Source of the DNA: an uncultured Clostridia bacterium
GTDB lineage: Bacteria; Bacillota; Clostridia; Oscillospirales; CAG-272
DNA: 64,000 nt
Assembly (NCBI GenBank): GCA_937875545.1
Contig: CALLYE010000073.1
Span: 12,237 to 76,236 of the forward strand
Reading direction: 5' to 3'
The position numbers and the translations under genes are program-made. Position 1 is the stretch's first letter; every line of letters starts with the position of its first letter. The notes beneath the pieces are model-generated. The model saw only the letters and a list, made by a program, of their open reading frames with translations. It had not been told where the DNA came from and did no database searches. Positions 1 through 64,000 of this stretch are shown one piece after another.

Positions 1-465
1 CTTGCGGAGGCGCTGCCCGGGCGCACGATGGAGTGCGGCATATCCGACGCCAACAACATGGGCGCGGCGATGGCGCCCGCCGCTGCTGACACGCTGCTGC
101 GTTATTTCAAGCTTTCGGGCAGCGCGCCGGGCGATTTCGACCTGATAATAACCGGCGACCTTGCCGCCGAGGGTCACAGACTGGTGGGTGAGCTGCTCGC
201 GGCAAAGCATTTAACGCTGGGCAATAACTACAACGATTGCGGGCTTATAATCTACGACCGAAAACGGCAGGACATGCACGCGGGCGGTTCGGGCTGCGGA
301 TGCAGCGCGCTGGTAATGGCGGCGCAGGTGCTGCCGCGGCTTGAGCGCGGCGAATATAAAAATGTGCTTTTTATCGGCACTGGCGCGCTGATGAGCCCCA
401 TGTCGGTGCAGCAGGGTCTGCCGATCCCCGCGATCGCGCACCTTGTGCGGCTTATAAACGAGTAA
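1..465 (+). CDS. spoVAD: stage V sporulation protein AD, C-terminal part (5-prime end lies outside the window)
   Basis: Frame 1 is open from nt 1. The translation (HAGGSGCGCSALV, LFIGTGALMSPMS) matches the thiolase-like C-terminal half of SpoVAD. spoVAE follows immediately. Confidence 0.85.
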   Translation, partial: LAEALPGRTMECGISDANNMGAAMAPAAADTLLRYFKLSGSAPGDFDLIITGDLAAEGHRLVGELLAAKHLTLGNNYNDCGLIIYDRKRQDMHAGGSGCGCSALVMAAQVLPRLERGEYKNVLFIGTGALMSPMSVQQGLPIPAIAHLVRLINE

Positions 466-479
466 AGGGGGAGCTATAA

Positions 480-833
480 ATGAATTATTTATGGGCTTTT
501 ATCATCGGCGGGCTTTTCTGCGTGGTTGCGGAGCTGCTGCTGTGTTATACCAAGCTGACCGCAGCCAGGATTCTGGTCGCGTATGTAGTTGCGGGCGTAT
601 TTTTGACTGCTATCGGGCTGTATTCCCCGCTCGTCGACTGGGCGGGCTGCGGCGCGACGACGCCATTGACGGGGTTCGGGTTCGCGCTCGCCGAGGGCGT
701 TAAAAAAGCGGTCGCCGAACGCGGCATACTGGGCGCGCTGACAGGCGGCTTAACCGCTACCGCGGGCGGTATTTCCGCCGCGCTGGTGTTCGCCTTCATC
801 GCCGCGCTGGTGTTCAAGGGAAAACCGAAGTAA
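480..833 (+). CDS. spoVAE: stage V sporulation protein AE (SpoVAEB-type small membrane protein)
   Basis: 117-aa polytopic membrane protein (MNYLWAFIIGGLFCVVAELL...). An AGGGGGAG SD lies 6 nt upstream of the ATG, and the gene starts 14 nt after the spoVAD stop. Confidence 0.85.
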   Translation: MNYLWAFIIGGLFCVVAELLLCYTKLTAARILVAYVVAGVFLTAIGLYSPLVDWAGCGATTPLTGFGFALAEGVKKAVAERGILGALTGGLTATAGGISAALVFAFIAALVFKGKPK

Positions 834-849
834 ACAAGCTGAAGAATAC

Positions 850-877
850 GCGCGGGGGTGTTTAAACACCCCCGCGC
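850..877. terminator. perfect 28-nt palindromic hairpin between convergent spoVAE and murI
   Basis: GCGCGGGGGTGTTT/AAACACCCCCGCGC is an exact reverse complement. It is preceded by GAATACGCG, as in the 3-prime element after pnp. No clean U-tract on either side. Confidence 0.5.
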
Positions 878-892
878 ACATATATTGTCCCG

Positions 893-1684
893 TTAATATT
901 TTTCTATATCTACCAGTTCAGCCGCACCATGCCAGCCGTCTCCGAACAGCTTTGACGCGAATCGCGTGAAACCCTCGGGATCGTCGCTTACATAATAGCT
1001 CGGCGGAATATTTGCATCTGTGTCCGGAGCGTAGTAATGCGGCGCTATCGCATTCACCGCCTCCGCGCCGGTATCGATCAGCGTCACGCCGGGCAGCGAC
1101 CGCGCGATCTCATCCGCAATCAGCGGATAATGCGTGCAGCCTAAAATACAGGTATCCGCACCCGACTCGCGCACCTCGCGTAAATAACGCTCGCAGACCA
1201 GCCGCGTGACCTCATCTCCGCCGGTGAACCCGTTCTCGACCAACGGCACGAACAGCGGACAGGCTGCCGCCGTTACTTTTATCCCGGTATCGAGCTTTTT
1301 TATCTCACGTTCATAAGCGCCGCTGTTGACAGTCGCCGTTGTGGCTATCACCGCGACATGGCGGTTTTTTGTCGCTTTGACCGCCGTTCCCGCCGCGCTT
1401 TCAACCACGCCGAACACCGGCACGTTGAAATTCGCGCGCAGCACGTCCAGAGCCGTCGAGCTGACCGTGCCGCACGCGACGAGCACCGCCGAAATATCGC
1501 TCCTCACCGAGAGCAGAAAGCGCATGTCCTGAAGCGCGTATTTAATAATCGTGCCGCGCGAGCGCGTGCCGTAGGGAACGCGGCCTGTGTCGCCAAAATA
1601 TATGTACTGTGCGTCCGGAAAACGCGATCGCAGCTCCTTCACCGCGGTTAACCCGCCCAGTCCGCTGTCGAAAATTGCTATCAA
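893..1684 (-). CDS. murI: glutamate racemase
   Basis: Motifs IAIFDSGLGGLT, ACGTVSS and ILGCTHYPL. I moved the start to TTG 1684 (AAAGGA SD 8 nt upstream, giving MIAIFDSG). The longest ORF starts at ATG 1729. Confidence 0.9.
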   Translation of the reverse strand: MIAIFDSGLGGLTAVKELRSRFPDAQYIYFGDTGRVPYGTRSRGTIIKYALQDMRFLLSVRSDISAVLVACGTVSSTALDVLRANFNVPVFGVVESAAGTAVKATKNRHVAVIATTATVNSGAYEREIKKLDTGIKVTAAACPLFVPLVENGFTGGDEVTRLVCERYLREVRESGADTCILGCTHYPLIADEIARSLPGVTLIDTGAEAVNAIAPHYYAPDTDANIPPSYYVSDDPEGFTRFASKLFGDGWHGAAELVDIEKY

Positions 1685-1885
1685 AGTATGTGTTCCTTTA
1701 TATACTTTACAAAATATTTTAAAAATCATAGAGGTGGCAGCGTTTTAAAACGCTGTTGCCCCATTTTTGTTTTTATACTGTATTATTATATTCGCCCGCA
1801 CAGTGAATGTCAATAGACTATATGATCCAGAATTTCATACGTGTGAAAATGCGTAAAAACCGCCGTGCCTTCGTTTAGAAAACAG

Positions 1886-1914
1886 TTGACAAAAACATTC
1901 ATATATAGTATAAT
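1886..1914 (+). promoter_or_regulatory. sigma-A type promoter TTGACA-17-TATAAT
   Basis: Exact consensus hexamers at 1886-1891 and 1909-1914 with a 17-nt spacer, in an AT-rich intergenic region about 190 nt upstream of the Na/Pi cotransporter start. Confidence 0.55.
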
Positions 1915-1990
1915 GCAAATATCTTTTTGTATTGGGGTGCATGTGGTCGGGCTGACTATATGAATGGTAGCGGTATGCAGTTATATAAGA

Positions 1991-2031
1991 CATCTGTAGG
2001 ACAATAATTTGTTCCATAGGTGTGTTTTTTT
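1991..2031 (+). terminator. intrinsic terminator inside the 5-prime leader (candidate attenuator)
   Basis: CATCTGTAGGACAA (1991-2004) pairs with TTGTTCCATAGGTG (2009-2022): 13 of 14 positions pair, 3 of them G-U. The loop is TAAT, followed by TGTTTTTTT. It sits 72 nt upstream of ATG 2103. Confidence 0.55.
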
Positions 2032-2102
2032 ATGTTGCGGAGCATCATGGAAGAATTAGACGAAAAAGAAGAAGCAGAAAAAGTAATTGGAAGGAAGCAA
2101 AA

Positions 2103-3845
2103 ATGGATATTTTCGATGTTTTAACATTAATTGGGGGGCTGTGTTTGTTCCTGTTCGGCATGAGCCTTATGGGAACCGGTTTAGAAAAAGCTGCCGGAAG
2201 CAGTTTAAAAACATTGCTTGGCAAATTAACCACAAATAAAGCTGCTGGTTTTCTGACAGGATTAGGCGTAACCGCTGTTATTCAAAGTTCTTCAGCAACG
2301 ACCGTTATGGTCGTCGGTTTTGTCAACTCCGGGCTCATGACGTTAAAACAGGCAATAAACGTCATAATGGGCGCCAACGTCGGCACAACGGCTACCGCGT
2401 GGATACTGAGTTTATCGGGTATTGAAAGCACTAACACGATTGTTAAGCTATTAAAACCCACTTCTTTCACCCCCATACTTGCCCTTGTTGGTCTTGCTTT
2501 GTATATGTTCAGCAAAAACAACAGGAAAAAAGATACCGGTATAATATTGTTAGGTTTTACAATATTGATGTTCGGCATGGAAACCATGACCGGCGCCGTA
2601 TCAGGTTTAAAAGATGTACCGGAATTCAGAAACATCCTTTTAATGTTCTCTAACCCGATTTTGGGTGTGCTGGCAGGAGCGATTTTAACCGGCATTATTC
2701 AATCAAGCTCCGCTTCCGTCGGTATCCTGCAAGCTTTGGCGACGACGGGTCAAGTCACGTTCGGGACAGCCATTCCGATTATCATGGGACAAAATATCGG
2801 CACTTGTGTAACAGCCATGATCTCATCGGTGGGAACCAACAAAAACGCCCGGCGCGCAGCGGTTGTCCACTTGTCGTTCAATGTGATCGGAACGGTTATA
2901 TGGCTGAGTTTATTTAGTGCCGCCAATACGATCCTGCATTTTAGTTTTATCAATAATCCGCTCAATCAAATGGACATCGCTGTTATTCACTCTTTATTCA
3001 ATATACTCTGCACCATTCTGTTATTGCCCTTATCCTCGTTCCTTGAGAAACTTTCGTATAAATTAATCCCCGATTCCAAAACCATGGACAGCATCAATAT
3101 TTTAGATGAACGTTTGATAACTACTCCGGCTATCGCTATTGACCGCTGCCGGGTCGTAACGGAAACAATGGCGGATATTTCAAGTCAGGCGTTAAGGGAT
3201 TCTCTTTTAATTTTAAAAAGTTATGACCCCGCCCTTTCAGCCAAGATCCGTGAAAATGAAGATGCATCAGATAAATATGAAGATATTCTCGGAAACTATA
3301 TTGTAAAATTAAGCAGCCACGCCATGAGCGGCTCCGACAATGTTGAATCGGCAAAATTGTTGCGTCTGATCGGCGATTTAGAGCGTATTTCCGACCACGC
3401 GGTAAATATTTTGGAGTCCGCGGAGGAAATTCGCGAAAAAAATATCATATTTACTGTTGAAGCGCAAAATGAATTATCCAAAATGACCGATGCGGTTGGA
3501 GAAATCTTGGATTTAGCGATATATTCATTTAAACACAATGACTATAACTCCGCTTTTCTTGTGCAGCCTTTAGAAGAAGTGGTGGACGAGTTAAAAGAAC
3601 AATTGCGTTCCAATCATATTATCCGCCTGCAAAAGGGAGAATGTTCGATCGAAGCCGGATTTGTTTGGTCTGATATACTCACCAATATGGAACGTGTCGC
3701 CGATCACTGCTTAAATATCGCCAACTGTATCGTCGATACCTCCGACTTTAAATTTTCACATGAACATTCCGTTAAAGCAGAGATGGACAGTTCTCAATAT
3801 TCGAGCCGATATGAAGCTTATGTGAAAAAATACGCTTTAAAATAG
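2103..3845 (+). CDS. Na+/phosphate cotransporter family protein with C-terminal PhoU-like domain
   Basis: Duplicated Na/Pi-cotransporter motifs (VIQSSSATTV and IIQSSSASVG) in a polytopic N-terminal part, and a helical PhoU-like C-terminal part (ERISDHAVNI, ERVADHCLNI). Start set at ATG 2103 (GGAAGGAAG SD). The GTG 2022 extension would run through the leader terminator. Confidence 0.85.
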   Translation: MDIFDVLTLIGGLCLFLFGMSLMGTGLEKAAGSSLKTLLGKLTTNKAAGFLTGLGVTAVIQSSSATTVMVVGFVNSGLMTLKQAINVIMGANVGTTATAWILSLSGIESTNTIVKLLKPTSFTPILALVGLALYMFSKNNRKKDTGIILLGFTILMFGMETMTGAVSGLKDVPEFRNILLMFSNPILGVLAGAILTGIIQSSSASVGILQALATTGQVTFGTAIPIIMGQNIGTCVTAMISSVGTNKNARRAAVVHLSFNVIGTVIWLSLFSAANTILHFSFINNPLNQMDIAVIHSLFNILCTILLLPLSSFLEKLSYKLIPDSKTMDSINILDERLITTPAIAIDRCRVVTETMADISSQALRDSLLILKSYDPALSAKIRENEDASDKYEDILGNYIVKLSSHAMSGSDNVESAKLLRLIGDLERISDHAVNILESAEEIREKNIIFTVEAQNELSKMTDAVGEILDLAIYSFKHNDYNSAFLVQPLEEVVDELKEQLRSNHIIRLQKGECSIEAGFVWSDILTNMERVADHCLNIANCIVDTSDFKFSHEHSVKAEMDSSQYSSRYEAYVKKYALK

Positions 3846-3850
3846 AAACA

Positions 3851-3878
3851 AAAACAGGGTTGCGCGCCCTGCTTTTTT
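3851..3878 (+). terminator. rho-independent terminator
   Basis: AAAAACAGGG-TTGCGCG-CCCTGCTTTTTT, 6 nt after the stop codon. Confidence 0.75.
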
Positions 3879-3935
3879 ATTTAATCGCATCACATATATT
3901 TCCCCGCGCATAACGTATATTTTCCGGCGATTTTA

Positions 3936-3964
3936 TTGACAATGGACTTTGTGCGTGTTACAAT
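3936..3964 (+). promoter_or_regulatory. sigma-A type promoter TTGACA-17-TACAAT
   Basis: Hexamers at 3936-3941 and 3959-3964 with a 17-nt spacer, about 60 nt upstream of the GTG start of the TerB-like gene. Confidence 0.55.
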
Positions 3965-4025
3965 AACATGATAAGATGGTATCATTATATTATACAGATG
4001 TTGAAAAGGGGAGGATAACGCGACT

Positions 4026-5903
4026 GTGGATGAAAAAACAAACGACGATTTTTGGGACATAGATTACATCCGACCCAAAAAGAAGCCGCGCCCGTTCTCG
4101 CGCGACACTGGTACCATCCGTCTGGATTTTGAAAACTCCTCCGCCGCGGACAATGCCCCGGGTCACGGTGATATCCCTCCCGCCGGGCGAATCACGCCCG
4201 CAAAAAACCCTCCTCTGCGCAAATTGACGCTTGACGAACTGAAAAACGTCGGCATTGTCGTACCGGGCAGCGTTATAAACCCGCCGCCGGCTGAACCCGT
4301 ACCCGCGCAAGATGATGAACCGACCATAACCGCACCCGCGATCGGCGCCGCGATCCCCTCGCGCGAGGAGCTTGCCCGGCGCAACGAGCCGTACCTGCGC
4401 TATACGCCCGCCGATAACAGGCTGCTTAACGAAGTCAGGGTCTGCATGTGGCCCACGCCCTTCACCATATACGAGCGCTTCCGCAGCGACGCGCGGCGTT
4501 ATTATAATCACCCCGCGCGCGAATGCGAACCCGCGCCCTTCTTTTCGTTTATGCCGCAATACGCGCAGCTTAACGCCGTCCAGCGCGCGTGGTATTTTTG
4601 GTGGCGCTCTCTGGCGAGAGAAGGAAAATATCTCCCCACCGACTTCGGATATGTTTATTTATATATTTATGAACTCATCAATCTTTCGGACACGCTTGAC
4701 GCGTCGGCGGTGCTGAACTCGATGGTCGATGTGTGGCTGGGCTGCCGCGCGCAGCACCCACGACTCGACCGCTATCTGTCCGAGTGGGTGTGTGATTTGT
4801 GCCTGATACACAATCTGCCCCTGCCATATGAGCGATTAAAAGTAATCTACCCGCAGATCACCGCCATAGCGCGGTTCAAGGAGTTTTACGCCGGCTGCGA
4901 CAAAGGCGAGGAGTCGCCGTTCGCAAAAGCGCTTTTCGATTTCAACTCCGGCTATGACTGGCGGCAGAGCAAATATATCACCGACGCCAACCGCGAACTG
5001 TTCGAGAAGCATATACGCGGCGCATTCATGTTCGCCTGCCGCGAGCTTGAGCACGCTCCGGATACCTCCGGTACAGATGTGCCGGACGGAGCGCAGACGC
5101 AAAACACCCAGACGCAAAATGCGCATGATGACCTGCTCACCTCGGCGCTGCGCAGCTATGGTTCGAAGCTGCGCGTGATACGCGACGCCTATTCAGGCGC
5201 GCTGTGCTCATACGAAATCAAACGCCGCATCGAGGTTGATTACAGCAGTTGCACACGCTCGCCCGAGCTGCGGTTTATCGTCACCGACATGGTAAAGTAT
5301 GCCGAAAACAACGTCCGCGCGATGATAGGCGTGAAATCGCGTTTCAACACGCCCAATCTGCCTCCCCCCGCGCGTGTGCATATATATAATTATTTTGCCC
5401 CCTACCGCGTCAAGCCGGATAAAAAAACCGCGGAGAAGCCCGAATACGAAAAACAATACGAAGCCGCGAGCATGTCTCTGTCGCCCGAAGCGGCGCTCGA
5501 GCTTGAGCGCCGTTCGTGGGAAACGACCGACCGGCTGGTCAACGCGTTCACCGACGCAGAGGACGTTGTTTCCGATGTACCGCCTGTCACCCGTCAAACG
5601 GACGATAACGTCCCTGACACGGCGGCAATGCAAAATGACGCGCCTTTGATTACGCCGCCCGACACCGACCCGGGACTTGCGATATGCGCGCGCGCCTACC
5701 GCTTCATTCGCGCGGGCGACGCACACGGTTTTGCGGCGCTGGCAGACGAGTATAACATAATGCCCGAGACGCTGGCGGAGAACCTCAACGAATACGCTTA
5801 TGAAATCGTCGGCGATATCGCGGCGGAGCCCGACGGTACCGGCTGGCGGATTGTGGACGACTACGCCGCCGAGCTTGACGATTATTTCGATGAAGTGAAA
5901 TAA
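4026..5903 (+). CDS. TerB-N / TerB-C domain-containing protein
   Basis: GTG start with a GGAGG SD 11 nt upstream. The central segment AWYFWWRSLAREGKYLPTDFGYVYLYIYELINL is typical of TerB-N. The acidic C-terminus (ADEYNIMPETLAENLNEYAYEIVGDIAAEPDG...IVDDYAAELDDYF) is typical of TerB-C. No TM segment or signal peptide. Confidence 0.7.
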   Translation: MDEKTNDDFWDIDYIRPKKKPRPFSRDTGTIRLDFENSSAADNAPGHGDIPPAGRITPAKNPPLRKLTLDELKNVGIVVPGSVINPPPAEPVPAQDDEPTITAPAIGAAIPSREELARRNEPYLRYTPADNRLLNEVRVCMWPTPFTIYERFRSDARRYYNHPARECEPAPFFSFMPQYAQLNAVQRAWYFWWRSLAREGKYLPTDFGYVYLYIYELINLSDTLDASAVLNSMVDVWLGCRAQHPRLDRYLSEWVCDLCLIHNLPLPYERLKVIYPQITAIARFKEFYAGCDKGEESPFAKALFDFNSGYDWRQSKYITDANRELFEKHIRGAFMFACRELEHAPDTSGTDVPDGAQTQNTQTQNAHDDLLTSALRSYGSKLRVIRDAYSGALCSYEIKRRIEVDYSSCTRSPELRFIVTDMVKYAENNVRAMIGVKSRFNTPNLPPPARVHIYNYFAPYRVKPDKKTAEKPEYEKQYEAASMSLSPEAALELERRSWETTDRLVNAFTDAEDVVSDVPPVTRQTDDNVPDTAAMQNDAPLITPPDTDPGLAICARAYRFIRAGDAHGFAALADEYNIMPETLAENLNEYAYEIVGDIAAEPDGTGWRIVDDYAAELDDYFDEVK

Positions 5904-5990
5904 AACAAAATAAAAGTAAACAATAATATACAGACTCTTGAGCCGCCGACGTTTGCGAACGCTGGCCGCTCATAAAACGGTAAACAGAAA

Positions 5991-7367
5991 ATGGACGAAC
6001 AAAAGATACCCAAACGGATTTTAAACAGCCTGATGAGCTCGATAGCGGCGGGCGTCGTGCCCCGCACGGGCGCGCCTTACATCGCCATAGGGCGCAACGA
6101 TGAAATCGCGGCGCTGCTTGGCGACCTTGAGCTTATCAACGACGGCGGCAGCTCGATGCGTTTCATCATCGGCAAATACGGCAGCGGAAAGAGCTTTTTA
6201 ATGCAGCTCATCCGCGGCTTTGCCGTCGAGCGCGGTTTTATTTGCGCCGACTGTGACCTCTCACCCGAGCGGCGCATCTGTGGCGGCAAGGGTACGGGCG
6301 TTGCCACTTATCGTGAGCTGATTAAAAACCTCGCGTCCAAAACAAGCCCCGACGGCGGCGCGCTGACGATTATAATTTCAAAATGGCTGTCGGGACTGCG
6401 CACCGAGCTGGCGGCTGCGGGACTTGAGCCGGGAACCGCCGAGTTCGACACGGAGCTTAAAGCGCGCGTCTACGCGCTGGGGCGCGAGCTTGAGGGGCAG
6501 GTCGGCGGCTTCGATTTTGCGCGTGTTTTGACCGTCTATTATGACGCGAGCCGCTCCGACTCCGACGAAGCCGAGGAAAAACGTTCCTCCTGTATGCGCT
6601 GGCTGCGCGGCGAATTCGCGACCCGCACCGAGGCGCGCGCTGCGCTCGGCGTGGGGGATATCATCAACGACGAAAACTGGTATGACTACATCAAGCTGCT
6701 CAGCGTATTTATACGCAGGATAGGCTATCGCGGGCTGGTGGTGTTCATCGACGAGTGCGTCAACCTGTATAAAATCGTGAACCGCGTATCGCGCGAAAAC
6801 AATTATGAGAAGCTGCTCGCCATGTTCAACGACGCGCTGGGCGGGCGCGCGCCGGGTCTGGCGCTTATACTCGGCGGCACGCCGCAATTTTTAGAGGATC
6901 CCAGACGCGGGCTGTTCAGCTACGAGGCGCTGCGCTCTCGTTTGACCGACGGCAAATTCGCGGCGGCGGGATACCGCAATCTGCTCGGCCCGGTGATACG
7001 GCTGCGCAGACTGTCCGACGATGAGCTGTTCGCGCTCGTCGCGCGTATCACCAAACTGCACGCGCAGGCGTACGCATGGGAGCCGCGCGTGACGACGGAG
7101 GAACAGGCGGCGTTTCTATCAAGCTGTCTGGCGCGGGCCGGCGCGGATGTGATGATCACCCCACGCGAGATAATCCGCGATTACATGTCGGTATTGAACA
7201 TCCTGCTGCAAAACCCCGCCGCGACCTTTGCCGAGATCGTGGGCAGCGGCGTGGTTACGCTTAAAACAGCCTATAACGGCGAAAACCGACCCGCCGAGGC
7301 TTCGTCGGAAACCGACGAAGCCAGCCCCTCAAGCTCATCCTTCAGCCTTGAGGACATTGAATTATGA
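5991..7367 (+). CDS. DUF2791 / BrxC-BrxD-like P-loop ATPase
   Basis: Walker A GKYGSGKS (aa 61-68), Walker B LVVFIDE (aa 249-255) and an acidic Ser-rich C-terminal tail. The overall layout matches the ATPase family usually found next to TerB-N/TerB-C proteins. Confidence 0.75.
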   Translation: MDEQKIPKRILNSLMSSIAAGVVPRTGAPYIAIGRNDEIAALLGDLELINDGGSSMRFIIGKYGSGKSFLMQLIRGFAVERGFICADCDLSPERRICGGKGTGVATYRELIKNLASKTSPDGGALTIIISKWLSGLRTELAAAGLEPGTAEFDTELKARVYALGRELEGQVGGFDFARVLTVYYDASRSDSDEAEEKRSSCMRWLRGEFATRTEARAALGVGDIINDENWYDYIKLLSVFIRRIGYRGLVVFIDECVNLYKIVNRVSRENNYEKLLAMFNDALGGRAPGLALILGGTPQFLEDPRRGLFSYEALRSRLTDGKFAAAGYRNLLGPVIRLRRLSDDELFALVARITKLHAQAYAWEPRVTTEEQAAFLSSCLARAGADVMITPREIIRDYMSVLNILLQNPAATFAEIVGSGVVTLKTAYNGENRPAEASSETDEASPSSSSFSLEDIEL

Positions 7368-8212
7368 AGTGGGCAAAATTTATAGTTATCGCCGCGCTCA
7401 CCGTTTCGCTCATGTCGTGCGGTGTTCTCACAAATAAATATTCCGAACAAACCGGCGGACAGGATTATGAAACAAATTCATCCGAAAAAAGCAAACCCGC
7501 CAAAAAAACCGAGCCTGAAACTGCTCCCGTAACCGTATACAACCCCTATTTCGAGGTAGTGGCCCGCGAAACAAAAGACGGCATCCTTTATCTGCCCGCC
7601 GACGACGGGTTCGGCAATCCCACCGGCGACATTATCGTAATCGGATATAACGGCGTTTCGCAGAACGTGAAAATCCCAGCCATCATCGACGGCGGCAATG
7701 TGACGAGCATCGGCGAGGGCGCTTTTTATGGCAAGGGCAACATCTCGACCATCACTATCTCCGATTCGGTAACAGAAATCGGGCGCGCGGCGTTTTCTAC
7801 CTGCCCGAACCTGACCGCCGTTACGTTTGGACGCGGTATTACCGCGCTGCCCCCGGAGTTATTGCGTGGCTGCAAGGTGCTTTCTTCCGTAAAATTGCCC
7901 GAAACGCTTACACTGATCGGTGATTTTGCTTTCGAAGGCTGTTTGCGGCTTGAGAGCCTGTACATCCCCGCGTCGGTGACGGAAATCGGGTTCGACGCTT
8001 TCATGGGCTGCGAGTGGCTGACGCTGGATGTTTCTGATAACGAACACGCAGCGTCATACGCTGAAGAAAACAAAATCAACGCCGATCCGTTCTTCACCTA
8101 CTCCGCGCAGCGAGGGAGGATTTACGCCGTCGTTGCCGCCGGTGTGCTGATCGCCGCGGCGATGCTTGTTATTCCGGTATTTCTGCGTCGCAAGAAAGAG
8201 GGTGCGCGATGA
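7364..8212 (+). CDS. BspA-type leucine-rich-repeat surface protein (lipobox plus C-terminal TM anchor)
   Basis: Signal peptide with lipobox LMSC. Five roughly 23-aa repeats of the xxVTxIGxxAFxxCxxLxxVxL type. C-terminal hydrophobic helix followed by RRKKEGAR. The ATG overlaps the upstream stop (ATGA). Confidence 0.8.
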   Translation: MKWAKFIVIAALTVSLMSCGVLTNKYSEQTGGQDYETNSSEKSKPAKKTEPETAPVTVYNPYFEVVARETKDGILYLPADDGFGNPTGDIIVIGYNGVSQNVKIPAIIDGGNVTSIGEGAFYGKGNISTITISDSVTEIGRAAFSTCPNLTAVTFGRGITALPPELLRGCKVLSSVKLPETLTLIGDFAFEGCLRLESLYIPASVTEIGFDAFMGCEWLTLDVSDNEHAASYAEENKINADPFFTYSAQRGRIYAVVAAGVLIAAAMLVIPVFLRRKKEGAR

Positions 8213-8697
8213 TCGCGGTGTTTCAGCGCGTCACTTCCGCTTCGGTAGCCGTGGACGGCGAGCTCGTCGGACAATGCGGCGCGGGCTGTCTGATATTGCT
8301 GGGCGTCGCTCGCGGCGACACCGAACTTGACGCCGACAGGCTTGCCGCAAAGCTGGCGAAACTGCGCGTTTTTGCCGACAATAACGGGAAAATGAACCGC
8401 TCTGTGACCGATATTGGCGGCTGTGCGCTGGTCGTCCCAAACTTTACGCTGCTTGCCGACTACACGCACGGCAACCGACCGGATTATCTGGGCGCCGCGC
8501 CGCCTGATGAGGCGAACGCACTTTACGAATATTTTTGCCGCGCGCTCGAGGAGCAGAGTGTGCCCGTATCGCGCGGTATATTCGGCGCGGATATGCGCGT
8601 ATCACTCGTCAACGACGGGCCGGTCACGCTTGTTTTAGACAGCAGGTCGCTGGGAACGGGGATACACCCCGCCAATATATACCAAGTTAATAATTAA
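8209..8697 (+). CDS. dtd: D-aminoacyl-tRNA deacylase
   Basis: MIAVFQRVTSASVAVDGELVGQCGAGCLILLGVARGD and ...NDGPVTLVLDS are typical of Dtd. The ATG overlaps the LRR gene stop (ATGA). Confidence 0.9.
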   Translation: MIAVFQRVTSASVAVDGELVGQCGAGCLILLGVARGDTELDADRLAAKLAKLRVFADNNGKMNRSVTDIGGCALVVPNFTLLADYTHGNRPDYLGAAPPDEANALYEYFCRALEEQSVPVSRGIFGADMRVSLVNDGPVTLVLDSRSLGTGIHPANIYQVNN

Positions 8698-8737
8698 AAC
8701 ATAAATTTTTATTTGCATTAAATCTACTCAGCAGGAA

Positions 8738-8782
8738 GGGGTGCGGGGGATGTCATATCCCCCGCGCGTAACCCCGTTTCTT
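8738..8782 (+). terminator. putative terminator hairpin after dtd
   Basis: Outer stem GGGGT/ACCCC and inner 9-bp stem GCGGGGGAT/ATCCCCCGC, followed by GTTTCTT. Confidence 0.45.
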
Positions 8783-8804
8783 ATCGATTGGAATATATAA
8801 CATC

Positions 8805-10349
8805 ATGAAATTGATTACAGATGGAAATGTCAACATATACTATGCGCAGACGCTTTGCCTGCTCTTTTTTCCCGCCGCGAAATTTTCCGAATCGGAGCCG
8901 GTGACGGGCAGTACGCCCGTGGTGACGATGACCTCGACCGAAGTTGAGAGCGGTGTGCGCGCGACGGCAAAGATAAAAATCGAAAGCGGCGAATCATACG
9001 CCGAGGTATTCAAGCAATACGGCGATAATTCGCACGGCGAAACGTCGCGTGAGGACGCGGTCGGGACGCCTTCCGACATGCTGACGGGGCGCGGCAAACG
9101 CCGCACAGAGAATATCGCGTTGGGCGCCGCTATGCTCGAGGCGGGTCGGAAACTGTTTGGCAGCACGCCCGCCTGGGGTCTGCTCACCGGCGTGCGTCCG
9201 GCGAAAATCGCAGCTGAGTTTATCGCCGAGGGGCTTGACGACAAGTCAGCTGCGCGCGAGCTGTCGTCAGATTATATGATTAACCCCAAAAAAGCCGCGC
9301 TGCTGACCGCCGTCGCACGCAACGAAGATAATATCAGAAAAACGCTCGGCGACGGGTTGTGCAGCGTTTATATTTCCATTCCCTTCTGCCCGACGCGCTG
9401 CGCTTATTGTTCGTTTGTGTCATATTCCACAAAGCGGCTGCTGTCGATGATCCCGGATTATCTTGAACGCTTATACCATGACATTGACGATACCTTTTCG
9501 CTTATCCGCGAGCTGGGACTGCGCGTCGCAACGGTTTACATCGGCGGCGGTACGCCGACCATACTTGATGCCCGCCAGCTCGACACGCTGCTCGAGCGTA
9601 TCGGACGATATGTACAGCCCGAGGTGCTGCGCGAATTCACGCTCGAGGCCGGCCGCCCCGACACTGTCACCGCCGAAAAGATCGCGGTCGCGGCAGAGCG
9701 CGGGGTCACGCGCGTCAGCGTAAACCCGCAGACGCTCAACGACGCGGTGCTTGAAGGCATAGGGCGCAAGCATACCGCCGAGGATTTTTACCGCGCGTTC
9801 GAGCTTGTGCGGAACGGCGGGATTAAAACAATCAACTGCGACCTGATCGCGGGTCTGCCCTCCGAGCGGTTCTCCGGCTATTCGCGCAGTGTAGACGCGG
9901 TGTTGAAATTAAAGCCCGAGAACGTTACTTTCCACACCTTTTGCGTTAAAAAATCGGCGGAGCTGCTGCGCGACGGCACAGAGCTGTATCTGCGAAACGG
10001 CGGCGACACTTCCAAATGCGTCGACTATTCGCAGCTCAAAGCTAAAAACGCGGGTTATTCGCCTTATTACATTTACAGGCAGAAGAACACCGTAGGCAAT
10101 CTCGAAAACGTCGGATTTTCGCTGCGCGGGTACGAGGGGATATATAACATCATTATGATGGAAGAGCTGCACAGCGTATTCGCCGTCGGTGCAGGCGCGG
10201 TCACAAAACTCGTTCCGCGCGGCGAAGGGCGCATCGAACGGGTCGCGGTGCCGAAATATCCGTATGAATATATGAACATGGGCGTAAATTCCGACGCCAT
10301 GAACGCGGTTTACGCTAAAATACGCAATTTTTACAATAATATTTATTAA
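8805..10349 (+). CDS. hemZ: HemZ-type oxygen-independent coproporphyrinogen oxidase-like radical SAM protein
   Basis: Radical SAM cluster motif IPFCPTRCAYCSF, followed by YIGGGTPT and HemN-like C-terminal regions. The roughly 500-aa size with an N-terminal extension is typical of HemZ. Confidence 0.8.
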   Translation: MKLITDGNVNIYYAQTLCLLFFPAAKFSESEPVTGSTPVVTMTSTEVESGVRATAKIKIESGESYAEVFKQYGDNSHGETSREDAVGTPSDMLTGRGKRRTENIALGAAMLEAGRKLFGSTPAWGLLTGVRPAKIAAEFIAEGLDDKSAARELSSDYMINPKKAALLTAVARNEDNIRKTLGDGLCSVYISIPFCPTRCAYCSFVSYSTKRLLSMIPDYLERLYHDIDDTFSLIRELGLRVATVYIGGGTPTILDARQLDTLLERIGRYVQPEVLREFTLEAGRPDTVTAEKIAVAAERGVTRVSVNPQTLNDAVLEGIGRKHTAEDFYRAFELVRNGGIKTINCDLIAGLPSERFSGYSRSVDAVLKLKPENVTFHTFCVKKSAELLRDGTELYLRNGGDTSKCVDYSQLKAKNAGYSPYYIYRQKNTVGNLENVGFSLRGYEGIYNIIMMEELHSVFAVGAGAVTKLVPRGEGRIERVAVPKYPYEYMNMGVNSDAMNAVYAKIRNFYNNIY

Positions 10350-10438
10350 ATGAGTAAAACGGACGTCCGGCGTTTACGCTGGCGCGCGTTTTAGTAGAGC
10401 GCAGTGCTACGCATGAAAACTTTACGTAAATAATCTTT

Positions 10439-11383
10439 GTGCTTTTTACAGGTTATCAAATGCTGACAATATATAAGAACTTTAATAGTTTTTCCGATAA
10501 ACGCGATTTTGTTTATGAATCCGAGGATGCTTTCGAGGCGGAACTTGACCGTGTCGCGCGCGAGATACGCGACGAGGAGGGGTTAAAGGTCGTGACGCTG
10601 TCCGGCCCGACCTGTTCCGGCAAAACGACGACCGCCGCAACGCTGATCCGCGACTGGGGACGCGCGGGTCAGCGCGTACGCCTGATCTCGATCGACGATT
10701 TCTTCCGCGACCGCGCTGATTTACACGCCGAAGCGGAAGCCGAGGGACGCAACTCACCAGATTTTGAGACTGTCCGCGCTATCGACTTTGATTATTTTTC
10801 AAAATGTGTTGACGATATAAGCAACAATCGGCTTGTCAGGCTGCCGGTATTCGATTTTACCACCGGCAAACGCGGCGGTTATGAAGAGTTTAACGCCGCC
10901 GAATATGATGTCGTGCTTTTGGAAGGCATCCAGGCGATCTATCCCGAAATAACCGCGCTGTTCCACCATTACCGCCATAAATCAATATTCATCTCGGTCG
11001 CGCGCGACCTGATGTTCAACGGCATGTTGTTTAGTCGACGCGAAATCCGTTTCCTGCGCCGGTTGGTGCGCGATTTCACCTACCGCGCCGCGTCGCCCGA
11101 ATATACCTATGAATTGTGGGAAAACGTGGTGCGCAACGAGGATGTAAACATCCTGCCTTTTATCGATACTACAGATATAACCGTGGATTCGCTGCTCGCA
11201 TACGAGCCGCTTGTCATTGCACCCTTCGCGCTGACGCTGCTGCGCGCCATACCCGAAAATTCTCCTTTTGCAAGCGACGCCGCGCAGAAAATCGCCAAGC
11301 TCGAAAAGCTCCAAACCATTGACGCCGATATAGTGCCGTCCGATTCTGTTTTCCGCGAATTCATCGGCCCAAGAAGGCGTTGA
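10439..11383 (+). CDS. uridine/cytidine kinase family protein with C-terminal extension
   Basis: P-loop LSGPTCSGKTTTA, ISIDDFF, LPVFDFTTGKR and VVLLEGI follow the Udk pattern. The start is ambiguous (GTG 10439 or ATG 10460); neither has a clear SD. Confidence 0.7.
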   Translation: MLFTGYQMLTIYKNFNSFSDKRDFVYESEDAFEAELDRVAREIRDEEGLKVVTLSGPTCSGKTTTAATLIRDWGRAGQRVRLISIDDFFRDRADLHAEAEAEGRNSPDFETVRAIDFDYFSKCVDDISNNRLVRLPVFDFTTGKRGGYEEFNAAEYDVVLLEGIQAIYPEITALFHHYRHKSIFISVARDLMFNGMLFSRREIRFLRRLVRDFTYRAASPEYTYELWENVVRNEDVNILPFIDTTDITVDSLLAYEPLVIAPFALTLLRAIPENSPFASDAAQKIAKLEKLQTIDADIVPSDSVFREFIGPRRR

Positions 11384-11385
11384 TC

Positions 11386-11425
11386 TTGTAGGGGCGTGCA
11401 TTGCACGCCCGTTCATTAAATTTTT
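11386..11425 (+). terminator. rho-independent terminator of the TGTAGGGGCG hairpin family
   Basis: TTGTAGGGGCGTGCA-T-TGCACGCCC (9-bp stem GGGCGTGCA/TGCACGCCC) followed by GTTCATTAAATTTTT. It starts 3 nt after the stop. Confidence 0.7.
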
Positions 11426-11442
11426 AAAAAGAAGGATAAGCT

Positions 11443-12276
11443 ATGAAATCAACCTTCACCGATTATGTTGAAAGTGCGGATTTTATCCGCGCGAAAATCA
11501 CTGCCGCGGGGCTGCCCATGCCCGAGCTTGCCATTATCCTCGGCAGCGGACTGGGCGGCTACGCCGAACTGCTGGATAGTTCCGTCACAATAAAATATGC
11601 CGATATTCCGCATTTTCCGCTTTCGACTGTGTCATATCAAAAAGGCGAGCTTGTCTGCGGCTTTCGGGACGGCAAGCCGGTGCTCGCCATGAACGGCCGC
11701 TTCCATTATTACGAAGGCTGGGAGATGTGGCAGACCGCTTATCCTGTCGGCGTTTTTAAGCTGCTGGGTATTAATAATCTGATTATCACCAACGCGGCGG
11801 GCGGCATTTCCAACGATTACCGCCCCGGCGATCTCGTCGCCGTCACCGACCACATCAAGCTGTCGCCCGATTCGCCCCTGCGCGGCGCGAATATACCCGA
11901 GTTTGGCGAACGCTTCTTTGATATGCAGCATGTCTATGATAAATCGCTTGCGGCGCTTGCCAAATCAAAGGCGGCGGAGCTGGGTTTTGAGCTTAAAGAA
12001 GGCGTTTACGGCTACATGAGCGGCCCGCAATACGAAACACCCGCCGAAATAAGACTGCTGCGCACACTGGGCGCGACTGTCGTGGGCATGTCGACTGTTG
12101 CCGAGGTAATCTTCGCCGCGCAGTGCAGGCTTCCGGTATTGTGTATCTCCTGCGTATCCAACATGGCGGCGGGTATAACCGGAGCGGCGATCACTGAAGA
12201 AGAGGTGCTTGCAACCGGGCGGATTGTTTCGCAGAGATTTACAAAATTAATAGATGCTGTGGTAGGTGCCGTATGA
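11443..12276 (+). CDS. punA: purine nucleoside phosphorylase (PNP family 2, inosine/guanosine type)
   Basis: ILGSGLGG, GRFHYYEG, GPQYETPAE and VGMSTVAE motifs. AAGGA SD upstream. Confidence 0.9.
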   Translation: MKSTFTDYVESADFIRAKITAAGLPMPELAIILGSGLGGYAELLDSSVTIKYADIPHFPLSTVSYQKGELVCGFRDGKPVLAMNGRFHYYEGWEMWQTAYPVGVFKLLGINNLIITNAAGGISNDYRPGDLVAVTDHIKLSPDSPLRGANIPEFGERFFDMQHVYDKSLAALAKSKAAELGFELKEGVYGYMSGPQYETPAEIRLLRTLGATVVGMSTVAEVIFAAQCRLPVLCISCVSNMAAGITGAAITEEEVLATGRIVSQRFTKLIDAVVGAV

Positions 12277-13562
12277 TTCTTTTCACCAACGTGACAACAT
12301 TAAACGATTCAAATTTATATGTCGCCGTGGACGGCGTTTACATAACGTACATTTCACCGGATAAACCTGACGGCGAATTTTTGCGCGGCCAAAAGTTTGA
12401 CCGCGTCATTGACTGCAAAAACCGGCTGATGCTGCCCGGGCTGTATAACACCCACACGCATGCCGCCATGACGCTGCTGCGCGGTTACGGCGAGGATCTG
12501 CCCTTGCAGCGTTGGCTGGAGGAGCGTATCTTCCCCGCCGAGGACAAGTTGGCCGAACCCGATGTTTACGCGGCGTCGATGCTCGCGGCGGCGGAAATGA
12601 TAAGCGGCGGCACAGTGTCGTTCACCGATATGTACATGTTCTGTTCCGCTACGGCGCGCGCCGCAGCGGAAACCGGATTAAAAGCGAACATCAGCCGTCC
12701 GTTATTATCGTTTGACGACGCTCAGCCGCTGCGCGAGAACCCGCGCTTCGACGAAGCGGCGGCGTTGTATGCCGATTGGCATAACGCCTGTGACGGTCGA
12801 ATAAAAATAGATATGTCGCTGCACGCCGAATATACAAACACCGAGCGCTGCTGCCGCGAGATAGCCGAGTATAGCAAATCGATCGGCGCAAGAATGCACA
12901 TTCACCTCTCCGAAACAAAAAAAGAGCATGAGGAGGGCAAAGCGCGCCGCGGCAAAACGCCCGCTCGTTTTATGTACGACTGCGGGGTCTTCGATTCGCC
13001 GACCACCGCCGCGCACTGCGTATGGCTGGAGGATTCCGACCTGCCGCTGCTGCGGGAAAAGGGCGTTTCGGTGGCGCATAACCCCGTAAGCAATCTTAAA
13101 TTGGGCAGCGGCGTAATGCCCTACAGTAAATTCAAAAATGCGGGGCTGAATATCGCGCTTGGCACCGACGGCGCTGCGTCCAATAACACGCTGGATATAC
13201 TTAAAGAAATGTACATCGCCGCGCTGATACACAAGGGCGTGAACTTCGCTCCCGACAGCGTCACCGCCGCGGATGTAATCCGGTCGGCGACGGTCTGCGG
13301 AGCCGTCGCACAGGGGCGGGACGACTGCGGAGCGCTTGAGGTCGGCCGCCGCGCCGATCTGATTTTACTCGACATGGACAGTGTGAACAATATCCCCTCA
13401 CACAACCCGTCCTATACCGCCGTTTACAGCGCAAACCGCGGCGACGTGCGGCTGACGATGGTCGACGGCAATATTTTATACGAAAACGGGCAGTTTACTA
13501 CACTTGATATAGAAAAAATCAAGGCTGAGATGAGGTATACCTGTGCAAAAACCTTCAATTGA
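12273..13562 (+). CDS. mtaD: 5-methylthioadenosine/S-adenosylhomocysteine deaminase-type amidohydrolase
   Basis: LPGLYNTHTHAAMTLLRGYGEDLPLQRWL, HLSET and GTDGAASNN motifs. The start overlaps the punA stop (ATGA). Confidence 0.85.
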   Translation: MILFTNVTTLNDSNLYVAVDGVYITYISPDKPDGEFLRGQKFDRVIDCKNRLMLPGLYNTHTHAAMTLLRGYGEDLPLQRWLEERIFPAEDKLAEPDVYAASMLAAAEMISGGTVSFTDMYMFCSATARAAAETGLKANISRPLLSFDDAQPLRENPRFDEAAALYADWHNACDGRIKIDMSLHAEYTNTERCCREIAEYSKSIGARMHIHLSETKKEHEEGKARRGKTPARFMYDCGVFDSPTTAAHCVWLEDSDLPLLREKGVSVAHNPVSNLKLGSGVMPYSKFKNAGLNIALGTDGAASNNTLDILKEMYIAALIHKGVNFAPDSVTAADVIRSATVCGAVAQGRDDCGALEVGRRADLILLDMDSVNNIPSHNPSYTAVYSANRGDVRLTMVDGNILYENGQFTTLDIEKIKAEMRYTCAKTFN

Positions 13563-15246
13563 AAAAGAAATTGTTCAACCGGGTGAAATAATAACAGAAA
13601 AATCTGCTTCCGGCGGTTCGCCGGTTAAAAAAAGCACCTCACTGTTTATTTCCGGTGTGGTGATACTTGCCGTTTCAAACGTATTGCAAAAGTTGATTGG
13701 CATGTCGCTCAAAATCCCGCTGCACGGACTGCTCGGCGGCGAGGGTATGGGCTATTATGCCATCGCGTATGCGATTTACAAATGGTTTTATATGATCTCG
13801 ACAGCCGGTTTGCCGGTTGCGATCTCGATCATGATCTCCGAAAGCCGCGCGAAAGGCAATTTCCGCGAAGTCGGTAAAATTTATAAAATCACATTGATGT
13901 TCCTCATGATTATCGGCTTTACGGGCTCGCTTATCATGATGACCGGCTCGAAGCTGTTCGCGATGCTGTACAACCAGCCAAAATCCTATCTGGCGATTAT
14001 CGCTCTGGCGCCCACGCTGTTTTTTATCTGCATCTCCAGCGCGCTGCGCGGCTTTTTCCAAGGCTATCAGACGATGATCCCGACGGCGGTTTCACAGCTT
14101 ATCGAATCGTTGGGCAAGCTTACCATCGGCATCCTGCTTGCGGAGGTAACGCTGGGTCGGGGTTTGGGTTATAACGTCGTCGCGGCGGCGACGGTATTGG
14201 GGTTGACCATAGGCGTTTTGATCGGCATGATATTCCTCATCATCTACAAGCTGCGTTTCCGCTCTTCGCTGTATGACGCCGAATATCTGCGCCCCGACAG
14301 CGACACACTTCCGATTCGCAGCGGGAGTCAGATTGCTAAAACGCTGTTCATGATCGCGGTTCCCATCACGCTTTCCGCGTCGATCATGCCCTTCACCAGC
14401 CTGCTCGACAGCATGATAATCAGCCGCCAGCTTCAATCTATCGGGTTTAACAGTGATCTTGCCCTGACATATCTGGGCGATTATGACGCGCTCGCGGTGA
14501 GCCTGTGGAACGTGCCGCCCGCACTTATTTATCCTATCTCATATTCCATCGTGCCGCTGATATCGGCGGCTAAGGCGGCAGGCGACAACGCGCGCGTTAA
14601 GCTGATCATGAACAGCACCATTAAAGTCGCGTCGCTTATCGCGCTGCCTTCTTCGCTGGGTATGTCTGTGCTGGCAGAGCCAATCCTCAAACTGCTGTTC
14701 AATGACGAATCAGCCGAACGCGTGGCGCCCCTGCTGTCAATTCTGGCGCTTTCTATATTCTTCATATCTATGCTCGCGGTTACAAACTCCATTTTGCAGG
14801 TGTTCCACCACGAGCGCAAACCGATAATTTCGATGCTCGCGGGCAGCATTATTAAAATCGCCGCCAGCTATACGCTCATCGGTATACCTGCCATCGGCAT
14901 TTTCGGCGCGCCGATCAGCACCTTCCTGTGTTATTTTACAATTATGATGTTCAACTTCTATTTCGTCGCCCGTTATGTGGGCATGATACCCGACGTGAAG
15001 GCTATGCTCATCCGGCCGTTCATTTCCGCCGTATTCTGCGCGGGCGCCGCGCTTGCGGCGTACAAGCTGCTTTCGGTTGTCATACCGGCGTCGATTGCGA
15101 CGATCTGCGCGATCGCGGTCGCGGGACTGGTTTACGGTGTGCTCATCTTCGTCATCGGAGCCATTACGCGCGATGATATTTTACTGCTGCCAAAGGGCGA
15201 GAAGTTGTGCGGGTTCTTCGAGCGTCTGCACCTGCTGAGGAGTTAA
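13543..15246 (+). CDS. MOP-superfamily flippase (MurJ / SpoVB-like polysaccharide biosynthesis protein)
   Basis: 567 aa with about 14 predicted TM helices and the typical MurJ/SpoVB N-terminus. GTG start with a GAGGT SD 6 nt upstream. Confidence 0.75.
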   Translation: MQKPSIEKEIVQPGEIITEKSASGGSPVKKSTSLFISGVVILAVSNVLQKLIGMSLKIPLHGLLGGEGMGYYAIAYAIYKWFYMISTAGLPVAISIMISESRAKGNFREVGKIYKITLMFLMIIGFTGSLIMMTGSKLFAMLYNQPKSYLAIIALAPTLFFICISSALRGFFQGYQTMIPTAVSQLIESLGKLTIGILLAEVTLGRGLGYNVVAAATVLGLTIGVLIGMIFLIIYKLRFRSSLYDAEYLRPDSDTLPIRSGSQIAKTLFMIAVPITLSASIMPFTSLLDSMIISRQLQSIGFNSDLALTYLGDYDALAVSLWNVPPALIYPISYSIVPLISAAKAAGDNARVKLIMNSTIKVASLIALPSSLGMSVLAEPILKLLFNDESAERVAPLLSILALSIFFISMLAVTNSILQVFHHERKPIISMLAGSIIKIAASYTLIGIPAIGIFGAPISTFLCYFTIMMFNFYFVARYVGMIPDVKAMLIRPFISAVFCAGAALAAYKLLSVVIPASIATICAIAVAGLVYGVLIFVIGAITRDDILLLPKGEKLCGFFERLHLLRS

Positions 15247-15277
15247 CCTTTTTAAACCCATCATTAATATACATAAC

Positions 15278-15324
15278 GCCGCCGCTCATTCGGGTTGATA
15301 CCCGGATGAGCGGCGGCATTTTGT
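15278..15324. terminator. bidirectional rho-independent terminator
   Basis: GCCGCCGCTCATTCGGGT-TGAT-ACCCGGATGAGCGGCGGC (18-bp stem, one mismatch) followed by ATTTTGT. It lies between convergent genes. Confidence 0.85.
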
Positions 15325-15343
15325 ATTCTATATAATCCCAAAT

Positions 15344-16420
15344 TTATTTCGGATTGTTCCTGAGTTCGTATCTTACTTTTTCTCCTACTTCCACCATTCT
15401 CAAATAATCAGCGGCGATACGCAGGTCTTTTACCGCTTCACTCGAAGGGCAGGGCGCGGGACGCTGCCCTGTTACCGCCAGCAGGAAATTTTTCGCCTGA
15501 TTACGCATTGCGGAGACATTCGGCAGCATGGGAACCTTTATAAAGCTGTCCCAGCCTCTGTTTTCGTATATAGTGACCGTTCCCGCTAACTGCATGGCAA
15601 GGGGTGCGGCGAGGTCAATTTTTATCCAGCCTTTTTCAAAACAGACCATGGCGTGTTCCTGCCAGTCAACAGAAGTGCTGTAAGGTTCCAGCTCCAAAAT
15701 ACATTCGACGCCGCTTTCGCTTTCGGCTGAGAAAAAGTGCTTTCCCGCAGAAGTGAGCTGATAATCTTCGCCCAAAAGGTAACGCATGAGATTTACCTGA
15801 TGTATATAATAATTTACAAACCAGATGGTTTTATTACGGGTAGATTCATCTATGCCTCTCGGAGCGGGTTCGGGTGGTACAAATCCGGGCGTTTCATTGG
15901 TCATGAACGGCATATCGGCGTCTTTCCTCCAGTTTCCGGGGGGCATCGACAGGCGGATATAGGTCATTTTACCCATCTCCCCGCTCTGTTTCCACTTCTT
16001 GATGATGTCCATTGCATATTCTACGGCGGGGTCGGAACGCTTATGGTTGCCCACCATATGTATTTTGCCTGTTTCTTTGGCGATCTGGACCAGTTTATCT
16101 CCGTTTTCAGGGAATACACAAAGCGGCTTTTCAGTCATAACGTGTTTTCCCGCGCGCAAGATATCGGGAACAAGCACGATATTATTCTCAAAATATTGTA
16201 TACATACAACTGCGTCTATCTCTTTATCCGCAAGCAGTTCATGGTAATCCGCGGTCACCTTCGGGATACCGTAACGAGCGGCTATCTGCGTTGCCTGATT
16301 GATTTTTACGTCGCACACAGACACGATTTCGCACATATCGGGCAATTGCAAATAGTTATGCAAATGCGCAAGCTGTCCCATGTGTCCCAAACCGATAAAT
16401 CCTAATTTTACCTTTTGCAT
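15344..16420 (-). CDS. Gfo/Idh/MocA family oxidoreductase
   Basis: N-terminal Rossmann motif KLGFIGLGHMG and the EKP motif (MTEKPL). AAAGGGGA SD upstream. Confidence 0.85.
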   Translation of the reverse strand: MQKVKLGFIGLGHMGQLAHLHNYLQLPDMCEIVSVCDVKINQATQIAARYGIPKVTADYHELLADKEIDAVVCIQYFENNIVLVPDILRAGKHVMTEKPLCVFPENGDKLVQIAKETGKIHMVGNHKRSDPAVEYAMDIIKKWKQSGEMGKMTYIRLSMPPGNWRKDADMPFMTNETPGFVPPEPAPRGIDESTRNKTIWFVNYYIHQVNLMRYLLGEDYQLTSAGKHFFSAESESGVECILELEPYSTSVDWQEHAMVCFEKGWIKIDLAAPLAMQLAGTVTIYENRGWDSFIKVPMLPNVSAMRNQAKNFLLAVTGQRPAPCPSSEAVKDLRIAADYLRMVEVGEKVRYELRNNPK

Positions 16421-16463
16421 GGATTTTAATCCCCTTTTATTTATTATTTTTTTTATTTCAATG

Positions 16464-17501
16464 TTAGCCGAGGTTTTCGAAGAGATACAGCCCTTCTTTG
16501 CCGGGCGCGACTATGTCGAGTCTGCCGTCACCGTTCATGTCGGCGATCCACATGTAGATACCCGCGCCCGAATGTTCGTCCGCGTCGCCGAAGTCGATGA
16601 TATTGCGGATGAAAGTAGATTTTACGATTTTATAATAATACAGCCCCGCCGGATCGTTGTCGCCGAAGTCGTTGCCGCAGTGCGCGCGGTAGCGTTTGCC
16701 GGTGACAAGCTCAAGCTCGCCGTCGCCGTCGAGATCGGCAAGCCACATGTCGTGGTATTGCGCCGCCGCGCCGTCTATTATATGTTTTTCAAAGGTGCCG
16801 TCGGGCTTTTGCTCCAGCCAGAACAAGCCGTAGCCATGTCCGTTGCCGTAGATGATGTCGCACAATCCGTCGCCGTTTACGTCGTGCGCCAAAATCGGCA
16901 CGCTCGCCGCGCAGTCGGTGTTATAGGCGGGTATAAACTCCCACGGCTCATACGGAGTGGTTTTCTGCTTTAAATAGCCGTTATTAAGTAAAATTTCGAG
17001 CTTGCCGTCGCCGTCTATGTCGCTCGCGCCCATGCCGTGCCCCGACGGGGATGTGCCTATGACATATTTTACGAGCTTGCCGCCCTCAAGCTTATAAAAG
17101 CACTGCGGCTCGCCGGGCGTGTTGGGCACGACCTCAACCGTGCCGCAGCCGTCGAGATCGTAGAAACGTATCGTTTCGATGCTGCCGCATTCGTCAAGCT
17201 CGTGCACTGTCCACGGTTCTGTCCCGTTATTTTCGCGCCAGCGTATGCGTTTGCCCCACCAGCCGCCGGTTATGACATCGAGCTTTCCGTCGCCGTTTAC
17301 ATCGAGGGGATAATCGCAGAAATCGTCGAAATATTCGCCTTGGGTCGGAACATCGCACATAAAATATTTCCGTTTGAAATCGGGGCCTTTATACCAATAA
17401 CCGCCGCAGACTATGTCGATTATACCGTCGCCGTCGACGTCAAACGCCGAAGCCGCTTCGAATTTACCGCTGTCGATGAGTCGTTTTTTAAATTTCAACA
17501 T
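16464..17501 (-). CDS. FG-GAP / VCBS repeat beta-propeller protein, no signal peptide
   Basis: Six Ca-binding-like repeats: DVDGDGIIDIV, DVNGDGKLDVI, DIDGDGKLEIL, DVNGDGLCDII, DLDGDGELELV, DMNGDGRLDIV. Strong AAGGAGG SD. No N-terminal hydrophobic segment. Confidence 0.8.
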   Translation of the reverse strand: MLKFKKRLIDSGKFEAASAFDVDGDGIIDIVCGGYWYKGPDFKRKYFMCDVPTQGEYFDDFCDYPLDVNGDGKLDVITGGWWGKRIRWRENNGTEPWTVHELDECGSIETIRFYDLDGCGTVEVVPNTPGEPQCFYKLEGGKLVKYVIGTSPSGHGMGASDIDGDGKLEILLNNGYLKQKTTPYEPWEFIPAYNTDCAASVPILAHDVNGDGLCDIIYGNGHGYGLFWLEQKPDGTFEKHIIDGAAAQYHDMWLADLDGDGELELVTGKRYRAHCGNDFGDNDPAGLYYYKIVKSTFIRNIIDFGDADEHSGAGIYMWIADMNGDGRLDIVAPGKEGLYLFENLG

Positions 17502-17709
17502 GATGTAACCTCCTTAAAAATTTTACTCGATGCATAGTTTTTTAATACTCTGTAATTCATATGATACATCCGACGGCGTGAAAATAAAATGGAGAAAAAC
17601 ACGATACAAATAGATAAAAAACCGATTTTTTGCCACCTTAGTATTGATTTATCGCAAAATAAATGATATATTTAATTATAGAAAAAACAACACATAAATC
17701 GAGGTAACC

Positions 17710-18453
17710 GTGACAGACAATCTGATCAGCATCGGACGCATGGAGATGCCGACCTTCGCGTTCGGCGCGCATAGCCATGACCACTGGGAGGTTTCGTATT
17801 ATTATTTCGGCTGCGGGACGAATACTGTCGGCGGCGTGGCGTATGAATTCTCGCCCGGCACGGTGATCTGCCAGCCGCCTCATATCTCGCACGAGGAACG
17901 CTCGGAGGCGGGTTATAAAAATTACTTTTTTACCGTAAAAAACTTCGTCCCGTCCGCTGACCGTTCATCACCGCTGGTGTTCCGCGACACCTCCGGCAGC
18001 GATCTGTTCAACATCACAAGGCAGCTTTACTACGAATGGCGCATACGCGGGCACGAACAGATCGCCGCGGCGCTGACCGACGCCGCGGTTGCGTATATTG
18101 CGGAACTGGGCCGCAGTCTGGCGGCTAAGAATCCATATGTGGAACAATTCGAGCACACGCTCGCGGCAAACATATCCAACCCCGGCTTCAACATAACCGA
18201 GGCGGCGTTAAAGCTGCCCTTTTCGATCAATCACTTCCGCTGCATTTTTACACGCGAAACAGGGGTGTCTCCCAAACGCTATCTCCAGCGCCTGCGCATC
18301 GAGCAGGCAATGTCGCTGCTCGCCGGCAGCTCGCTTTCAGTCGGCGATGTCGGACGCATGTGCGGGTTCTCCGACCAATACTATTTTTCACGCAGCTTCA
18401 AGGAGATAACCGGTCTGCCGCCGTCGCGCTACCGCGCGAAGCAAAGCGAATAA
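17710..18453 (+). CDS. AraC family transcriptional regulator (cupin-like N-terminus + HTH)
   Basis: The C-terminal double HTH (...FRCIFTRETGVSPKRYLQRLRIEQA...DQYYFSRSFKEITGLPPSRYR) is typical of AraC/XylS. Divergent from the FG-GAP/Gfo operon. Confidence 0.85.
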   Translation: MTDNLISIGRMEMPTFAFGAHSHDHWEVSYYYFGCGTNTVGGVAYEFSPGTVICQPPHISHEERSEAGYKNYFFTVKNFVPSADRSSPLVFRDTSGSDLFNITRQLYYEWRIRGHEQIAAALTDAAVAYIAELGRSLAAKNPYVEQFEHTLAANISNPGFNITEAALKLPFSINHFRCIFTRETGVSPKRYLQRLRIEQAMSLLAGSSLSVGDVGRMCGFSDQYYFSRSFKEITGLPPSRYRAKQSE

Positions 18454-18466
18454 TGTTATTTTTAAC

Positions 18467-18862
18467 TTAAAAAGTCACAGCCAAAAGCAATGTGGTAATA
18501 ATAGTCAATATACCCACAATCGACATCAGCTTTGCTCCAAGCAACACAAAGCTGTCATCCTGAAAAATATCAACCGGATTTTTCGGATTATACATAACCC
18601 AAAATTGGTCGTCGGTCTGATATTCATTAGCATTTTTGCTTTTTCCATATTGAACTTTATAATTATTTCCGTCAACCTCATATGATATTGTCGGGATATA
18701 TAAATATTGTTTGCTTAAAAACTTTCTTTTTGTTTTCTTTTGAATTTCACAAACCTTACCCCTCACATACGATGAGCAGCGGCTTTCTTTTTTCTTTATA
18801 TCAGCGAGAGGTATAAAAAAGCATAGCTCCAATAAAATGAATATGCCAACAATAACGGTCAT
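18467..18862 (-). CDS. DUF3592-like small membrane protein (TM - beta-rich core - TM)
   Basis: Start moved to ATG 18862 (AAGGAGAGA SD, 6-nt spacing). The ATG 18952 of the longest ORF has no usable SD spacing. Third gene of the blaI-blaR1 operon. Confidence 0.65.
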   Translation of the reverse strand: MTVIVGIFILLELCFFIPLADIKKKESRCSSYVRGKVCEIQKKTKRKFLSKQYLYIPTISYEVDGNNYKVQYGKSKNANEYQTDDQFWVMYNPKNPVDIFQDDSFVLLGAKLMSIVGILTIITTLLLAVTF

Positions 18863-18970
18863 AATATCTCTCCTTGTTATAAGATTTATTTTGATCGTAC
18901 CACATATTGCCACATTTGTCAACACAATCATAACTGCCGGGAAGAAATACATCTCCCCGGCGGTTTTATA

Positions 18971-21448
18971 TTATTTAAGCAATTCGTCTACTTCAAAATT
19001 TTCGAGATTCACAAAAGATTTCGCGTCCGAGGTGTTATAAGGCATGCCTTTACTGATACTGCGGCGCTCCATATAGCCGCCCATGCCCTCTAACAGCGTA
19101 AGCACTTCCCTTTCATCTGATTTGATATCGAACACATATATCCCGTGCGTCGCGCATTCGGGGTACATTTCAAGCAGCTCGGTTTTCGCGTTCTCAGTTG
19201 CGCATAAACCCGGATCTTTTAAGGTGTAATAAGCGCGTACTTTCTTCTCCGCTTCGGCGGAGGTCGGATATTTGACGGTGAAAATGCTTTCAAAAGTTCC
19301 CCTGTCAACCATATACGGCAGCAGCCCCATAGGTTTGCCGTTGATCTCGTATACGAGGGAATACGAGTCCTGCCATCCCTTAACTTCTTTCATCGCGATA
19401 CGATTGAGCAGATCTGTTGCTTCTTTGTGAACGCTTACCTTTATGGATGTTATCTGGTCAGCCTGTTCTTTGGGCAGTCTCATCTCCTTCACATAATCCT
19501 GCCGCCCGTCGGTGACGAAATAATCCAGCAGCGCGGCATAAAGCAATTGATTTTCTATCTTGACATATTCGCCCGCGGGAGCTTCTTCAACCGGCGGGAT
19601 ATCCAAATCCGGGTTGGCGGATTTATCTGTTTTAATATCGATAAGTTCTATAACCCACGCGTCATAATCCCCCGTTTTGACGCTGTCGGAGATATCATCA
19701 AGCGGCTGTTCCTGACCGTTGACCGTAAAACTGTCGAGATTCCCGAACAGTTTCAAATCCGCCAGCGAGAAAGAACCGCCCGCAATCAAAGGGTCAAACA
19801 GCCCCGCCGCGTTCATGATGGAAACGAGTAATGCTGTTTCCCTTTCTGACCTGACCGGGTCAAGCACATACAAGTTTTCTTTTTCTACCATAGGATATAA
19901 ATCCAAGAACTCTTTATAGCGTGTGGGCTGGGTGTTCCCGTTTTTATCTACAAACGACAAGCCGGTATTTCTCATTTCTTCACCGACAAGGCAGTGGAAC
20001 GCGTCGAAAACCCTGGCATAGGTTACTTCTTTTGACACATTGCTTATACCAAGACTCTTCAGCGCGGGTTGGACGATATTCTCATATCTGTCTTTTGAAA
20101 AATATTCGGGCAGCACACCCAAACGCACGCCGTTGATTGATACATCCGCGAAGGTGGTTTCTTCACCGTTGCGGTCAGGCATTTTAACAAGCTCTACATT
20201 TACAGATGTTATTTCGTCCAGTTGTTCGTCGGTTACCTCGCCGCCAAAATATTCGCTGACGGCAAGCCCTATGACGGGGTTGACAAAACGCGATTTTTCG
20301 CCGTCCGCGGCTGAAACCGATATGGTCGGTACACCGCAGGAGGATAAAAACAGCACGTTTAACATCAGCGCTGACAATATAAAAACAGCCACGATGATAA
20401 CGGATTTTTTATTATTTGACTTTTTCATGTTTATAAACCTCCGTTTAATAAAATTAAAGTCACGGCTTCCCTCAAGGAAGATTGCAGTATTGGTTAATTT
20501 ACGTTCATCCGTTCTTTTTCCGCCGTATGAAGCAAGCATATCGAAGATCATACCCGCGTATGCCCCGCGCGTTTCCCGACCTGTTATGGCGAGAACGCGC
20601 TCGTCGCAGGACAGCTCACAGTCCTCGTACCGCAGACGGGAGAGGACGCCAAACAGCGGATTGAACCAGTGCAGGGCGCAGATAAACAGCGAAAACCCGG
20701 CGTACAGTACGTCCAGCCGTTTTACATGGATAAGCTCGTGGATGAATATCAGGCGCAATTCGCCCTCATTCCTGTTAATATCACAGCGAGGTATATAGAC
20801 TACAGGTTTAAACAGTCCCGCGAGACAGGGCGATATGAGATGTCCGTCGTCCACTACGCGAAGCGCGACGTTTTGTTTTATACCCGCCTCGTCTCTACAT
20901 TCATAGAACGTCAGGGTATGCTTCGGCTCGGTACAATGAGAGAACCGATACATCCGCCGCAGTGTCTTTTTATATGCCGCCGCGTTTTTAATGATGATAA
21001 AGACCACGCCCGCGATCCATATCGTAAACAGACCGGCGGAGATTTTTCCCGCGCAGGCTTTTAATGCTGTGAGCGCTTTATTTATTACGCTCTCGTTTTT
21101 GCGTACAGGCGTTATTATGACATCGGAAACTGTTTTTTGCAGTATGCCGCCGTCAATTTGACGCGAGACGCGAGGGATATAGGATATGTCGGGTATACCG
21201 TCCAATGCAATGTCGGTATACAGCGGATACGCGGCGGCGGTTTCCGCCGGCTTTGTGATGACCGGCAATTTTATCCGCAGCGGCAGTATCGCCAACAGCA
21301 GGACAGGCAGCCACAGATAATATTTTACGCGTCCCGAAGCGTCTTTGAACACGGTGCGCCGCAGGATTAACAGAAACGCGATGGTTATCACGCTGCACAG
21401 AGATAACAGCGCGAGGGTGTATGCCGTATAGAAAGTAAAATTATACAT
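18971..21448 (-). CDS. BlaR1/MecR1-family M56 peptidase signal transducer with a large non-PBP extracellular region
   Basis: N-terminal TM helices, zinc motif HELIH (aa 237-241, FIHELIHVKRLD) and a further TM at aa 349-370. This is followed by about 455 extracytoplasmic aa consisting of two homologous roughly 190-aa modules. GAGAGGGA SD upstream. Confidence 0.85.
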   Translation of the reverse strand: MYNFTFYTAYTLALLSLCSVITIAFLLILRRTVFKDASGRVKYYLWLPVLLLAILPLRIKLPVITKPAETAAAYPLYTDIALDGIPDISYIPRVSRQIDGGILQKTVSDVIITPVRKNESVINKALTALKACAGKISAGLFTIWIAGVVFIIIKNAAAYKKTLRRMYRFSHCTEPKHTLTFYECRDEAGIKQNVALRVVDDGHLISPCLAGLFKPVVYIPRCDINRNEGELRLIFIHELIHVKRLDVLYAGFSLFICALHWFNPLFGVLSRLRYEDCELSCDERVLAITGRETRGAYAGMIFDMLASYGGKRTDERKLTNTAIFLEGSRDFNFIKRRFINMKKSNNKKSVIIVAVFILSALMLNVLFLSSCGVPTISVSAADGEKSRFVNPVIGLAVSEYFGGEVTDEQLDEITSVNVELVKMPDRNGEETTFADVSINGVRLGVLPEYFSKDRYENIVQPALKSLGISNVSKEVTYARVFDAFHCLVGEEMRNTGLSFVDKNGNTQPTRYKEFLDLYPMVEKENLYVLDPVRSERETALLVSIMNAAGLFDPLIAGGSFSLADLKLFGNLDSFTVNGQEQPLDDISDSVKTGDYDAWVIELIDIKTDKSANPDLDIPPVEEAPAGEYVKIENQLLYAALLDYFVTDGRQDYVKEMRLPKEQADQITSIKVSVHKEATDLLNRIAMKEVKGWQDSYSLVYEINGKPMGLLPYMVDRGTFESIFTVKYPTSAEAEKKVRAYYTLKDPGLCATENAKTELLEMYPECATHGIYVFDIKSDEREVLTLLEGMGGYMERRSISKGMPYNTSDAKSFVNLENFEVDELLK

Positions 21449-21464
21449 AGCATTCCCTCTCGTT

Positions 21465-21872
21465 TTACGGGTTTTTGTCCGGGCGGAATTCTGCCATCCA
21501 GTCCCGCAGTTCCGCTATTTCTTCTTCGCTGAGCTTTTTGCTTTTAAACAATGCCATGATAAGGTTCTTCGGGCTGTCTTTGTACATCGAGGATATGAAG
21601 TGGTCGGTCGCCTCGTTTTTGTATTCTTCCTCCCGCACAAGCGGAATATAATAATTTGTGCGCCCTGACTTATCGATGGATATGAAGCCCTTGTCTTTCA
21701 GCCGTGTTATCAGGGTCAAAACGGTAGTCAGACTGCGCCCCGCGATTTGCTCCGGGTAACGCAGCATCAGGTCGCCCGCCGTAATGTTTTCCGCGCCGTT
21801 CCGTTTCATGTCCCAGATAAGCTGCATTATAAGCAGCTCGGTTTCAGACAGCCGTGTCTTTTTTTGGCCCAA
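21465..21872 (-). CDS. BlaI/MecI/CopY family transcriptional repressor
   Basis: Winged-helix N-terminus (LSETELLIMQLIWD...) and a C-terminal dimerisation helix. Start moved to TTG 21872 (GGAGGTGAT SD, 8-nt spacing). The longest ORF starts at ATG 21908. Confidence 0.85.
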   Translation of the reverse strand: MGQKKTRLSETELLIMQLIWDMKRNGAENITAGDLMLRYPEQIAGRSLTTVLTLITRLKDKGFISIDKSGRTNYYIPLVREEEYKNEATDHFISSMYKDSPKNLIMALFKSKKLSEEEIAELRDWMAEFRPDKNP

Positions 21873-21920
21873 TCGTATCACCTCCGAAAAAATATTGAGT
21901 TGATGCATCTCTCTGGTAAC

Positions 21921-21949
21921 AGTATACTCCGTTGTTCTACATTTGTCAA
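21921..21949 (-). promoter_or_regulatory. sigma-A type promoter TTGACA-17-TATACT of the blaI-blaR1 operon
   Basis: On the minus strand, TTGACA (21949-21944) and TATACT (21926-21921) with a 17-nt spacer, about 45 nt upstream of the TTG start. Confidence 0.6.
21938..21947 (-). promoter_or_regulatory. candidate BlaI/CopY-type operator (TACAnnTGTA-like)
   Basis: The minus strand reads GACAAATGTA, a 9/10 match to the TACAnnTGTA box. It is embedded in the dyad CTAC-N9-GTAG and overlaps the -35 hexamer and spacer. Confidence 0.5.
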
Positions 21950-21960
21950 GTAGTGTTTTA

Positions 21961-21993
21961 AAAATAAAACCGCCGAGAAGCGGTTTTATTTTT
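21961..21993. terminator. bidirectional rho-independent terminator
   Basis: AAAATAAAACCGC-CGAGAA-GCGGTTTTATTTTT. It serves the minus-strand FGE/GH gene. Confidence 0.75.
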
Positions 21994-22134
21994 AGTGTTT
22001 ATTTTTTTACGAAGAACGCTTCCCACACTGCGATGACAAAGCCCGCGACGCACATAAGGCAAAATATCATGAGGAGCGGCGTTTTTTAGCACTGTTAACC
22101 TTTTGTTAACGATGTGTTAATTGAGTTTTTTTAC

Positions 22135-24744
22135 CTATTTAATTTTCTTTTCGGTTATCCCGTCGGTTTCGTTATAAGCGAGCAGCAAGCCGCCCGCTTC
22201 GTCCTCTGGTTTTATATGTACAACATATTCGCCGTCGAGCCGTCCGTCGGGCAGGTCAACCCCGCGCGAGAGCAAAAATTCCGATATCTGCGCCGTATAT
22301 CTGTGTTGTATTGCGTTCCGGTTTTCCTCGCTGCGTGGCAAGTCAATACGCAGGGTCGCACCGCGCCCGATATTGCGCGTACCGTTAACGCGCTTATGCA
22401 ACAACATACCGGCGAAATCGCTTTTGTTAAACTTATCACCGTCCAGCGCCGTCAGCTCCGCGACGTCGACGGCGATAAGCAGACCGCCCGCATTAACAAA
22501 CTTTTTAATCTTACGCAGCGTTTCGTTTCTGTAAACACCTCCAGCGATCAAAAACAGCGCCCTGACACCTCCAAGCGCGCCGTCCGCGGCCGATATATCG
22601 CCTATACAAGCGAAATCGGCGAAGTCGCGCAATGCCGCCATGAACCGGCGCGTATAATCGTGTATCGAGGGGTCAAAAATCGCGGGTAGATCGGGATATA
22701 ATACCGCTATCTCACGTTTCGGTGTGCCGCGTCTTAGAAATTGAAGGTTATTCGACAACGCCTTCATGCCGTCGCTGTAATTTTCGGTATGAGCGGCTCC
22801 CGCGCGGATCGTCGGATTATTTATTTGCAGCTCGCTCGCACCCGACGCCGCCGCGATATGAACGAGCGCCGCCGCCTGCTTCTCCGATTTCGGAAACGCT
22901 CCGCACAGCGCAATCTCCGTACCGTAAAAAGTGCCCGCCGACACCGCCAGGATTATACCGTTTATATCGGCGGGAGTCAGACAGCCGGCACCCTTCACGA
23001 TGACGCCCGCGCCGTATTCGGCTGCGATTTTACACTGTTCCTCTTGTTCAGCCGTCATCCAGCTCTCGCATTGACCGCCAACCTGCAGCCATAACTTCGC
23101 GCCGGGAAAATATCTTTTCGCAAGCTTCAGCCCCGCGGCGCAATATTCTGTTTTTGACGCTCGGTACCAATCTATAAAATCGATCAGCCTGCGCATTTCC
23201 TCCGGCGACGCACAGCGTATCCGTCCCGCGGCGGTAGGTTCATCAACGCGGAAATCAAGCGGCGTAGTGAACACCGGCGGATAGCAGATTTTATTAAAAT
23301 CGATGAACGATTCGCCCCACGCGGTGTTAAGGTTGTTTATATCACCGTATTTTTTAACCATTGTGGATTTAAAATCTTCGCGCGCAAACGAATCGCCGCA
23401 CCAATAGCCCGCGTGAACGTGACAACAATCGGATTTATCCGCCGCTATGATACCGCCGTCATTCGATATCTCCGATCCTGATACGCTGCACACATCCAGC
23501 GTCAATTCTTCTACTTGACCATATCTGCTCTGATGCTCTGCAGCGGCGGCGAAAAAGCGTTCGATATGGCGAAAAAAACGCTTGTCCCATATTGACTGTC
23601 TGCAAGTCGTCATGCCGTGTTCAAGACAAAAGGCGGGATAATAGTCGCGCGATTGGCGGAACCAGTTCGGCAGCGAATATGCCGGACCGGCGATAAAACA
23701 GGGCCGCCATCTCAGCCCCGCGCCGCGCGCATGGGTATACAATCTGTCCCACTCGGAAAAATCCCACTCTCCCCTGCCCTTTTTTTCGCATGACGCCCAT
23801 GTCACGGGCTGCTCTACGCATCCAAAGCCAAGCTCCGCAAGCCGCCGCAGATCGGTATCGGATCCGGGATCAATCACAGCACACAGCATAGCTTTGTCGG
23901 CGGTTGTCGATGCGCCAACGGGCAGCTCGGGTTCGCAAACGGCGCTCCTGACGACCGGCGTTCCATTGCCCCGGAGCGGTGATAAAACCGGATCTGCCGA
24001 GCGGTCGCCGGCAAGCAGACGCTCGGCGTCAGCGGCATCGATGGCGCAGCGGAACCCGCAAAAGTTCGAAGCCGCTCCGTGTTCCGCCCGGCGGCGGCGC
24101 GAGATGCGCAGGTCGCGTATCGTCGAGTGATAACAGCCGCCGCGCTGCACGGCGATATTATTTATAATGCCGTCCGGGGCGGATTTACCGAATTCTGTAT
24201 CGCTGTAGTCATAATAATGACCACCCGTCCACTCCCATACATTGCCCGCCATATCGTATAAACCGAAGTGGTTGGGCAGGTAGGTCTTGACCGGTGAAGC
24301 GTGTTTATAACCGTCGTTGAAATACGGGTTCCGCCATTCGTAATCGGAGCAGCTATCGGCGAAATTGGCGTATTTGTTCGCTTCATATTCATTTGTGCCC
24401 CACGGATAAGCGGCGCCGCGCGCTCCGCCAGAAGCGGCGTATTCCCACTCAGCCTCGCTGGGTAAACGTTTGCCCGCCCAGCGGGCGTAGGCGATTGCGT
24501 CGAGCCTGCTCACCCTGACAACCGGGGAGTTTGGGCAATCGAGAAAATAATTGTCGTATTCCTCCCATTCGGGCGAAAGCGGATATGGTTTACCCGTCGC
24601 ATCGCAGAAAGCGCGGTATTCGGCGTTGGTAACAGGCGCTTCGTCAATATAAAAATCATGGATTTTAACCGTGTGGGGGGGCGCTTCTTCCGGATAGCCG
24701 TCATCCGCGCCCACACGATATATCGCTGCGGGAATATATCGCAT
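22135..24744 (-). CDS. fusion protein: N-terminal SUMF1/FGE-like domain + GH42-like TIM-barrel glycosidase-like region with GATase-like C-terminal domain
   Basis: Roughly aa 1-235 carry FGE-fold motifs (HTVKIHDFYIDEAPVTNAEY, GNVWEWT, RGGCYHS, GFRCA). Downstream, WASCEKKGRGEWDFSEWDRLY...GLRW...GPAYSLPNWF and KKYGDINNLNTAWG resemble GH42-type enzymes. ALFLIAGGVYRNETLRKIKKFVNAGGLLIAVD resembles the trimerisation/GATase-like domain. No signal peptide. Confidence 0.65.
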   Translation of the reverse strand: MRYIPAAIYRVGADDGYPEEAPPHTVKIHDFYIDEAPVTNAEYRAFCDATGKPYPLSPEWEEYDNYFLDCPNSPVVRVSRLDAIAYARWAGKRLPSEAEWEYAASGGARGAAYPWGTNEYEANKYANFADSCSDYEWRNPYFNDGYKHASPVKTYLPNHFGLYDMAGNVWEWTGGHYYDYSDTEFGKSAPDGIINNIAVQRGGCYHSTIRDLRISRRRRAEHGAASNFCGFRCAIDAADAERLLAGDRSADPVLSPLRGNGTPVVRSAVCEPELPVGASTTADKAMLCAVIDPGSDTDLRRLAELGFGCVEQPVTWASCEKKGRGEWDFSEWDRLYTHARGAGLRWRPCFIAGPAYSLPNWFRQSRDYYPAFCLEHGMTTCRQSIWDKRFFRHIERFFAAAAEHQSRYGQVEELTLDVCSVSGSEISNDGGIIAADKSDCCHVHAGYWCGDSFAREDFKSTMVKKYGDINNLNTAWGESFIDFNKICYPPVFTTPLDFRVDEPTAAGRIRCASPEEMRRLIDFIDWYRASKTEYCAAGLKLAKRYFPGAKLWLQVGGQCESWMTAEQEEQCKIAAEYGAGVIVKGAGCLTPADINGIILAVSAGTFYGTEIALCGAFPKSEKQAAALVHIAAASGASELQINNPTIRAGAAHTENYSDGMKALSNNLQFLRRGTPKREIAVLYPDLPAIFDPSIHDYTRRFMAALRDFADFACIGDISAADGALGGVRALFLIAGGVYRNETLRKIKKFVNAGGLLIAVDVAELTALDGDKFNKSDFAGMLLHKRVNGTRNIGRGATLRIDLPRSEENRNAIQHRYTAQISEFLLSRGVDLPDGRLDGEYVVHIKPEDEAGGLLLAYNETDGITEKKIK

Positions 24745-24828
24745 TGTCTTGTCCGCAAGGATTATTGGATCTCTTATAATGTCATTCTCCCCCTATAAAT
24801 ATAAAATAAGTAAATACCGCGGGAGATG

Positions 24829-24879
24829 GGTGATCGCCCCTACATAATGCGTTTACCGCACATTGTAGGGGCGACCACC
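24829..24879. repeat. 16-bp-stem hairpin of the TGTAGGGGCG family
   Basis: GGTGATCGCCCCTACA (24829-24844) and TGTAGGGGCGACCACC (24864-24879) are inverted repeats with one mismatch. The 19-nt loop contains a mini-hairpin. It lies 20 nt downstream of the isomerase gene stop on the minus strand. Confidence 0.7.
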
Positions 24880-24898
24880 CGTAGCTTGTTTTAAAATA

Positions 24899-25684
24899 TT
24901 ATTTTATACCGTGCGCCGCCAATTTTTCGCGCAGGAAATCCGCCGCCATGCGAACATCGGCTTCAGGATTGCCGCCGACCTCACGTTCGATGGTTAAAAA
25001 GCCGTTGAACCCGGTCGATGCGAGCGCGGGCAGATATTCATCAAAGTTGACGTTGCCGCTTCCGAGCGGCAGTTCCTCCCAGCCTTCGCAGTTGCCGACC
25101 ATGACGCCGTCCTTGGCGTGGGTATGTACGATATATTTCCCCAGTACCTTTACCGCTTCGGAGGCGATGTCGCCGACACACATTACAAGGTTCGCGGGGT
25201 CAAAGTTTACGCGCACGCCCTGTGCGCCGAGGCTGTCTAAAAAGTCGCGCAGCACAACCGCTTTTTCCGGCCCGGTTTCAACCGCAAAGGTCGCGCCGAT
25301 AGAATCTCCGTATTCAGCCAGCTCGCGGCAGGCGGCGCGCATGATCTCTTTGGTTTTGCACTCATCCTCGGGTACGACCCCGATATGCGTGGTGACTATC
25401 GAGCAGCCCAACTTTTTAGATAAGTCGAGTACGCGTTTCGATTTGTCGATCAGTTCGGGATTACGGTCGGGGTCTGTGAATCCATGGCCGAAATCGCCGC
25501 ACAGCGCGGAAAATACCAGTCCGTGACCGGTTACAATATCGAGCAGTTCGCGCGCCTGCGCGTCTGTCATATTATAATCGTCCGTTGCATATTTTTGTAT
25601 GCCCTGCGCGCCTAAATCAGCGGCGATGCGGACACCCTCCTTGAAATCGCGGCGGAAACTTTCCACCATGACGCCAATTTTCAT
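24899..25684 (-). CDS. sugar phosphate isomerase/epimerase (xylose-isomerase-like TIM barrel)
   Basis: 261 aa, with typical AP-endonuclease-2/xylose-isomerase-like TIM motifs (...VTTHIG..., FAVETGPE, NFDPANL, HAKD, TIE). GGAGG SD upstream. Confidence 0.85.
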   Translation of the reverse strand: MKIGVMVESFRRDFKEGVRIAADLGAQGIQKYATDDYNMTDAQARELLDIVTGHGLVFSALCGDFGHGFTDPDRNPELIDKSKRVLDLSKKLGCSIVTTHIGVVPEDECKTKEIMRAACRELAEYGDSIGATFAVETGPEKAVVLRDFLDSLGAQGVRVNFDPANLVMCVGDIASEAVKVLGKYIVHTHAKDGVMVGNCEGWEELPLGSGNVNFDEYLPALASTGFNGFLTIEREVGGNPEADVRMAADFLREKLAAHGIK

Positions 25685-25773
25685 TATTAAAATACCTCCG
25701 AAATATTGTTTTTAATAGCGGGGGGCAAGCACCCACCCTGCGGTTTATACTTATTATACTTAATTTTTTCCAC

Positions 25774-25789
25774 TTTGTCTATAGACAAA
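25774..25789. promoter_or_regulatory. 16-bp perfect palindrome, candidate operator
   Basis: TTTGTCTATAGACAAA is its own reverse complement. It lies in the divergent intergenic region between the isomerase gene (-) and the HAD gene (+). Confidence 0.4.
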
Positions 25790-25943
25790 TTCTTATTTTT
25801 ATTATATAATATTAACTAATCACAAATATTATTAATAAGATATAACTTGAACAACCGGTTTTAATATGGTAAAACTTTTTGTTCAAATAGGGAGTTTTGT
25901 GCTTCGCACCCGCGTCAGAAATTAAAAGGATGGTTATAATAAT

Positions 25944-26735
25944 ATGGCGTCACCTTTACCGGCGATAAGTGAAAAAAAGGCGTTCATCATCGATATGGAC
26001 GGAGTTATATACCACGGAAACAAATTGCTTCCGCATGTACCCGCGTTTGTGGACTGGCTTGTGGATAATAACAAGCAGTTTTTATTTTTAACCAACAGCA
26101 GCGAGCGCGCGCCCCGCGAGCTGTGCCACAAGCTCAGCCGCATGGGACTGTCAATCAGTGAGGAGCATTTTTACACCAGCGCGCTTGCCACGGCGTCATT
26201 TTTGTCCAACCAGTGCCCGGGCGGAAGCGTTTATGTCATCGGAGAACCGGGGCTTGTCAACGCGCTTTACGACGCCGGATTGAGCATGAACGATTATAAC
26301 CCCGATTATGTGGTGTTCGGCGAAACGCGCTCGCTGTCCTATGAAAAGATCGAGAGGGCTGTCAAACTTGTGCAGCGCGGCGCTAAACTGATCGGCACAA
26401 ACACCGACCTCACCGCGCCGTCGGAGAACGGTATCATCCCCGCCTGCCGCGCCCTGATTTCACCCATCGAGATGACAACAGGCAAAAGCGCCTATTACAT
26501 CGGGAAACCCAACCCGCTCATCATGCGCCACGCTATTAAAAAGCTCGGCTGTCATCACGCTGAGGTTGCCATCATCGGCGACCGCATGGACACCGACATT
26601 GTCGCAGGTATCGAAAGTGAGCTTGATACCATACTCGTTCTTTCCGGCGTCACCACTCTCGATACGATCAATCTTTTCCCATATCGACCCACATATATTT
26701 ACCCGCATGTAGGCGCCATCATCGGCGAGGAATGA
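25944..26735 (+). CDS. HAD-IIA family hydrolase (NagD-like sugar phosphatase)
   Basis: FIIDMDGVIYHG (motif I), LTNSS (motif II) and YIGKP...GDRMDTDI (motifs III/IV). Confidence 0.85.
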   Translation: MASPLPAISEKKAFIIDMDGVIYHGNKLLPHVPAFVDWLVDNNKQFLFLTNSSERAPRELCHKLSRMGLSISEEHFYTSALATASFLSNQCPGGSVYVIGEPGLVNALYDAGLSMNDYNPDYVVFGETRSLSYEKIERAVKLVQRGAKLIGTNTDLTAPSENGIIPACRALISPIEMTTGKSAYYIGKPNPLIMRHAIKKLGCHHAEVAIIGDRMDTDIVAGIESELDTILVLSGVTTLDTINLFPYRPTYIYPHVGAIIGEE

Positions 26736-26890
26736 ATAAAGAGCGGTATTTACGCGTATATTGGGAGCTTTGTCACCTGCTTAATAATAATTTAAGACTT
26801 TATGTACTTCTATATTAATATTTTTTATGGTACAATCAGTCACAGTAAAAATGAAGGCGCGCGCGGACATTAACGTACATAAAACTTGAA

Positions 26891-28216
26891 ATGCCGGCAG
26901 GAGATTTTTTCTGCTGTGATGTGATAAACAATATGGAAACATTAAAGTTGATAAATTATTTGATATTCGTTATATTATTTTTTTGCTACGCCTATCAGTT
27001 CTTATATGTGCCCGTTCCTATCGTAGCGCGCCTGCGAAAGCTGCTGCCCCATAAAAAGCACGGCAAAGAACGACCTGTCGAGCTGCGCAGATATGCTGTG
27101 ATGAGCTGCGCGCGCAACGAAGAATCTGTCATCGGCGAGCTTATCGACAGTATCGGTATGCAGACCTATCCCGCGGAGCTTATCACGCGGTTTGTGCTTG
27201 CCGATAACTGCACCGATAAAACCGCCGAGGTCGCGCGTGAACACGGCGCCGTCGTATACGAGCGGTTTAACATGGAGAAAGTGGGCAAAGGTTACGCGCT
27301 CGACGAGCTGCTTGCGCACATTCGCGAAGATTACGGCGATATTTTCGACGGTTATATCGTGTTCGACTCTGATAATCTGCTTAAACCCGATTATATTGAG
27401 CAGATGAACAAGACCGCCTGCGACGGATATGACATCGTCACCAGCTACCGCAATTCCAAAAATTACGGCGATAACTGGATTTCCGCCGGGTACGGGCTGT
27501 ATTTCCTGCGCGACTCGCGTTATCTCAACCATTCGCGGACTCTGCTGGGCACAAGCTGTGTGGTTTCCGGCACGGGCTTCTTATTCAGCCGCAGGATCCT
27601 TAATAAAAACGGCGGCTGGCCTTACCACATGCTCAGCGAAGATATAGAATTCACCGCCGATCAGGTTTTGGACGGCGAGGAGATCGGTTTCTGCCCCGAC
27701 GCCGAATTTTTTGACGAACAGCCGATAAAATTTTCCCAATCGTGGCGGCAGCGGATGCGTTGGGCGAAGGGATATCTGCAAATGTTCCGGCAATACGGCG
27801 GCAGGTTGTTCTGCGGTATGCTGCGCGGGAATTTCATCTGCTACGATATGACGATGTCAACCATGCCCGCGCTGCTGCTCTCGGTGGTCGGTGTAGTCGC
27901 CAACGTATTAATCGCGGTGCTTGGCGTGCTGCGGGGCGATAATATTATGATCGCCATCACTTCTATTCTTCAAAACTTCGCCAGCGCCTACCTGACGTTG
28001 TTTGTTATGGGGCTTATCACAACCATTACCGAATGGCGGCACATACGGGCAAGAGTATTCAAAAAAATATTATACATGTTTACTTTCCCCTTCTTTATGT
28101 TCACGTATATCCCGATCTCGTTCTTCGCGATTTTCACAAAAGTAACCTGGAAACCCATCGAGCACCACGTTGTCGGACGCTCGCACAAGCTGCTCCGCTC
28201 ACGCAATGACAGCTAA
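26891..28216 (+). CDS. membrane-embedded processive family-2 glycosyltransferase (PgaC/IcaA/BcsA-like)
   Basis: N-terminal TM helix, GT2 core with DNCTD, VFDSDN and SEDIEF, the QxxRW motif (QRMRWAKG), and 4 C-terminal TM helices. The start is ambiguous: ATG 26891, GTG 26921 or ATG 26933. Confidence 0.8.
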   Translation: MPAGDFFCCDVINNMETLKLINYLIFVILFFCYAYQFLYVPVPIVARLRKLLPHKKHGKERPVELRRYAVMSCARNEESVIGELIDSIGMQTYPAELITRFVLADNCTDKTAEVAREHGAVVYERFNMEKVGKGYALDELLAHIREDYGDIFDGYIVFDSDNLLKPDYIEQMNKTACDGYDIVTSYRNSKNYGDNWISAGYGLYFLRDSRYLNHSRTLLGTSCVVSGTGFLFSRRILNKNGGWPYHMLSEDIEFTADQVLDGEEIGFCPDAEFFDEQPIKFSQSWRQRMRWAKGYLQMFRQYGGRLFCGMLRGNFICYDMTMSTMPALLLSVVGVVANVLIAVLGVLRGDNIMIAITSILQNFASAYLTLFVMGLITTITEWRHIRARVFKKILYMFTFPFFMFTYIPISFFAIFTKVTWKPIEHHVVGRSHKLLRSRNDS

Positions 28217-28290
28217 TGCGGGGGGTACGAGGGTACGGGGGTACGGTCGCTTTTGAAAAAGCTCCGCAAAACTTTTTAATAATAAAAATG
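28217..28290 (+). repeat. stop-proximal G-rich heptad + hairpin element (copy after the GT2 gene)
   Basis: It starts directly after the TAA: TGCGGGGGG TACGAGG GTACGGGG GTACGG, then hairpin TCGCTTTT-G-AAAAGC, then TCCGCAAAACTTTTTAATAATAAAA. Confidence 0.7.
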
Positions 28291-28350
28291 TTTTATACAA
28301 GCTTATTGATTTCAAAAAAATTTTTCCCATAAGGACTACTCGTAAAAATA

Positions 28351-28385
28351 GGGGTCTGGTGGTGCTATGGCGCCCACCAGACCCC
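28351..28385. terminator. bidirectional terminator-like hairpin
   Basis: GGGGTCTGGTGG (28351-28362) pairs with CCACCAGACCCC (28374-28385), an exact 12-bp stem, with T-rich flanks in both orientations. It sits between convergent genes. Confidence 0.6.
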
Positions 28386-28468
28386 TTTAATAAAAAGTTT
28401 TGCGGAGCTTTTCAATTCCCAGCTATGCTGAGAATTGAAAAGCGACCGTACCTTCGTTCTTTTTCACT
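28386..28468 (-). repeat. stop-proximal element, copy after the solute-binding protein gene (with a nested hairpin insertion)
   Basis: After the stop, the minus strand reads GAACGAAGGTACGGTCGCTTTT-CAATTCTCAGCATAGCTGGGAATTG-AAAAGCTCCGCAAAACTTTTTATTAAA. This equals the GT2-side copy with a 25-nt palindromic insertion replacing the single loop G. Confidence 0.65.
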
Positions 28469-29926
28469 TTATCCCGCGTTCTTTTCCAGCGATTTGAGTA
28501 TGGTTTCAAGCGACTTTTCCCATGACTTTTGCGATTTCGCGACGTGTGTAGCCACGCCTACGCCCGTCTTGGTACGCGAACGGAAGAAGTTATTGAACCC
28601 TGTCGCCGTATACTGGAATCCAAAATCGGAAACTATATTCTTTCTGATGAGGTCGATCATTTCCGCCGATTTTTCGTCGCGTGTATATTTGTTTTTAAGC
28701 GCAACGTCAAGATAAACGGGCGTGAGGCTCTTATAACTTTCAGCAGCAAGACCCTCCAGGACCGCGCAGACGGCGATGGCGGCATCGTCATTCACAGTTT
28801 TTGGTATCCCTATAATCGTTGTGCCGTCGTGCAGCGTCGTCAGATAGGTTTCCTGTGTTTCGTCAAGTTTCGGCGCGGGTATTATGGCGAAATCCTCTTT
28901 CATATCGCGCAGATAGGTCGAGCCGTGCGCAAGACGTCCGACGGTGAACATCGCGTGGAGATTGCCGAACATTGTAAACATTGTTTTGCAGTCGTCGGAG
29001 GGTGCGCAAAACGAACCCGGTCCCCAGCACAGCGCTGAAAGCTTTTCAGCGAATTTAACCGCTGTATCAAGTCCCTTATCAGTGATTGTTATAAACGGCA
29101 CGCCTTCTGTGTCAAACTCGGTGAACCTGACGCCCGCCGCTATTGACATGCCGTCGATGTCGTCTTCAGTGGTGAACACATATCCGCAGAAGTCGTCTTT
29201 ATCAACCTTGGAGTTGCCGTTAAGGTCGCTATATGAAGCGGCGGCGTATTCAGCCATCTTATCAAGCGTCCAGCCGCCGTCAAGCACAAGCTGGTACAGA
29301 TCGACTTCCGAGAATCTGTCCTTCCACTGGTCGTGGTTAACGAAAGTGGCGTATATGCCGTTTGTGTAGTTAAGTACAATATCACCGGTCAGCCAATATA
29401 TGTAGTTTTTATATGCCATCGCGTCGATAAACTTTTTACCCCAATAGGGTTGTGACATATCTATGTTCGGCATATTCGCGAGGTTGCGCATGTGTCCGTC
29501 GGACGCCAGCGAAATGGACCAATAACCATAACCCGCGTATAAATCGAAATCGTCGCTGTTAGCGGTGACGCTCTTAACCAATTTATCTTTAACAACGCCC
29601 CAGCCGGTGTCAAAAACAGGTTCTACCGTATAATTTAAGCGCTCCTCGATTTTCAAGTTGCGGTTATACACGGCGGTGTCAACGACGTCAATCGCTTCCT
29701 CCACCGATTTAAACGAGCTTTCGTCGCTGGACAAAAGCCGTATCTTCCTGCCGTCGAGGTTTGTATCAGCCGGCAGATTGTCGAGATATTCTTTTTCAAC
29801 TTCAGGAGCGGTTGATGTATCCGAGCCCGCGGCGTCGCTCTTATTATCCGCGCACGAAATCGCGGCGGAAAAGGTGAACGCAAGAAGGAGCAGCCAGACA
29901 AGGGTACGCATGATTGATTTGCCCAT
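28469..29926 (-). CDS. extracellular solute-binding lipoprotein (ABC sugar-binding protein family), no adjacent permease
   Basis: Signal peptide with lipobox AISC, and a Ser/Asp/Thr-rich linker. The 485-aa size and alternating pattern are typical of family-1 SBPs. GAGAGGAA SD upstream. Confidence 0.7.
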   Translation of the reverse strand: MGKSIMRTLVWLLLLAFTFSAAISCADNKSDAAGSDTSTAPEVEKEYLDNLPADTNLDGRKIRLLSSDESSFKSVEEAIDVVDTAVYNRNLKIEERLNYTVEPVFDTGWGVVKDKLVKSVTANSDDFDLYAGYGYWSISLASDGHMRNLANMPNIDMSQPYWGKKFIDAMAYKNYIYWLTGDIVLNYTNGIYATFVNHDQWKDRFSEVDLYQLVLDGGWTLDKMAEYAAASYSDLNGNSKVDKDDFCGYVFTTEDDIDGMSIAAGVRFTEFDTEGVPFITITDKGLDTAVKFAEKLSALCWGPGSFCAPSDDCKTMFTMFGNLHAMFTVGRLAHGSTYLRDMKEDFAIIPAPKLDETQETYLTTLHDGTTIIGIPKTVNDDAAIAVCAVLEGLAAESYKSLTPVYLDVALKNKYTRDEKSAEMIDLIRKNIVSDFGFQYTATGFNNFFRSRTKTGVGVATHVAKSQKSWEKSLETILKSLEKNAG

Positions 29927-29977
29927 AATAAGTTCCTCTCATCATAGTGTTTTTATAATATTACTTATCTGTTGATT

Positions 29978-30006
29978 ATTATAATATATTTAAATAAAAA
30001 TTGCAA
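29978..30006 (-). promoter_or_regulatory. sigma-A type promoter TTGCAA-17-TATAAT
   Basis: On the minus strand, TTGCAA (30006-30001) and TATAAT (29983-29978) with a 17-nt spacer, about 50 nt upstream of the SBP start. Confidence 0.5.
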
Positions 30007-30063
30007 GATTATTATTAAATTTCTGTTAGATTTTTATTGTAATTACATTCATAATCAATAATG

Positions 30064-30110
30064 AAAGAAAAAAAGCACGCCCGCACTTTTTTTCGCGCAG
30101 GCGTGCTTTT
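30064..30110 (-). terminator. rho-independent terminator of the small ORF
   Basis: AAAAGCACGCC (30071-30081) pairs with GGCGTGCTTTT (30100-30110). On the minus strand the hairpin is followed by TTTTTTTCT and begins 6 nt after the small ORF stop. Confidence 0.8.
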
Positions 30111-30115
30111 CACTA

Positions 30116-30268
30116 TTATTTACCGGGGTTGATTTTGGCTCTGCTGTTGGCGGTGTTGCTCTGCGCCGCGGGAATAGAGGCGGTTTCACTGCGTTTTTCT
30201 TTTGCCTGTTTGTTTTCTGTTACGCTGTTGTCGCGAACCTCGGGTCGTTTCATGCCTTTTTTAGCCAT
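30116..30268 (-). CDS. 50-aa hydrophilic basic protein, below the ORF-track cutoff (possibly a minor spore protein-like product)
   Basis: Hand translation gives MAKKGMKRPEVRDNSVTENKQAKEKRSETASIPAAQSNTANSRAKINPGK. AAGGAG SD 13 nt upstream, its own terminator immediately downstream, and no gene it could be a fragment of. Confidence 0.45.
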   Translation of the reverse strand: MAKKGMKRPEVRDNSVTENKQAKEKRSETASIPAAQSNTANSRAKINPGK

Positions 30269-30366
30269 AAATATGACCACGCTCCTTCGTTGCGCGAAGC
30301 AGTAATAAAGTGATTCGTATTACGCGTTTCGCGCTTTGTTTTTATTATTGATGATTTTTAAGACCT

Positions 30367-30469
30367 ATACTTAAATTCGATTATAAACTTGGTAAAAATC
30401 CGCGCCAAAAGTTTGAATATATGGGTTTTGACGCGGATTTTAATCCTTGTATTTATCGAATTTTAGTAT
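30367..30469. repeat. imperfect 38-nt inverted repeat separated by 27 nt
   Basis: The left arm is ATACTTAAATTCGAT...AAAAATCCGCG (30367-30404) and the right arm is CGCGGATTTT...ATCGAATTTTAGTAT (30432-30469). The outer 15 nt match at 14 positions and the inner 10 nt match exactly. The middle diverges. Confidence 0.6.
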
Positions 30470-30558
30470 TAATCACCTTGGAGATAGTTTTGCCAATTTT
30501 ATCATACATTTATTCATAGTTATAAATTATTTTTTATTTGTGAAAATATTTATATCGC

Positions 30559-30587
30559 TTGCAATATGCTGCGCTTTGATGTAAAAT
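30559..30587 (+). promoter_or_regulatory. sigma-A type promoter TTGCAA-17-TAAAAT
   Basis: Hexamers at 30559-30564 and 30582-30587 with a 17-nt spacer, about 40 nt upstream of the Gfo/Idh/MocA start. Confidence 0.5.
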
Positions 30588-30625
30588 ATGTCTGTTAAAT
30601 ATACTGTCAGAAGGAGAACATTGCA

Positions 30626-31792
30626 ATGGATAAGGTTCGTTTCGGTGTTATCGGCATCGGTAATATGGGTACTGGTCATGTCGGCTGGCTTGGGGGCGGC
30701 GAAATCGAGGGCGCGACGCTCACAGCGGTATGCGACATCAAGCCATCGCGGCTCGATTGGGTGCGCGCCAACGTAAAAGGCGAGGTCGCTTTTTTCGATG
30801 ATTACACTGCGCTGCTTGACAGCGGGCTGTGCGACGCCGTCATTATCGCCACTCCGCATTATTATCATCCTATAATCGGAATCGAGGCATTCAAGCGCGG
30901 GGTTGCGGTCATCTCTGAAAAACCTGTCGGTGTTTATACTAAAAAAGTACGCGAATTTATCGCCGCTGCCGATGCGAGCGGGCTTCCTTTCGGCGTGATG
31001 TACAACCAGCGCACTAATCCGCAATACGCGAAGATGCGCGAACTGGTGCGCTCGGGCGCGCTGGGGCAGCTCAAACGCTGCATATGGATCATCACCGACT
31101 GGTACCGCACACAGGCATATTACGACAGCGGCTCGTGGCGCGCCACCTGGGCGGGTGAGGGCGGCGGCGTACTGCTTAACCAGTCGCCGCACAACCTCGA
31201 TCTGTGGCAGTGGATATTCGGAATGCCCACACGTATCCGCGCGTTCTGTTCGTTCGGCAAATACCACAACATAGAGGTCGAGGACGACGTGACCGCTTAT
31301 GCCGAGTATGAAAACGGCGCGACAGGCGCGTTCATTACCACCACCGGCGAATATCCCGGCACAAACCGGCTGGAGATCACCGGCAGTCTGGGCAAGCTGG
31401 TGTATGAGGGCGGAAAGCTGTCATATTGGAAGCTGCACCGCGACGAACGCGACAACACCTTCAATTCTGATAAAGGTTTCGACTCTATCAAGTACGATTT
31501 CATCGACCTCACACAGCCGGGCGGAGGCGGCGAGCAGCACAAGGGCATCCTGCGCAACTTCACAAACCACATGCTGCATGGCGAGCCGCTGCTTGGCGAC
31601 GGACGCGACGGCATCCACATGGTCGCGCTTGCCAACGCGATGATGCTCTCGACCTGGAAAAACGATTGGGTCACAGTCGAAAATGACGGCGAAGAATTCT
31701 TCCGCTGTCTGCGTGAAAAGATCGCCACTTCAACAGTTAAAAAAGAGGGCGTCGAAGCTGTCGCCGATCTTACAGGAACATACGGCTCGTAA
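30626..31792 (+). CDS. Gfo/Idh/MocA family oxidoreductase
   Basis: Rossmann motif VRFGVIGIGNMGTGH and the EKP motif (ISEKPVG). AAGGAGA SD upstream. Confidence 0.85.
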   Translation: MDKVRFGVIGIGNMGTGHVGWLGGGEIEGATLTAVCDIKPSRLDWVRANVKGEVAFFDDYTALLDSGLCDAVIIATPHYYHPIIGIEAFKRGVAVISEKPVGVYTKKVREFIAAADASGLPFGVMYNQRTNPQYAKMRELVRSGALGQLKRCIWIITDWYRTQAYYDSGSWRATWAGEGGGVLLNQSPHNLDLWQWIFGMPTRIRAFCSFGKYHNIEVEDDVTAYAEYENGATGAFITTTGEYPGTNRLEITGSLGKLVYEGGKLSYWKLHRDERDNTFNSDKGFDSIKYDFIDLTQPGGGGEQHKGILRNFTNHMLHGEPLLGDGRDGIHMVALANAMMLSTWKNDWVTVENDGEEFFRCLREKIATSTVKKEGVEAVADLTGTYGS

Positions 31793-32992
31793 ATGCGGCA
31801 AAAAATCACTGTTACCTACCGCGATTTTTTATTGTTTGCTTCATTAATAATACTGCTCTGCATTCTCTTTGCCGCGGCGGTGAAGTGCGTGTTTATCTTC
31901 CCGCCGTATCTGCAGTCCTATAAATTTGCGACTGCCGATATAACCGGCACGCTCGATTTTTTCGTGATTCCCGCCATCGTAGCGGGAGTGTGCGCGGCGT
32001 TTATAACCTTTGTAAATGAGCGGAGCGCCGAGAGCGCCGCCCCCCACAGGAGATTTTACCGTAAAATCGCTGTTTTGCTTGCCGCCTGCGGTTTAACCAT
32101 ACCCTGCGGAGCGCTTGCCATGCGGCTGGACGATGTGTTTTACGCACGAAATTACGTTCCGCCGGCCGTATTTTTCGCGGCATTCGCGGCGGCGGCGTTA
32201 ACCGCGCGGGGATTAATCGGGTATACCCCAAAAACCAAAAAGCGGAGGATTACAGCGCTCGTTTGTTCTGCGCCGCTTGCCGTTATCGCGGTTGTGAGCG
32301 CGGTCGCCGGGTTTTCCGGGCATAAACTCTTCGCGACGCTGGCGTTTTTATACCTGCCGATACCTTTTTGCGCGGCGGCTGCGCTGGCGGCATCTGTGCT
32401 CCGCTCACCGCGTATTGCGGCGGCGGCGATGTGCTGCCCGCTGTCGGTCTGTATATTCTGCGCGCTGCGTCCGTATGGGTTTGACTTTGCGTTCGGCTTG
32501 TGCGCCGCGCTGTCGGTCTTATTCCCCATTATTACAGTGATTATTTCGATACATGAATATTATAAAAAACAGGAGAATACAAACATGGCTAACAAGATTA
32601 TTTCCGGGCTGGGCTTCCACCATATCGCGTTGAAATCCGCCAACTTTGAGAAATCCTACGCCTTTTACACCGAAGGTATGGGCATGGTTCCTACCGCCGC
32701 TTGGGGCGAGGGCGACAACCGCATCCAGATGCTCGACATCGGCGACGGCACGATCCTCGAGCTGTTCGCGGGCGGTTCGGACGACGCAGACGCGGGCAGA
32801 TACCTGCACCTTGCGTTCAGCTGCAACGATGTTGACGCGGCGTTTAAGCGCGCTGTCGCAGCCGGAGCAAAAATCAAGAGCGAGCCCCGCACCGTACCGC
32901 TCGATTCCAAACCTTCGCCCATGACGCTGCATGTCGCGTTCGTATTCGGCCCGTCGGGCGAGGAACTGGAATTCTTCAAGATCGTGAAGTAA
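31793..32992 (+). CDS. continuous ORF: about 8-TM Ala-rich membrane domain fused in frame to a VOC (glyoxalase/dioxygenase) domain
   Basis: The ATG directly abuts the upstream TAA (TAAATG). Residues 1-260 contain about 8 hydrophobic helices, and residues 265-399 form a VOC domain. No stop codon separates them. Confidence 0.55.
   Translation: MRQKITVTYRDFLLFASLIILLCILFAAAVKCVFIFPPYLQSYKFATADITGTLDFFVIPAIVAGVCAAFITFVNERSAESAAPHRRFYRKIAVLLAACGLTIPCGALAMRLDDVFYARNYVPPAVFFAAFAAAALTARGLIGYTPKTKKRRITALVCSAPLAVIAVVSAVAGFSGHKLFATLAFLYLPIPFCAAAALAASVLRSPRIAAAAMCCPLSVCIFCALRPYGFDFAFGLCAALSVLFPIITVIISIHEYYKKQENTNMANKIISGLGFHHIALKSANFEKSYAFYTEGMGMVPTAAWGEGDNRIQMLDIGDGTILELFAGGSDDADAGRYLHLAFSCNDVDAAFKRAVAAGAKIKSEPRTVPLDSKPSPMTLHVAFVFGPSGEELEFFKIVK
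32585..32992 (+). CDS. VOC family protein (alternative internal start of the same frame)
   Basis: ATG 32585 is preceded by AGGAGA (32571-32576) at 8-nt spacing. The product MANKIISGLGFHHIALKSANFEKSYAFYTEGMGM... would be a complete stand-alone 135-aa VOC protein. Confidence 0.55.
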   Translation: MANKIISGLGFHHIALKSANFEKSYAFYTEGMGMVPTAAWGEGDNRIQMLDIGDGTILELFAGGSDDADAGRYLHLAFSCNDVDAAFKRAVAAGAKIKSEPRTVPLDSKPSPMTLHVAFVFGPSGEELEFFKIVK

Positions 32993-32997
32993 TATTT

Positions 32998-33291
32998 ATG
33001 ATTGTCAATATAGTTTCGATCACGATCAAGCCGGAATTCCGCGAACAATTCGAAGCGGTGACACTGCACAACCACGAAAACACCCGCCGCGAACCGGGTA
33101 ATATCCGTTTTGATGTGCTGGCGGATTCATCTGATCCAAATAAATTCGTGTTATACGAAGTTTTCGCCGACAGCTACGCTGTGGAACATCATAAAACCAC
33201 AGAACATTACAAACGCTGGGCGTCGGAGATGGAGCAGTACATGGCTGCCCCGCGCGGCAAGCAGAGTTTTGAGCCATTAGCGTTTAATTAA
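32998..33291 (+). CDS. ABM-domain putative (quinol) monooxygenase
   Basis: 97 aa with the YgiN/ABM pattern (...EPGNIRFDVL...FVLYEVFADSYAVEHHKTTEHY). Confidence 0.8.
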   Translation: MIVNIVSITIKPEFREQFEAVTLHNHENTRREPGNIRFDVLADSSDPNKFVLYEVFADSYAVEHHKTTEHYKRWASEMEQYMAAPRGKQSFEPLAFN

Positions 33292-33308
33292 TTGCAGGAG
33301 AACAACAA

Positions 33309-34193
33309 ATGCCCGGAAAACTATATGTCGTGGCAACTCCGATCGGTAATCTTGAAGACATAACCGCCCGGGCTAAACGTATATTGGAAGAAGTCGACAT
33401 CATCGCGGCAGAGGATACGCGCAATACGCAAAAGCTGCTCGGTTTGCTCGGTATCGGCAACCGCACGGTGTCAAATCATAAATTCAACGAACGGGATAAA
33501 GCGGATTCGCTTGTCGCTGAACTGTCCGAGGGTAATAATATCGCGGTCGTGTCCGACGCGGGCACGCCCTGCATCTCTGACCCCGGATTCGCGCTTGTCG
33601 CCGCCGCAGCAGCAGCCGGAATCGAGGTTATCGGTATCAGCGGCGCGTCGGCGGTGATCACCGCGCTGTCGGTATCGGGTTTCGGGTTCGACGCGTTCGC
33701 GTTTTACGGGTTCTTTCCCCGCGAAAAGAAGGAAATAAACGAAACTATCGATAAAATAAAACGCGACTGCATACCCGTGTCGGTGTTTTACGAGTCGCCG
33801 CAGCGTATTATTAAAACGCTGCGGGTTATCGCCGACGATTTGCCCGGCTCCGAGCTGTGCTTGTGCAACGACCTTACCAAACTGCACGAACGCATATATC
33901 GCGGTTCACCCGCAAAGGTGCTGGCGGAGCTTGAGGACAACCCCTCCGCCGATAAGGGCGAATACACGCTTGTCATGCGCTTCAGCGAACCGCCGGCGGC
34001 AGAAAGTCCCGCGGATGAGCTGTCGCCCGAAGCGCTGATATTCGACTACGCCGCTAAAAACGGCGGCTCGGCAAAAGACGCGGTTACGGCGCTCGCCAAA
34101 AGCTCGGGCGGCAAGTATTCCAAAAGCGATTTGTATAAGGCGTCGCTGCGGTTAAAAGAAATAGCGCGCGGGTTGTTCCCCTCGGGAAATTGA
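33309..34193 (+). CDS. rsmI: 16S rRNA (cytidine1402-2'-O)-methyltransferase
   Basis: LYVVATPIGNLEDIT, AAEDTR and SDAGTPCISDPG motifs. CAGGAGA SD upstream. Confidence 0.9.
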   Translation: MPGKLYVVATPIGNLEDITARAKRILEEVDIIAAEDTRNTQKLLGLLGIGNRTVSNHKFNERDKADSLVAELSEGNNIAVVSDAGTPCISDPGFALVAAAAAAGIEVIGISGASAVITALSVSGFGFDAFAFYGFFPREKKEINETIDKIKRDCIPVSVFYESPQRIIKTLRVIADDLPGSELCLCNDLTKLHERIYRGSPAKVLAELEDNPSADKGEYTLVMRFSEPPAAESPADELSPEALIFDYAAKNGGSAKDAVTALAKSSGGKYSKSDLYKASLRLKEIARGLFPSGN

Positions 34194-34256
34194 AACAAAG
34201 AAAACCGTCCTATCAACTGTAAGCCGATAGGACAGTTTTTTACTAAAATACCGCTG

Positions 34257-35183
34257 TTATTTTATCTCCCGTACCGGTCGCATCTCGATGTAGCCGCGCC
34301 AGCCCATCGGGGCAAGCTGCATACGCGGCGCGATTTCGTCCGCGTATTCGTAACCATACACCTTAGGGTTAAATTTCGCGATACGTTCCCACAATAAGCC
34401 GATCGCTTTGCCAAATTCTTCGTCATCGTACGGTTCGCCCTGGAAAACAAGCAATTTGCACGGCGGCAGGTCAATAATATCAAAACCGTCGGGCACCGCG
34501 CCATGATAATCCGCGGGGAGCTCCACCCCATGCGCATAAATTCCTGTTCCGGTGGGACGCATATTGTCAGGTAGCCATAATCCTACGGGTTCATAAAGGG
34601 CTTCTTTTATGCCGCAGAGAATTGCCCATGGAGCCGATTCGCCCGACCCTTCCTCCACGCAGCCAAATTCCTCACAATACGCAAAATATCCTTCCGCTGT
34701 TTTTGAGCGCCTTAATAATAATTTCCGTGCCGGGCGTTCTACAATCTGCGTAAAGATGATTGCCGTTTTTTCTGCCACAATTGATTCCTCTCTACCTATT
34801 TTTCGGCGGTTTAAAACATAAAACGGGATTTTCCAGCCGCTCGGTTCCGTTATTGCGGCAAAGCGTTTCGGGGCTATCCCAAACGCGTTTGTAAATGCCC
34901 TTGTGAAACCTTCCTGACTGTCGAACATAAAATCAAAAGCAACGTCGACAATCTTTATTTTATCGTTTCTGAGCGCAAGCGCTGCGCCGGTGAGCCGCAG
35001 CTCACGGATATATTCAAAAGGCATCCGGCCGGTATGCTGCTTGAATATCCGTGCCGCGTGATATCGCGAATAGCCGGCGATATCCGAAAGTACTTTTGCT
35101 GTAATTGGCTCCTTGATGTGCGCGTCAATATATGCTTTCATACGTTCGGCGGCGGCTGAAGTTTCTTGATTTACAAATCCCAT
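34257..35183 (-). CDS. AraC family regulator with C-terminal GyrI-like effector-binding domain
   Basis: N-terminal double HTH (...IAGYSRYHAARIFKQHTGRMPFEYIRELRL...FDSQEGFTRAFTNAFGIAPKRF) and a roughly 170-aa GyrI-like C-terminus. GGAGGTG SD upstream. Confidence 0.85.
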   Translation of the reverse strand: MGFVNQETSAAAERMKAYIDAHIKEPITAKVLSDIAGYSRYHAARIFKQHTGRMPFEYIRELRLTGAALALRNDKIKIVDVAFDFMFDSQEGFTRAFTNAFGIAPKRFAAITEPSGWKIPFYVLNRRKIGREESIVAEKTAIIFTQIVERPARKLLLRRSKTAEGYFAYCEEFGCVEEGSGESAPWAILCGIKEALYEPVGLWLPDNMRPTGTGIYAHGVELPADYHGAVPDGFDIIDLPPCKLLVFQGEPYDDEEFGKAIGLLWERIAKFNPKVYGYEYADEIAPRMQLAPMGWRGYIEMRPVREIK

Positions 35184-35318
35184 CGGTTTCTCACCTCCGA
35201 GTATATTTTACCGCAACCGGTATCAGTTTTCTTGACTTAAAGTGCGAACTTAACATATGGGAAACTAATTAAAGCAAAATACAGCGAGGCTTCACGTGAA
35301 ACCCCGCTGTATTTTAAT

Positions 35319-37448
35319 TTATTCTTCAGGCGTATCTGTCGAGTAAATCGGCTCGTTGCTATCGCTGTTATCGTAGCCGTCGTCGTATTGCGCTTCGCCC
35401 TCTAACAGTGCGCGGATAGAAAGGCTGATCTTGCGCTTTTCGGTGTCGATGTCGGTGATTCGAACGTTTACGATATCCCCGACCTTTACCACATCGGCAG
35501 GCGACTGCACACGGCGGTCGGAGATCTGCGAGATATGGATCAGTCCGTCAACTCCGGGTACAACCTCGGCGAACGCGCCGAAGGGCATCAGGCTGACGAT
35601 TTTCACCTCGGCTACGTCGCCGATTGAATATTTGGAGATAAAGATGTTCCACGGGTCCATCTCGTCGGTCTTATAACCCAGCGAGATGCGTTTGCTTTCG
35701 GGATCGAAATCTTTTACATAAACATCGATGGTTTGACCGATCGAAACGACTTCGGACGGGTTCTTGATGCGGCGCCACGACAGCTCGGAGTTGTGCACCA
35801 TGCCGTCCACACCGCCCAGATCGACGAACGCGCCGTATGAGGTCAGCGATCTGACTTGTCCGTTGTAATGCTTGCCGATTTCGACATTCTGCCAGAATTC
35901 GGCTTCCAGCGCCTTGCGCTCTTCGCGTTTGACAACCGCGATGGACGCGACCGCGCGGCGGCGTTTTTCATCGACCTCGATGATACGCGCGCGCTGCTTT
36001 GTGTTCAGCAGCACCGACATATCCTGTCCGCGTCCGACGCCTGACTGGGACGCCGGGACGAACAGCTTCATCGAGCCTACGTCAAGCAGCAAGCCGCCCT
36101 TGATGATCTCCGCGACTTTTCCCTCGATGATCTTGCCGCTTTCGTTTGCCTCAAGCACGCCGCGCCATGCAACGATACCGTCCGCGCGCTTCTTCGACAG
36201 CGTTGCGACGCCGTCCCTGTCGCTGACGTGGGTCACGATTGCCGTGATTCCCTCGCCGACAATAAATTCTTTGTTTACGTCAAACGCAGGATCGTCCGAA
36301 AATTCGGATTGCGGGATAATTCCGGTGAATTTTGCGCCTAAATCCACGTGCACTTCGCCGGGCGAAACGAACGAGATTGTACCGCTGACTGTTGCTCCTG
36401 TATTTATAGGTTTCAAAGATTCATCAAGCATTCCCGCGAAGTCGTTTTCGTCGATAATATTACCCTCCGCGTTATTTTCCGCCCCTTCGGCGGCGAGACT
36501 TTTTTCCTGGTCTGTCATTATATTTTTAACCTCCTCAATAATGCCGCGCGGCGTCGATGCGCCTGCGGTAATTCCCACTTTAAAGCCTGTTGCCGGTATT
36601 ATTCCGCGTTTACGCAAGGAGGTTATACCGTCACTCGCTTCCGACGCGTTTTCAACAAGCAGAACTGTGAATCCGTGCCGCGTCGGGCAGGATGACTGTG
36701 CTGTCTCATATAACCGGTTCGTATTGGAGCTTTCTTTTCCGCCGACCACAATCATCAGGTCGACCTGTTTCGACAGCTCTTCTGCTTCGGCTTGTCGATT
36801 TTCAGTCACTCTGCATATTGTATCAAAAATTTTTACTTTTGTATATAGCTTTTGAATAATTTTTTGAGAATTTTTATAATCTTCGTATAAATGTGTCGTC
36901 TGTGCGACCATTATTACACCTTTTTCGCACGCGGGATCCGCGCGCAGCGTATCAAGCGACGCTTCCAAAACCTGAGCCGACGGAAAAATGTATACAGGGC
37001 CATCCGCGTAGCTGCGGATACCGATGACCTCTGGATGACGCTCGTCGCCGATGATAACCGTAACCATACCGCGATGCGATTCCACCAGCCGGTGGATCTG
37101 CTCGACCGACGGACAGGCGCAGTCGATAAATGTGAAGTATCTGTTTCGTTCCGCGAGCTTGCGGAGCTTTTCGCTCACGCTTTTTGTCACCCCGTGCGCG
37201 CGGGTAACGATGATCACCGGACTATTTTCGCTTGCCGACGCCGCGAGCGCGTCAAGCTCGTCTTCATGTGCGGCGCGTACCCCGCGTAACTCGAAGCCCG
37301 CGACGATGTCCGGATTGTGGATCAGCCTGCCCAGCGTGTAAACGCGCGCCGCGGTACCCGAATATTCGGCAATCAGTCGCTCGACGGTTTCAACGGCGCG
37401 TTTAACGCCGTAGCAAAACCCCGCGTTTTCGGCAACGATTATTTGCAT
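35319..37448 (-). CDS. ispH: bifunctional 4-hydroxy-3-methylbut-2-enyl diphosphate reductase / ribosomal protein S1-like (four S1 domains)
   Basis: N-terminal IspH region (AENAGFCYGVKRAV, ...CPSV..., TICRVT). After a linker come four S1 repeats (GTISFVSPGEVHVDLG..., GKVAEIIKGGLLLDVG, GQVRSLTSYGAFVDLG, VKIVSLMPFGAFAEV). Confidence 0.9.
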   Translation of the reverse strand: MQIIVAENAGFCYGVKRAVETVERLIAEYSGTAARVYTLGRLIHNPDIVAGFELRGVRAAHEDELDALAASASENSPVIIVTRAHGVTKSVSEKLRKLAERNRYFTFIDCACPSVEQIHRLVESHRGMVTVIIGDERHPEVIGIRSYADGPVYIFPSAQVLEASLDTLRADPACEKGVIMVAQTTHLYEDYKNSQKIIQKLYTKVKIFDTICRVTENRQAEAEELSKQVDLMIVVGGKESSNTNRLYETAQSSCPTRHGFTVLLVENASEASDGITSLRKRGIIPATGFKVGITAGASTPRGIIEEVKNIMTDQEKSLAAEGAENNAEGNIIDENDFAGMLDESLKPINTGATVSGTISFVSPGEVHVDLGAKFTGIIPQSEFSDDPAFDVNKEFIVGEGITAIVTHVSDRDGVATLSKKRADGIVAWRGVLEANESGKIIEGKVAEIIKGGLLLDVGSMKLFVPASQSGVGRGQDMSVLLNTKQRARIIEVDEKRRRAVASIAVVKREERKALEAEFWQNVEIGKHYNGQVRSLTSYGAFVDLGGVDGMVHNSELSWRRIKNPSEVVSIGQTIDVYVKDFDPESKRISLGYKTDEMDPWNIFISKYSIGDVAEVKIVSLMPFGAFAEVVPGVDGLIHISQISDRRVQSPADVVKVGDIVNVRITDIDTEKRKISLSIRALLEGEAQYDDGYDNSDSNEPIYSTDTPEE

Positions 37449-37455
37449 AAACCGT

Positions 37456-38058
37456 TTAATCCTTTATCATCTCGTTAATTTTACCGAACACATATTCCGA
37501 AGCGCGCTTATATTCGTCGGATGTGGTCGCCGTCAGTGCCAGCTCGTCGGGATAAATAGGCTTGCCGATGCGCACATCGATGCGGCGGAACGGCACGATG
37601 CGGAATTTTTTAGTTTGTATGCATACGGGCAGGATCGGCACCTTCGCACGGCTCGCCACCATGGCTATACCGTGTCTGACGGGCGTGGTGCGCGGATCGA
37701 CGCCCACATGACGTGTGCCCTGCGGGTAATAAGCTACCGCCTCGCCGTTTGAAAGCAGTTTCAGGGTCGTTTTTATCGCCGCGACATCCCCCCCGCCGCG
37801 CTTGATGGGGAACGCGCCAAGCGCGGTGATAAGCTGCTTCAATAGCGGTATTTTAAACAGCTCAATTTTGGCAAGATAGCGAAGCTGACGTTTAAGCGAC
37901 GCGCCAAGCACGACCACATCGCTGTCGGAGATATGGTTGGCGCAGACAAGAAGCCCGCCCTCCGCAGGCTCGTTCTCCGATCCTTCCACATGTATATTGT
38001 AAAACCAATTTACAATCGGACGGAAATATTTATACAGCCATGCGTATAATTTATTCAT
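37456..38058 (-). CDS. plsC: 1-acyl-sn-glycerol-3-phosphate acyltransferase
   Basis: HxxxxD motif (NHISDSD) and the YPQGTR block. Confidence 0.85.
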   Translation of the reverse strand: MNKLYAWLYKYFRPIVNWFYNIHVEGSENEPAEGGLLVCANHISDSDVVVLGASLKRQLRYLAKIELFKIPLLKQLITALGAFPIKRGGGDVAAIKTTLKLLSNGEAVAYYPQGTRHVGVDPRTTPVRHGIAMVASRAKVPILPVCIQTKKFRIVPFRRIDVRIGKPIYPDELALTATTSDEYKRASEYVFGKINEMIKD

Positions 38059-38732
38059 GGGTTTTTATCCCCAATTTTATCGCGTATTATCGCCAGCGCC
38101 GCCGAAAGCGTCTCCTCGGGCATAAACCCCGAATTATCGAGCATGACAGCGTCGGCGGCGGGTACGCAGGGAGACTCCGCGCGCGTGGCGTCGCGCTCGT
38201 CGCGCTGCTTCATGTCGAACAGCACTTCTTCGTATGTGGTTATAATGCCTTTTGACGTCAGCTCTTCGAACCGGCGCGCCGCGCGGTTATCAAGACTGGC
38301 GGACAAAAATATTTTCACCGCCGCGCCGGGCAGTATAACCGTACCGATGTCGCGTCCGTCCATAACAGTGTTATTATCCCTCGCCGCGTCTCGCTGTATG
38401 CCGAGCAGCATAGTCCGCACCTGCGGAATCGCCGAAACTTTAGAGGCATATGTCGATATCGCCGGCAGGCGGATTTTATCGCTTACATCAGCGCCGTTTA
38501 ATAAAACAAGCTGTGTGCCGCCCTCGTATTCGAGTTTTATATCCACGCTGTCAAGCGCCGCCGCAACGGCGGCGCTGTCGTCGGCATCGATACCGCGCTC
38601 GTATATATAATATCCGACTGCGCGATAGAGCGCGCCGGTGTCCACATACGCAAAACCCAGCTCGCGCGCGAGGTTTTTTGCCAGTACGCTCTTACCCGCG
38701 CCCGACGGTCCGTCAATAGCGATGTTTATCAT
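38055..38732 (-). CDS. cmk: cytidylate kinase
   Basis: IAIDGPSGAGKS P-loop, YVDTGALYR and MDGRDIGT motifs. The stop overlaps the plsC start. Confidence 0.9.
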   Translation of the reverse strand: MINIAIDGPSGAGKSVLAKNLARELGFAYVDTGALYRAVGYYIYERGIDADDSAAVAAALDSVDIKLEYEGGTQLVLLNGADVSDKIRLPAISTYASKVSAIPQVRTMLLGIQRDAARDNNTVMDGRDIGTVILPGAAVKIFLSASLDNRAARRFEELTSKGIITTYEEVLFDMKQRDERDATRAESPCVPAADAVMLDNSGFMPEETLSAALAIIRDKIGDKNP

Positions 38733-38869
38733 TGTTACCTCATATTATTACAAAAGACAGGGTTAAACCCCGCAAATAATAGGTAGATTTATAAAAATTT
38801 AATGCTACAGGCAGTTGGGTTATCCCTATTCGCTGGTAAATTTAGGTGGGTGTCCTAACGCGTTTGCGC

Positions 38870-40105
38870 TCACCGCGCTGCGTCAATTCCAGCCGCGCGC
38901 CCGGTTGAAAACGCGATTTGCAGATTAAACCCGCCGGTATACGCGTCCACATCGATCACCTCGCCGGCAAAATACAGACCTTTAATTTTCCTGCACTCCA
39001 TTGTGCGCGGGTTCAGCTCGGTCACATTCACGCCGCCGGAGGTTATAATCGCCTCGTCGATGGGGCGTGTGCGCTTGACCGTGCAGCACAGCCCCTTGAG
39101 CAGAGAAACCAGTGTACCGCGCTCCGCTTTGGTTATACTGTTAACCTTGCGGTGTGCTTCTATACCCGACAATTTGATTATTACCGGGATCAGTTTCAGC
39201 GGCAGCAGATCCGACAGCGCGTTGCCGAAATCGCGGTTTTTATATTTACTGAAATCGGATAATATCCGCGCGTCAAGCGCCGCCATGTCAAGCGCGGGTT
39301 TGAGGTCGAGCGTGATTTTATATCTTTCGGGTGTAACTTCCGGCAGATAAGCCGACGCGCTCAAAATCATCGGGCCGCTCACGCCGAAATGCGTGAAAAG
39401 CAGTTCGCCGAAATCGTCGTAAACGGTTTTATTCGTCGTCGTGTCAATAACTTTCAGCCCCGTATTTTTCAGCGACAGCCCCATTGCTTCGGCGCACCAG
39501 TCCTCGACCGTTTCAAGCGGCACCAGCGACGGTTTAGGCGGCGTGACCGCCAGTCCCAGCCGCTCGGCAATACGCAGCCCGTCGCCGTCAGAACCCGTCG
39601 CTTTATAGGACAGCCCGCCGGTCGCGATTATCACGCGGTCGAACTGATACGCGCCCGACGCGGTTCGCAGTCCGGCGACGGCGCCATCAACGACCGTTAT
39701 GTCCGTGACGCGCTCCCGTATTACCCTGCATTTGCGCCCAACCTCCCGGCGCAGGGCGTTCACAATGTCCGACGCCTTGTCGGATACAGGAAAAACACGC
39801 CCGCCGCGCTCTGTTTTAAGCGGCACGCCCAGCGACTCGAAATACGCCATTGTGTCGGCGGGCGTAAAATTGTTTATCGCGGAATATAAAAAGCGCGAAT
39901 TTGTCGGCACCGAGCGTAAAAATTCGTCGGGCGGGCAGTTATTTGTCAGGTTGCAGCGGCCCTTGCCGGTGATGCCCAGCTTAAGTCCCAGCCGGTCGCC
40001 CCGCTCGAAAAGCGTGACCTCCGCGCCACCGTCGGCGTCAGCCGCATGCACAGCCGCGAACATACCCGCCGCGCCGCCGCCCACGACGGCAAGTTTAACG
40101 CTCAT
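38870..40105 (-). CDS. HI0933/YhiN-like NAD(P)/FAD-dependent flavoprotein
   Basis: Dinucleotide fold LAVVGGGAAGMFAA and the C-terminal GLYFAGEVIDVDAYTGGFNLQ motif typical of this family. Start set at ATG 40105 (MSVKLAVVGGG); the longest ORF starts at 40141. Confidence 0.8.
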   Translation of the reverse strand: MSVKLAVVGGGAAGMFAAVHAADADGGAEVTLFERGDRLGLKLGITGKGRCNLTNNCPPDEFLRSVPTNSRFLYSAINNFTPADTMAYFESLGVPLKTERGGRVFPVSDKASDIVNALRREVGRKCRVIRERVTDITVVDGAVAGLRTASGAYQFDRVIIATGGLSYKATGSDGDGLRIAERLGLAVTPPKPSLVPLETVEDWCAEAMGLSLKNTGLKVIDTTTNKTVYDDFGELLFTHFGVSGPMILSASAYLPEVTPERYKITLDLKPALDMAALDARILSDFSKYKNRDFGNALSDLLPLKLIPVIIKLSGIEAHRKVNSITKAERGTLVSLLKGLCCTVKRTRPIDEAIITSGGVNVTELNPRTMECRKIKGLYFAGEVIDVDAYTGGFNLQIAFSTGRAAGIDAAR

Positions 40106-40137
40106 TTGAAACGGACGGCAGCACGCCGCCCCTGCGG

Positions 40138-41034
40138 TCAATTCTTTTCTTTATCGTATACATCATAATTATCCCATATTGTTTCAAGACGGTCGAACAG
40201 CTCGCCCAGTTCGCCGCGCTTTTTCTGCGTGATTGCGACAATCAGCGCGTTGATTATCGACAGGGGCGCGACAAGCGTATCCACAAATGACGCCATTTCG
40301 CTCTTGGCAAGCAGCTTTGTATCCGCCTGACGCGCTATGGGCGAATCGGCGCTGTCTGTCAGCGCGATCACATGAGCCGAGCGCGATTTCGCGTATTCGA
40401 CGGCGTTTATAATGCGTTTTGAATAACGCGGGAATGAAATGGCAAACACTACGTCGCGTTCATTTATACGCAGCAGGCTCTCGAATATCTCGCTACCGCT
40501 TGTGGTCTGCACCAACTGCGCGTCGTCGAATATCAGCCTGAAATAAAAATGCGCGAAGGTCGCAAGCGACGCCGACGAACGCATGCCGATGATATAAATC
40601 CGCCGCGCCGCGATCAGGGTATCGACAGCGCGCTCAAAATCGGCGCGCGACACCGTTTCCAGTGTTGCGCGCAGCTTTTTCATATCAGCGTTCATGACCT
40701 GCGCGAGAATATCACCGTCGCCAAGCCGGTCGCTGGTGACGATGATACGCTGCTTTGACGTCAGCATTGTACGGATCAGCTCGCGCAGATATTCCTGAAG
40801 CTCCGGGTAGCTGTCATAACCCAGCACGTTCGCAAAACGCACAACGGTCGATTCCGACACGCCCACCTCTTCGCCCAGTTTGGCGGCGGTGAGATACGCG
40901 GCGCGGTCGTATGACTGAAGTATAAACTGTCCTATCGCGCGCTGCCCCTTCGACAGCTCCGGCAGCAGCGTCCTGATCCGGTTTAAGACATTGGTTTTCA
41001 TATATAAACTTTGTAGGAGCGGGATTTTCTCCAC
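40138..41034 (-). CDS. MurR/RpiR family transcriptional regulator (HTH + SIS domain)
   Basis: N-terminal HTH (LSKGQRAIGQFIL...AAKLGEEVGVSESTVVRFA) and a SIS domain (IYIIGMRSSA). The start could be GTG 41034 or ATG 41001. Confidence 0.85.
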   Translation of the reverse strand: MEKIPLLQSLYMKTNVLNRIRTLLPELSKGQRAIGQFILQSYDRAAYLTAAKLGEEVGVSESTVVRFANVLGYDSYPELQEYLRELIRTMLTSKQRIIVTSDRLGDGDILAQVMNADMKKLRATLETVSRADFERAVDTLIAARRIYIIGMRSSASLATFAHFYFRLIFDDAQLVQTTSGSEIFESLLRINERDVVFAISFPRYSKRIINAVEYAKSRSAHVIALTDSADSPIARQADTKLLAKSEMASFVDTLVAPLSIINALIVAITQKKRGELGELFDRLETIWDNYDVYDKEKN

Positions 41035-41079
41035 ACCCGCGTTACCGCATCGGGCGGCGGGCGGGCATGGAAGCCACCC

Positions 41080-42342
41080 CTACATTCCTCCTATGTCGGT
41101 TCGGTAATGCGCGCCCTCGAAGCGGATTTTCGCGACTGCGCAGTATGCTTTTTTCGCCGCGTCGCCGACTGTCTGTCCTTTTGCCGTAACGCCCAATACA
41201 CGACCGCCGTTTGTCACAAGTCTGCCGTCGCGGCGCGCCGTTCCGGCGTGGTAAACGGTAATATCGTCCGTAAAATCGGGTATCTCAATAGGAAAACCTT
41301 TTTCATATTTTTGGGGATACCCGCCGCTTGCCATACAGACGCAAACCGCCGCGCCGTCGTCCCATTCCATTGCGATTTCGTTTAGTCTGCCGTCGATAAC
41401 CGCGTCGATAACATCGAGCAGATCGGTTTTCATGCGGGGCAGCACCACCTGCGCCTCCGGGTCGCCGAAGCGCGCGTTGTATTCGATCACCTTCGGTCCG
41501 TCCGGCGTGAGCATCATCTGGAAATATATCACGCCGCGGAATTCGCGCCCCTCGGAGCGCATTGCGCGCACGGTGGGCAGGAATATCTCGCGTTCGCAGC
41601 GTTCCGCCAGCTCCAGCGTATAATACGGGCTGGGTGATATGGCGCCCATACCGCCTGTGTTCGGGCCGTTGTCGCCGTCAAAAACGCGCTTGTAATCCTG
41701 CGCCGAAACCATGGGGGCGACAATTTCGCCGTCGGTGAAAGCAAGCACTGTCAATTCTGGTCCGCATAAAAATTCCTCAACCACAACGCGGTCGCCCGAA
41801 TGTCCGAACGTCTTTTCTTCCATTATCGAACGCAGCGCTGTTTCTGCCTCCGAGCGATCGGACGCGATAACCGCGCCTTTTCCCAGCGCCAGCCCGTCGG
41901 CTTTGATCACGACAGGGTATACGCCTCTGCCCTCGATATAGCGCATAGCCTGCGCCGGATCGTCGAAAACTTTATAATCAGCGGTCGGGATGCCGTATTT
42001 TTTCATAAGCCCTTTGGAGAACACCTTACTGCCCTCCAGCTCCGCCGCTTTTGCCGTCGGACCGAAAGCGCGGATACCCGCTTCGGTGAGCCTGTCCACC
42101 AGCCCGAGCGCAAGCGGATCGTCGGGCGCCACAAATACGCAGTCTATATCCAGTTCTTTTGCAGCCGCGATGATTTTATCCAGTTCTGTAGCTCCGATCG
42201 GCAGGCATTCGGCAATTCCCGAAATTCCGGCATTGCCCGGCGCAGCCCACAGCCTGCCGCAGCGTGCGCTCTCGCGCAGTTTTTGGGCTATGGCGTGCTC
42301 CCTGCCGCCGCCCCCGACTAAAAGAATATCGATTTTATCCAC
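41080..42342 (-). CDS. purD: phosphoribosylamine--glycine ligase
   Basis: ILLVGGGGREHA, ATP-grasp motifs and EYNARFGDPE. GTG start. Confidence 0.92.
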   Translation of the reverse strand: MDKIDILLVGGGGREHAIAQKLRESARCGRLWAAPGNAGISGIAECLPIGATELDKIIAAAKELDIDCVFVAPDDPLALGLVDRLTEAGIRAFGPTAKAAELEGSKVFSKGLMKKYGIPTADYKVFDDPAQAMRYIEGRGVYPVVIKADGLALGKGAVIASDRSEAETALRSIMEEKTFGHSGDRVVVEEFLCGPELTVLAFTDGEIVAPMVSAQDYKRVFDGDNGPNTGGMGAISPSPYYTLELAERCEREIFLPTVRAMRSEGREFRGVIYFQMMLTPDGPKVIEYNARFGDPEAQVVLPRMKTDLLDVIDAVIDGRLNEIAMEWDDGAAVCVCMASGGYPQKYEKGFPIEIPDFTDDITVYHAGTARRDGRLVTNGGRVLGVTAKGQTVGDAAKKAYCAVAKIRFEGAHYRTDIGGM

Positions 42343-42390
42343 CTTACGCCGTATATCCTTAATAAAATATTTTTCAAATCACAGAATTAT

Positions 42391-42419
42391 ATTATATCCG
42401 ATTTCCGAAATAATGTCAA
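42391..42419 (-). promoter_or_regulatory. sigma-A type promoter TTGACA-17-TATAAT for purD
   Basis: On the minus strand, TTGACA (42419-42414) and TATAAT (42396-42391) with an exact 17-nt spacer, about 50 nt upstream of the purD start. Confidence 0.55.
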
Positions 42420-42480
42420 GCCGCGCGATTGCCGCGCGGGTATGTTTAAGGTTTTTTTACAAATATTTCTCCGCACCGCA

Positions 42481-42509
42481 TTTACAAACCGCGAAAAAGC
42501 GAATATAAT
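42481..42509 (+). promoter_or_regulatory. sigma-A type promoter TTTACA-17-TATAAT for cysE-cysS
   Basis: Hexamers at 42481-42486 and 42504-42509 with a 17-nt spacer, about 50 nt upstream of the cysE start. Confidence 0.5.
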
Positions 42510-42559
42510 ATAGGACATACTGACATACTGTTTTATATTTTTCGGCGGGGGCTTTTAAT

Positions 42560-43249
42560 ATGATGGCTGCTTACTACTATAAAAAATTGATTTCCGCGTA
42601 CGACGCGGTCCGGTCGGAGATCGCGGCAATACGTGAGCGCGACCCCGCCGCGAAAAATAATATCGAAGTCGCGCTGCTGTACTCGGGCTTTCACGCGGTT
42701 GTCGCATACCGTGCCGCACACGCGCTTCACCAGCGGGGTCACTCCTTCGCGGCGCGCGCTATCAGCCAAACGGCGCGGTTTTTAACGGGCATCGAGATTC
42801 ACCCGGGCGCGATGATCGGGTGTGGGCTGTTCATCGACCACGGCAGCGGCGTGGTGATCGGCGAAACGACCGTGATCGGCGACAACTGCACCATTTATCA
42901 GGGCGTAACGCTAGGCGGCACGGGCAAGCACTCCGGCAAGCGCCATCCGACGCTGGGCAGCAACATTATGATCGGCGCGGGTGCGAAGGTGCTCGGCCCG
43001 ATCACAATCGGCGATAATTCCAAAATTGCCGCCGGCGCCGTCGTGCTGTATGACATACCCGACAACTCTACCGCGGTCGGCATCCCCGCGCGCGTAGTCC
43101 GCCGCGCGGGCGTCCGCGTTGACCCGTGCGACCTGGATCAGGTACATATGCCCGACCCGGTGTCAAAAGAGCTGTGCGAACTGCGGCTCCGGTTAGAGAG
43201 GGTCGAAAAAAAGCTGGTTGATACAATTAATGAAACGGATAATAAATAA
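42560..43249 (+). CDS. cysE: serine O-acetyltransferase
   Basis: N-terminal SATase helical domain (RERDPAAKN...) and hexapeptide repeats (GIEIHPGAMIG..., IGDNCTIYQGVTLGG, IGAGAKVLG). Confidence 0.9.
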   Translation: MMAAYYYKKLISAYDAVRSEIAAIRERDPAAKNNIEVALLYSGFHAVVAYRAAHALHQRGHSFAARAISQTARFLTGIEIHPGAMIGCGLFIDHGSGVVIGETTVIGDNCTIYQGVTLGGTGKHSGKRHPTLGSNIMIGAGAKVLGPITIGDNSKIAAGAVVLYDIPDNSTAVGIPARVVRRAGVRVDPCDLDQVHMPDPVSKELCELRLRLERVEKKLVDTINETDNK

Positions 43250-44646
43250 TGAAATTTTATAACACACTCACACGCACAAAAGAAGAGTTCTCGCCGCTGA
43301 CGGACAACACTGTCCGGATTTATTCCTGCGGCCCGACGGTTTATAACTACGCGCATATCGGCAACATGCGCACATACATTTTCATGGACCTGCTCCGCCG
43401 GGCGCTGCAATACAACGGATATAAGCTGCTCCACGTGATGAACATCACGGACGTGGGACATCTTGTCTCCGACGCCGACGAGGGCGAGGATAAAATGGTC
43501 AAAGCCAGCCGCGAACAGAAGAAATCGCCGTGGGAGATCGCGGATTTTTACACCGCCGCCTTTATGCGCGATATTGAAAAATTAAATATCGGCAAGCCGG
43601 AGATAATCGCGCGTGCCACAGACCACATCGCGGATATGTTGGATTTCGTTAAAAAGCTCGTTGAGGCAGGGCGGGCGTATGAAACCTCCGACGGTATTTA
43701 TTATGACATAGGACAATTCAGCGAGTACGGTATGCTGTCCGGGCTGAACCTTGACGAACAGCAGGCGGGTGCGCGCGTCGAGATAAACACCGAAAAGCGT
43801 CATCCCGCCGACTTCACCGTCTGGATAAAAGCTCCCAAGGAGCACATTATGCAGTGGGATTCGCCGTGGGGTATGGGATACCCCGGCTGGCATATCGAGT
43901 GCTCGGCTATGGGGCTGAAATATCTCGGCGAATATTTTGACATCCACACCGGCGGCGTCGACCATATACCGATCCACCACGAAAACGAGATAGCCCAGAC
44001 CTGCGGGCTTTTCGGTCATCCCGCCGCGAAATTTTGGCTGCACGGCGAATTTATGCTTGTGGACGGCGGCAAGATGTCGAAAAGTCTGGGCAACACCTAT
44101 ACGCTCGACAATCTGTCGGAGCGCGGTTATGACCCGCTCGATTTCCGCTATTTCTGTCTTAACGCGCATTACAGACAGAAGCTCAACTTCACTTTCACCG
44201 GTATGGATTCGGCGAAAAAGTCGCTGGGCAATCTCCGCGCGGCTGTTTTATCGCATAAAGGCGCGGACGGCGCTCTTCCCGGCGGCGTACTCGAGGGCTT
44301 TATCGCCGAGTTTGAAGACGCGGTAGCCGATGACATCAACATCCCCCGCGCGCTGGGCATCGTCTGGAATATGGCTCGGTATGAGGTAAAAAGCGACGCG
44401 ATTTACAATGCCATCCTTGTACTCGACCGCGTGCTGGGGCTTGATTTGAGCCGGTCCGTGTCGGAGCCGCCCTCCGAGCGTTTCACCGATGAGGAAGCGG
44501 CCGAGATCGAAGCGGCGATACAGGCGCGGGCTGACGCGAAGAAAGCGAAAAACTATGCCGAAGCCGACCGTATCCGCACGGATCTTGCCGCCCGGGGCAT
44601 TGTGCTGACCGATACCAAAGAAGGCACTTCATATACGAAGACTTGA
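43249..44646 (+). CDS. cysS: cysteine--tRNA ligase
   Basis: HIGN (AHIGNMR) and KMSKS motifs. The start overlaps the cysE stop (TAATG). Confidence 0.93.
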   Translation: MKFYNTLTRTKEEFSPLTDNTVRIYSCGPTVYNYAHIGNMRTYIFMDLLRRALQYNGYKLLHVMNITDVGHLVSDADEGEDKMVKASREQKKSPWEIADFYTAAFMRDIEKLNIGKPEIIARATDHIADMLDFVKKLVEAGRAYETSDGIYYDIGQFSEYGMLSGLNLDEQQAGARVEINTEKRHPADFTVWIKAPKEHIMQWDSPWGMGYPGWHIECSAMGLKYLGEYFDIHTGGVDHIPIHHENEIAQTCGLFGHPAAKFWLHGEFMLVDGGKMSKSLGNTYTLDNLSERGYDPLDFRYFCLNAHYRQKLNFTFTGMDSAKKSLGNLRAAVLSHKGADGALPGGVLEGFIAEFEDAVADDINIPRALGIVWNMARYEVKSDAIYNAILVLDRVLGLDLSRSVSEPPSERFTDEEAAEIEAAIQARADAKKAKNYAEADRIRTDLAARGIVLTDTKEGTSYTKT

Positions 44647-44701
44647 CAATGCACACAGGCAGTATTTACACCTTGCAGTGCGCAATGCGACGTAGCTTCG
44701 C

Positions 44702-46246
44702 ATGAAAAATTCTCTGAAAAATTGTGATGTAACAATGCCAAACAAATTCAAACGCGCCTTTTCACTGCTGCTTGCCGCCGTTATCATTTTAACAATGCCC
44801 TCCTGCGGTATCATAATAATCAATAAAGGCGCCGAGAGCATCTCCGAAACAGGCGGCGCCTCAAAAATAAGTGAGCTTACCGACGGTCAGTCAACAACGC
44901 AATCGGTCACCTATGAAAAAATCACCACCGGCGACGCCGCGGCCGCCGCAAAATCGGCGCTTGATAAAATAACCGCGCGAGACTTCGGCGGCATCAGCAT
45001 TTTTATCGCCTCGACAGCGCCAGAGGCGTTCGTTCCTTCTTCCGCGGGCGATGACATGCCGGCAGCGCGCAACACGCGTAAAAAGCTTGTCGAGGAAAAA
45101 TTAAACACACAGATATTAACCATCTCCGGCACTTCCGCACAAATTTTTGAAGATCTGCGCACCGCCGAAAAAGCGGGGGTTTATTATGCCGATATTATAG
45201 CCGTACCGCTGTCGGAGCTGGGTAAATTCATCGCGGAGGGACTGCTGCTCAAGCTTAATTCCCTTCCCTTCCTTGATCTTGGCGCCGAATGGTTTGACGC
45301 CGACGGCATGACGCAGGCTGCGGCGGATATGAACGCGGCGTATACGGTGATCGGCGCGGTCAACGAAGAACCGGGCGATCTGTATTCGATTTTCTGGAAC
45401 CGCGATCTGACCGATTCGGTGAACGCGGGCAATCTTTACAAGCTCGCCAATAACGGCGTTTGGATCTGGGACTATATGCTGACCTGCGCGCGCGCGCTTA
45501 CGAAAATCGACGGGCCGCAGGAAACGTCGTCAGCCGCGCCATACGGCATTTGTTCATCTGTAAGCGCCGAAGAATTTATAAACACCTTTTTTGCCGCCTC
45601 GGGCGAACACTTCTGTAAAATGGGCGACGACGGCATCCTTTCCGCCGCGTTCGGCGGTAACCGCGCTTCCGCGGCAGCGGAAAAAATCAAAAAAATATTT
45701 GCCGCCGACGCAAAACCGCTCGGCTCGCTGACGGACATGCGGGAAAGCAGCGGGATAAGCGCATTTTACAACGGCAATTCCGCTTTCATCCTCGCCCCGC
45801 TTGCCGGTGCGGATTGGTTCGTCAACATGAAGCCGAATTGGGGCATCCTGCCCATACCCAAATACGATGAAGCGCAGGACAAGTATTATTCCCCCTTAAG
45901 CAGCGGCGCGCTTTCTTTCTCAACGCCGAAAAGCAACCCGAATATTGAGGCGGCGGGCGTTTTCATCTCCGCCTTTTCCGCCGCGACCGGCGACCTTATT
46001 TCCGACGCGTTTTATTCGCACATGATAAAACACGTCATACGCGACGACCGCTGGCTTGATATGATAGATCTGATCCGGGGCGGCGCGGTAATCGACTTTG
46101 CGCGGATTTTCGGTTCCGGAAACAAAGTCATCGCGGCGGCGACATATGAATCCCTTTATAATGCCGTGCGCGGCAAGGCGACGCTGGGCTATTATTTCAA
46201 GCAGCACGCCAAGACACTTGACGCGCAGATACGTAAATTATCATGA
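44702..46246 (+). CDS. lipoprotein, solute-binding-protein-like, no adjacent permease (paralog-like to 28469-29926)
   Basis: Lipobox MPSCG. It shares local patterns with the other SBP-like protein. The start could be ATG 44702 or ATG 44735; neither has a clear SD. Confidence 0.6.
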   Translation: MKNSLKNCDVTMPNKFKRAFSLLLAAVIILTMPSCGIIIINKGAESISETGGASKISELTDGQSTTQSVTYEKITTGDAAAAAKSALDKITARDFGGISIFIASTAPEAFVPSSAGDDMPAARNTRKKLVEEKLNTQILTISGTSAQIFEDLRTAEKAGVYYADIIAVPLSELGKFIAEGLLLKLNSLPFLDLGAEWFDADGMTQAAADMNAAYTVIGAVNEEPGDLYSIFWNRDLTDSVNAGNLYKLANNGVWIWDYMLTCARALTKIDGPQETSSAAPYGICSSVSAEEFINTFFAASGEHFCKMGDDGILSAAFGGNRASAAAEKIKKIFAADAKPLGSLTDMRESSGISAFYNGNSAFILAPLAGADWFVNMKPNWGILPIPKYDEAQDKYYSPLSSGALSFSTPKSNPNIEAAGVFISAFSAATGDLISDAFYSHMIKHVIRDDRWLDMIDLIRGGAVIDFARIFGSGNKVIAAATYESLYNAVRGKATLGYYFKQHAKTLDAQIRKLS

Positions 46247-46323
46247 ATTAAACATAATAAAACGGGTACACATATAGATGTGCTTTATATCATGTAAATA
46301 TTATGTGAATTCTCATGCCGAGG

Positions 46324-46352
46324 TTTACTTATTAGGCAAAATATGATATAAT
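46324..46352 (+). promoter_or_regulatory. candidate promoter TTTACT-17-TATAAT upstream of rpsO
   Basis: Hexamers at 46324-46329 and 46347-46352 with a 17-nt spacer. This would give a leader of about 165 nt. Confidence 0.45.
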
Positions 46353-46525
46353 AATATCTGTTTGTTAACGCGCGCCCAGTTTTCAGGCCTAAAGGGGCGG
46401 ACAAGCGAAAAATTGCTTAAGTTTATTCTGTAAAGCAAAATCGAACATGTCCAATGCCCGCTTCACCCGCCGTCTGCTGAGTATGACGTTAATAGTATAA
46501 AATTTTTATAAAAAGGTGAAACACA

Positions 46526-46789
46526 ATGCAGAAAGAAACCAAAACCCAGATTATCGTGGGTAACAGCATCCATGAAGGCGACACAGGCTCTCCCGAGGTG
46601 CAGATCGCGCTGCTGACAGCGCGTATTGCAAACCTGACCGAGCATTTGAAGACTAATAAAAAAGACCACCACTCGCGCCGCGGGCTGTTGAAAATGGTCG
46701 GTCACCGCAGAAATCTGCTTAACTATCTGATGAAAAAAGACATTAACCGCTACCGCGCAATCATAGAAAAACTCAACATCAGAAAGTAA
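46526..46789 (+). CDS. rpsO: 30S ribosomal protein S15
   Basis: [43 protein letters not shown] is the canonical S15 pattern. AAAGGTGA SD upstream. Confidence 0.93.
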
Positions 46790-46809
46790 TCGCCGGTTTT
46801 AACAAAACC

Positions 46810-46856
46810 TTGTAGGGGCGTCAGCGTTTACAAACGTTGGTCGCCCATCATTTTTA
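46810..46856 (+). terminator. rho-independent terminator of the TGTAGGGGCG hairpin family
   Basis: TTGTAGGGGCGTCAGCGTT-TACAA-ACGTTGGTCGCCC followed by ATCATTTTT. Confidence 0.7.
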
Positions 46857-46925
46857 AAAAACAAGTTATTTTTGAATGAAGAGAATGTCAATTTTGGAGC
46901 AATCTTGACAGAAAGAAGAAGAAAG

Positions 46926-49139
46926 ATGTTTGAAAATTACCGCGAATTTCATTATACGCTGGCAGGACGCCCGCTGACAATCGAAACAGGTAAAATGGCG
47001 GGGCTCGCAAACGGCGCCTGCCTTGTCCGTTACGGAGATACCGCGATCCTTGCCACCGCCACCGCCAGCGCCAAGCCGCGCGACGGCATAGATTATTTGC
47101 CGCTGTCCGTCGATTTTGATGAGCGTCAATATGCCGCGGGAAAAATCCCCGGCGGATTTTTCCGCCGCGAGGGTCGTCCGTCCGAAAAAGCGATACTCAC
47201 CTCCCGCGTTATCGACCGCCCGACCCGCCCGCTGTTCCCCAAGGATCTGCGCAACGACATCGCGCTCAACCTGCTGGTTATGTCCGTCGAAAACGACAAC
47301 TCACCCGAAATTGCCGCTATGATCGGTTCGTCGATCGCGCTTACCATCTCCGATATCCCGTGGAACGGGCCGATTGCGGGCGTTTTCGTCGGTATGGTGG
47401 ACGGCAAGTTTATTATCAACCCCACCGTCGCACAGCGTGAAGCGAGCATACTCGAGCTGACCGTCGCGGGCACCGCTGAAAAAGTCGTCATGATCGAAGC
47501 CGGCGCGAAAGAAGTGTCTGACAGCGACATGTACAATGCAATAATGTTCGCCCACGAAGAAATAAAGAAAATTTGCGCCTTTATTTCTTCGATACAGGCT
47601 GAGGTCGGCAAACCCAAGTTTGCATACACCGCCGTCGACGTCGATCCTGATATATATGAGAAAGTCAAGGCTTTCTGCGTCGAAGAAGTCAAATCGGCGC
47701 TTGATACCGACGATAAAAATGTCCGCGACGCCGCGATGAATATCGTCACCGACAAAGTTTACGCCGAATTTGACGAGGAATATCCCGACAGCCACCCGAT
47801 GATGAACGAGGTGCTGTACAAGCTGCAAAAATCGGTCGTACGCGAATGGCTGCTCCAGGGCAAGCGCGTTGACGGGCGCAGGCTCGACGAGATCCGCCCG
47901 CTTGCGGCGGAGGTCGGTCTGCTCCCCCGTGTGCACGGCAGCGGTATGTTCACGCGCGGTCAGACACAGGTCATCACCACCGCGACGCTCGGTTCGCTTG
48001 CAGACGCGCAGGAGCTGGACGGTATTGACGAAGACAACACCAAGCGCTATATGCACCATTACAACATGCCGCCGTTCTCGACCGGCGAAGCAAAACCCAC
48101 CCGCAGCCCCGGACGCCGCGAAGTCGGTCATGGCGCGCTGTCAGAACGCTCGCTTGTTCCCGTTCTGCCCTCGCTTGACGAATTCCCCTACGCTATCCGC
48201 TGCGTATCGGAGGTAATATCCTCCAACGGCTCGACCTCCCAGGCATCGGTCTGCGGTTCGACGCTGGCGCTGATGGACGCGGGTGTACCGATTAAATCAC
48301 CTGTGGCGGGTATCTCCTGCGGCCTTATCACAGAAGGCGACCGCTGGATGACGATGATTGATATCCAGGGCGTCGAGGACTTTTTCGGCGATATGGACTT
48401 CAAAGTCGCCGGCACGCATAAAGGCATCACCTCTATACAAATGGATCTAAAGATCGACGGTCTGACGCCCGAGATCATTAAAAACGCGCTCGAGACGACC
48501 CATAAAGGGCGCGATTATATCATCGACGAGATACTCCTCAAAGCGATACCCGCGCCGCGTCCCGAGGTGTCGCGCTACGCTCCCAAGATGATCTCTCTGA
48601 AGATCGACCCCGAGAAGATCGGCGACGTTATCGGGCCGAAGGGTAAAATTATTCAGAAGATACAGGCTGAAACCGGCGCGAAGATTGACATCGAGGACGA
48701 CGGCTCCGTATTCATCGCGGCAGTCAATCCCGAGTCGGGTATGATTGCCAAACGCATGATCGAGAACATCGTGTTCGAGCCGGAAGTCGGTACGATTTAC
48801 ACCGGTAAAGTGACGCGCGTGATACCCATCGGCGCGTTCGTGGAGTTCGCGCCCGGCAAAGAAGGCATGGTGCATATCTCCAAGCTTGAAAATTACCGCG
48901 TGGAAAAAGTTGAGGACGTGTGCAACGTGGGCGACACGATCACCGTCAAGTTCCTCGGTATGGACGAAAAAGGTCGTATGAACCTCAGCCGCAAAGACGC
49001 TATGCCGAGAACGGAAGGCGCCGGCGAAGGCGCTTCGCACGAATTTAAGCCCTCCGCACCGCGTGAGGAAAAATCATCCGATACAACTTTCCGCCCCCGC
49101 CGTCCCTTCCGCAGACCGCGCGACGGCGGCGACGAGTAA
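46926..49139 (+). CDS. pnp: polyribonucleotide nucleotidyltransferase (PNPase)
   Basis: Two RNase PH domains, a KH domain (IGPKGKIIQKIQAETGAKIDI) and an S1 domain (GKVTRVIPIGAFVEF), plus a basic/acidic C-terminal tail. Start set at ATG 46926 (MFENYREFHY...). Confidence 0.93.
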   Translation: MFENYREFHYTLAGRPLTIETGKMAGLANGACLVRYGDTAILATATASAKPRDGIDYLPLSVDFDERQYAAGKIPGGFFRREGRPSEKAILTSRVIDRPTRPLFPKDLRNDIALNLLVMSVENDNSPEIAAMIGSSIALTISDIPWNGPIAGVFVGMVDGKFIINPTVAQREASILELTVAGTAEKVVMIEAGAKEVSDSDMYNAIMFAHEEIKKICAFISSIQAEVGKPKFAYTAVDVDPDIYEKVKAFCVEEVKSALDTDDKNVRDAAMNIVTDKVYAEFDEEYPDSHPMMNEVLYKLQKSVVREWLLQGKRVDGRRLDEIRPLAAEVGLLPRVHGSGMFTRGQTQVITTATLGSLADAQELDGIDEDNTKRYMHHYNMPPFSTGEAKPTRSPGRREVGHGALSERSLVPVLPSLDEFPYAIRCVSEVISSNGSTSQASVCGSTLALMDAGVPIKSPVAGISCGLITEGDRWMTMIDIQGVEDFFGDMDFKVAGTHKGITSIQMDLKIDGLTPEIIKNALETTHKGRDYIIDEILLKAIPAPRPEVSRYAPKMISLKIDPEKIGDVIGPKGKIIQKIQAETGAKIDIEDDGSVFIAAVNPESGMIAKRMIENIVFEPEVGTIYTGKVTRVIPIGAFVEFAPGKEGMVHISKLENYRVEKVEDVCNVGDTITVKFLGMDEKGRMNLSRKDAMPRTEGAGEGASHEFKPSAPREEKSSDTTFRPRRPFRRPRDGGDE

Positions 49140-49200
49140 AACGGAGATACGGGGATACGGGGACACGAGGAATACGCGTGGGGGGAGAAGCTCCCCCCAC
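49140..49200 (+). repeat. stop-proximal G-rich heptad + hairpin element (copy after pnp)
   Basis: After the TAA: A ACGGAGA TACGGGGA TACGGGGA CACGAGGAA TACGCG, then the hairpin GTGGGGGGA-GAAGC-TCCCCCCAC (49178-49200). Confidence 0.7.
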
Positions 49201-49230
49201 ACCCCGCAGACATAGACTAATATTAAAAAA

Positions 49231-49262
49231 GCATGCGCCAATAACCGGCGTATGCTTTTTTG
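49231..49262 (+). terminator. rho-independent terminator of pnp
   Basis: GCATGCGCC-AATAACC-GGCGTATGC (one mismatch) followed by TTTTTTG. Confidence 0.8.
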
Positions 49263-49346
49263 CTTTAATATGATATGTATTATATGTTCGCGGCGAACCT
49301 AAATCAAAAATACCTAAAACAATATCCGGCAAGCGGCTTGCCATTA

Positions 49347-51254
49347 TTATCTGTCATACCATTTTGCTTGCGTAGAATACAGCCTTGCATATTCGCCGTT
49401 GTTGGAAAGCAGTTCTTCGTGTGAGCCGTCCTCCACGATTTCGCCGTCCTTGAATACGACGACCCTGTCGGCGAGTGACGCGACGCTGATCCTGTGTGTA
49501 ATCATTATAACCGTTTTTCCCTCGGTCATGGCTATATATTTCTTAAAAACCTCGGCTTCGGCAAGCGGGTCAAGATTGCTCATCGGTTCGTCAAGCACGA
49601 TAAAATCCCGGTTTCGATAATACGCGCGCGCGATCGCGAGTTTTTGCCATTGGCCGCCGGACAAATCCGTTCCGCCGATATCCTTGCCGAGCATAGCATC
49701 TTTTTCGGTACCTTCGAAACCCGAAAATTCGAGAGCCGTATCGATTTGACTTTCGCTGCGTTCTCTCTCCACATCGCCTAAAAACACATTATCCGCGATG
49801 GTAAATGTGTTAAATCTCGCCGGTTCCTGGAATACGCACGACAATCGGTTATATTTAATCGAAGGCTCCATGTCCTTGACGTTAACACCGTTAATTATTA
49901 TATCGCCGCATGCGGGTTCAAGCATCCCGGTCAGCAGCTTGATAAACGTCGTCTTGCCGGCGCCGTTTTCACCGACGAACGCGACCTTTTCTCCTTTGTT
50001 TATTGTAAAACTTACGTTTTTAATCCTAAATTCGTCCGTTAACGGATAACGGTAGGTTATATTGCGAGCCTCTAGTTTTTCTATCTTTTCCGATGCATTT
50101 TCTCCGCCGATGTTTTTTGAAACTTGTTCATCTAAATCTATCAGTTCAAAAAATTGTGCCGCTTCGTTCTTCTTGGAGATAAAATTCGCCGCGGAGCTAA
50201 ACAACTGTGAGGTACTCTCCATTAATGTGCCAATAAGCGCCAGCACCGCGCCGAGAGCACCGACTGAAAGTTTTCCCTGCGTCAACAATACTATCGCGAA
50301 AACATTTGCCGCGATGCTTGCGAGATTTGAAATAAAGCCGCTCGCCGTTCCGAGCAAAAAAACGTTCATTTGATTTTTCTTTTCTTTGACGACATAATCG
50401 TCCGCGAGGACTTTCCATTTAGCAAAGAAAAAATCAAATAAATTCAGCGCCTTAACTTCCTTGGCGGAGCTGCCGAGCAAGACACCCTGATAATACCCTG
50501 CTTCGCGTAATATCTTTCCGTTGTCTCTCGAAAATTTAAAGTTCAGTTTATTACCGACATAAGTCGTATACAGCGTGGGAAGGGGCGCGACAAGGACGAT
50601 GAAGCATAATATTGGGTTGAAAATATAAAGCGAAGCCGCGACCATAACGACGGAAACGATTTTCGCGATTATTATATATCCTTCGATTATAACGCCCCTT
50701 TGGAGCGAGCTCCATTCGCTGCCCATCGAATCGAAGCTGCGGTTTATAATATCGTTTATCTTCGGCACTTCCATATAATCCGGGCGGAGCTTCGATATCT
50801 TCTTAAACAGCTTGGCTTGGAACTTCTCCTGCAAACGGTGATCCTGTACTTTACTAAGACGCTCTATGTCTTCTCCGCCGTATAAATATCGGCCTATCAA
50901 ATTATTAACAAACCCGATCAAGCCGTATAAAACCGCAAGCCCTATCAGTGAGAGTAATTGAACAGTCTGCGTATTTGCTTGGTTTATATAATTGTTTGCG
51001 CCGTCGATATACCTGCCCCAAACGAAAGCGGTTATCGGCTGCAATAGGCTTAAAACTATCGCGAGGCTCAAAAATATACCGCACATCAGTTTTGCCGATG
51101 AAAAAACATAATTGAAAAGCCGCGTCAGGTAAGATAATTTCGGCGGGTTCTCTTTGAGTATGTCGCGTTCGAAAACGGCTGTGTTATCGTCGAATTTTAT
51201 TTCATAAACAGGTTTCTTTTCTTCAACCTTGTTCTTCTTGCTTTTTTTAAACAT
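49347..51254 (-). CDS. ABC transporter ATP-binding/permease protein (type 1 exporter half-transporter, second subunit)
   Basis: Six-TM exporter domain plus an NBD with Walker A GENGAGKTT, signature LSGGQWQK and Walker B FIVLDEP. Confidence 0.88.
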   Translation of the reverse strand: MFKKSKKNKVEEKKPVYEIKFDDNTAVFERDILKENPPKLSYLTRLFNYVFSSAKLMCGIFLSLAIVLSLLQPITAFVWGRYIDGANNYINQANTQTVQLLSLIGLAVLYGLIGFVNNLIGRYLYGGEDIERLSKVQDHRLQEKFQAKLFKKISKLRPDYMEVPKINDIINRSFDSMGSEWSSLQRGVIIEGYIIIAKIVSVVMVAASLYIFNPILCFIVLVAPLPTLYTTYVGNKLNFKFSRDNGKILREAGYYQGVLLGSSAKEVKALNLFDFFFAKWKVLADDYVVKEKKNQMNVFLLGTASGFISNLASIAANVFAIVLLTQGKLSVGALGAVLALIGTLMESTSQLFSSAANFISKKNEAAQFFELIDLDEQVSKNIGGENASEKIEKLEARNITYRYPLTDEFRIKNVSFTINKGEKVAFVGENGAGKTTFIKLLTGMLEPACGDIIINGVNVKDMEPSIKYNRLSCVFQEPARFNTFTIADNVFLGDVERERSESQIDTALEFSGFEGTEKDAMLGKDIGGTDLSGGQWQKLAIARAYYRNRDFIVLDEPMSNLDPLAEAEVFKKYIAMTEGKTVIMITHRISVASLADRVVVFKDGEIVEDGSHEELLSNNGEYARLYSTQAKWYDR

Positions 51255-53067
51255 CGGCTATAACCTTCTCTCCGTTTTTCTTATACCATTGCTTCTGCGC
51301 GTTGAACATCCTGGCATAAACGCCGTCTGTTCGCATCAGCTCGTCATGTGTGCCGTTTTCTTTTATTTTCCCGTCGCTTATAACAAAAATTCGATCCGTT
51401 ATCATCGTCGAGCCCAGTCTGTGGGTTATGAATACCGCTGTTTTGTTTTCAACCATGTCGGCGAATTCGTTGTATAAATCGGCTTCAGCCATCGGGTCAA
51501 GCTGCGAGGTCGGTTCGTCGAGCAGCAGGATCGGTTTACCGCCCATAAACGCGCGTGAAATAGCAATCCTCTGCCATTGACCTCCCGATATGTCGACACC
51601 GCCTTCAAAATCCCTGCCAAGCAGCGTATCATAACCCTTTTCAAATTTTTCCGCGAATTCGTCAGCTTTGCCTTTCATCGCGGCTGTCTTAATTTTTTCG
51701 TCGTTTTCGATTTCATCTACGTCGCCGATACCGATATTTTCTTTCAGCGTTATACTGTACTTCGGAAAGTCCTGGAACACCGGACCGAACATCTTTGTCC
51801 TCACGCTTAATGGATATTCATCCAATTTCTTGCCGCCGACCAATATTTCGCCCTTGTCGGGTGTGAAAAGACCAAGCAGCAGTTTTATCATTGTTGACTT
51901 GCCTTCTCCGTTTTCGCCTACTATAGAAGCCTTCTCCCCGTCATTTATCTTGAATGACAGCCCTTTTAATATATCCTTATCCGTGCCGGGATATTTAAAC
52001 CAGACATCTTTAAACTCTATATCGAACGTTTTAGGCAGTTCCGTTTCGGTACCCTCCGGTTCATCAGACAGCTTGAAGAATTTATCGTAATAATCGTAGG
52101 AGTTTATATGGAACGGAGCCCATTTAAAAATAAAGGCGCATCCGCCAAGACTGTCATATATGCCGTTAAACATCAATCCTGTCACGGCGATAAACAGTCC
52201 CACCGACATTTGTCCATTAACAAACAGTATAAGCAAAAGAACGACGTTTACAAGAGAAGCTATTTTTGTAAGGTTGCCGCCCAATAATATTTTCCGAAGG
52301 TGCTTGAAATAATAGCGTTCGTATTCGCGGTTCCTTTCGTTTAATCTGTTTTTATATGTATCGATCAGATAATCTGAATTCCCAAACGCTTTTAATTCTT
52401 TCGCGAAATCTCTTGACCTTAAATATTGACCGAGAATACCATATTTCCGCTCTTTCTTCCAATATGTTTCCATTTCGGTATAAATATTGTAATTGTTTTT
52501 CGACGATATGTATGTTTCTATGATAAAAGGAAGCAGAACGGTGATGACAAGCCACCACTTAATATTAAAAATATACCATACTATACCAATGCTCGCGGTT
52601 ACAGAACTCAGCCAAACATTAACATACATGGGCCATAAATGCCTTGCCGAATTTTCTGCTCTGTTATACGCCTTATCGATGATTTCCGCGGACGCTTCGC
52701 TTTCGAAGTGTTCATATTTCATGGTTTTCAATTTTTTAAGCATCCGCGCTTTATAAGCCGTCCTTAAAATCAAGAGCGATCTGGGTTGAACGTAATTCCA
52801 AATAACTCCGGAAAATATGGATGGTAAAATCGCAACCACAATAAACAGAATAAGATAAATCGAATAGCTCGGAAATGATATCTCACCTCTCGCGACTGCC
52901 AATCCGCCGTCAAAAACATGCTGGTTTATATATACGCCGACAGGGGTTAATAATCCGCTGATGATCGAACAAAAAAAGGTCAGCACTACCATTACGGGCG
53001 CTTCGGAAAATATTATACCGAGCAAGTCTTTGTATGCCCTGAATATTCGCTTCATTGTAAATCGCAC
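51247..53067 (-). CDS. ABC transporter ATP-binding/permease protein (type 1 exporter half-transporter, first subunit)
   Basis: Six-TM exporter domain plus an NBD with Walker A GENGEGKST, signature ISGGQWQR and Walker B ILLLDEP. It overlaps the downstream subunit by 8 nt. Confidence 0.88.
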   Translation of the reverse strand: MRFTMKRIFRAYKDLLGIIFSEAPVMVVLTFFCSIISGLLTPVGVYINQHVFDGGLAVARGEISFPSYSIYLILFIVVAILPSIFSGVIWNYVQPRSLLILRTAYKARMLKKLKTMKYEHFESEASAEIIDKAYNRAENSARHLWPMYVNVWLSSVTASIGIVWYIFNIKWWLVITVLLPFIIETYISSKNNYNIYTEMETYWKKERKYGILGQYLRSRDFAKELKAFGNSDYLIDTYKNRLNERNREYERYYFKHLRKILLGGNLTKIASLVNVVLLLILFVNGQMSVGLFIAVTGLMFNGIYDSLGGCAFIFKWAPFHINSYDYYDKFFKLSDEPEGTETELPKTFDIEFKDVWFKYPGTDKDILKGLSFKINDGEKASIVGENGEGKSTMIKLLLGLFTPDKGEILVGGKKLDEYPLSVRTKMFGPVFQDFPKYSITLKENIGIGDVDEIENDEKIKTAAMKGKADEFAEKFEKGYDTLLGRDFEGGVDISGGQWQRIAISRAFMGGKPILLLDEPTSQLDPMAEADLYNEFADMVENKTAVFITHRLGSTMITDRIFVISDGKIKENGTHDELMRTDGVYARMFNAQKQWYKKNGEKVIADV

Positions 53068-53091
53068 CTTTATATGTATTTATTGTAGAGT

Positions 53092-53120
53092 ATTATATCA
53101 CCCCAAGTATTGTCTGTAAA
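53092..53120 (-). promoter_or_regulatory. sigma-A type promoter TTTACA-17-TATAAT of the ABC exporter operon
   Basis: On the minus strand, TTTACA (53120-53115) and TATAAT (53097-53092) with a 17-nt spacer, about 25 nt upstream of the start codon region. Confidence 0.55.
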
Positions 53121-53183
53121 TAAAGTGTTGGTTGATTTATTCACTCAAGCACCGCTTGAGCCGGTTGATTTTATAAAATTTAA

Positions 53184-53215
53184 GCCGCCCGTTTAGTTAA
53201 AACCAAACGGACGGC
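53184..53215 (-). terminator. terminator-like hairpin downstream of the nitroreductase gene
   Basis: GCCGCCCGTTT-AGTTAAAACC-AAACGGACGGC (one mismatch), with T/A-rich flanks in both orientations. Confidence 0.5.
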
Positions 53216-53258
53216 ATCGCTTTTTTAATAATTGTCAATTGTCAATTCTCAATTATTC

Positions 53259-53816
53259 TCACCCAATATAACTTATCTTCCTGTAATCTGGTTCGTGCGG
53301 CGCTTTTGGCGTTTTTGCGTAACCCAGCAGCACCGCGCAGCCGAATTTATAACCCTCGGGGAAGCCGAGCCTGCGCTCGAACTCGCAGCCGTTCGGACCT
53401 GTGAACGGCAGTCCCGCCAATCCGCAGATAACGCTCGCTATACCCAAACTTGCCGCCGCAAGCGTAATATTCTGGCATACGATACCGCAGTCGAGCGGTG
53501 CGCCGTGGCGTGATCCGTCGATTGCGATAACCGCCATGCAGGGCGCGCCGTAAAATAATTTGCCGCCGCGCTCCTTGATGCGGTTGTACGAGGTCTTGTC
53601 CGAGGACGATGAAAGCCTTGCCATACCTTCATCGTCAAGGTCGGCAATCAGTTCTTTATCCCGCACCATGATAATATGCCACGGCTGGGCATTCACCGCG
53701 CTCGGCGCCTCGATCGCGGCTAAGGCTATCGCGCTTAATATGTCGTCAGGTACGGGCGTCGGCATATAATCGCGGCAGGAATAGCGATTGGCAATAATTC
53801 GCAGTGTTTCGTTCAT
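53259..53816 (-). CDS. nitroreductase family protein
   Basis: RYSCRDY near the N-terminus and the typical nitroreductase fold pattern. Start set at ATG 53816 (GGAGG SD, 8-nt spacing); the ATG at 53831 is itself part of the SD. Confidence 0.85.
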   Translation of the reverse strand: MNETLRIIANRYSCRDYMPTPVPDDILSAIALAAIEAPSAVNAQPWHIIMVRDKELIADLDDEGMARLSSSSDKTSYNRIKERGGKLFYGAPCMAVIAIDGSRHGAPLDCGIVCQNITLAAASLGIASVICGLAGLPFTGPNGCEFERRLGFPEGYKFGCAVLLGYAKTPKAPHEPDYRKISYIG

Positions 53817-53868
53817 TTTAATGACCTCCATTTTTTATAGGGCGGGGGCAAGCCCCCGCCGCATAATA

Positions 53869-54993
53869 TTATTTCCTAACAAGCGCGTCGCGCACGATCG
53901 ATTCGAGCAACTCGCGCTTTTCCAGTATATCGCCGACCAGCTTGAGCTGCGTCCGCGCGCGGACGAGGTTGTGCTCGGGATAACGGATCGTGAAATAAGT
54001 ATCCCCGTTCAGGTAATCGCCCAGAAAACGCATTGCCAGCTCGAGCGCTATCACCGCGACCGAGATGGGCAGCGCTTCCGTCTCCGCTTCATTCAACGTG
54101 CCGCCCAGCCCGTCGATGAACCCGCGTGTAAATTCTTCGAACAGGTCGGGGCGTATGTATACCTTTGACAGATCAGCTTCATCCTCGGCAGCGTTTGACG
54201 CGCCGTAACGTATCGCATCGCCGAAATCAAAAAGCACCGAGCCGGGCATTACAGTATCAAGATCGATGACGCAGACTGCCGCGTCGGTTTCGATGTCCAT
54301 CATTATATTATTGAGCTTGGTATCATTATGCGTCACGCGCAGCGGGAAAGCGCCCGACGCAATTCCGTCGGTGATAAGCGGGCAGAGCCATTTATTCTCC
54401 TCGACAAACGAAATTTCATGCGCGACCGACTTTACGCGTCCCGCGCGGTCGGCTTTTACCGCCGCTATAAAATCAGCGTAGCGACTGGGCGTATTGTGAA
54501 AATTCGGGATCGTTTCGTGCAGCGTTTCCGCCGGAAAATCGTCGAGTATACGCTGAAAATCGCCGAACGCATAGCCGGCATTGTAGAATTGACCCTCGCG
54601 CTCGATTATTTCATGCGAAACAGCGTCGCGGATGCTGTCATACACACGCCAATACCCACGACTATCATCATTATGATTGTCGATGTCCGAACCACGCGTT
54701 GCCCAGCCCCCGGATTTTGCGGGTATCACCGTCAGCACCTCGCGCGTCGGATCGCCGCCCCGCTGTATAATCTTACGTCTAAGGAACGCGGTGACGCTGA
54801 TGATATTCTCCATCACCTCGTCGGGCTTTTTAAACACATTTTCGTTTACCTTCTGGAGTATATACCTGCGTTGTGACGACATTTCCACTATATAAGTCTT
54901 ATTAATATTACCGTTCTTGCATTCGGTAAACGAAACTGGCTCGCCGGTGATTTCAAATTCGCCGATCAGCGCCGTTATTGACTGTAAATCCAT
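53869..54993 (-). CDS. aminoglycoside-phosphotransferase-fold kinase, N-acetylhexosamine 1-kinase (NahK)-like
   Basis: N-terminus GNINKTYIV...RYILQKVN, catalytic loop THNDTKLNNIMMD and VIDLDT. The roughly 370-aa size and motif order resemble NahK-type sugar 1-kinases. Confidence 0.65.
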   Translation of the reverse strand: MDLQSITALIGEFEITGEPVSFTECKNGNINKTYIVEMSSQRRYILQKVNENVFKKPDEVMENIISVTAFLRRKIIQRGGDPTREVLTVIPAKSGGWATRGSDIDNHNDDSRGYWRVYDSIRDAVSHEIIEREGQFYNAGYAFGDFQRILDDFPAETLHETIPNFHNTPSRYADFIAAVKADRAGRVKSVAHEISFVEENKWLCPLITDGIASGAFPLRVTHNDTKLNNIMMDIETDAAVCVIDLDTVMPGSVLFDFGDAIRYGASNAAEDEADLSKVYIRPDLFEEFTRGFIDGLGGTLNEAETEALPISVAVIALELAMRFLGDYLNGDTYFTIRYPEHNLVRARTQLKLVGDILEKRELLESIVRDALVRK

Positions 54994-55008
54994 TCTCCAT
55001 GCCTCTCA

Positions 55009-58000
55009 TTATCTGAAATAATCGACGCCCGCTTTGAATATGGGCATAAATTTATTACCGGGTACGTTTTTCGCCACATTATTCCCGCGGCGTTCGCTGT
55101 GACCCATCTTGCCGAATATACGTCCGTCGGGGCTGAATATACCCTCGATCGCTAAATCCGAGCCGTTGGGATTGAAACGCGTCTCCATCGATGGCACGCC
55201 CTCAGAATCTACATATTGCGTCGCGATCTGTCCCCTCTCCGCAAGTTTATCGATCAGTTTCTCCGGTGCGGTGAATCTGCCTTCGCCGTGAGAGATTGGA
55301 ACAGTGTGAAGCTCGTCAACCTCGCAATAGCGTAACCACGGTGATTTCACGCTCGCCACGCGTGTCGTTACCATCATAGACTGATGCCGCCCAATCTTAT
55401 TATAAGTCAGCGTCGGGCTGTCGGGCGACAACACGGGTAAAATTTTACCTTCGGGCAGCAGTCCGCTCTTGACCAGCGCTTGAAACCCGTTGCAAATGCC
55501 GAGGATCAAGCCGCCGTTTTCGTCGAGCAGGCGCGTAACCGCCTCGCATATCGCGGGGCTGCGTAATACCGCGGTGATAAACTTGCCGCTGCCGTCGGGT
55601 TCGTCGCCGCCGGAAAATCCGCCGGGCAGCATTAAAATCTGCGCCCCGTTTATCGCGGCGGAAAGCTCCGCAAGCGAATCCTCCAGCATTGCGGACGTCA
55701 GGTTGCGCAGCACAACCGTCGCCGGCTCGCCGCCGGCTTCGTCGAACACGCGCGCGCTGTCGTATTCGCAGTTTGTGCCCGGGAATACGGGAATAACGAC
55801 CCTCGGACGCGCGAATTTCGCGGGCGGCGTAACGCTGTGATGGGTTACACAGGACAGCGCCGGGGGTTTTATTCCGGCGAGTCTTTCCTCGTCCGCGACC
55901 TTGGTCGGGAATACACGCTCAAGCGGCGCGCTCCAGATGTCCGCAAGCTCGGTGAGAAAAATTTCTTCTTTATTGCAATATATGAAACCGCGGTCTGTGG
56001 TGTGACCGAGCGGAATACCGCGATCAAGCGGTTTTTTTGCCGCGATAATAAACGCGCCCGGACGCTTGCGCGTCAGCTCATCCGCAGTCATAACGCTCGA
56101 AAATTCAAATCCGACCATGTTGCCGAAGCAGCATTTCGCGACCGCTTCCGCGATACCGCTGAAGCCGAGCGCGCAGATACTCTCCGCGCTGCCTTCGTCC
56201 GCAAGTTTGTGTATATAGTCGAACAGCTCCGTAAGCGACTGCGCGTCGGGCAGCATATCGCCTCCGTATTTCGGTTCAAGCAGATATACGCTGCTATTTA
56301 CGCGTTTGAATTCGGGCGTGGTCAGCTTTGACGCGCGGTGGGGCGCGACCGCGAACGACACCAGCGTCGGCGGCACGTCGATACGACCGACATCCTTGCC
56401 CTCGAAAGTGCCGCTCATGCTGTCCTTGCCGCCGATTGCGGCGATGCGCAGTCCGAGCTGCGCGCGATACGCGCCGAGCAGCGCCGACAGCGGCACGCCC
56501 CAGCCCTCCGCATCAGCGCCCATACGTCGGAAATATTCCTGGAACGACAACCTTGCGCTGCGATAATCCGCGCCCGACGCAACCAGCCGCGCCGCCGATT
56601 CCACAACCGCGCAATACGCGCCGTGATAGGGCGATTTTTCCGACAGATACGGGTCGAACCCGAACGCCATGACCGACGCGGTATCGGTTTCGCCATGTTC
56701 AAGCGGCAGCTTCGCCGCCATATACTGCGGCGCGGTGAGCTGTTCGCGACCGCCGAACGGCATGACCGCCGTCGCGCCGCCGATAGACGAGTCGAAACGC
56801 TCGACCAGCCCCTTCTGCGAGCAGACGTTTAAATCCGATAAAACCGAGCGGAAAACTTCCGCCGCCGGCGCTTCGGTTGATTTAATACCGTCGTAAAGTC
56901 CGTTTATATCGATGTGTTGTATAGCCGCGTCAGCGTATTTGGGCGCGCCGTTCGAGTTTAAGAACTCCCGTGTGAGCGACACGACTTGTTTGCCGCGCCA
57001 AATCATGCGCAGGACAGGTTCAGCGGTTACAGCCGCGACAACCGTGGCTTCGAGGTTTTCGCGGTCTGCAAGCTTTATAAATTTATCAACATCATGCGGA
57101 CGCACTACCACCGCCATGCGTTCCTGCGATTCCGAGATTGCCAGCTCGGTGCCGTTCAGCCCCTCGTATTTTTTGGGTACAGCGTCGAGGTTTATTTCCA
57201 GCCCGTCGGCAAGTTCTCCGATTGCCACGGAAACGCCGCCCGCGCCAAAGTCGTTGCAGCGTACAATAAGCCTTGACGCTTCCGGATTGCGGAACAAGCG
57301 CTGGATCTTGCGTTCCTCGGGCGGGTTGCCCTTTTGCACCTCCGCGCCGCACGACTCGAGCGAGCCGGCGTTATGCGCTTTCGAACTGCCCGTTGCGCCG
57401 CCGCAGCCGTCGCGCCCTGTGCGTCCGCCGAGCAATATCACGGCATCACCCGGCTCGGGAGTCAGGCGCACCACGTTTTCCGCGGGTACCGCGCCCACAA
57501 CCGCGCCCAGCTCCATGCGTTTCGCCGCGTAGCGCGGGTGATATATCTCATTTACACACCCGGTCGCCAGCCCGATTTGGTTTCCGTATGACGAATAGCC
57601 CGACGCAGCGCCGACTGTCAGTTTAGACTGGGGCAGTTTGCCGGGTATGGTTTCGGCGACGGAAACGCGCGGGTCGGCAGCTCCGGTAACGCGCATCGCC
57701 TGATAAACATACGCGCGTCCCGACAGCGGGTCGCGTATCGCGCCGCCCAGACAAGTCGCCGCGCCGCCGAACGGCTCAATTTCGGTGGGATGGTTGTGAG
57801 TCTCATTTTTGAACATGAGCAGCCAATCGCGCTCCTCACCGTCGATATCGGCTTTTATCTTTATTGAGCAGGCGTTGATCTCGTCTGATTCGTCGAGGTT
57901 ATCCAGTTCACCCGACGCTTTAAGCAGCTTCGCCGCTATCGTTGCAAGATCCATGAGCGTTACGGGGCGGCGTTTTGCGGAATTTTTGTACAGCTCCGCG

Positions 58001-58749
58001 CGGCGCTCCAAATAATTGCGCAGTGTGGCGTCGATGTATGCGTCCTCCGCTTTTATATCGCCCAGCTCGGTTAAAAACGTGGTGTGGCGGCAGTGATCCG
58101 ACCAATAGGTGTCGATCATGCGCAGTTCTGTCATCGTCGGGTTGCGATGCTCGCCGTTGAAATACTCCTGACAAAACCGCACGTCGGCGGCATCCATCGC
58201 CAGCCTGTATTCGCTTATAATCTCATTCGGATCAGCATTTCGGAAGCCCTCCAGAACGCTGACGTCCTCCGGCGCGTCGTATTTGTCGTCGAGCGTTTCG
58301 GGCAGCGACGACGACGCTTCCCGGCTTTCGACGGGGTTGATGATATAATTTTTAATTTTTTCCCGTTCCTCTGGCGAAATATCACCCGAGAACGCATATA
58401 CACGCGCGGTGCGTACGCGCGGACGCTCGCCGCGCGTCAAAAGCTGGACACACTGCGAACATGAGTCTGCGCGCTGGTCGTATTGACCGGGCAGATATTC
58501 GACTGTGAGTATAAAATCACTGTTATCCGCACTGAAATCATCCGAAATTATGTCAGTCTGAGGTTCAGAGAACACCGTAAACTTTGCCGACTCGAACAAC
58601 TCGGGCGAAATGCCTTCTACATCGTAACGATTTAAAATCCTTGCGTTTTGCAGCCTCGGGATTAACAAATTTTCGCGCAGATCGCGGCATAATGCCGCCG
58701 CCTCCGCGTCAAATCCTTCCCTGCGCTCGACGAAAACCCTTAAAACCAT
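55009..58749 (-). CDS. purL: phosphoribosylformylglycinamidine synthase, single-chain large form
   Basis: 1246 aa with duplicated PurM-like FGAM synthetase domains and a C-terminal glutamine amidotransferase domain (GICNGFQAL..., ...PISHGEGRF). Confidence 0.93.
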   Translation of the reverse strand: MVLRVFVERREGFDAEAAALCRDLRENLLIPRLQNARILNRYDVEGISPELFESAKFTVFSEPQTDIISDDFSADNSDFILTVEYLPGQYDQRADSCSQCVQLLTRGERPRVRTARVYAFSGDISPEEREKIKNYIINPVESREASSSLPETLDDKYDAPEDVSVLEGFRNADPNEIISEYRLAMDAADVRFCQEYFNGEHRNPTMTELRMIDTYWSDHCRHTTFLTELGDIKAEDAYIDATLRNYLERRAELYKNSAKRRPVTLMDLATIAAKLLKASGELDNLDESDEINACSIKIKADIDGEERDWLLMFKNETHNHPTEIEPFGGAATCLGGAIRDPLSGRAYVYQAMRVTGAADPRVSVAETIPGKLPQSKLTVGAASGYSSYGNQIGLATGCVNEIYHPRYAAKRMELGAVVGAVPAENVVRLTPEPGDAVILLGGRTGRDGCGGATGSSKAHNAGSLESCGAEVQKGNPPEERKIQRLFRNPEASRLIVRCNDFGAGGVSVAIGELADGLEINLDAVPKKYEGLNGTELAISESQERMAVVVRPHDVDKFIKLADRENLEATVVAAVTAEPVLRMIWRGKQVVSLTREFLNSNGAPKYADAAIQHIDINGLYDGIKSTEAPAAEVFRSVLSDLNVCSQKGLVERFDSSIGGATAVMPFGGREQLTAPQYMAAKLPLEHGETDTASVMAFGFDPYLSEKSPYHGAYCAVVESAARLVASGADYRSARLSFQEYFRRMGADAEGWGVPLSALLGAYRAQLGLRIAAIGGKDSMSGTFEGKDVGRIDVPPTLVSFAVAPHRASKLTTPEFKRVNSSVYLLEPKYGGDMLPDAQSLTELFDYIHKLADEGSAESICALGFSGIAEAVAKCCFGNMVGFEFSSVMTADELTRKRPGAFIIAAKKPLDRGIPLGHTTDRGFIYCNKEEIFLTELADIWSAPLERVFPTKVADEERLAGIKPPALSCVTHHSVTPPAKFARPRVVIPVFPGTNCEYDSARVFDEAGGEPATVVLRNLTSAMLEDSLAELSAAINGAQILMLPGGFSGGDEPDGSGKFITAVLRSPAICEAVTRLLDENGGLILGICNGFQALVKSGLLPEGKILPVLSPDSPTLTYNKIGRHQSMMVTTRVASVKSPWLRYCEVDELHTVPISHGEGRFTAPEKLIDKLAERGQIATQYVDSEGVPSMETRFNPNGSDLAIEGIFSPDGRIFGKMGHSERRGNNVAKNVPGNKFMPIFKAGVDYFR

Positions 58750-58764
58750 GCGCCGTATCTCCGT

Positions 58765-60036
58765 TTATATTATTTCACAAATTAATATTTCATTTGCCGC
58801 TCGGACAGGCTTGACAAACCGCAGCTCACCGCGTTCCGCGGTGCCGGCCGGTACGGCGACTTCCATGAATTCGCGCGTATGCCCCTTGATCAATCCGCTA
58901 TCGGTCTGCTCGAACAATACCCCGAGAGGCTGCCCGCTGTCTATCGCTTTTTCATGGTGGGCAGTCCGCAGCTCGCGGTCAAGCGCTATCAGCCGCTCCG
59001 AGCGTTCCCGACAGATCGCGGGCGGCAACTGGGGCAGCGCGGCTGCTTCTGTACCAGGTCGGGGCGAATATGTGAACACATGCATGTGGTAAAAATCCGC
59101 GTGTCTCGCGAATTCGAGCGTTTCTATAAAATCCTCGTCGCTCTCGCCCGGGAAGCAGGTCAGAATATCCGCCGAATACTTCACATCCGGTATTACGCCG
59201 CGCAGATAATCGAGGTTATCCGCCGCTTGTTTCGCGTTATAACGCCGCCGCATTGCCGCGAGCACACGGCTCGAACCGCTTTGCAGCGATATGTGGAAAT
59301 GCGGCATCAGCTTTGGCAGCGCAGCGAATTCGTCCGCGATATGACGCGTCAGATATGACGGATCGAGCGAACCGAGCCGTATGCGCTCGATATTGTTAAT
59401 TCCGCTTACGCGCGAGATTAACAAGGGCAGGTCGTCGCCGTATGCGGAGGTTTCAATTCCGGTGAGCGTGACCTCGCGGCAGCCCGTCGCGGCGACGGCG
59501 GCGACATCGGCGGCAACGTCGTCCGCACCACGCAGGCTCACGCCGCCGCGTAGCGACGGAATTATGCAATAAGCGCACCGCCCGTTGCAGCCGTCCTCGA
59601 TTTTTATATATGCGCGCGTGCGCTCGAAGCCGTCTATTTTCATCGGTTCGAGCGGATTATTGATAGATTGTTTCAATGCGCCTTGCACGCCTTCAAGCGC
59701 CTTCGCCGCCGCGTCGAGCTTGTTCCGGCTGCCCGCAACTATATCGCATATCCCGGCAAGCGTGTCAGGCTCAAGCTGCGCGTCGCAGCCTACGGCGGCG
59801 ATTACCGCGCGGGGGTTAATCCGTCGCAGCCTGCGCAGCAGCTTACGCGATTTTACGGCGCTCTCCGCCGTCACCGCGCAGGTGTTGACGATATAAATAT
59901 CGCGCACCGATCCGGGTGCGTCCTCTGTCGACGCGTCGACGCCGCGCGAGCGCAGGAACGCGGCGATCGCTTCGCTTTCATAATGGTTTACGCGGCAGCC
60001 GAGCGTATAAACAGCCGCGGTAGATTGATTACTCAT
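58765..60036 (-). CDS. mtaB: MiaB-like methylthiotransferase, MtaB type
   Basis: UPF0004 N-terminal domain (YTLGCRVNHYESE), radical SAM CNGRCAYC, and a C-terminal TRAM-like region. Confidence 0.85.
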   Translation of the reverse strand: MSNQSTAAVYTLGCRVNHYESEAIAAFLRSRGVDASTEDAPGSVRDIYIVNTCAVTAESAVKSRKLLRRLRRINPRAVIAAVGCDAQLEPDTLAGICDIVAGSRNKLDAAAKALEGVQGALKQSINNPLEPMKIDGFERTRAYIKIEDGCNGRCAYCIIPSLRGGVSLRGADDVAADVAAVAATGCREVTLTGIETSAYGDDLPLLISRVSGINNIERIRLGSLDPSYLTRHIADEFAALPKLMPHFHISLQSGSSRVLAAMRRRYNAKQAADNLDYLRGVIPDVKYSADILTCFPGESDEDFIETLEFARHADFYHMHVFTYSPRPGTEAAALPQLPPAICRERSERLIALDRELRTAHHEKAIDSGQPLGVLFEQTDSGLIKGHTREFMEVAVPAGTAERGELRFVKPVRAANEILICEII

Positions 60037-60046
60037 AACAAGCAGT

Positions 60047-60075
60047 ATTATACCATTATTTTATCGCTGTGTAAA
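60047..60075 (-). promoter_or_regulatory. extended -10 promoter TTTACA-17-(TGg)TATAAT close to the mtaB start
   Basis: On the minus strand, TTTACA (60075-60070) and TGGTATAAT (60055-60047). Only 10 nt (ACTGCTTGTT, no SD) separate the -10 from ATG 60036. Confidence 0.5.
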
Positions 60076-60174
60076 CGTCCTATTTGTTAAAAGGAAATAT
60101 CAAAAACTATATTTTAAAAAGCCTATTGTTAAACGGCACAAGCTGTGCTTGGATGTAAAACAACGAATTGATAA

Positions 60175-60203
60175 TTGTAATATACAAATATTTCTCCTAT
60201 AAT
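60175..60203 (+). promoter_or_regulatory. sigma-A type promoter TTGTAA-17-TATAAT
   Basis: Hexamers at 60175-60180 and 60198-60203 with a 17-nt spacer, about 40 nt upstream of the XRE-TPR start. Confidence 0.5.
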
Positions 60204-60242
60204 ATAATCACACCGGTGTTAATATTATAGGAGAATGTGCTT

Positions 60243-61373
60243 ATGAAAATAAAACTGGGCGAAAAGATCCGCGAACTGCGCCGCCGCGACGGGCGGACAC
60301 AGGAAACACTCGCCGACGCAATCGGCGTTACAAGCCAGGCTGTCTCCCGCTGGGAGGCGAACGGAGGTTATCCCGACCTTGAGATAGTCCCCGCGATAGC
60401 GAATTATTTCCACATTACCATCGACGAGCTTTTCGGATATAACGGTGAGCGTGAAGAAAAAATTAAAGCTATATTAGAAAAAGCCGAAGCAATGATAAAC
60501 GCGCAGGGCAACATGGAACCGTGCGTCGCTCTGCTGCGCGAAGCAGCGGAAGAATTTCCGTCAGAGTCTAAAATAATGCTAAATCTTGGTTTCGCATTAA
60601 ATATGTATGGCTGGCAAATCTATGGCGCTCGCGGATATACGAAAGATGACAGCGATTATGCCTATGCGGATACCGAATACAACTCTAAAAACGAATATTT
60701 TATAGAAGCGCTCGAAATATTCGAGAAAGTACTGGAAATGAATATCAACTCTGACGAAAGAATGGCAGTTATATTAATAATGGCTAAACAATATGCCAAC
60801 ACAGGAGCGTATGAACGTGCAATAGAACTTGCTAAAAAGCAGGATTCCATTATCATCAGCCGCGAATGTTTATTACCACTTGCATCAGAGGGTGAAGATC
60901 GAGATAAATATTTAGGCGAAGAAATACTTGCCTTATTAAAACAATTGTATATATCTATGGTAAACGCAGTTTTCACCAAAATATCTATTTTGAATAACAA
61001 TGAGAGCATTTCAAAACTACTTGGTTTAGCGCACCTCTACGAGTTAGTGCTTGACGACGGAAACTGCGGCGGCGCACACATGGAATTGCGAGATTTGTAT
61101 TATTATTGTGCAATACTTGAAGGACGACACGGAAATCTCAATACAGCATTGCAATATTTCGAAAAATGTTTCTATCACAACAGGGCGTATATATCGGTGC
61201 GACACGAAGAAATCTTCAAATACACCGCTCCTCTTGTGTCAAAAGTAACTTTCCCGGGCGGAAATTACCCGGTTGTGCCGGAAAATCATTGGAAGAGTGT
61301 GTTAGCTATGGCGCCCGCTAATCTACTGGATGCAATCCGCTCGGATGAGCGTTACGCGGAATGCTTCGCTTGA
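60243..61373 (+). CDS. XRE-family HTH regulator with large TPR-like helical C-terminal domain (RRNPP-like architecture)
   Basis: N-terminal HTH_XRE (LGEKIRELRRRDGRTQETLADAIGVTSQAVSRWEANGGYPDLEIVPAIANYFHITIDELFG) followed by about 300 aa of helical repeats. Start set at ATG 60243 (AGGAGA SD, 8-nt spacing). Confidence 0.8.
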   Translation: MKIKLGEKIRELRRRDGRTQETLADAIGVTSQAVSRWEANGGYPDLEIVPAIANYFHITIDELFGYNGEREEKIKAILEKAEAMINAQGNMEPCVALLREAAEEFPSESKIMLNLGFALNMYGWQIYGARGYTKDDSDYAYADTEYNSKNEYFIEALEIFEKVLEMNINSDERMAVILIMAKQYANTGAYERAIELAKKQDSIIISRECLLPLASEGEDRDKYLGEEILALLKQLYISMVNAVFTKISILNNNESISKLLGLAHLYELVLDDGNCGGAHMELRDLYYYCAILEGRHGNLNTALQYFEKCFYHNRAYISVRHEEIFKYTAPLVSKVTFPGGNYPVVPENHWKSVLAMAPANLLDAIRSDERYAECFA

Positions 61374-61390
61374 ACGCTAAATAGAACACA

Positions 61391-61431
61391 ACGCATGTGG
61401 TGAAACTATTTTTCACCACATGCGTCTTTTT
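61391..61431 (+). terminator. rho-independent terminator
   Basis: Perfect 15-bp stem ACGCATGTGGTGAAA/TTTCACCACATGCGT, loop CTATT, followed by CTTTTT. Confidence 0.9.
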
Positions 61432-61444
61432 ATTAATAATTATG

Positions 61445-61473
61445 TTGACATTTGTTCGTGCACGGTGTATAAT
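61445..61473 (+). promoter_or_regulatory. consensus sigma-A promoter TTGACA-17-TATAAT
   Basis: Exact hexamers at 61445-61450 and 61468-61473 with a 17-nt spacer, about 30 nt upstream of the radical SAM gene start. Confidence 0.6.
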
Positions 61474-61503
61474 AATCCCATGATATACGAAAGGATGTTC
61501 GCC

Positions 61504-62724
61504 ATGGCAAACATCGTCATTCCCGAGCAGCTTGACAGAGCGCGAAAGCTGCTTCTCATGCGTGACGACGCGCAGTTCGAAGTCGGCTGCGATTCCGACG
61601 CCGAGCGCACCGCGCTGCTTTGCGCCGGCTCGATCCACGGTAAAGCCGCACCGCCGAAAATCCCCAAGGTGTTCATGTCCAATAACTGCACCTTTAACTG
61701 CGCGTATTGCTGCTGCCGCTGCGGGCGCGACAAACAGCATGTCTACGCCACGCCGCCGCGTGAGCTTGCGACGATGGCGGTTGATAACGCCAAGAAAAAC
61801 GGATATGGAGTCTTTGTTACTTCCGCGATTTACAAAAACGCCGACTACACGCAGGAGCTGCTCGCCGAGAGCGTGCGCATTATGCGTGAGGAGCTGTCCT
61901 ACCGCGGTTTTATTCACTGCAAGATCATGCCCGGTGCAGACCCGGCGCTCATATCCGCGACGGGGCGTTACGCCGACCGGCTGAGTGTGAATATCGAGGT
62001 CGCACAAAGCGCTGGGTATGAAAAAATCGCCAAACAAAAGAATAAAACGAACATCCTCACTCCGATGAATGAGATTTCGGAACAAATAAAAATCGCCAAA
62101 TACGACCGCCGCCAGTTCGCGCGCTCACAGACGACGCAGCTCATGGCGGGCAGCACCGGCGAGGACGACCGTACGATTATGCAGCTCTCCTCCGCCCTGT
62201 ACCGCAAATATCGGTTGAGCCGCGTGTATTACACCGCGTTCACGCTGCTGCACGACGCTGCGGGCTATGAGCCGGAGGAACTGCCCCGCACCGCGACGCC
62301 CTATTGGCGCATGGCGCGGCTGTATCAGGCTGACCGTCTGCAGCAGCTCTACGGTTTTTCGCCCGACGACGTTACGCCGGCTGACGCGCCCTTCCTCGAC
62401 CGCGAGCTTGACCCCAAAGCGGCATGGGCGCTGCGCAATATCAGCCTCTACCCTGTCGAGGTCAACCGCGCCGATTTTGATACGCTGATACGCGTGCCCG
62501 GTATCGGCTTGACCTACGCGCGGCGCATTATCGAGGCGCGGCGCTCCTGCACCGTGACGCACGATCTTATGCGTAAAATGCGCATTCCGCTTAAACGCTG
62601 CGCGTTTTTCATCACCTGCGACGGTAAATACGAGGGCGGCGACGCGCTCGATTCGCTCGGGCTGCGCTATATGCTCGCCGCCAGCGACCGCATGTCAATC
62701 GGCAATACTCTTGCTGAAAAGTGA
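61504..62724 (+). CDS. putative DNA modification/repair radical SAM protein with C-terminal helix-hairpin-helix
   Basis: Cys-rich cluster region NNCTFNCAYCCCRCGRD and a C-terminal HhH (LIRVPGIGLTYARRIIEARR). Start set at ATG 61504 (AAGGA SD, 8-nt spacing), downstream of the promoter. Upstream parts of the longest ORF overlap the terminator and promoter. Confidence 0.8.
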   Translation: MANIVIPEQLDRARKLLLMRDDAQFEVGCDSDAERTALLCAGSIHGKAAPPKIPKVFMSNNCTFNCAYCCCRCGRDKQHVYATPPRELATMAVDNAKKNGYGVFVTSAIYKNADYTQELLAESVRIMREELSYRGFIHCKIMPGADPALISATGRYADRLSVNIEVAQSAGYEKIAKQKNKTNILTPMNEISEQIKIAKYDRRQFARSQTTQLMAGSTGEDDRTIMQLSSALYRKYRLSRVYYTAFTLLHDAAGYEPEELPRTATPYWRMARLYQADRLQQLYGFSPDDVTPADAPFLDRELDPKAAWALRNISLYPVEVNRADFDTLIRVPGIGLTYARRIIEARRSCTVTHDLMRKMRIPLKRCAFFITCDGKYEGGDALDSLGLRYMLAASDRMSIGNTLAEK

Positions 62725-62786
62725 CAGTGGACGAGGGGACGAGGGTACGGGGTACGCTGGGGGACTTTTTTCGAAAAGTCCCCCAG
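62725..62786 (+). repeat. stop-proximal G-rich heptad + hairpin element (copy after the radical SAM gene)
   Basis: After the TGA: CAGTGG ACGAGGGG ACGAGGG TACGGGG TACG, then a perfect 13-bp hairpin CTGGGGGACTTTT-TTCG-AAAAGTCCCCCAG (62757-62786), then ACCCCCCAAAAACTTTATGATAATTTTAATAAAA. Confidence 0.7.
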
Positions 62787-62823
62787 ACCCCCCAAAAACT
62801 TTATGATAATTTTAATAAAATAA

Positions 62824-62866
62824 GCCCCCGTCTGGTTCAGGGAACCGGATTAGGGGGCGCTATTTT
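62824..62866 (+). terminator. terminator-like imperfect hairpin
   Basis: GCCCCCGTCTGGTT...AACCGGATTAGGGGGC (outer stem GCCCCC/GGGGGC exact, inner part imperfect) followed by GCTATTTT. Confidence 0.45.
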
Positions 62867-62944
62867 CATTGTATATAAAAAGAGGATATAAAACCTGCTC
62901 CGCAATTAACCATCTTTCAATAATTGTGCAATTTATCCTTTGTT

Positions 62945-63019
62945 TGCGGGGTGTGGGGGGAGCGGGGTCAAGCTTGCTTGACCCTCTCCCCACCACGCGT
63001 ACCCCCGTTCCCTGTCCCG
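62945..63019 (-). repeat. stop-proximal G-rich heptad + hairpin element (copy after the malic enzyme gene)
   Basis: After the TAA, the minus strand reads CGGGACAGGGA ACGGGGG TACGCG TGGTGGGGAG AGGGTCAAGC-AA-GCTTGACCC CGCTCCCCCCACACCCCGCAAACA. It is near-identical to the pnp copy apart from a nested hairpin insertion. Confidence 0.65.
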
Positions 63020-64000
63020 TTATATCCGGGCGACACCACTGTTACGGGCAGCCTGCGAGACTGCGGCGGCGACCTTGGCGGCTACTGATTTATCCAGCGC
63101 GCTGGGTATAATGCAGTCGGGCGCCAGCATTTCGCCGGTAACGCAGCCAGCGATAGCGTAAGCGGCGGCGATTTTCATCTCCTCATTTATATCGGACGCG
63201 CGCACATCGAGCGCGCCGCGAAAAATACCGGGGAAAGCAAGCACATTGTTAATCTGGTTGGGAAAATCGCTGCGCCCCGTACCGATTATCGCGGCACCTG
63301 CTTCACGCGCGAGGTCGGGCATAATTTCCGGCGTGGGGTTCGCCATCGGGAACAATAACGGATTTTTCGCCATCGAGCGCACCATTTCGGGCGTGACGCA
63401 GCCGGGTGCGGACACACCTATGAATACATCCGCGCCGCGCATGGCGTCGGCAAGACTGCCGCGCTTATCCTGCGTGTTGGTCAGATTGGCAAGCTCGCGT
63501 TTAGAATCATTCAGCGTTTCGTCGCCGCGATAGATTATACCCTTCCGGTCGCACGCTACAATGTCGCGCGCGCCCAGCGCGATGAGCTGCTTGATTATCG
63601 CGACGCCTGCCGCGCCCGCGCCGTTGAGTACGATTGATATCTCTGAAAACTTCCGCCCGGTCAGCTTCAAGGCGTTTATCAGCGCGGCGGAGGTCACGAC
63701 CGCCGTGCCGTGCTGGTCATCGTGGAAGATGGGTATGTCACAGCGCCGCTTGAGCTTGCGCTCAATTTCGAAACAGCGGGGCGCAGATATGTCTTCGAGG
63801 TTGATACCGCCAAAACTGCCCGCGATCAGCGCGACGGTTTCGACGATCTCGTCCACATTCTTCGAGCGCACGCAGATCGGGAAAGCGTCAACGTCCGCAA
63901 AAGTCTTGAACAGCGCGCATTTACCCTCCATGACGGGCATTCCCGCCTCCGGGCCGATATCGCCCAGTCCGAGCACCGCCGTACCGTCGGTTACCACCGC
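63020..64000 (-). CDS. NAD(P)-dependent malic enzyme (N-terminus outside the window)
   Basis: VTDGTAVLGLGDIGPEAGMPVMEGKCALFK, LNGAGAAG and ANPTPEI motifs are typical of prokaryotic malic enzymes. The ORF stays open to the window edge. Confidence 0.88.
   Translation of the reverse strand, partial: AVVTDGTAVLGLGDIGPEAGMPVMEGKCALFKTFADVDAFPICVRSKNVDEIVETVALIAGSFGGINLEDISAPRCFEIERKLKRRCDIPIFHDDQHGTAVVTSAALINALKLTGRKFSEISIVLNGAGAAGVAIIKQLIALGARDIVACDRKGIIYRGDETLNDSKRELANLTNTQDKRGSLADAMRGADVFIGVSAPGCVTPEMVRSMAKNPLLFPMANPTPEIMPDLAREAGAAIIGTGRSDFPNQINNVLAFPGIFRGALDVRASDINEEMKIAAAYAIAGCVTGEMLAPDCIIPSALDKSVAAKVAAAVSQAARNSGVARI

Follow-up and report, generated by a model that had tools for sequence, protein, structure and literature searches.

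Several families of short intergenic repeats in bacteria are modular. Pneumococcal BOX elements have the structure boxA-(boxB)n-boxC and, like MITEs and the mycobacterial MIRU elements, are non-autonomous, intergenic, transcribed, and built of modules, one of which varies in tandem copy number. MIRU elements are co-oriented with the flanking genes, overlap their stop and start codons, and behave as VNTRs. The repeated units measure 45 nt in boxB and 46-101 nt in MIRU elements. The cyanobacterial STRR sequences are short tandemly repeated heptanucleotide repeats that form plain arrays with a period of 7 nt. REPs are found <20 bp from ORF 3' ends. They form dimers between convergent ORFs, heterodimers among them, may provide a gene's stop codon, sit nested in palindromes, and have been assigned to superfamilies with a GTAG or CGTC tag (PMC3733652). 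A REP located no more than 15 nt from a stop codon causes ribosomes to stall (PMC12306157, citing its reference 17). REPIN/RAYT systems are described as mostly vertically inherited.

We analyzed a 64-kb stretch of DNA from an uncultured member of the Clostridia, hereafter called the window, in which a composite G-rich element follows the pnp gene. We consider it likely that this element belongs to a dispersed palindromic repeat family of modular build that behaves like REP/BIME (REPIN- or MITE-like) DNA. The family was previously undescribed, yet its behavior is largely as known for such selfish repeats. A preliminary description, made from the sequence alone, had reported the element at several gene ends; that observation is real but overstated, and the interpretation given with it is partly supported.

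Anatomy of the repeat in the window

The window carries seven copies of the G-rich-unit and hairpin element (Table 1). The six copies first described at gene ends were confirmed by the sequence, and a loose census of the architecture 'G-unit + NACG[CG] + hairpin' exposed the seventh; the census itself was unspecific (39 matches vs ~31 in shuffled sequence). An arm in the window consists of one to four tandem G-rich 8-nt units, followed by a tag, a hairpin, and a C-rich tail. Family-wide, arms comprise 1-7 tandem purine-rich units of 8-9 nt each (ACGRGGNN in this host), a short tag (T/G/A)ACG(C/G) on the 5' side of the hairpin (variants seen are TACGC, TACGG, GACGG, and AACGG), a hairpin of 8-13 bp whose sequence varies by subfamily, and a C-rich or GCAAAAC tail, which is an inverted unit and back-pairs with one G-unit. 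RNA fold z-scores of the window copies ranged from -2.0 to -7.2.

Tandem Repeats Finder (TRF) identified three ACGGGG-type arrays in the window (28221-28246, 49141-49176, and 62729-62749). All three have a period of 8 nt, which replaces the heptad proposed earlier, and all start 0-5 nt past a sense-strand stop. Only the arrays are special, since the single hexamer ACGRGG is not enriched in the window (50 matches vs 52.7 expected). Tandem units are real in some copies, but the two to four units per copy of the preliminary description do not extend to the SBP copy, which has a single unit, or to the reduced spoVAE copy, which has nothing beyond GAAGAA.

Six of the seven copies start 0-13 nt past a co-oriented stop codon, and the GT2/SBP and radical SAM/malic enzyme copies form inverted pairs. 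The seventh copy runs antisense to the plus-strand genes on either side of it; it lies 38 nt beyond the stop of 8209-8697 and ~20 nt ahead of the ATG at 8805. As had been noted, the pnp and malic enzyme copies share TACGCGTGG(T)GGGGAG...CTCCCCCCACACCCCGCA, and a nested palindrome occupies the malic enzyme loop. The nested loop palindromes were considered as separate repeat families and rejected as such, since no further copies of them were found among the fetched sequence data. Between the arms of the GT2/SBP pair lies a GC hairpin that by eye looks terminator-like for both convergent genes; the consensus terminator scan did not call it, as it fails the loop and T-run criteria.

Table 1. Repeat copies and associated features in the 64-kb window (positions count from its first nucleotide).
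Feature	Position	Strand	Description
pnp copy, whole	49140-49209	+	Sequence reading
pnp unit array	49140-49176	+	~4.4 octamer units AACGGAGAT ACGGGGAT ACGGGGAC ACGAGGAAT (TRF period 8; anti-SD pairing); starts 1 nt past TAA stop (49137-49139)
pnp tag, hairpin, and tail	49173-49209	+	MFE -29.9 kcal/mol, z = -4.1
pnp tag	49173-49177	+	TACGC
pnp hairpin	49178-49200	+	GTGGGGGGAG-AAG(C)-CTCCCCCCAC
pnp tail	49201-49209	+	C-rich ACCCCGCAG, pairs with G-unit
pnp terminator, outside repeat	49224-49262	+	Canonical intrinsic terminator, 16-pair stem and T-run, terminator scan
GT2 copy	28217-28277	+	Left arm of inverted pair; units TGCGGGGGG TACGAGGG TACGGGGG; tag TACGG; core hairpin GCTTTT-GA-AAAAGC; tail TCCGCAAAACTTTTT
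Central GC hairpin between GT2/SBP arms	28351-28385	.	GGGGTCTGGTGG...CCACCAGACCCC, by eye
SBP copy	28392-28468	-	Right inverted arm; starts 1 nt past TAA 28471-28469; single unit ACGAAGG; tag TACGG; core as in GT2 copy, with nested 25-nt palindrome in loop; MFE -30.5 kcal/mol, z = -6.0
Radical SAM copy	62725-62802	+	Units GGACGAGG GGACGAGG GTACGGGG; tag TACGC; hairpin CTGGGGGACTTTT/AAAAGTCCCCCAG; tail ACCCCCCAAAAACTTT
Malic enzyme copy	62943-63019	-	Units CGGGACA GGGAA CGGGGG; tag TACGC; pnp-like hairpin with nested palindrome GGGTCAAGC-AAGC-TTGACCC; tail ACACCCCGCAAA; MFE -40.6 kcal/mol, z = -3.3
spoVAE reduced copy	834-880	+	13-nt spacer; tag TACGC (847-851); hairpin GCGCGGGGGTGT/ACACCCCCGCGC; no G-unit array; shared with convergent gene 893-1744; MFE -27.4 kcal/mol, z = -7.2
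Seventh copy	8739-8778	-	ACGGGGT TACGC GCGGGGGAT-ATGAC-ATCCCCCGC ACCCC; fold -27.8 kcal/mol, z = -3.0

Spread, position, and turnover

Metagenomes were searched with a 20-nt core taken from the GT2 and SBP copies. There were at least 120 matches, with at least 132 copies, where ~2 matches are expected by chance. A 32-nt core was identical in Clostridia MAGs and in Acidocella-like Alphaproteobacteria, with different 5' unit arrays and 3' modules. On gut contigs it is joined to ACGGGG arrays and to a ~190-nt module that is absent from the window copies; RNAalifold found no covarying pairs in this module of the gut copies, and one stem covaries by eye. On other contigs the same core is joined to AAGTAAGC units and to an inverted partner arm, forming palindromic composites of ~110-150 bp. 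One such AAGTAAGC-type contig (L152) is Acidocella-like, with a glutamate-cysteine ligase 75-80% identical to Acidocella sequences. The identity of the core in Clostridia and in these high-GC Alphaproteobacteria points to horizontal spread.

Arms occur singly or as inverted pairs with a spacer hairpin between them, and they have recombined with further modules. The inverted ends of two-arm composites measure ~40 bp, and these composites often span the whole gap between convergent genes; gene ends abut both sides in 25 of 45. Unit sequence differs across lineages (ACGGGG, TTAGGG, and GGAAGTAA), and some metagenomic copies have 5-7 G-units. A scan of a genome collection with the pattern ACGRGGNNACGRGGNNACGRGG gave, among the matches listed, mostly unrelated high-GC, cyanobacterial, and acidobacterial octamer arrays. 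The relevant match was an unrelated Eubacteriales MAG of 40% GC (L111), which has ~5 copies in 8 kb, including the same core ACGGTCGCTTTTGAAAAA(A)GCTCCGCAAAACTTTT.

Copies accumulate directly 3' of native stop codons, ahead of the real terminator. A co-oriented stop lies ≤60 nt upstream in 56 of 78 core-seeded copies, and the mirrored orientation was found in 10 of 78 (binomial p = 7e-9). The start at the stop codon and the co-orientation first described therefore stand as a strong bias and not as a rule: the copy antisense to both of its neighbors contradicts 'always co-oriented', ~70% of the family follows a co-oriented stop, and some copies are antisense or sit beside divergent gene starts. 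We rejected the possibility that G-type elements truncate ORFs and supply their stop. The C-termini of the radical SAM protein and the malic enzyme are identical with or without the element, which therefore leaves the native protein ends intact and lies beyond the stop. The AAGTAAGC type does supply a stop, with TAA strongly enriched (40 of 50 adjacent stops). The preliminary description also proposed that the element is transcribed as 3' UTR, with a separate terminator further downstream. This is consistent with the sequence at pnp, where the terminator scan did call the canonical terminator, and by eye at the two convergent pairs.

Orthologous gene ends gain and lose the element. The radical SAM end is filled in the window, empty in L244, and filled in L245 with other units and another hairpin. 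The malic enzyme end is filled in the window, filled in L244 with a different hairpin, and without the element or with a remnant only in L245. The pnp end is filled in the window, L253, and L254 and empty in L257, whose pnp stop is followed by a terminator that L256 and L258 share. The orthologous pnp hairpins of L253 and L254 differ by paired changes, which fall at positions 3, 9, and 10 of the stem. The unit number also shifts: at one locus, where the upstream gene is almost the same (2 mismatches over ~380 nt), the array differs by 19 nt, and at a second locus it differs by 8 nt. These steps of about one unit between strains are consistent with slippage.

We searched for a transposase; in REPIN systems this is RAYT, a single-copy Y1/HUH transposase flanked by the repeats. 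No IS200/RAYT-like ORF was found by phmmer among the 3355 ORFs of the fetched loci and the window, which represent small parts of each genome, with an approximate IS200 TnpA query. All-against-all clustering of ORFs revealed no protein family recurring beside copies in the fetched loci. The top ORF clusters consisted of ORFs reading through the repeat itself. No parent IS for the two-arm composites was found in the fetched loci, and no target-site duplication or exact insertion boundary was recognizable, the flanks of filled and empty orthologous sites being too diverged to align. A stop codon repeated at the copy edges (TGA...TGA or TAA...TAA), as a target-site duplication of the stop would leave, is suggestive in some cases, but the triplet at the 3' edge is inconsistent between copies. 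As evidence against mobility, the negative transposase search is weak.

Comparison with described repeats

The REP/BIME option of the preliminary description holds up as a classification, given the dispersed multiple copies, inverted dimers, mosaic modules, presence or absence at orthologous sites, and proximity to ORF 3' ends. Like REPs, BIMEs, and REPINs, the arms consist of a short GC hairpin that carries a conserved, unpaired tag on one end as well as a short tail. They are dispersed in many copies, which stand alone or pair up into inverted homo- or heterodimers. REP palindromes have stems of 5-13 bp and many extragenic copies; here, the stems measure 8-13 bp, in copies counted above for the window, the metagenomes, and L111. 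REPs frequently form inverted dimers with spacers of 20-100 bp, which may carry small stem-loops, and an inverted partner arm was present within 200 nt of 44 of the 78 core-seeded copies. Further likenesses are the closeness to ORF 3' ends (<20 bp), most of all where two ORFs converge, the termini that can supply a stop (the AAGTAAGC type), and the nesting in, or hosting of, other palindromes.

Several features set the family apart. The terminal tag is (T/G/A)ACG(C/G) and not GTAG or CGTC, and a variable tandem array of 8-9-nt purine-rich units is fused on the tag side, which is not a described REP feature. The hosts are Clostridia, outside the coverage of the 2013 survey (PMC3733652). An identical core crosses phyla, unlike the mostly vertical inheritance described for REPIN/RAYT systems, and the approximate query detected no RAYT in the fetched loci. 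REPs do not typically show an orientation bias relative to the gene, and the mobile-repeat reading offers no mechanism for it. As in those E. coli REPs that lie at most 15 nt from a stop codon, a structured repeat follows the stop directly, in the transcript and ahead of the terminator (PMC12306157, citing its reference 17). Here, however, the inner hairpin starts 25-45 nt past the stop with the G-array between, and only the weaker outer helix of G-unit and C-tail is close to it. For the E. coli repeats, translational down-regulation by ribosome stalling was reported.

The likeness to MITE, BOX, and MIRU elements lies in the modular, intergenic structure with one module variable in tandem number. 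The units here are only 8-9 nt long, however, no target-site duplication or parent IS was recognized, and there is no sequence similarity. STRR sequences also place short G-rich tandem units in intergenic DNA but lack a conserved module of tag, hairpin, and tail, and they repeat every 7 nt rather than every 8 nt as here. Among the matches listed in the genome scan, (GACGGGGN)n arrays were many in cyanobacteria and other phyla.

The preliminary description had not recognized the element, and the searches agree. Rfam gave no match at the gathering threshold in the window and 11 related loci; at E ≤ 1, in two regions, the best sub-threshold matches were FsrA (28 bits vs 80) and Thr_leader (25.6 bits vs 55). 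A literature search for the core string returned no papers, and no description of the element emerged when keywords for MITEs at Firmicutes stop codons were used.

Proposed mobility and alternative explanations

As mobile repeats, the elements would spread as non-autonomous DNA through a putative transposase. Insertion preference, purifying selection, or both would keep copies at ORF 3' ends with the G-rich strand in the mRNA, and arms at gene ends would then be transcribed within the 3' UTR. Effects on host genes would be a by-product, as for E. coli REPs; the repeat might hold back 3' exonucleases or form a structure close to the ribosome as it terminates. A function of this kind at the RNA level is putative.

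An alternative is that the host has selected the element as a cis-acting RNA module in the 3' UTR. Its SD-like array would hold post-termination ribosomes or 30S subunits, or bind a protein, and array and GC hairpin would jointly control translation termination or the stability of the mRNA 3' end; the likeness of copies would then reflect selection and gene conversion rather than mobility. The strong sense-strand and stop-proximal bias fits such a module, as does the position upstream of a separate terminator wherever one is visible. Anti-SD pairing is ~10 times background in four of the seven window copies (4-8 sites of ≤-5 kcal/mol per 10 nt vs ~0.5), so the SD-like strings noted earlier are present there; they are absent from the SBP and spoVAE copies, and any G-rich tract would show them. 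The pnp 3' end keeps the element in three species with paired changes in the stem, an observation that speaks against mobile DNA and that a selected RNA structure would explain as well. The unrelated G-octamer arrays of other phyla show a strand bias of 7:1 after stops likewise. We nevertheless regard this module as unlikely, given the identical 32-nt core in Clostridia and Alphaproteobacteria, the antisense copies and those beside divergent gene starts, the gain and loss at orthologous ends of housekeeping genes, the unstable unit number, and the units that are not conserved across lineages. A role in transcription termination, with the GC hairpin acting as an extra upstream hairpin in a cluster or terminating convergent genes in both directions, would suit copies that sit between stops and terminators, often between convergent genes, and the many two-arm composites that are the sole structure between two convergent stops; hairpin clusters have been proposed to induce intrinsic termination (PMC8355165). 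We judge it quite improbable: in an intrinsic terminator a GC-rich hairpin is followed directly by a T-run, whereas the arms continue into the tails ACCCCGCAG or TCCGCAAAAC, the scan that called the separate pnp terminator called none of them, and one window copy is antisense in a 5' region.

Formation of a G-quadruplex, in RNA or in the non-template DNA strand, from the G-runs of the array is very improbable, and the potential for it across the window copies is weak and inconsistent. The preliminary description counted three to five G-runs per copy, and the radical SAM copy indeed fits the canonical pattern of four runs of G≥3 with loops of 1-7 nt. It is the only one of the seven copies to do so, and only when the G-run in its hairpin arm is counted; the malic enzyme copy fits with loops of up to 12 nt. 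G4Hunter-type scores reach 1.6-2.3 at the copies, and 5-7 G-units occur in some metagenomic copies. Against this, the pnp and GT2 copies have only three runs of G≥3, the fourth run in qualifying copies is the 5' arm of a stable, competing hairpin, relatives with AAGTAAGC units and an identical core have no G-runs, and the unit number falls to one (SBP) or zero (spoVAE). That G-rich, low-complexity sequence gathers at gene ends by chance, as the unenriched hexamer and the unspecific loose census would allow, has next to no probability left. This explanation is refuted by the stop-adjacent arrays (three of three), the near-identical copies within and between genomes (L111 and the metagenomes), and the orientation bias of 56 vs 10, and the fold z-scores down to -7 also argue against it.

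A broader version of the mobile-repeat reading, which we rate as doubtful, would make the arm a strand-specific mobile module that crosses phyla and is placed in the first nucleotides after the stop, perhaps by an ssDNA/HUH-type mechanism reading the NACG tag of every unit. Once transcribed, its SD-like purine arrays and hairpin would be a portable 3'-end module that tethers post-termination ribosomes or blocks exonucleases, and the sense-strand G-octamer arrays after stops in cyanobacteria, Acidobacteriota, and Heliobacteria might follow the same logic.

The ordinary REP-like reading matters in that the start at the stop codon, the co-orientation with the gene, and the position ahead of the terminator are mostly documented REP-type behavior. 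What is new is the architecture, with slippage-prone tandem G-rich octamers fused to a tagged hairpin; the host range, with uncultured Clostridia that include human-gut contigs, where REP-like families are poorly described; and the AT-rich 32-nt core identical across phyla. Such repeats mark assembly or rearrangement junctions in metagenomes and can mislead the prediction of 3'-UTR motifs and terminators. If a transposase is found, the family would offer a tractable case for how repeats land exactly after stop codons. A search for a phage or plasmid vehicle gave two weak core-like matches (a small plasmid of E. hirae and one Microviridae record) and one IMG/VR match, which we treat as a lead only.

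Copies and anatomy in the window

The preliminary description placed the same composite element at six or more gene ends. Reading these ends bore this out for all six: five genes carry composite elements directly 3' of their stop codons, and a reduced copy follows spoVAE. A gene-blind search of the window for a G-unit followed by NACG[CG] and a hairpin was unspecific (39 matches versus ~31 in shuffles) but nonetheless revealed a real seventh copy that the earlier list lacked, ACGGGGT TACGC GCGGGGGAT-ATGAC-ATCCCCCGC ACCCC, with a predicted fold of -27.8 kcal/mol (z = -3.0). It lies 38 nt past the stop of one plus-strand gene (8209-8697) and ~20 nt upstream of the ATG of another (8805-10349), and, being on the minus strand, is antisense to both. 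A co-oriented stop is thus found upstream of six of the seven window copies, not of all.

Features of the element, in the window and in loci (L-numbers) fetched from elsewhere
Feature	Position	Strand	Basis or remark
Composite element, pnp end	49140-49209	+	coordinates read
Composite element, GT2 gene end	28217-28277	+	coordinates read
Composite element, SBP gene end	28468-28392	minus	coordinates read
Composite element, radical SAM gene end	62725-62802	+	coordinates read
Composite element, malic enzyme gene end	63019-62943	minus	coordinates read
Reduced copy, 3' of spoVAE	834-880	+	coordinates read
Seventh copy	8739-8778	minus	gene-blind search
Separate canonical terminator of pnp	49224-49262	+	terminator scan
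Three period-8 arrays	28221-28246, 49141-49176, 62729-62749		Tandem Repeats Finder
Radical SAM-end arm of relatives	L245:8458-8540, L246:8384-8466		telomere-repeat-like units replace ACGGGG
~190-nt module	L163, L216, L148, L172 and others, e.g. L216:508-731:-		GGATATAGTTTGTGCAAGTCC...GATCGTTCGCGAGCGGCT-stem-ATCCGCCTTCTACGGGGAG...TGCGGGATATAGTTT
Core-like match	L250:2054-2081		E. hirae small plasmid NZ_CP122308.1
Core-like match	L251:1085-1114		Microviridae MG945251.1

The copies share a plan of one to four ACGRGGNN units, a TACGC or TACGG tag, an 8-13 bp hairpin and a C-rich tail. By Tandem Repeats Finder the window arrays have a period of 8, not the 7 implied by the earlier term "heptad", and all three period-8 arrays start 0-5 nt past a sense-strand stop. 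The hexamer ACGRGG alone is not enriched in the window (50 matches versus 52.7 expected), so what stands out is the arrays and where they sit. Fold energies of the window copies as RNA lie between -18 and -41 kcal/mol (z-scores between -2.0 and -7.2). In the predicted folds, the tail (CCCCG, CCCCC or CTCCGC) and one G-unit make up an outer helix that encloses the inner hairpin; since several repeated units could serve as that partner, alternative pairing registers would be available.

Array length differs by 19 nt at one locus, where the upstream gene has 2 mismatches in ~380 nt, and by 8 nt at another. Such unit-number differences indicate that the arrays behave as slippage-prone microsatellites. 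At the first locus (L170 versus L172), where upstream gene and element are common to both contigs, similarity is wholly lost 3' of the element; the repeat there marks a junction that stems from rearrangement or from metagenome assembly.

In the malic enzyme copy (62965-62984, GGGTCAAGCAAGCTTGACCC) and the SBP copy (28413-28437, CAATTCTCAGCATAGCTGGGAATTG), nested palindromes occupy the hairpin loops, with no further copies of these palindromes among the sequences collected in this analysis. On the minus strand at 58764-58747, after the stop of gene 58765-60060, the window reads TAA ACGGAGATACGG CGC ATG. This 12-mer matches the first units past the pnp stop and here forms the ribosome-binding region of gene 55009-58749, which hints that the G-units may resemble, or derive from, sequence of the ribosome-binding-site type.

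The family beyond the window

The window matches MAG GCA_002397345.1 as well as a contig from a fermentation metagenome, and homologues of its proteins carry the labels Eubacteriales, Clostridiales or Saccharofermentanales. Among the matches listed from a scan of the genome collection with three generic units, most were unrelated G-octamer arrays. Hosts of generic (ACGRGGNN)n arrays (among L004-L123, e.g., L021, L025, L078, L101, L116 and L120) included cyanobacteria, Acidobacteriota, Heliobacteriaceae and other phyla, and some occurred as inverted arrays forming long hairpins. For arrays outside long ORFs, a small sample (n = 24), the G-rich strand had a long ORF ending <=25 nt before the array in 7 cases versus 1 mirrored. 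The same scan found ~5 copies in 8 kb of an Eubacteriales MAG with 40% GC (L111). One has ACGGTCGCTTTTGAAAAA(A)GCTCCGCAAAACTTTT, the core common to the GT2 and SBP copies, and others fall into a second subfamily, ACGCGCGGCTTTTTT...AAAAAAGCCTGGCAAAAAAC; in one inverted pair, one of the two arms lacks a co-oriented gene end upstream.

The 20-mer AAAAGCTCCGCAAAACTTTT, used as the metagenome seed, had at least 132 copies in metagenomes against ~2 matches expected by chance. Among the matches listed, the 32-nt core GGTCGCTTTTGAAAAAGCTCCGCAAAACTTTT was nearly invariant in differing settings. Human-gut and similar contigs carry an ACGRGG array (2-7 units), the core and then a conserved ~190-nt module without an Rfam match, the whole unit sometimes in tandem. 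One stem of this module covaries by eye (CCC/GGG, CAC/GTG, GAC/GTC) and holds nested palindromes. High-GC contigs instead have purine-rich units (GGAAGTAAGC, AAGCAAGC) ahead of the core and, behind it, a short hairpin at the centre and then an inverted partner arm, which makes a palindromic composite of ~110-150 bp. The glutamate-cysteine ligase on one such contig is 75-80% identical to Acidocella proteins; thus, an identical AT-rich core is common to Alphaproteobacteria and Clostridia, and judged by composition it looks foreign to the ~63% GC Acidocella-like background. Composites of the AAGTAAGC type, on L152 and further Ga0116226 contigs, come from these Acidocella-like Alphaproteobacteria of ~63% GC. 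Rfam had no match to the element in the window or related loci, and a literature search for the core string found no paper containing it.

Position and inheritance at gene ends

Position statistics were computed on the 78 copies with enough flank among the matches listed, the 20-mer seed holding no upstream-context information. In 56/78 copies versus 10 mirrored (binomial p = 7e-9), a long co-oriented ORF ended <=60 nt before the hairpin, a strong bias short of the "always" first proposed. An inverted partner arm lay within 200 nt in 44/78. Genes ended on both sides of 25 of the 45 two-arm composites, on one side of 16 and on neither side of 4. Because the arms are inverted copies, the purine-rich strand is the sense strand for a gene arriving from either side, which accounts for much of the impression of constant co-orientation at the window's two convergent pairs. 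In the AAGYAAGC type, TAA makes up 40/50 of the neighbouring stops versus 26% background (p = 1e-13); 4-12 nt separate stop and hairpin, the stop falling within the element's own (G)TAAG units. The G type, to which the window copies belong, has a co-oriented stop upstream in 20/29 copies, with no TAA bias (11/20 versus 36%; p = 0.14) and 10-59 nt, occupied by the array, between stop and hairpin.

The window carries the element at the radical SAM end, L244 (89% protein identity) lacks it there, and L245 and L246 (84%) have a version built of TTAGGG/TTAAGGG units with a TACGAC tag and another hairpin. At the malic enzyme end, L244 has a copy with a different hairpin (TAGGGGCAT/ATGCCCCTA) and L245 lacks the element or retains a mere remnant. 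Both proteins keep the same C-terminal residues whether or not the element is there; the element therefore lies 3' of the native stop. The pnp end carries it in the window, L253 (90%) and L254 (87%), with 4, 2-3 and 1-2 units, respectively; the stems (GTGGGGGGAG/CTCCCCCCAC, GTGGGGGGCT/AGCCCCCCCAC and GTTGGGGGCC/GGCCCCCAAC) show paired changes at three positions. In L257 (84%) the site is empty, and a terminator common to L256 and L258 comes after the stop. This distribution indicates gain in one subclade, then inheritance.

Probable mobile repeat, less likely RNA function

The occurrence of repeat plus hairpin at gene ends is real and far from chance. REPs combine a hairpin, an unpaired tag (GTAG or CGTC) and a short tail; they occur as singletons and inverted dimers with spacers of 20-100 bp, lie mainly between convergent and unidirectional ORFs, often provide the stop codon through their GTAG termini and can be nested in other palindromes (Di Nocera et al., PMC3733652). 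The present family has all of these positional and organisational features, in agreement with the REP/BIME-like option raised earlier. It differs in its NACG(C/G) tag, its fused tandem-unit array, its Clostridia hosts, which that survey does not mention, and a core found across phyla. The element is probably a REP/BIME-like mobile palindromic repeat, whose stop-proximal, mostly sense placement follows known REP habits; its architecture (tag and fused array) is new, and the kind of repeat is already known.

A dedicated RNA function, to which the persistence at pnp with paired stem changes and the strand bias of copies point, appears unlikely. The proposed G-quadruplex is a weak candidate by sequence pattern: the radical SAM copy alone offers four runs of G>=3 at loop lengths of 1-7 nt, one of these runs coming from the hairpin arm; the malic enzyme copy qualifies only once loops may reach 12 nt, pnp and GT2 each contain three runs, and relatives with AAGTAAGC units lack them. 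The reported Shine-Dalgarno-like strings are dense in the pnp, GT2, radical SAM and malic enzyme arrays (4-8 predicted anti-SD sites at <= -5 kcal/mol per 10 nt versus 0.4-0.6 in controls) but absent from the SBP and spoVAE copies, and such pairing would be expected of any G-rich tract. A passage of the RepRanger paper (PMC12306157) restates that REPs <=15 nt from a stop stall ribosomes and reduce translation; any stabilising or translation-related effect of the present element is putative. No T-run follows the arm hairpins, and the terminator scan called no arm in the window; it did call the separate terminator expected downstream of the pnp element, and the element would presumably be transcribed into the 3' UTR.

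No transposase was found in the small parts of each genome fetched, using an approximate query sequence. The viral collection gave a single match to the core. Core-like GCTTTTGAAAAAGC plus (T)(C)GGCAAAACTT matched weakly (E about 2e-3 each) in an E. hirae plasmid and a Microviridae sequence. The plasmid match lies ~45 nt from a GC hairpin with the loop GTCGTAGTA, which we take to be the reverse complement of the pMV158-type nick site; this proximity may hint at HUH endonuclease recognition or may be chance.
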